Origin: Azolla caroliniana
Taxonomy: Eukaryota; Plantae; Polypodiophyta
DNA: 13,260 nt
Reading direction: 5' to 3'
NCBI GenBank assembly: GCA_043228905.1
Contig: JBHGNT010000976.1
Span: 1 to 13,260 of the forward strand
The position numbers were made by a program, and so were the translations under genes. Position 1 is the first letter of the stretch. Each line of letters begins with the position of its first letter. Under the pieces are notes generated by a model that had not been told where the DNA came from, did not search any database, and worked only from the letters and a program-made list of their open reading frames with translations. This document shows, piece by piece, positions 1 through 13,260 of the stretch.

Positions 1-519
1 AAATAACCCATAATGTGTGTAAGTATAAATACACTTAGGCAAAAACATAGTGTGATGCATTGTAGAATAGAAAGAATAGAATAGCGTAGAGTTCCTATAG
101 ATGTGTGTTACAGAGTGAAGAGTGAGTGCGTGATAGTGAGAGTAGCGCCATAGTTGTGTGAGCTTAGTAACTGTGTGTTACAGAGTGAAGAGTGAGTGCG
201 TGATAGTGAGAGTAGCGCCATAGTTGTGTGAGCTTAGTAACTGTGTGTTACAGAGTGAAGAGTGAGAGTGGCGCCATAGCTGTGTGAGCTTGGACGCCAA
301 GAACCCTACATGGTGGATACACTCTGTGCAGAGAGAGTGTTGTATACTATCTCCTTTGTATTGTCCATTGTATAGTGGATCTTTGTTCCCGTGGTTTGCC
401 CCGTTTAGGGTTTCCACATTAAATTGTGTATTCAGTGCATTTGTTGTTTTTCTATTTCCGCATTATTGTGCATTTCATAATCGGATTTCCTCACAAATCT
501 CCATGATCGAAGACCAACA
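1..519 (+). repeat. 5' LTR of copia element (partial)
   Basis: Ends in CA 3 nt before the PBS. 377-519 aligns ungapped to 3598-3740 (21 mismatches in 143 nt by manual count). TATAAATA at 24-31. Confidence 0.9.
102..291 (+). repeat. 70-bp tandem repeat inside the LTR
   Basis: 102-171 and 172-241 are identical. The third copy (242-291) lacks 14 bp between AGTGAG direct repeats. Confidence 0.95.
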
Positions 520-522
520 AAC

Positions 523-534
523 TGGTATCAGAGC
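523..534 (+). promoter_or_regulatory. Primer binding site, tRNA-iMet
   Basis: TGGTATCAGAGC directly after the LTR end; canonical plant copia PBS. Confidence 0.95.
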
Positions 535-547
535 TTGAGGTGCAAGC

Positions 548-3500
548 ATGGAAGCATGCGTGAGTGGCTTCCTAGGCATGATAGTTCTACACTTTCAGAA
601 CTTTGCAGACTGGAAGATAAAGATGGAAGGCCTTCTCTTAGTCAAAGACCTATACGAGCCCATCGATAGAGCATAAATACCCACGGGACTATTACAGTCT
701 GAATGGAAAGTTCTGAACAGAAAGGCGGTGGCCACCATTAGATAGTGTGTTGATGTGAGTGTCCTTCAGCATGTGCCAAACGACACAAATGCGTACGAGA
801 TGTGCCAGAACTTGTCAGGTCTATATGAGTGGAAGAATGCCATCAATGAAACATTTTTGATGAGAAAGATTGTGAGGTTGAAGTATAGGGACGGGGAAAG
901 CATAGTCGAGCATGTAAGCACATTCATGGGGTATGTAATCCAGATTGTGGCAACTAAACTTTTCCTTAAGGATGCAATTCAGGCCATCCTGCCACTGTGT
1001 AGACTACCGGACAAGTGGGAGAACCTGGTGGTGACTCTCAACACTACGTTTGAAGAAGAGAACTTGTCTCTACAAATGGTACAGACAAGCATCTTTAGCG
1101 AGGAGACAAGAAGGAAGGACAAGGGTGTCCTATCCCAGTCGGAGTCAAATCTGACTCAACATACATGTAGGGGAAGAAATCGGCAAAGAAGTCCACAAAG
1201 AACGGAGAAGTCCTAAGCCAAATCCAAGTCTAGAGTCAAGCTAGCATGCTTCTATTGTGGAAAGCCTAGACACTTCGAGAGGGACTGACAACACATGATG
1301 AAGGACAAAGGTGTCCATAATAATGTCGAACCCAGGAAGATTCCTGATGAAAAGTGCACATTGGTCGTAGATACAAGTGTTAAGGAGATTTTGTTCATTT
1401 GTGAATAGGCAAGCACAAATCTTGCAAGTGAAGAGTGTACTTGGGTAATCGATTGGGGCGGATCTTTCCACATAACTCCATCGAGAGAGTGTTTCTTAAC
1501 TTGCATAGCCGGGGATCATGGCTATGTAAAGATGGGAGATAATGAGGAGTGCAAGATAGCGGACATAGGAAGTGTAAGCCTGATGACGTCGACAGATTAT
1601 CGATTTAATATGAGGGAAGTTCGAGATGTCCTCGATATCATATTGATTTGATATCGACTGGAAGGCTAGATGATGAAGGCTACAATGGTAGCTTTTGAAA
1701 TGGCAAGTGGAAGTTCTATCGAGGAAACCTCATAGTGGCCCGAGCACAGAAACAGGGCACATTGTATATGATGCATGTCCGACTGTGCAAGTCAAAAATG
1801 AACGTGGCAGCCAACTCGAGTGGAGAGTTAGGGCATAAGAGGCTAGACCATATGAGTTAGAAAGGAATGCATCTACTAGCTGAACAGGAACTTCTCCCAG
1901 AAGTGAAAGGCGTACACTTGGAGAAGTGTGTCGGGTGCTTAGTCGGAAAGCAGAACAGAACAACATTCCACTCAAGACCACCGAAAAGAAGAGAAATGCT
2001 CTTGAAACTAGTGCACACCGATGTGTGCTATGTGGAGGCTCCATCACATCGAGGCGGACAGTACTTCGTCACGTTCATCGATGACTACTATCAAAAATTG
2101 TGGGCTTTAGTACTAATATCGAAGGATCAAGTATTGTCGTTCTTCAAGGAGTTCCAAGCAACGACAGAAAGAGAGTCAAGTCAGAAGTTGAAGGTGGTCC
2201 CAACCGACAACGGTGGCGAATATAGAGGGCATTTCAAAGAATACTGCGAGGCCCAAGGTATTCGAATCGAATACATAGTGCAAAAGACCCCAGCATTGAA
2301 CGGGCTTGTAGAGAGGATGAATCAGACGATAATGGAAAGAGTAAGGAGCATGATGTTGCATGCTATACTGGCGAAAATGTATTGGAATGAGACGATGTAT
2401 ACAACTATTTATTTGATCAATAGGTCTCCCTCAATACCATTGAAAGGTGATGTCCCACATTAGCCCAAAGTCTTTGCGGAGAAAGAGAAAGAGAACCTAC
2501 TATGTCAACTAAAGAAAATCTTGTATGGTTCGAAACAAGCTCCATGCCAATGGTATAAGAAGTTCGAGTCCTTCATGTTGGAATATAGGTTCCAGAAAAC
2601 ACAAGTTGATCAGTATGTGTACGTAAAGAGGTATGATGAGGGTTACTTCTTAATTCTCTTATTATATGTGGATGACATCTTGATAGTCAGACAAGACACG
2701 AAGAGGATCGTGAGCTTAAAGAAAGCTCTAGGCAAGTCGTTTGCAATAAAAGAACTTGGACCCGCTAAACAGATTTTAGAGATGCACATAGTTTGGGACA
2801 GAACTAAGAAAGTGTTGTGGTTGTCACAAGAGAAGTATGTGACAAAGATCCTAGAAAGATTCAACATGTCGGAAGCAAAGCTAGTCGGCTCTATGTCACC
2901 GACCAACTAAGCTAAATGTTAAGCAATGCCTAAGGGGTGACAAAGAAAAGGTTGAGATGAGGAAAGTACGATATGCCTTTAAAGCCATCGGCAGTTTAAT
3001 GTATGTTATGGTTTGTACGAGACCATACATAGCATTTGCTATGGGGACAGTAAGCCGATATAGGAGTAATCTAGGAAGAGAACATTGGGCAACTATTAAA
3101 TAGATACTCAGGTACTTGAAAGCCACCTTTGGGGTATGCCTAAGGTATGGTTGAAGGGTTTACCGACTCGGAAACATTGGGGGACACAAACTCAATTTCA
3201 TCTACTTCAGGGTACATGATGACTTATGCATGGGGAGTAATGTCGTGGCAATCACAACTTCAAAAATATGTGGCCTTGTTGACCATAGAGGCAGAGTATA
3301 TGGCAGCGGTAGAGGCTGGCAAAGAGCTGATCTGGATGAGAAATTTTCTCAGTGAGTTAGGAATGAAGCAAAGGGAATCCTTGCTTCACTGTGATAGCCA
3401 CAACCCCATACATCTAGCCAAGAACGCTATGTACCACTCCTGAACCAAGCACATATAGAGAAGGTATCACTGGTTATGGGAGAGAGTGAAAGATGGAGAG

Positions 3501-3600
3501 TTTACTCTTGCAAAGATCCATACTGACCAAAATGGATACGACATGCTCACAAAGAACCTATCGATGGACAAACTCAAAGTATGTCGACAAAGGACAAGGA
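548..3600 (+). pseudogene. Copia gag-pol polyprotein, disrupted
   Basis: ATG 548 (…NFADWKIKMEGLLLVKDLY…). Zinc knuckle CFYCGKPRHFERD* (1247-1288). Protease WVIDWGGSFH (D at 1451). Integrase HKRLDH…CVGC, VHTDVC, TDNGGEY, NGLVERMN. RT LYGSKQAPCQWY, LLYVDD. RNase H FTDS…EAEY…LHCDS…DMLTK. Many in-frame stops (e.g. 674, 743, 1214, 2461, 3441) and frameshifts (~1645, ~2908, ~3148). Confidence 0.95.
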
Positions 3601-3740
3601 TCTCTATTTCCGTGGTTTTCCCTGTTTAGGGTTTCCACGTAAAACTGTGTACTCTGTGCATTGCCTATTTTTTTGTTCCCGCATTATTGTGCATTTCATA
3701 ATCGGATTTCCTCACGAATCTCAGTAATCGAAGACCAACA
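3598..3740 (+). repeat. 3' LTR remnant (last 143 bp only)
   Basis: Direct repeat of 377-519 ending GAAGACCAACA; fused directly to the end of RNase H coding sequence with no PPT. Confidence 0.9.
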
Positions 3741-4231
3741 CGTTTGTAGTTGAAGATTTGGGCAAGAATACTATTCTATTGTCATGTACTCAAGCAAAAG
3801 CTTTGTTGAACGGTAGATGCTCCTAATGGGACAAGGATCTTCAAAGATGAGATGAGGCAAGGCGTAGTATGTTAGTTAGGTACTCAATTATATAATGCGC
3901 ACTAGTGAGGGCATAGTCTATAGTCCTTCAACACCCAGGTGACTCTCCATCGAAGGTAACTAACTTGTAATTTTAGCTGCTTGATATATTTATTTTCCTA
4001 ATATATTTATTGTTATGATGAACTCTACACATGGTTCACGTCTCTAGATTTTTCTCTTCTTCAACGACACATTGTCTTCCGGCATTCCTCATGATATCTA
4101 TCCCTTTCATGTATTTCAGTTTATGCTTGTAACTAATCTCCCAACCAACTATGGCTAGCAATCAATCGTAAGATTGGTGTCTAAATAGCTCCTAGAAAAC
4201 AATCTAGAGCAATTGGGTAGCAGTTACTATG

Positions 4232-4435
4232 AAACCCTAAACCCTATTAGGTGAGGGTTACTTGAGAAACCTAGACATCTATCTTCGGGTTTGGGTTAAC
4301 TTCCTTTGGATATAGAGCGCGATATTACACATGTACTCCCAGCCCGTACCTCCTTTAATTCCATGTTCCTAAACCCTAAACCGTAAACCCAAGACATCTG
4401 TCTTTGGGTTTGTCTTGACTTCTTTTTGCTATAAA
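4232..4435. repeat. Short interstitial telomere-like (CCCTAAA) tracts with a degenerate 44-bp direct repeat
   Basis: AAACCCTAAACCCTA (4232-4246); CCTAAACCCTAAACCGTAAACCC (4368-4390); 4273-4316 vs 4392-4435 match at 35/44. Confidence 0.6.
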
Positions 4436-4698
4436 CACTACCTCGACAAACCCTCCACCTAAGAGAGTATTGCATCCCTTGTCAATGTCATAGTACCTGT
4501 TATTGAAAGTTGTTCCACACATTGTCAATTGCCATCAATGCCATATTATGACTCCAATTTAACATATTTATTATCAATATATACAATTAAATATTCGCAT
4601 TCATATGTGGTGTGCGTTTATATTACACACTAATATGAGGTGTTGAAAAATGTGGTTTGATACAAACAATATGATATGAGGTGATCATGAGTTCTTAC

Positions 4699-4982
4699 CA
4701 AAACGATTTTGAGAAGGCCTTTCTCCAATCTCCATTATGTTCATGAGCTTGGCCACACCATTCCACGAAGAAGATCAAAGACATTGTGACAATAAATAAT
4801 GCTCCAATGGTTATCCAAAGTTGCCAAGAGAAAGGGGAAATGAATGTCCAGAATGAAATATTACTCCTAGGTTGAAGTGGCGCAATCATTTGAAGACTCG
4901 ATTCTATATATGGCTGGGTAAAGTCTACTAACTTTAACCGGTCACTAGTGATCGTCAAATCAGCAACTACTCCATCTACGTC
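4699..4982 (-). CDS. GLR: Glutamate receptor-like channel (GLR), coding exon 2: end of S1, pre-M1, M1
   Basis: Acceptor catag| then DVDGVVADLTITSDRLKLVDFTQPYIESSLQMIAP…FISPFSWQLWITIGALFIVTMSLIFFVEW…SFW split TG|gtaag (phase 2). These match plant GLR motifs (D.TI..R..VDFT.PY; PF…LW) and the usual GLR intron positions. No stops. Confidence 0.93.
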
Positions 4983-6028
4983 CTATGACCATGCATGCAT
5001 ACAGTGAAAACCAATACAAACGTATTCCTGGAGCACATAATTAATTAAAACCTTATTAATCCAACTTGTTGTATGCTACGTAAATATCATTATCAAGCAG
5101 TGGAAATAATGAGTCGAATTATTCATGAGCTACATACCTTGGAGATTTACTCACACCGTTTACATCAAAGTTGCCAAGGTATGTCATGGTGCTACGATAT
5201 TCATCACACTTATTATAGTGCATACATTTTTGGCTCTTACTCCATACACTTGTACTTGATTGCACATGTATTTCTTTGAGTAAAAATTTCAATCTTTGGT
5301 ATTAAATTTGCTCAAACTATTCCTTGGACCATTCTACACAAGGATTACTAACAAAGTTACTTTATCTCTTCGAAGTGAGCACATCGTACTCTCTTGAGAG
5401 TAGCTTTTCCATACAATACAACAAAACCAATTATTCACCGAATAAGCCTCTCATATTTGACTTATTTGGCGCTAAGAAATATAGATCTTGCACAATTAAT
5501 CAAATAGATCTTACAAGAATAACTAGAAAACATTACCTTGGCCAACCGATGCTTGAATAGTATATCATGGAATGTCAAAATAATTTTAGCGATGCTAAAA
5601 ATTACTTTTAAAACACTCATATGTATTGGAGTTCAAACTCTTGTCCACTGGATCAAACCCTCAATTATAGATGGAATTATCAACAATTTGTTAGTGCCTA
5701 TGTCAATCTTTGAACGAGATTCCATGGTAAGGGGTATGATATTAGGACAATCTTAGTAATTTGTTACATATAGTCTCGAGGTATTTTATGGACTTAGATA
5801 TTAGTTTCTCCCTGTCTAGCCATGACATCCTACTTGAGGATTGCCACAATCCCTTATGTCTTTTCTATCATTAATGTGCACGTAGAAATTCTTGCTAACA
5901 TAGATATAAACACATTATCGAGGTCCATTTATCATAAATGATTAACCTTAAGCGATTGATTTTTACGAAAATTAAGTGTCATTACTACAACAAAAACAAA
6001 AAAAAATTACGTATAGCTAATGTAATAC
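4983..6028 (-). other. GLR intron 1 (GT-AG, phase 0, 1046 nt)
   Basis: AAG|gtatta donor at 6028, catag acceptor at 4983; joins …LVQKLVSK to DVDGVVAD… in frame. AT-rich. Confidence 0.88.
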
Positions 6029-6355
6029 CTTAGAGACAAGCTTTTGCACAAGGTCATTATAGGTTGGGTCTACAAGGCCATCTCCATAGCCAATTAATGT
6101 GTAATTAATACGATAATTAAGCTTCTCAACGCATTCTTGAAACACATTGATGGCGAAGCCGGAGAAATTGACGACGGAGTTGGGCGTGACCGGTATCTCA
6201 GATGATTGCCAACTCACAAACTCCTCGAATCCAAGTTTGAGAGGAACAAGGATCTTCAAGTTGGAGGAATTGGTCGCGTGCGCAGTCGGAAATTCAGGGG
6301 AGAAGAAGATGGCAAGCACTAGGAGAGCCGTGATGAGGCGCATCGGAGCATACAT
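6029..6355 (-). CDS. GLR: GLR coding exon 1: signal peptide plus start of S1 ligand-binding segment
   Basis: ACC-ATG at 6355 (alternative ATG 6343): MYAPMRLITALLVLAIFFSPEFPTAHA-TNSSNLKILVPLKLGFEEFVSW…FSGFAINVFQECVEKLNY…YTLIGYGDGLVDPTYNDLVQKL. This matches GLR S1 (LRIGVP..F.EFV; GYCIDVF; L.Y; P.Y..LV). Confidence 0.88.
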
Positions 6356-6424
6356 GGTCGGGGGATGAGAATGAAGGCCCCAACGGGTGGCCAAGTGTGA
6401 ACTGAGGGGGTGGAAGGGACGAGG

Positions 6425-6454
6425 GAGAGAGAGAGAGAGAGAGGGGTTTATATA
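6425..6454 (-). promoter_or_regulatory. Candidate GLR core promoter: TATA box followed by (CT)9 tract
   Basis: Minus strand TATATAAA (6454-6447), then CCC and (CT)9 (6443-6425), about 90 nt upstream of the ATG. Confidence 0.55.
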
Positions 6455-6508
6455 TGTAATAATGTATGTATACATACACATATACATAATATATATCATG
6501 TATATGTA

Positions 6509-6553
<45 letters not shown>
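6509..6553. repeat. (GTATAT)7.5 microsatellite
   Basis: Perfect hexamer run; it produces the spurious YIYIYI / VYVYVY ORF translations. Confidence 0.95.
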
Positions 6554-7977
6554 CAGAATGAGCAAGTCATGGTCTATTGCTCAGAGAGGATCATCTGTAG
6601 AGAATCATGCATTTTGGTCAATCCTTCGCTGTAAGGATGGATTGATGTGTCGCTGCTAGAACCAGGAGATTCTGATTGAGCTCTCCTCGTTCGTAAGGTC
6701 ATCTAAAGGGGAGACCCACAGATCATGCACTGCTCAATCGCCATTCAACTCATTGAAAAATTTAATCTGCACAGACTCATTATATTCAAACCTCTTTTTC
6801 AGGAAATTATGTAGAGAGGAATTCTTTTGAACATCATCTGTGCGCACTACCCTCTGTATCTGTGTTGACCTTGAGGAGATTCCTACCCAGCATATTCTTC
6901 GTATTTTTTTGTTCTTTTTGGGGGGGTATTGTATCGTCTCCCATGATCCATCCTTTTTCCATAACTTCAATAACAACATAACATACAATATGCAATTTTA
7001 TTTGTCTAATCTACGAAATCTAAATAACATAATTTGGATTAGGTTTTTTTCCACATTTTTTATGGTTTTTTTTTTCATCATCTATCGTTTTGACCATATT
7101 TGCATTACTCTACTTAATATATATGGAAAATGAAGTATAAATCAAGCAAAATGTAATTTGCAATATAATGAGATAAATGTCAAAGGCCTACTCTACTTAA
7201 TCTATCATTCATAAAGTAATGGAAAGCAACATTATCCGTAATATAGTTTAGGGGAGTACAACCCCTTTTATTTATAGTTCTTCATTTCCTTTTCTTGAAG
7301 TGTTCCTATTACTCCTCCGTTAGTAGTTACCATTAAAATTTGAGCTACATATAGAACTAGATGGTGAGGAATGTCAAATGGAAATAAAATGACAAGTCGC
7401 AATGATGAAGAGCTTATGCCAATGTTTATATGTATATAAATTAATGCATTTATATTTCTATGATTGTATGCAAATGATTGTAAAAAATGTGCGTGTGTGA
7501 TTGTTATATGCATGTGTAAATGAATGAATGTATGCATTTGTATAAATTAATGATTGTATGTTTATATATGTACAAAGTACAATTGTATGTATGTTTATGA
7601 TTTTATGCATGTATTAAATGTTTCTATATGGCAAATGACTTCTCAAATTTGGCCTTTACATATTCTTTGTTCCCATATAACTTCATTGCTTCATAAAGTT
7701 ACAAAGTATAGTGAAGCTTGGGGATGAAGTTTTATGATTTCATATATATGTACACATTACCACAATCATATACAAACATCCATATAATAATTTATTCATT
7801 AACACATTCATGCACGTACATTTATACACTCGTACACATAGATACCTTACGTTTAACAATTCAATTATAAACTAGCATACATATATTCAAACTAACATTT
7901 ATACACAAGATTCTCATTCATACATACACATTCAGTCACACACATACATACTAAAATTGTTTATGTACGTGTTTTAG

Positions 7978-8600
7978 GTATTATGGAGCTTATGTTGGAG
8001 AAATTACCATCAACCATCCCAACACTTATATTCTCCATATAGTTGCACGATGGTATCGGGGTATACAGATGAGGATATAACATCACACTTGGCTCTCTTA
8101 CAAATGCTCGAGTATGATGACCTCCGTAAGTGCTTCTCTGATGCCATTGCAAACACAAACTAGGAGGACAACTCAAGTACAACCACCAGCACCAGAACCA
8201 TCACCAAAACCAAGAACACGTATAGGCACCATCAAGGGCACTTCCTACATTGTTATCATGTTGCAAATAATGCAATAAGGTTTGATTGAAAGATCCAACT
8301 AGACTGACTTGACAAGATGGAGGGTCTTGAAAGGTTTGTATGTCAAGAAACATTAGCCATATTTTAGTCCATAGTTTCTTGATTATCTTGCTTTATTTTG
8401 TTAGGACATACTAGAGGTGTACCAAAGGTCGTAACCAGTTTGACTTCTAGCATGGGCTGAAACCTACAACTGGTGGGTTTACAAATACATCATCAACTTC
8501 CACACAATCACGCGTGACTCTAAGAATTGATTGTAATCTTGACAAGAGCCTTGATGGGATTTCTCTAGGAGTTAGGGTTTTGTTTAAAAGAGTTAGATGA
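7978..8600 (+). pseudogene. Possible decayed spliced gene fragment, unidentified
   Basis: ttttag|7978-8333|gtttgt…tttattttgttag|8405: a 71-nt GT-AG intron with compatible phase 2. The first 61 codons are open; later stops are TAG/TGA. No recognisable domain. Confidence 0.25.
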
Positions 8601-9321
8601 CCTTGTGGAGTCATACCTCCCTCAAATAGAGAGACCCATTGAAAGAGTTCATAAAGGTTTTCACATGCTCTCAATGTCATAACATGATCCTATAATAAAC
8701 ACGTTCGCGTTCAGAAGTGGAAGGATAGTGCATTCCATTTTTAGATTCTTTTTATAATTTTGCAAATTTATGCAATATATAGAAACTTGTTACATTAGTA
8801 TCACATGTTCGTCAACCCATATAGAATTTGCTAAATTATTAATAGTTAACAAGTTTTAAAGTAAAAAACATGTATTCTTTGAATATTTATAAAGTTGATG
8901 ATCTCTGAATACAAAATTTAATTAAAATTAAGAATATGACAATTGTTTATTCAATTGAAATGCTATATTATGTAATATGCAAAGTTGGTTGAAATATTGA
9001 GAAAATCATGAGCTCCAGACATAAAATGTAATTAAATTACAGGTTACGAACATGGTGTATACAACATTTGATAGCTATAGTTAGTGATTATGCATTATGC
9101 ACTCTAATACTTAGTGAATGCGGCCCGATATAATACCTTACTCTAATGTTAGTAAGAAAGAAGAAAATCAAACATATGGACAGTATGGACATAAAGTCCA
9201 TGTGAAATATCATCTAGAGTTTTCCCAATACACACACATGAATGAGGACATCCATACACACGTATCATATAGTGGATACACTTGGAGACTCATTATGGTC
9301 ACACCCAAAAGTAAGGCTTAC

Positions 9322-9972
9322 CAAACAAGGTTCTCTACACCATGACAACGAGATCTCAACGCTTGAGCCATAGAATATCTTTGGTCCATGCTATGAAAGA
9401 CCACTATTCTCCACAAGCTCGTTTTGGTCAACTTTTGCGAAATACTTCACCATTTTCTCCAATTGTTTGAACCTAAATGGTTAATCATCATAAGAAGATC
9501 CGACCATATATTAATCGTATGGAATATCCACAATGAGTAACGTGTAATGCTTGTTTGGCAACTTCTGGATCATCTTCGGCACATCACCATAGTACACATT
9601 ATAATACAATTCTTGGGTGATATCATTTTTGTGGCTAAACTTCTTGAAAGTTCCGTAATCGTCCACATCGAATGCCTTCATTAAGCACCGATTGTTTTGT
9701 TTCTGTGCTCTTTCAAGATGGGCAAGAAAGGAAGCTGGAAAATCATGTTTGTCTTTGACTTCTCCAGGCTTCTTGCTATGACATGGTTTCTATGTGAAAC
9801 AACAAAAGAAGTAACTCATACATTGTTCACATATGTAATAAACTAGAATGGCAAATTTCAAATATGTAATACTAACCCAATCCTTAAAAGCAATAAAATA
9901 TTCCGATAACTCCTTGTATGAAGATGTAATCGAATACTCTTCAGTCACTTGTTCTCATGTTAAGCAACCAAG
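9322..9972 (-). pseudogene. N-terminal/catalytic half of a beta-class N6-adenine/N4-cytosine DNA methyltransferase (N6_N4_Mtase-like), two exons, disrupted
   Basis: Exon 9972-9877 (LGCLT*EQVTEEY…FKDW), 87-nt intron gttagt…ttcacatag, exon 9789-9322: …YYGDVPKMIQKLPNKHYTLLIVDIPYD*… (motif IV DIPY at 9528-9517 in a GD…LP…L…DPPY context) …WRIVVFHS…NLVW TG|gtaag. Stops at 9513 and 9483, frameshift ~9432. Confidence 0.75.
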
Positions 9973-10343
9973 TGTTGCCGGTTAGGAACATGGCCTACCC
10001 TCCTTCGGGGTACGTATCAAGGTGATCGTGGTACAGGGTAGGAAATTGCATAGCGTGTGGAACGTACTGAGTTAGAGCATTGTCGTGAAAATACGACGAG
10101 GATACGTGAACTTGAGGTAGGACCCCAGGGCTTCCGACCAAAGGATATCAGTGCGTTTATACTTTTAACAATTAACGGAAATGAGAAAATATTGTAATTT
10201 TTCATTAGCAAAGGAAAAGAAAATTACAATATTTCTCATTTCCGTTAATTGTTAAAAGTATAAACGCATGAATCTCATATCCTTTGGTCGGAGGACCCGG
10301 GATCCTACCTCAAGTTCACGACACTCGTCGTATTTTCGCAACA
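9973..10343 (+). mobile_element. 5' LTR of a truncated LTR retrotransposon
   Basis: Starts TGTTGC exactly where the methyltransferase frame breaks, ends GCAACA, and is followed after 4 nt by a PBS. Left boundary could alternatively be 10081. No TSD visible. Confidence 0.65.
10081..10343. repeat. Long inverted repeat (foldback), arms 10081-10203 / 10219-10343
   Basis: Perfect 37-bp core 10152-10188 / 10232-10268, plus perfect blocks GAAAATACGACGAG, CGTGAACTTGAGGTAGGA and TCCGACCAAAGGATAT; ~15-nt loop. Confidence 0.95.
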
Positions 10344-10347
10344 TCTT

Positions 10348-10365
10348 TGGTGAACCCGACGTGAA
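10348..10365 (+). promoter_or_regulatory. Primer binding site complementary to tRNA-Trp
   Basis: TGGTGAACCCGACGTGAA is the reverse complement of …TTCACGTCGGGTTCACCA, the 3' end of plant cytosolic tRNA-Trp as I recall it. It lies 4 nt after the LTR-terminal CA. Confidence 0.8.
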
Positions 10366-10590
10366 ACAAGGCGGTAGGAGTGGGAGTGGGAGAATACCTT
10401 GTCAAGTCTATAAAACTTTTTGCATGAATGTCACTGTAAGATTAGGGTCATTATGGATATTAGGATACGTTAGGAAGACTTGAGGCTTTATTGTTTGACG
10501 TATTACCTACTAAATGCATTTGTACAAGGCATTCATCTCCAATATCCTTCTGCGACCTTTGACATATTACAAATATTGGGTCGCCGATAG

Positions 10591-10870
10591 AAGGCATTCA
10601 TCTCTTTTTGAACATAGTCCATGTGATTGAATGGTTAGTGTGGTTGAACATCTTTTTGTGGGCTACTACGATGCAATTACGAAGAGAAGGCTTGGGCACA
10701 TGTCAATGTAAAAAATGTTGTCAACTACATCATGCACCCATCGTTGACAAAGAAGCTACGCCATGTATCTAGCGATAAGAGCCTGTTGGTGAACCCCTAC
10801 CAAAAGCCACAAAGATTAATCAACCGCCTCATGGAGCTATTTTCAATTTTAGATTTGTTTTCTAGCACAT
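10591..10870 (+). pseudogene. C-terminal (SAM-binding) exon of a beta-class N6/N4 DNA methyltransferase, disrupted
   Basis: *MVSVVEHLFVGYY…(frameshift)…NYIMHPSLTKKLRHVSSDKSLLVNPYQKPQRLINRLMELFS-ILDLFSST. This fits the HPxQKP..L..L…S..GD.VLDPFxGSG consensus (NPYQKP 10792-10809, ILDLFSST 10846-10869). Possible donor gtatat at 10871. Confidence 0.75.
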
Positions 10871-10930
10871 GTATATAATATAAAACTTTTCATATCAATT
10901 TAGATTAACGTATAGTCCAAATACAACAAT

Positions 10931-13260
10931 TGCCGGGGAAGACCAGCCCGTAATCACCCTTCATTCTCCAAGTCGTTGTCCGCGTTGGTGTTGTCGTCAC
11001 CATCGTCTAGGCTTGCCAGGTCCAGTTCGTCCTCGTGTCGCTTCTTAAATACTTTGATCCTCTTCCCTGCTACTGGCACATCTATCCGCATCCTCTCAAG
11101 CTCCACGAGATGGTACATGCCATTGTCGTTAGCGCTCGTCACGGCGTAGGGCCCGAACCACCTCTTCGCAAATTTTCGCACTGTTTTGTGCTGATTGTTG
11201 AGGTTGTTGTCATATACCAGCAGCCAATCGCCTTCTTCAATCTCCTTCGGCCGGAGCCGGTGTGTCCGATCGAACCGGGCCTTGTTCCTTCCCCGTGTTG
11301 TGCGCAACTTCTCCCTTGCTCGCTCTACGTCCTCTGGTCTCCGTTCAAGCTGTCGAATCCACGCCGCCAATAGCTCTTCCCGGCTCATTTCGTTCCTCCA
11401 ATCCACCGTGGCCCACGAAGTGATTGCCCGCTCCACCAACATAATCGGTTTATGCCCGTACATCAACTCCGCCGGCATGAACCCAGTCACCAAACTGTGC
11501 GCCAGTCCGCCCACAATGCGTAAGGTAGAAGCCGCGGCCAATTCCCAACCAGTCCTTCACACGCTCGCACCAACGCCTTCACGATTGGGCCTTGCCCTCG
11601 TTCCACCTTCCCGTTCGCCTCTGGGTTGTACGCCGTAGTGAGGGAGAGCTTGACCCCGAACCGGTCGAACAACTCTTCGACTTCCTGCGCGTCCAGCTCC
11701 CCCCAATCTGCCACAATCTTTCCTACGCACCCGTACCAGCACACCACCTCCTTAATCTGGAATCGTCATACCGCCAAAGTCGTCTTATTCTGCAGTGCGC
11801 GGACCTCCACTTGGTTCTTCAAGTCTTCTCGGGCCAGTACCAAGTACCGCATCTGTCCTACCCCCATCGACATCGTCACCAAATCTACCATCCACTTGAA
11901 ATGGACGGTTGGCGGGTAGGTCGGGTGTAGCTCGTCTCGATGCCAGATCATGGAGTGCATCTGGAAACTTTCGCACGTCGTCACGAACCAGTGCATGTCT
12001 CAGTATAGCATTAGCCACCAATACCTCTCCTTTAGCTTCTCGAATGTGACCCAAGTCTTGCGGTGACCGTCCCAAGGACTCTCATGGTACGCCGCGAGCA
12101 GCATCTGCCGCTCCTCCTTTCCTGCCACTACTCGTAGTGGGACGCCGCCTCTCTTCTTTGGATGCTTCCATAGGTTCCCGTCCCATAGGAAGAACCGGTA
12201 CGCTTTCTTCCGGACTCGGTTAGCTTCGCCTTTCGTCCAGGCGGCATCCAACGTCATTGTCTTCAGGAATCTACGAATCCTAAGACACTCCCCTTCATAT
12301 TCACCCTCGTTAAATTCCCTACCCTTGTTAGGCAAGCCGACTCGAAGAAGTCCTCGCCGACTTCTTCGTCCTCCGAAACCATGCCGTCCTCGTCGTCGAA
12401 CGTCGCTCTCGAAAGTATGTCGGCCATGGCGTTGTCCTTTCCGGAGATGTGTCGTACCTCCAGATTCAGGGACTTAATGTACGTGATCCACCTGAGCATT
12501 GCTAGGTCCGGCGTCGCGCATCCGGAAACCATCCCAAGGATCGGTAGGAAGTCCGTCTCGATTATTACCTCCGTCCCGATAAGATAATCTTTATCGGCCT
12601 TGACTGCCGAAACAATACCCCAGCGCTCGCGCTTAGTTTGGGCATATCCTCATTGTCGCTCACTGAGTACCTTCGCTCTGAACCGGATAGGGACCCGTGT
12701 GCCGCCCTCGTCTTCCTGACTGATCACCCATCTTATCCATGTCGGGCTCATATCTACGGTTACATAGATCAGAACATCCTTGCTGTAAACCGCTTTACAA
12801 AGTGTCGGTGCCGCGGTAAGCGCTTCTTTCAATCTTCGGACCGACTCCGTATGTTCCTCGTCCTAGTTGAATTTCCGCCCTTTCTTTTGCAGCCCGTGGA
12901 GTGGTTCCGCGATGTGCGCATAATGTGGAACCCAGATGTGGTAGAACGCACACACCCCCAGCAACCTCCGCACCTCCGTTACTGACTTGCACTCCTTCTT
13001 CATCGCGGAAATGGCTTTGACCTTTGCCGGAGACGGTCTCCGGCCATAAGGCCCACACAAGTGATCGACGACCATGATTTCCGACTGTCCGAAAGCCGAC
13101 TTCTCCCTGGAGAAGGTGAGCTGCGCGCCTTCTAGTCTTTGTAGCAGCTTCTCGTAGTCTCCGATGTGGTCTGAGATGAATTTCCGACACCCGTCTGGTC
13201 TGATCGTTTCGTCCTTATCCTCCACCGGACATCCCTTGATTGGAATGTCATCCAAAAACG
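10931..13260 (-). mobile_element. Degenerate Ty3/gypsy pol (RT-RNaseH-INT), running off the window end
   Basis: RT FLDDIPIKG…RRLLGVCAFY; RNase H VTVD…ETDFLP…KDNAMADILSR; integrase HESPWDGH…CES, WMVD, IVAD, YNPEANGKVER, WFGPY. Gypsy domain order; stops (12863, 12650, 12000, 11766) and frameshifts. Visibly more GC/CpG-rich than its flank. Confidence 0.95.

Follow-up and report, generated by a model that had tools for sequence, protein, structure and literature searches.

The amino-terminal domain (ATD) accounts for about 45% of a plant glutamate receptor-like (GLR) protein, and its role beyond a glutathione site is treated as open in the available text of PMC11479355. The locus analysed here, from the fern Azolla caroliniana, is a GLR gene in which a predicted signal peptide is joined directly to the ligand-binding segment S1, which raises the question of whether the gene genuinely lacks the ATD and, if so, what kind of receptor it may encode. 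The window, that is, the whole stretch of DNA analysed, is the contig JBHGNT010000976.1 of 13,260 nucleotides. There is very little doubt that the gene is real and ATD-less, and, judged from sequence, it represents a real, expressed and conserved variant in several fern genera, which appears GLR-like but has no ATD.

A literature search that largely did not extend to subscription journals found no account of a fern clade of ATD-less GLRs, and the corresponding proteins stand in databases as hypothetical proteins. Within the text available of these sources, the word 'fern' does not occur in the main text of PMC4995503, PMC11479355 mentions ATD absence for GluR0 alone, ATD-less insect IRs and their co-receptors are described in PMC2924276 and PMC5615767, and PMC10975470 has a single Adiantum orthologue in its list, with no use of the word ATD. 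As natural minimal GLRs, the members of the fern clade bear on the need for the ATD in assembly, trafficking and gating, as well as on the pairing of short with full-length subunits, and filters that drop 'truncated' GLRs would lose about half of the GLR family of the Azolla genome.

Layout of the gene and its genomic copies

The gene lies on the (-) strand and comprises five exons, which when spliced form a stop-free frame of 457 codons with the order signal-like peptide, S1, M1, M2, M3, S2, M4 and a short tail (Table 1). Hydrophobic segments span residues 1-19, 164-182, 225-243 and 405-423, the last corresponding to M4, and M1, the M2 loop, M3 and M4 (PF00060) are all found, on a basis that includes the structural model of a Pteridium relative. 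The first-pass annotation had pointed to a TATA box, a CT tract, ACC-ATG and a hydrophobic peptide running into TAHA-TNSSN-LKILVP, all of which were located on the (-) strand, with the ACC-ATG at 6355, a second, in-frame ATG at 6343 and a GT donor at 6028; GFAINVF, which it read in place of GYCIDVF, follows LKILVP, and the loss of the Cys is common to most of the short clade. Its view that both window exons are open and keep the Arg of TITSDR, a motif encoded in exon 2, holds in the spliced 457-codon frame. What goes beyond that reading is the five-exon structure with three exons outside the window, the Copia-type element in intron 2, and a family distributed across several fern genera.

Table 1. 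Coordinates of the GLR gene and neighbouring elements (positions in the window unless prefixed with C2)
Feature	Position	Strand	Remarks
TATA-like box TATATAAA	6447..6454	(-)	99 nt 5' of ATG in C2 twin copy; putative function
CT tract and likely 5' UTR	6356..6446	(-)	CT tract itself 6446-6420
Start codon and predicted signal peptide	6275..6355	(-)	27 codons ending TAHA; predicted cleavage site
Exon 1, coding part	6029..6355	(-)	109 codons; signal peptide joined straight to first half of S1, without ATD
Intron 1	4983..6028	(-)	1046 nt, GT-AG, phase 0; placed as its canonical GLR counterpart; X1 contigs spliced exactly here
Exon 2	4699..4982	(-)	284 nt; remainder of S1 (ligand residues D, T, R), pre-M1, M1, to Trp before M2
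Intron 2, window part	1..4698	(-)	Full length 5613 nt in C2 twin copy
Exon 3	C2:21164989-21164958		32-nt micro-exon, M2; outside window
Exon 4	C2:21164808-21164402		407 nt; M3 and S2; outside window
Exon 5	C2:21164307-21163984		324 nt; end of S2, M4, tail; outside window
Decayed Copia-type LTR retrotransposon	1..3740	(+)	Antisense to GLR gene, within intron 2
MITE-like hairpin	10049-10353		Long imperfect inverted repeat, identified by eye
Decayed, GC-rich Gypsy-type pol region	10950-13260	(-)	About 4.5 kb upstream of GLR gene

The TATA-like box lies at the margin of a TA-rich microsatellite and has no counterpart in the paralogue S07, so that by itself it is weak evidence for a promoter. The signal peptide call is a hydropathy proxy, of which the best 11-residue value is 3.10 in all six near-identical genomic copies. 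Exon 1 shares 34-41% identity with S1 of the canonical GLRs of the same genome, and its homology is drawn from this match because a Pfam scan of exon 1 alone, in which S1a is too short, returned no family; exon 2 matched PF10613 and PF00497 weakly, below their cut-offs. The plant-type intron positions proposed at first pass were borne out, since four positions after S1a, with their phases and including the 32-nt M2 micro-exon, are common to all 13 short and all nine canonical models; the model builder presumed phase 0 for introns 1 and 4, which the joints in transcript contigs confirm for the gene type of the window. The element in intron 2, which we assign to the Copia class from its motifs, carries internal deletions and a truncated 3' LTR; it is found in all six near-identical full copies and therefore predates their duplication.

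Over its full length, the window contig is 99.8% identical to C2:21165905-21179170 of the source assembly (G000), and it is therefore a redundant haplotype or a further tandem copy. Thirteen complete short (ATD-less) GLR genes (S01-S13) reside on C2, and 12 of them are stop-free, the exception being S01 with a premature stop in exon 2; a separate copy consisting of exon 1 only lies at 21.04 Mb. The genes are arranged as six near-identical copies at 21.06-21.24 Mb, a single copy (S07) at 16.59-16.63 Mb, and six diverged copies at 21.34-21.51 Mb on the strand opposite to the near-identical set. The near-identical six (C2:21058698-21239947) alternate in type, S01/S03/S05 against S02/S04/S06, which suggests a two-gene unit in three repeats. 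Near-identical copies (dS 0.007 for S02/S04) may derive partly from assembly redundancy, their number being uncertain, and further exon-1 copies occur on four small contigs (C976, C778, C1039 and C1282). The sampled paralogue subtypes are 56-79% identical to the protein of the window. S07 (C2:16589656-16631477) is stop-free although its intron 2 spans 38.6 kb, and a lone short-type exon 1 fragment amid transposon remains was observed at C10:8718922-8719059 (-). A Pfam domain search, which gives lower bounds, found ATD-bearing (PF01094) GLR loci at no fewer than 14 sites on large contigs outside C2 and at least one on a small contig, with no PF01094 locus on C2.

Search for an amino-terminal domain and spliced transcripts

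A profile built from 29 GLR ATDs was run with filters off over 32,659 reading frames of the DNA fetched. As a control, it recovered all 12 canonical loci included, among which three had not contributed to the profile (E <= 2e-139), together with 10 of the small first exons of the canonical loci (E <= 1.2e-4); over 600 kb of C2 around the short copies, the best E-value was 6.7, with no ATD trace. The open frame 5' of the Met consists of microsatellite and UTR and contains no WPG..PxGW linker, in agreement with the initial statement that neither ATD nor linker lies upstream. PF01094 was found in none of the 12 short clade proteins scanned, and it was found in the full-length control. In all 13 short paralogues, a Met and a strongly hydrophobic peptide stand 28-42 residues before S1 (11-residue hydropathy 2.93-3.45), whereas the 40 residues preceding S1 in the canonical genes have values of -0.10 to 1.23 and carry the WPG linker (9/9 modelled). 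In the near-identical C2 copies, the 70 nt that precede 6355 are free of ATG.

Evidence for transcription comes from contigs of the public run X1, which are 95-99% alike to the exons and skip introns 1 (1046 nt), 3 (149 nt) and 4 (94 nt) exactly at GT-AG, with zero cover inside intron 1; because these joints are exact, the run is judged to be transcript-derived. No joint of intron 2 appears among the X1 matches listed, beyond which lie 51 more loose ends and 62 more pieces. Some X1 loose ends correspond to the subtypes S08/S09 and S12/S13, and a run filed under a different organism label, X2, contains a spliced S12/S13-like form. Spliced contigs are known for three subtypes of short GLR. X2 gave no match to exon 1 and a third run, X3, gave none at all, neither of which counts as evidence. 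The possibility, raised at the outset, that the locus is a gene fragment is thereby ruled out, as downstream exons exist and are open, and spliced forms of copies 95-99% identical are found.

It is hardly credible that ATD exons upstream were overlooked and that the short form is an annotation artefact. Such exons might be joined at a CAG (6404-6402) behind which the frame is open, large introns like that of S07 are known in the family, and the cap site is placed by inference. Nevertheless, no ATD homology was detected in the 600 kb searched, three paralogues (S07, S08 and S09) have no such CAG in the open frame that precedes their Met, S08-S11 carry in-frame stops 2-10 codons ahead of it, the tandem arrangement puts a neighbouring gene 7-45 kb off, and two Logan contigs of 1694 and 2077 nt contain whole ORFs of 480 and 612 residues, which leave no space for an ATD. 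Within the reach of these tools, the splicing of upstream ATD exons at the CAG near 6402, named at first pass as the finding that would overturn its reading, is rejected; short orthologues are on record as whole transcript-derived ORFs. One X1 contig aligns over 6129-6411 and reaches 10 nt past the CAG; its next nine letters fall in a masked repeat, where no loose end is listed. This end would suit transcription beginning some 27 nt behind the TATA box, but it is only a weak hint, since it does not attain the 31 letters required for bridging and a contig cannot reveal where transcription begins.

A separate, split-off ATD gene was also considered and rejected, as the sole other PF01094 locus (C1:5.31 Mb) is distant and many-exon, and its ATD is not of the GLR type. 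This gene, at C1:5312231-5319730 (+), combines a signal-like peptide with a PF01094 Venus-flytrap domain (E 8.8e-9) in a layout that is not that of a GLR, and it is possibly a class-C-GPCR-like or other receptor.

Fern relatives and the origin of the short form

When 1.84 billion representatives were searched with exon 4, a Pteridium transcript ORF of 463 residues with the same layout emerged; a word-index protein search with that exon gave a single, uninformative match among 476 candidates. The Pteridium protein, used in turn as the query, had its best matches below 811 residues (7996 candidates scored) in Adiantum nelumboides, A. capillus-veneris, Pteridium and two Logan contigs, all of them ATD-less. 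The best single-unit full-length proteins found showed just 45-47% identity. Short members from Ceratopteris richardii were found by cluster look-ups, and the short genes of this species include KP509_23G025600 and KP509_15G018800. The search for ATD-less orthologues and paralogues recommended by the first-pass annotation thus yielded relatives in Pteridium, Adiantum and Ceratopteris in addition to the 13 genes on C2. No bryophyte, lycophyte or gymnosperm short form occurs among the 99 matches listed for the Pteridium query, which is limited evidence of absence. A hydrophobic N-terminal peptide (hydropathy 2.44-3.79) is present in 12 of the 13 full-length database proteins of the short clade, and the one protein without a hydrophobic start, P0162, may be mis-started. 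One subclade of the short fern GLRs (P0161-P0164, P0082, P0247 and P0252) is marked by an extended low-complexity stretch inserted into the cytosolic loop that links M1 and M2; in most of these proteins, a conserved peptide containing Cys also separates the signal peptide from S1.

In a quick tree of 71 rows, from which S01, S02, S05 and S06 were excluded as near-duplicates and which included two partial Adiantum models and two Logan rows, all 24 short fern-type rows fall on one side of a branch (SH-aLRT 100). A careful tree of 30 rows, rooted on an ATD-bearing Spirogloea protein, places its 10 short rows in one clade with support of 100/100. This clade is separate and long-branched, outside the seed-plant GLR3 and fern full-length GLRs, and sister to angiosperm rows termed GLR1/2/4-like from our reading of the database labels (85/92, unstarred, with long branches on both sides), a tentative placement that the 71-row tree does not settle; an FGGxGF motif is common to the short fern clade and some GLR1/2/4-like rows. 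The direction of change is likely a loss rather than a gain of the ATD, because the outgroup and all other sampled lineages are ATD-bearing and four intron positions are shared, and the proposal of an origin by ATD loss is thus supported. We infer one ancestral ATD loss in ferns; within the fern clade, the loss is old, conserved and expressed.

ATD-less models in which S1 immediately follows an N-terminal peptide were also observed in seed plants, namely in Impatiens, Liquidambar, Quillaja and Bauhinia (P0110, P0146, P0134, P0230 and P0231; XP_047313028, KAK9265615, KAJ7979516, KAI4353691 and KAI4353714). They share tandem copies with the fern form, five short Bauhinia genes lying on one contig, and PF01094 is found in none of the four models scanned; Quillaja and Bauhinia possibly form a Fabales short clade (SH-aLRT 100). 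A single clade uniting the angiosperm and fern short forms was rejected (AU p 1.7e-55), which indicates that the ATD was lost more than once, and the seed-plant losses are independent. What sets the fern form apart is its occurrence in several genera, its purifying selection and its splicing. Among plant GLRs, 11.03% have been reported to be without an ATD, 74% of these belonging to GLR1&2, a pattern read as possible elimination of redundant genes, and the ATD-less PbrGLR2.11 of pear is not expressed, according to the text available of PMC4995503.

Ligand site, pore and possible working of the short receptor

The amino-acid-coordinating residues of GLR3.2, GLR3.3 and GLR3.4, six in number (PMC11479355), read D-T-R-F-E-Y in the GLR of the window, and the same set occurs in 21 of the 22 short rows that have all six columns, compared with 39 of the 47 other rows. 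At the position of the clade-3 side-chain Arg, as read from our alignment, there is a Lys, which most full-length GLRs of ferns also have. The pore FF is retained, and the M3 gate (consensus SYTAxL) reads SYIASL, one change, in the gene of the window and S01-S06, and SYTASL in S07-S13 and most fern relatives. The S2 motif is xFGGxxF where plant GLRs have KxGWGF. Pairwise dN/dS by the Nei-Gojobori method is 0.34 against S07, 0.28 against S08, 0.24 against S12 and 0.18 against S10, the S10 comparison being near saturation and the S12/S13 values using a shorter exon-4 model with its acceptor 33 nt further downstream. By region, dN/dS is 0.14-0.18 in S1 and 0.11-0.14 in S2, against 0.32-0.54 in M1-M3 and 0.55-0.83 in the M4-tail span, the latter two taking in variable loops. 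S1 and S2 are therefore under purifying selection (0.11-0.18), the outcome of the dN/dS check advised earlier, and constraint is weaker in the membrane region than in the ligand-binding domain.

The structure prediction advised alongside it was made for the Pteridium relative, which is 47% identical to the protein of the window. This AlphaFold model (pLDDT 84, pTM 0.72), in which the first S1 strand comes directly after a low-confidence linker, matches AtGLR3.4 (E 3e-28) and the ligand-binding chains of GLR3.2/3.3 (TM 0.92-0.93). Compared with known plant GLRs (AtGLR3.4, PDB 7LZH/7LZI; GLR3.2/3.3 ligand-binding domains), the fern short form has in common the S1-M1-M2-M3-S2-M4 order, the six ligand residues, the M3 motif, the fold as seen in the Pteridium model, and the four intron positions with the 32-nt micro-exon, but it differs in having no ATD or WPG linker, a signal peptide and S1 in a single exon, only about 40% core identity, a short tail, and the altered S2 motif. 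GluR0 likewise has no ATD, and a broad amino-acid ligand profile has been proposed for GLRs and GluR0 (PMC11479355); however, GluR0 lacks M4 and is K+-selective, whereas the fern short GLR possesses M4, a pore of the plant type and plant introns.

The reading favoured here, at slightly better than even confidence, is that of an amino-acid-binding channel subunit that would assemble and gate without an ATD. The 457-residue protein would enter the secretory pathway, with presumed cleavage of the signal peptide; its S1/S2 clamshell would bind amino acids; tetramers might form through ligand-binding and membrane contacts alone, with no full-length partners; a cation/Ca2+ pore would open; and ATD-based modulation, for example by glutathione, would have been lost. 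In support of the channel reading are the stop-free five-exon model, the exact joints at introns 1, 3 and 4, the clade support of 100/100, the retained ligand, gate and pore motifs, and the precedent of GluR0 as a working channel without an ATD (PMC11479355). Points against it are the looser membrane region, the SYIASL gate, the near-neutral recent pairs, one premature stop, one exon-1-only copy, a 5' end resting on one contig below the bridging standard, and a fold taken from a relative of 47% identity; moreover, the ATD-less pear gene is silent (PMC4995503), and many ATD-less insect IRs need an ATD-bearing co-receptor (PMC5615767).

That last precedent leads to a rather unlikely though plausible alternative, in which the short GLRs would be tuning subunits, active only in heteromers with full-length fern GLRs that supply the ATD for assembly and trafficking. 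A fast-evolving, tandemly expanded short clade does stand beside conserved full-length genes (13 short and at least 14 ATD-bearing), the ligand-binding domain is under more constraint than the membrane region, heteromerisation has been suggested for GLRs (PMC11479355), and insect IRs operate with IR8a/IR25a (PMC5615767, PMC2924276). The ligand residues, on the other hand, are invariant, unlike those of the diversified IRs, and the gate and pore motifs are kept. By analogy, and with doubts of the same order, ferns may have converged on the insect IR design, with the expanded ATD-less clade as variable sensing partners of conserved full-length co-receptors; if so, such partners would make up about half of the GLR genes of the Azolla genome. 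IRs are, like the fern form, eukaryotic iGluR derivatives without an ATD, expanded beside ATD-bearing relatives, but their origin is unrelated and their N-terminus spans about 150-200 residues, against 24-76 in the short GLRs. The IR ligand-binding domain is described as divergent, with some or all agonist-binding residues missing (PMC2924276), which is not the case in the GLR of the window.

Improbable is the view that the short GLRs serve as non-conducting amino-acid sensors or negative modulators that damp GLR tetramers. The relaxed M1-M3 and M4-tail spans beside strict S1/S2, as well as the T-to-I change in the M3 motif of S01-S06, would fit it; yet S07-S13 and the majority of fern relatives retain SYTASL, the full-length K_C19 has SYIA as well, and FF persists in the pore.

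Decay of redundant duplicates, in which ATD loss would serve to remove them as proposed for seed-plant GLR1&2 (PMC4995503), is very improbable and for the whole clade already largely refuted, because frames stay open in paralogues whose dS approaches or exceeds 1, with dN/dS of 0.18-0.34, spliced contigs exist for three subtypes, and the form is kept in Pteridium, Adiantum and Ceratopteris. It may apply to single recent copies, as seen in the copy with a stop, the exon-1-only copy, and the recent pairs with near-neutral dN/dS (0.76 for S03/S04 and 0.86 for S10/S11).

Follow-up and report, generated by a model that had tools for sequence, protein, structure and literature searches.

A stretch of Azolla caroliniana DNA (contig JBHGNT010000976.1; its 13,260 nucleotides are called the window here) encodes two peptides resembling parts of a bacterial-type DNA amino-methyltransferase, which raises the questions of which gene they come from and what such a gene would do in a fern. 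The preliminary description had joined both peptides into one intron-containing pseudogene. Our analysis shows instead that two copies of a single Sola-like cut-and-paste transposon type have left dead fragments in the window; intact copies of this type elsewhere in the genome carry genes for a transposase and a predicted ParB-methyltransferase.

Relics of two elements in the window

The relics and the repeat between them are arranged as follows.

8698..8733, no strand assigned: methyltransferase-side TIR of a family-A-type element, with 34/36 bases as in the intact-copy TIR
9322..9789, minus strand: ParB-methyltransferase exon 4, with motif IV DIPY at 9528-9517, two stops and compensating frameshifts
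9790..9876, minus strand: intron 3, GT-AG, at the same position as in intact copies
9877..9973, minus strand: 3' part of exon 3 (LGCLT*EQV...FKDW), truncated upstream
10081..10343, no strand assigned: foldback repeat of 263 bp between both relics, a separate dispersed repeat
10388..10562, minus strand: transposase fragment (residues ~406-458) of a family B/C element (tblastn E 3e-8; 83% to family C DNA)
10612..10870, plus strand: exon 5 relic (NPYQKP ... DLFSST, motif I decayed) of a family B/C element, 73-74% to exon 5 of copies L122/L126

Both peptides are indeed present, and the statement that the open reading frame track showed none of this does not hold, as both are found there when read stop to stop. 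Six-frame translation places GDVPKMIQKLPNKHYTLLIVDIPY in the minus-strand exon with DIPY, whose acceptor AG is at 9790 and whose donor GT is at 9321, with a further GT donor upstream at 9876 on the same strand. In contrast, NPYQKP starts at 10792 and ILDLFSST ends at 10869 on the plus strand, followed by a GT donor at 10871. The minus-strand relic (8698-9973) comprises a TIR, part of exon 3, intron 3 and exon 4, with exons 5-6 missing; 8697-8834 aligned with an intact element end, and 9301-9973 shares 85-88% identity with family-A-type copies, whereas 10388-10883 shares 74-83% identity with family B/C copies. Since the two peptides thus lie on opposite strands and belong to different families, they cannot be spliced together, and a single spliced gene across 9322-10870 was ruled out. 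In intact copies the two peptides do come from one type of gene, as the one-pseudogene reading would have it, but in the window the foldback repeat and the transposase fragment also lie between them, and we regard the chance of one methyltransferase pseudogene from 9322 to 10870 as practically nil.

The exon 5 relic and the transposase scrap derive from the same B/C element and, judging from the coordinates of copy L126, appear to have come together through the loss of about 5.6 kb of internal sequence. The foldback repeat gave no match in intact elements and dispersed matches of 78-90% identity (40 of 1297 candidates scored), and is likely a MITE. The earlier view of a dead copy was well founded: the stops and compensating frameshifts are there, and by comparison with intact copies a G has become S and 5 aa are lost. 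What is left of the transposon/methyltransferase system in the window is wreckage, and the palindrome array described below is absent there. The whole relic block belongs to a segment duplicated in tandem on contig C2, which accounts for the 92-100% identical matches of the window.

Other parts of the window carry features of their own. Exons of a glutamate-receptor-like gene lie at 4695-6330 on the minus strand, with matches to Lig_chan-Glu_bd and SBP_bac_3 just under cut-off; the block that contains them has several tandem copies around 21.04-21.24 Mb of contig C2, a possible tandem GLR array. A decayed Ty1/copia element occupies 377-3740, with LTR-like repeats at 377-519 and 3598-3740 (85% identical) and gag and integrase matches, and a decayed Ty3/gypsy pol (RT, RNase H and integrase-like frames; ~10920-13260, minus strand) directly follows the exon 5 relic.

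Anatomy of the intact element

In the 523-Mb genome, a first look gave 1061 candidates for one window peptide and 978 for the other (150 scored each), and the reference copies for the intact element were taken from the top identical matches. In intact copies, the transposase and ParB-methyltransferase genes are arranged divergently, head to head. Family A elements are ~9.1-9.4 kb long and have TIRs of 28-36 bp; of 20 loci retrieved, 18 include both ends, and 17 of these show a 4-bp TSD. Families B (7.6 kb) and C (~9 kb) have the same layout, their own TIRs, a protein about 50% identical and a 4-bp TSD in 3/3, so that the three families span 7.6-9.4 kb with TIRs of 28-40 bp. Family A has 636 exact TIR ends and families B/C have 344, against 0 for the control, which points to several hundred elements. 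The proposal of a multi-copy, transposon-borne family was thus confirmed by about a thousand candidates, the TIRs, the 4-bp TSDs, the linked transposase and the open copies, and we hold this anatomy to be close to certain. Since intact family A copies lie only ~1% from their own majority sequence, this family appears to have moved recently. Short, internally deleted derivatives with both TIRs form non-autonomous members, including a 1.9-kb example with a 4-bp TSD (C9a 14829-16755) and others seen as TIR pairs ~4 kb apart.

The transposase gene is a single exon of 927 aa that matches DUF7869 (E 1e-50) and contains the candidate acidic catalytic motifs IDGMDQ, QLDNT and GHTHDHID. We read its product as a Sola-like transposase; the comparison with the published Sola1 profile was a by-eye reading of positions 5-30 only. 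The Sola superfamily is described as defined by a 4-bp TSD and TIRs (PMC10741241), both of which the intact elements possess, and Sola elements are recorded from Physcomitrella (PMC9033089, PMC10741241). Since the AWWT target preference given for insect Sola1 (PMC3845634) fits only 2 of 18 TSDs, we file the element as Sola-like rather than as strict Sola1. A Helitron or other rolling-circle element, hinted at by a subterminal hairpin, was ruled out by the TIRs and 4-bp TSDs.

The ParB-methyltransferase gene of family A consists of six exons and five GT-AG introns, with a spliced frame of 974 aa (splicing predicted from DNA). The preliminary description was right on spliceosomal introns, and the lengths of exons 3-5 recur closely in families B and C (139/464/290, against 139/467/293 in A). 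Of 26 young copies, 12 keep the 974-aa frame open and 5 have both genes open (27 copies tried, one excluded with exon 1 unmapped), although 12/26 overstates the family average, because the copies were picked from top identical matches; one of the 12 open copies has a G-to-R change in motif I. In families B/C, 6 of 11 copies read open from exon 3 through to the stop, while 3 of 11 were unspliceable with the anchors used. By the NG86 method on single copies, limited to unsaturated pairs with dS saturated for most family pairs, dN/dS of the methyltransferase was 0.051 (B vs C) and 0.029 (L164 vs L168), compared with 0.063 and 0.058, respectively, for the transposase, and pN/pS among 20 young copies was 0.27. 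These values show that the ParB-methyltransferase gene is under purifying selection.

Giant algal transposons are described as carrying many accessory genes (PMC12477816), and the Azolla gene could by analogy be neutral captured cargo or a passenger host gene. This is very improbable and largely refuted: the methyltransferase has a dN/dS as low as that of the transposase, its exon structure is conserved in three families, and a divergent transposase accompanied it in 12 of the 12 metagenome loci with >2.5 kb upstream (among the best 80 of 136 loci). The 80 metagenome loci are not independent hosts, since they come from one assembly set and some are near-identical to Azolla families.

A predicted ParB fold joined to an amino-methyltransferase

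We then asked what the 974-aa protein is. The assignment to the beta-class amino-methyltransferases stands: intact exon 5 scored 34 bits on PF01555, above the cut-off of 26.7, although neither decayed window peptide scores on this profile alone, and a Ginkgo homologue scored 68.9 bits. A profile built from 17 homologues matched DpnA/M1.HpyAVI, CcrM, MboIIA and RsrI at E values of 8e-10 to 1e-5, and the rotifer N4CMT at 1e-3. The IV-before-I motif order, unreadable in the window, holds in the spliced intact copies, with DIPY at ~692 and DLFSGTG at ~852, and likewise in families B and C. The fold was modelled on the Ginkgo homologue rather than on the Azolla spliced protein (P0076, residues 351-604; mean pLDDT 57, higher in the domain), and superposed on CcrM with Z 22.1 and rmsd 3.3 over 222 aligned residues; Z was 17-22 against DNA methyltransferases and 12-13 against METTL3/MTA1. 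Through this model of a homologue, the 974-aa protein is predicted to carry the full beta-class amino-methyltransferase fold. Pfam scans of exons 2 and 4 found no significant family, and a word-based search for longer proteins that used exon 4 as query, a weak test, returned none.

Motif IV reads D-I-P-Y in Azolla and D-F/A/V/L-P-Y in homologues, with the first proline of the canonical DPPY replaced. DIPYG and DLFSGTG are near-invariant among the metagenome loci spanning them, and D, PY and F/C-S-G-x-G are conserved from Chara to Ginkgo. The protein is quite probably a catalytically active DNA methylase. A motif IV starting with D rather than S favours 6mA over 4mC, by a rule of thumb with known exceptions; SPPY, the motif of the 4mC writers N4CMT and DN4MT, did not occur in the motif IV matches shown, which are of the D type.

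The extra N-terminal region suggested earlier is also borne out, by the ParB fold predicted for it, although the TWEQV quoted from it reads T*EQV in the window. A model of residues ~260-556 of the Azolla protein (pLDDT 80) matches ParB, Noc, KorB, PadC and sulfiredoxin; the top Foldseek matches were ParB/Noc (E 2e-5 to 9e-4), and the VIA comparison gave Z 9.8 for PadC (rmsd 3.1, 100 aligned) and Z 8.3 for pNOB8 ParB (rmsd 4.7, 210 aligned), where a Z near 8-10 is moderate. The N-terminal part is thus predicted to adopt a ParB fold followed by a helical DNA-binding fold. Bacterial ParB CTPases possess a GxxRxxA CTP motif with arginine and are loaded in a parS-dependent manner. The nucleotide motif of the Azolla protein reads GGSHSAEAR, which lacks this arginine and which we take to be closer to the sulfiredoxin type. 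With the non-canonical DIPY and a ParB motif without arginine, either activity may therefore be altered. An Atlas search with exon 2 (L069:5255-7003, the ParB-like region) returned an unnamed cluster at 0.97 and, as a lead only, fungal DUF3723 clusters at 0.88-0.89; DUF3723 is a common Starship cargo. Another protein, P0155, joins a SAM (sterile alpha motif) domain to a segment homologous to the ParB region's helical part.

The intron-1 array, its possible use and related systems

Intron 1 of the ParB-methyltransferase gene contains an array of the interrupted palindrome CGATRC-N3-GYATCG. The 17 elements analysed hold 136 such sites in intron 1 and 0 elsewhere, with a spacing of 51-52 bp in 99 of 117 cases, and the genome contains 4352 sites in total, against 17 for a reversed-pattern control. 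The palindrome core is common to diverged families with saturated synonymous sites, while the flanks differ and the spacings are 50-52 or 40-41 bp; spacings of 51-52 and 40-41 bp correspond to about 5 and 4 helical turns, respectively. In many units the palindrome forms part of a longer perfect hairpin whose arms vary, and family B has spread with only 1-2 palindromes. The array lies 4-5 kb from either TIR and adjoins the promoters. A phased, interrupted palindrome beside a gene with a ParB fold is a candidate docking site, and on balance we favour the array as that of the ParB-methyltransferase.

As the best mechanism, we propose self-addressed DNA amino-methylation via the intron-1 array, to which we give a probability of roughly 0.55. 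A ParB-like dimer would recognise CGATRC-N3-GYATCG and load or spread at the array, beside the shared divergent promoter; the methyltransferase would mark nearby element DNA, likely at adenine, and the mark would favour expression or mobilisation of its own transposon family. If this is true, the system would also supply non-flowering plants with 6mA or 4mC independently of host enzymes.

The traces of host 5mC speak against a mark that simply counters silencing. In 18 young copies, CG/CHG transitions reached 1.0-1.9% in both genes, compared with 0.1-0.6% for CHH and A/T, so that most copies look 5mC-methylated for most of their life. The CG positions of the palindromes had decayed at 9 of 636 (1.4%), like the rest of the element, and CG/CHG decay in these copies gave no sign that the palindromes or the element are shielded from host 5mC. 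Any protection from 5mC would be transient or tissue-limited.

This absence of protection from CG/CHG decay would also fit a protein that serves as a transposition accessory, bending, bridging or licensing DNA at the array, with a methyl mark that times transposition instead of opposing silencing, as Dam hemimethylation times transposition for some IS elements. The phased spacing of the palindromes and the strict transposase linkage across ~50% protein divergence agree with such a role; even so, we consider it unlikely, with the array 4-5 kb from either TIR and beside the promoters, and with many Sola elements described as having a transposase only (PMC3845634). Rather improbable, in our judgement, is a methyltransferase domain that works on RNA or serves as a scaffold without catalysis, with the palindromes as hairpins in the intron-1 transcript. 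The longer perfect hairpins with variable arms, the non-canonical DIPY and the frequent shift of eukaryotic amino-methyltransferases to RNA (as surveyed in PMC4738411) would suit it, but the conservation of D, PY and F/C-S-G-x-G, the closer resemblance of the fold to DNA enzymes than to METTL3/MTA1, and the ~51-bp phasing, which fits binding of double-stranded DNA, all argue against it.

The proposed self-marking has a precedent, and the preliminary description overrated the novelty of the gene. Sola1-1_Ec32 of Ectocarpus is described with an opposite-strand ParB and N4/N6 methyltransferase gene beside its transposase, and its authors propose self-modification and cite green and red algal cases (PMC12477816). 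The Azolla system is a new land-plant member of this pairing already described in algae, sharing both the gene pair and the self-marking hypothesis, with the proteins likened by description rather than by sequence alignment. In contrast to Sola1-1_Ec32, given as 21.5 kb with a 282-bp TIR and 2 intact copies, the Azolla elements are 7.6-9.4 kb with 28-40 bp TIRs and many open copies; they live in a land plant, form three families and carry a phased palindrome array, which is not mentioned for Sola1-1_Ec32 (PMC12477816). ParB-linked eukaryotic adenine methylases are listed for algae and fungi, with few in land plants (PMC4738411). Our search of the full-text literature found no description of a ParB-methyltransferase gene in land-plant transposons; the array was not a search topic, and Repbase plant Sola1 entries, possibly with this gene, and subscription papers were outside its scope. 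Transposons that bind and chemically mark their own DNA have so far been proposed from algal sequences, and the Azolla elements, with copies in which both genes are open, a candidate binding site and three families that have diverged in a land plant, make binding, base specificity and effect accessible to direct assay.

Other systems share parts of this design. The beta-class enzymes CcrM, M.BceJIV, M.MboIIA, M.RsrI and M1.HpyAVI have the same IV-to-I motif order, fold (Z 18-22) and PF01555 domain; unlike them, the Azolla protein has DIPY, introns and a ParB fusion, and is borne by a transposon without a partner restriction enzyme. The rotifer N4CMT, whose structure matches the Ginkgo homologue model with Z 18.4, and Marchantia DN4MT1 are likewise eukaryotic beta-class amino-methyltransferases of bacterial origin. 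They are described as host genes writing 4mC, with a chromodomain fusion or no extra domain and with TSPPY in Marchantia (PMC8885841, bioRxiv 10.1101/2021.02.12.428880), whereas the Azolla enzyme is transposon-borne, ParB-fused and of the D type. ParB, Noc and KorB with their parS-type palindromes have in common with it the predicted ParB fold and helical DNA-binding region with repeated palindromes adjacent, but the Azolla region is only 10-17% identical, has an altered nucleotide motif and comes without ParA. The VANDAL/VANC anti-silencing system also combines a DNA transposon, an accessory protein and tandem internal target motifs; VANC is described as removing 5mC, with targets that vary by family (PMC5735166), whereas the Azolla motif is conserved across families and, by the indirect measure of CG/CHG decay, no reduction of 5mC is apparent.

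Finally, we examined the distribution of the protein. Homologues were named from 10 looked up among 150 listed profile matches (756 matches at E 0.001), and include proteins from Ginkgo (4), Adiantum, Ceratopteris, Riccia sorocarpa and Chara braunii, the nearest named one being that of the fern Ceratopteris at 72%. These are known as proteins alone, transposase linkage having been read only in Azolla and the metagenome loci, and we suggest only tentatively a streptophyte-wide transposon lineage with a ParB-like clamp at a phased parS-like array, writing 6mA/4mC over its own promoters. If so, ferns, bryophytes and gymnosperms would have a transposon-encoded, sequence-programmed non-5mC DNA mark. 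No donor of the gene was identified among the 123 phage and 2 plasmid tblastn records, which covered the C-terminal methyltransferase part only (31-42%), and the two phage loci inspected held short stand-alone methylases. The Chara braunii protein (GBG86584.1, P0080) is an 1825-aa model with two tandem ParB-methyltransferase units, which may be two fused gene models.
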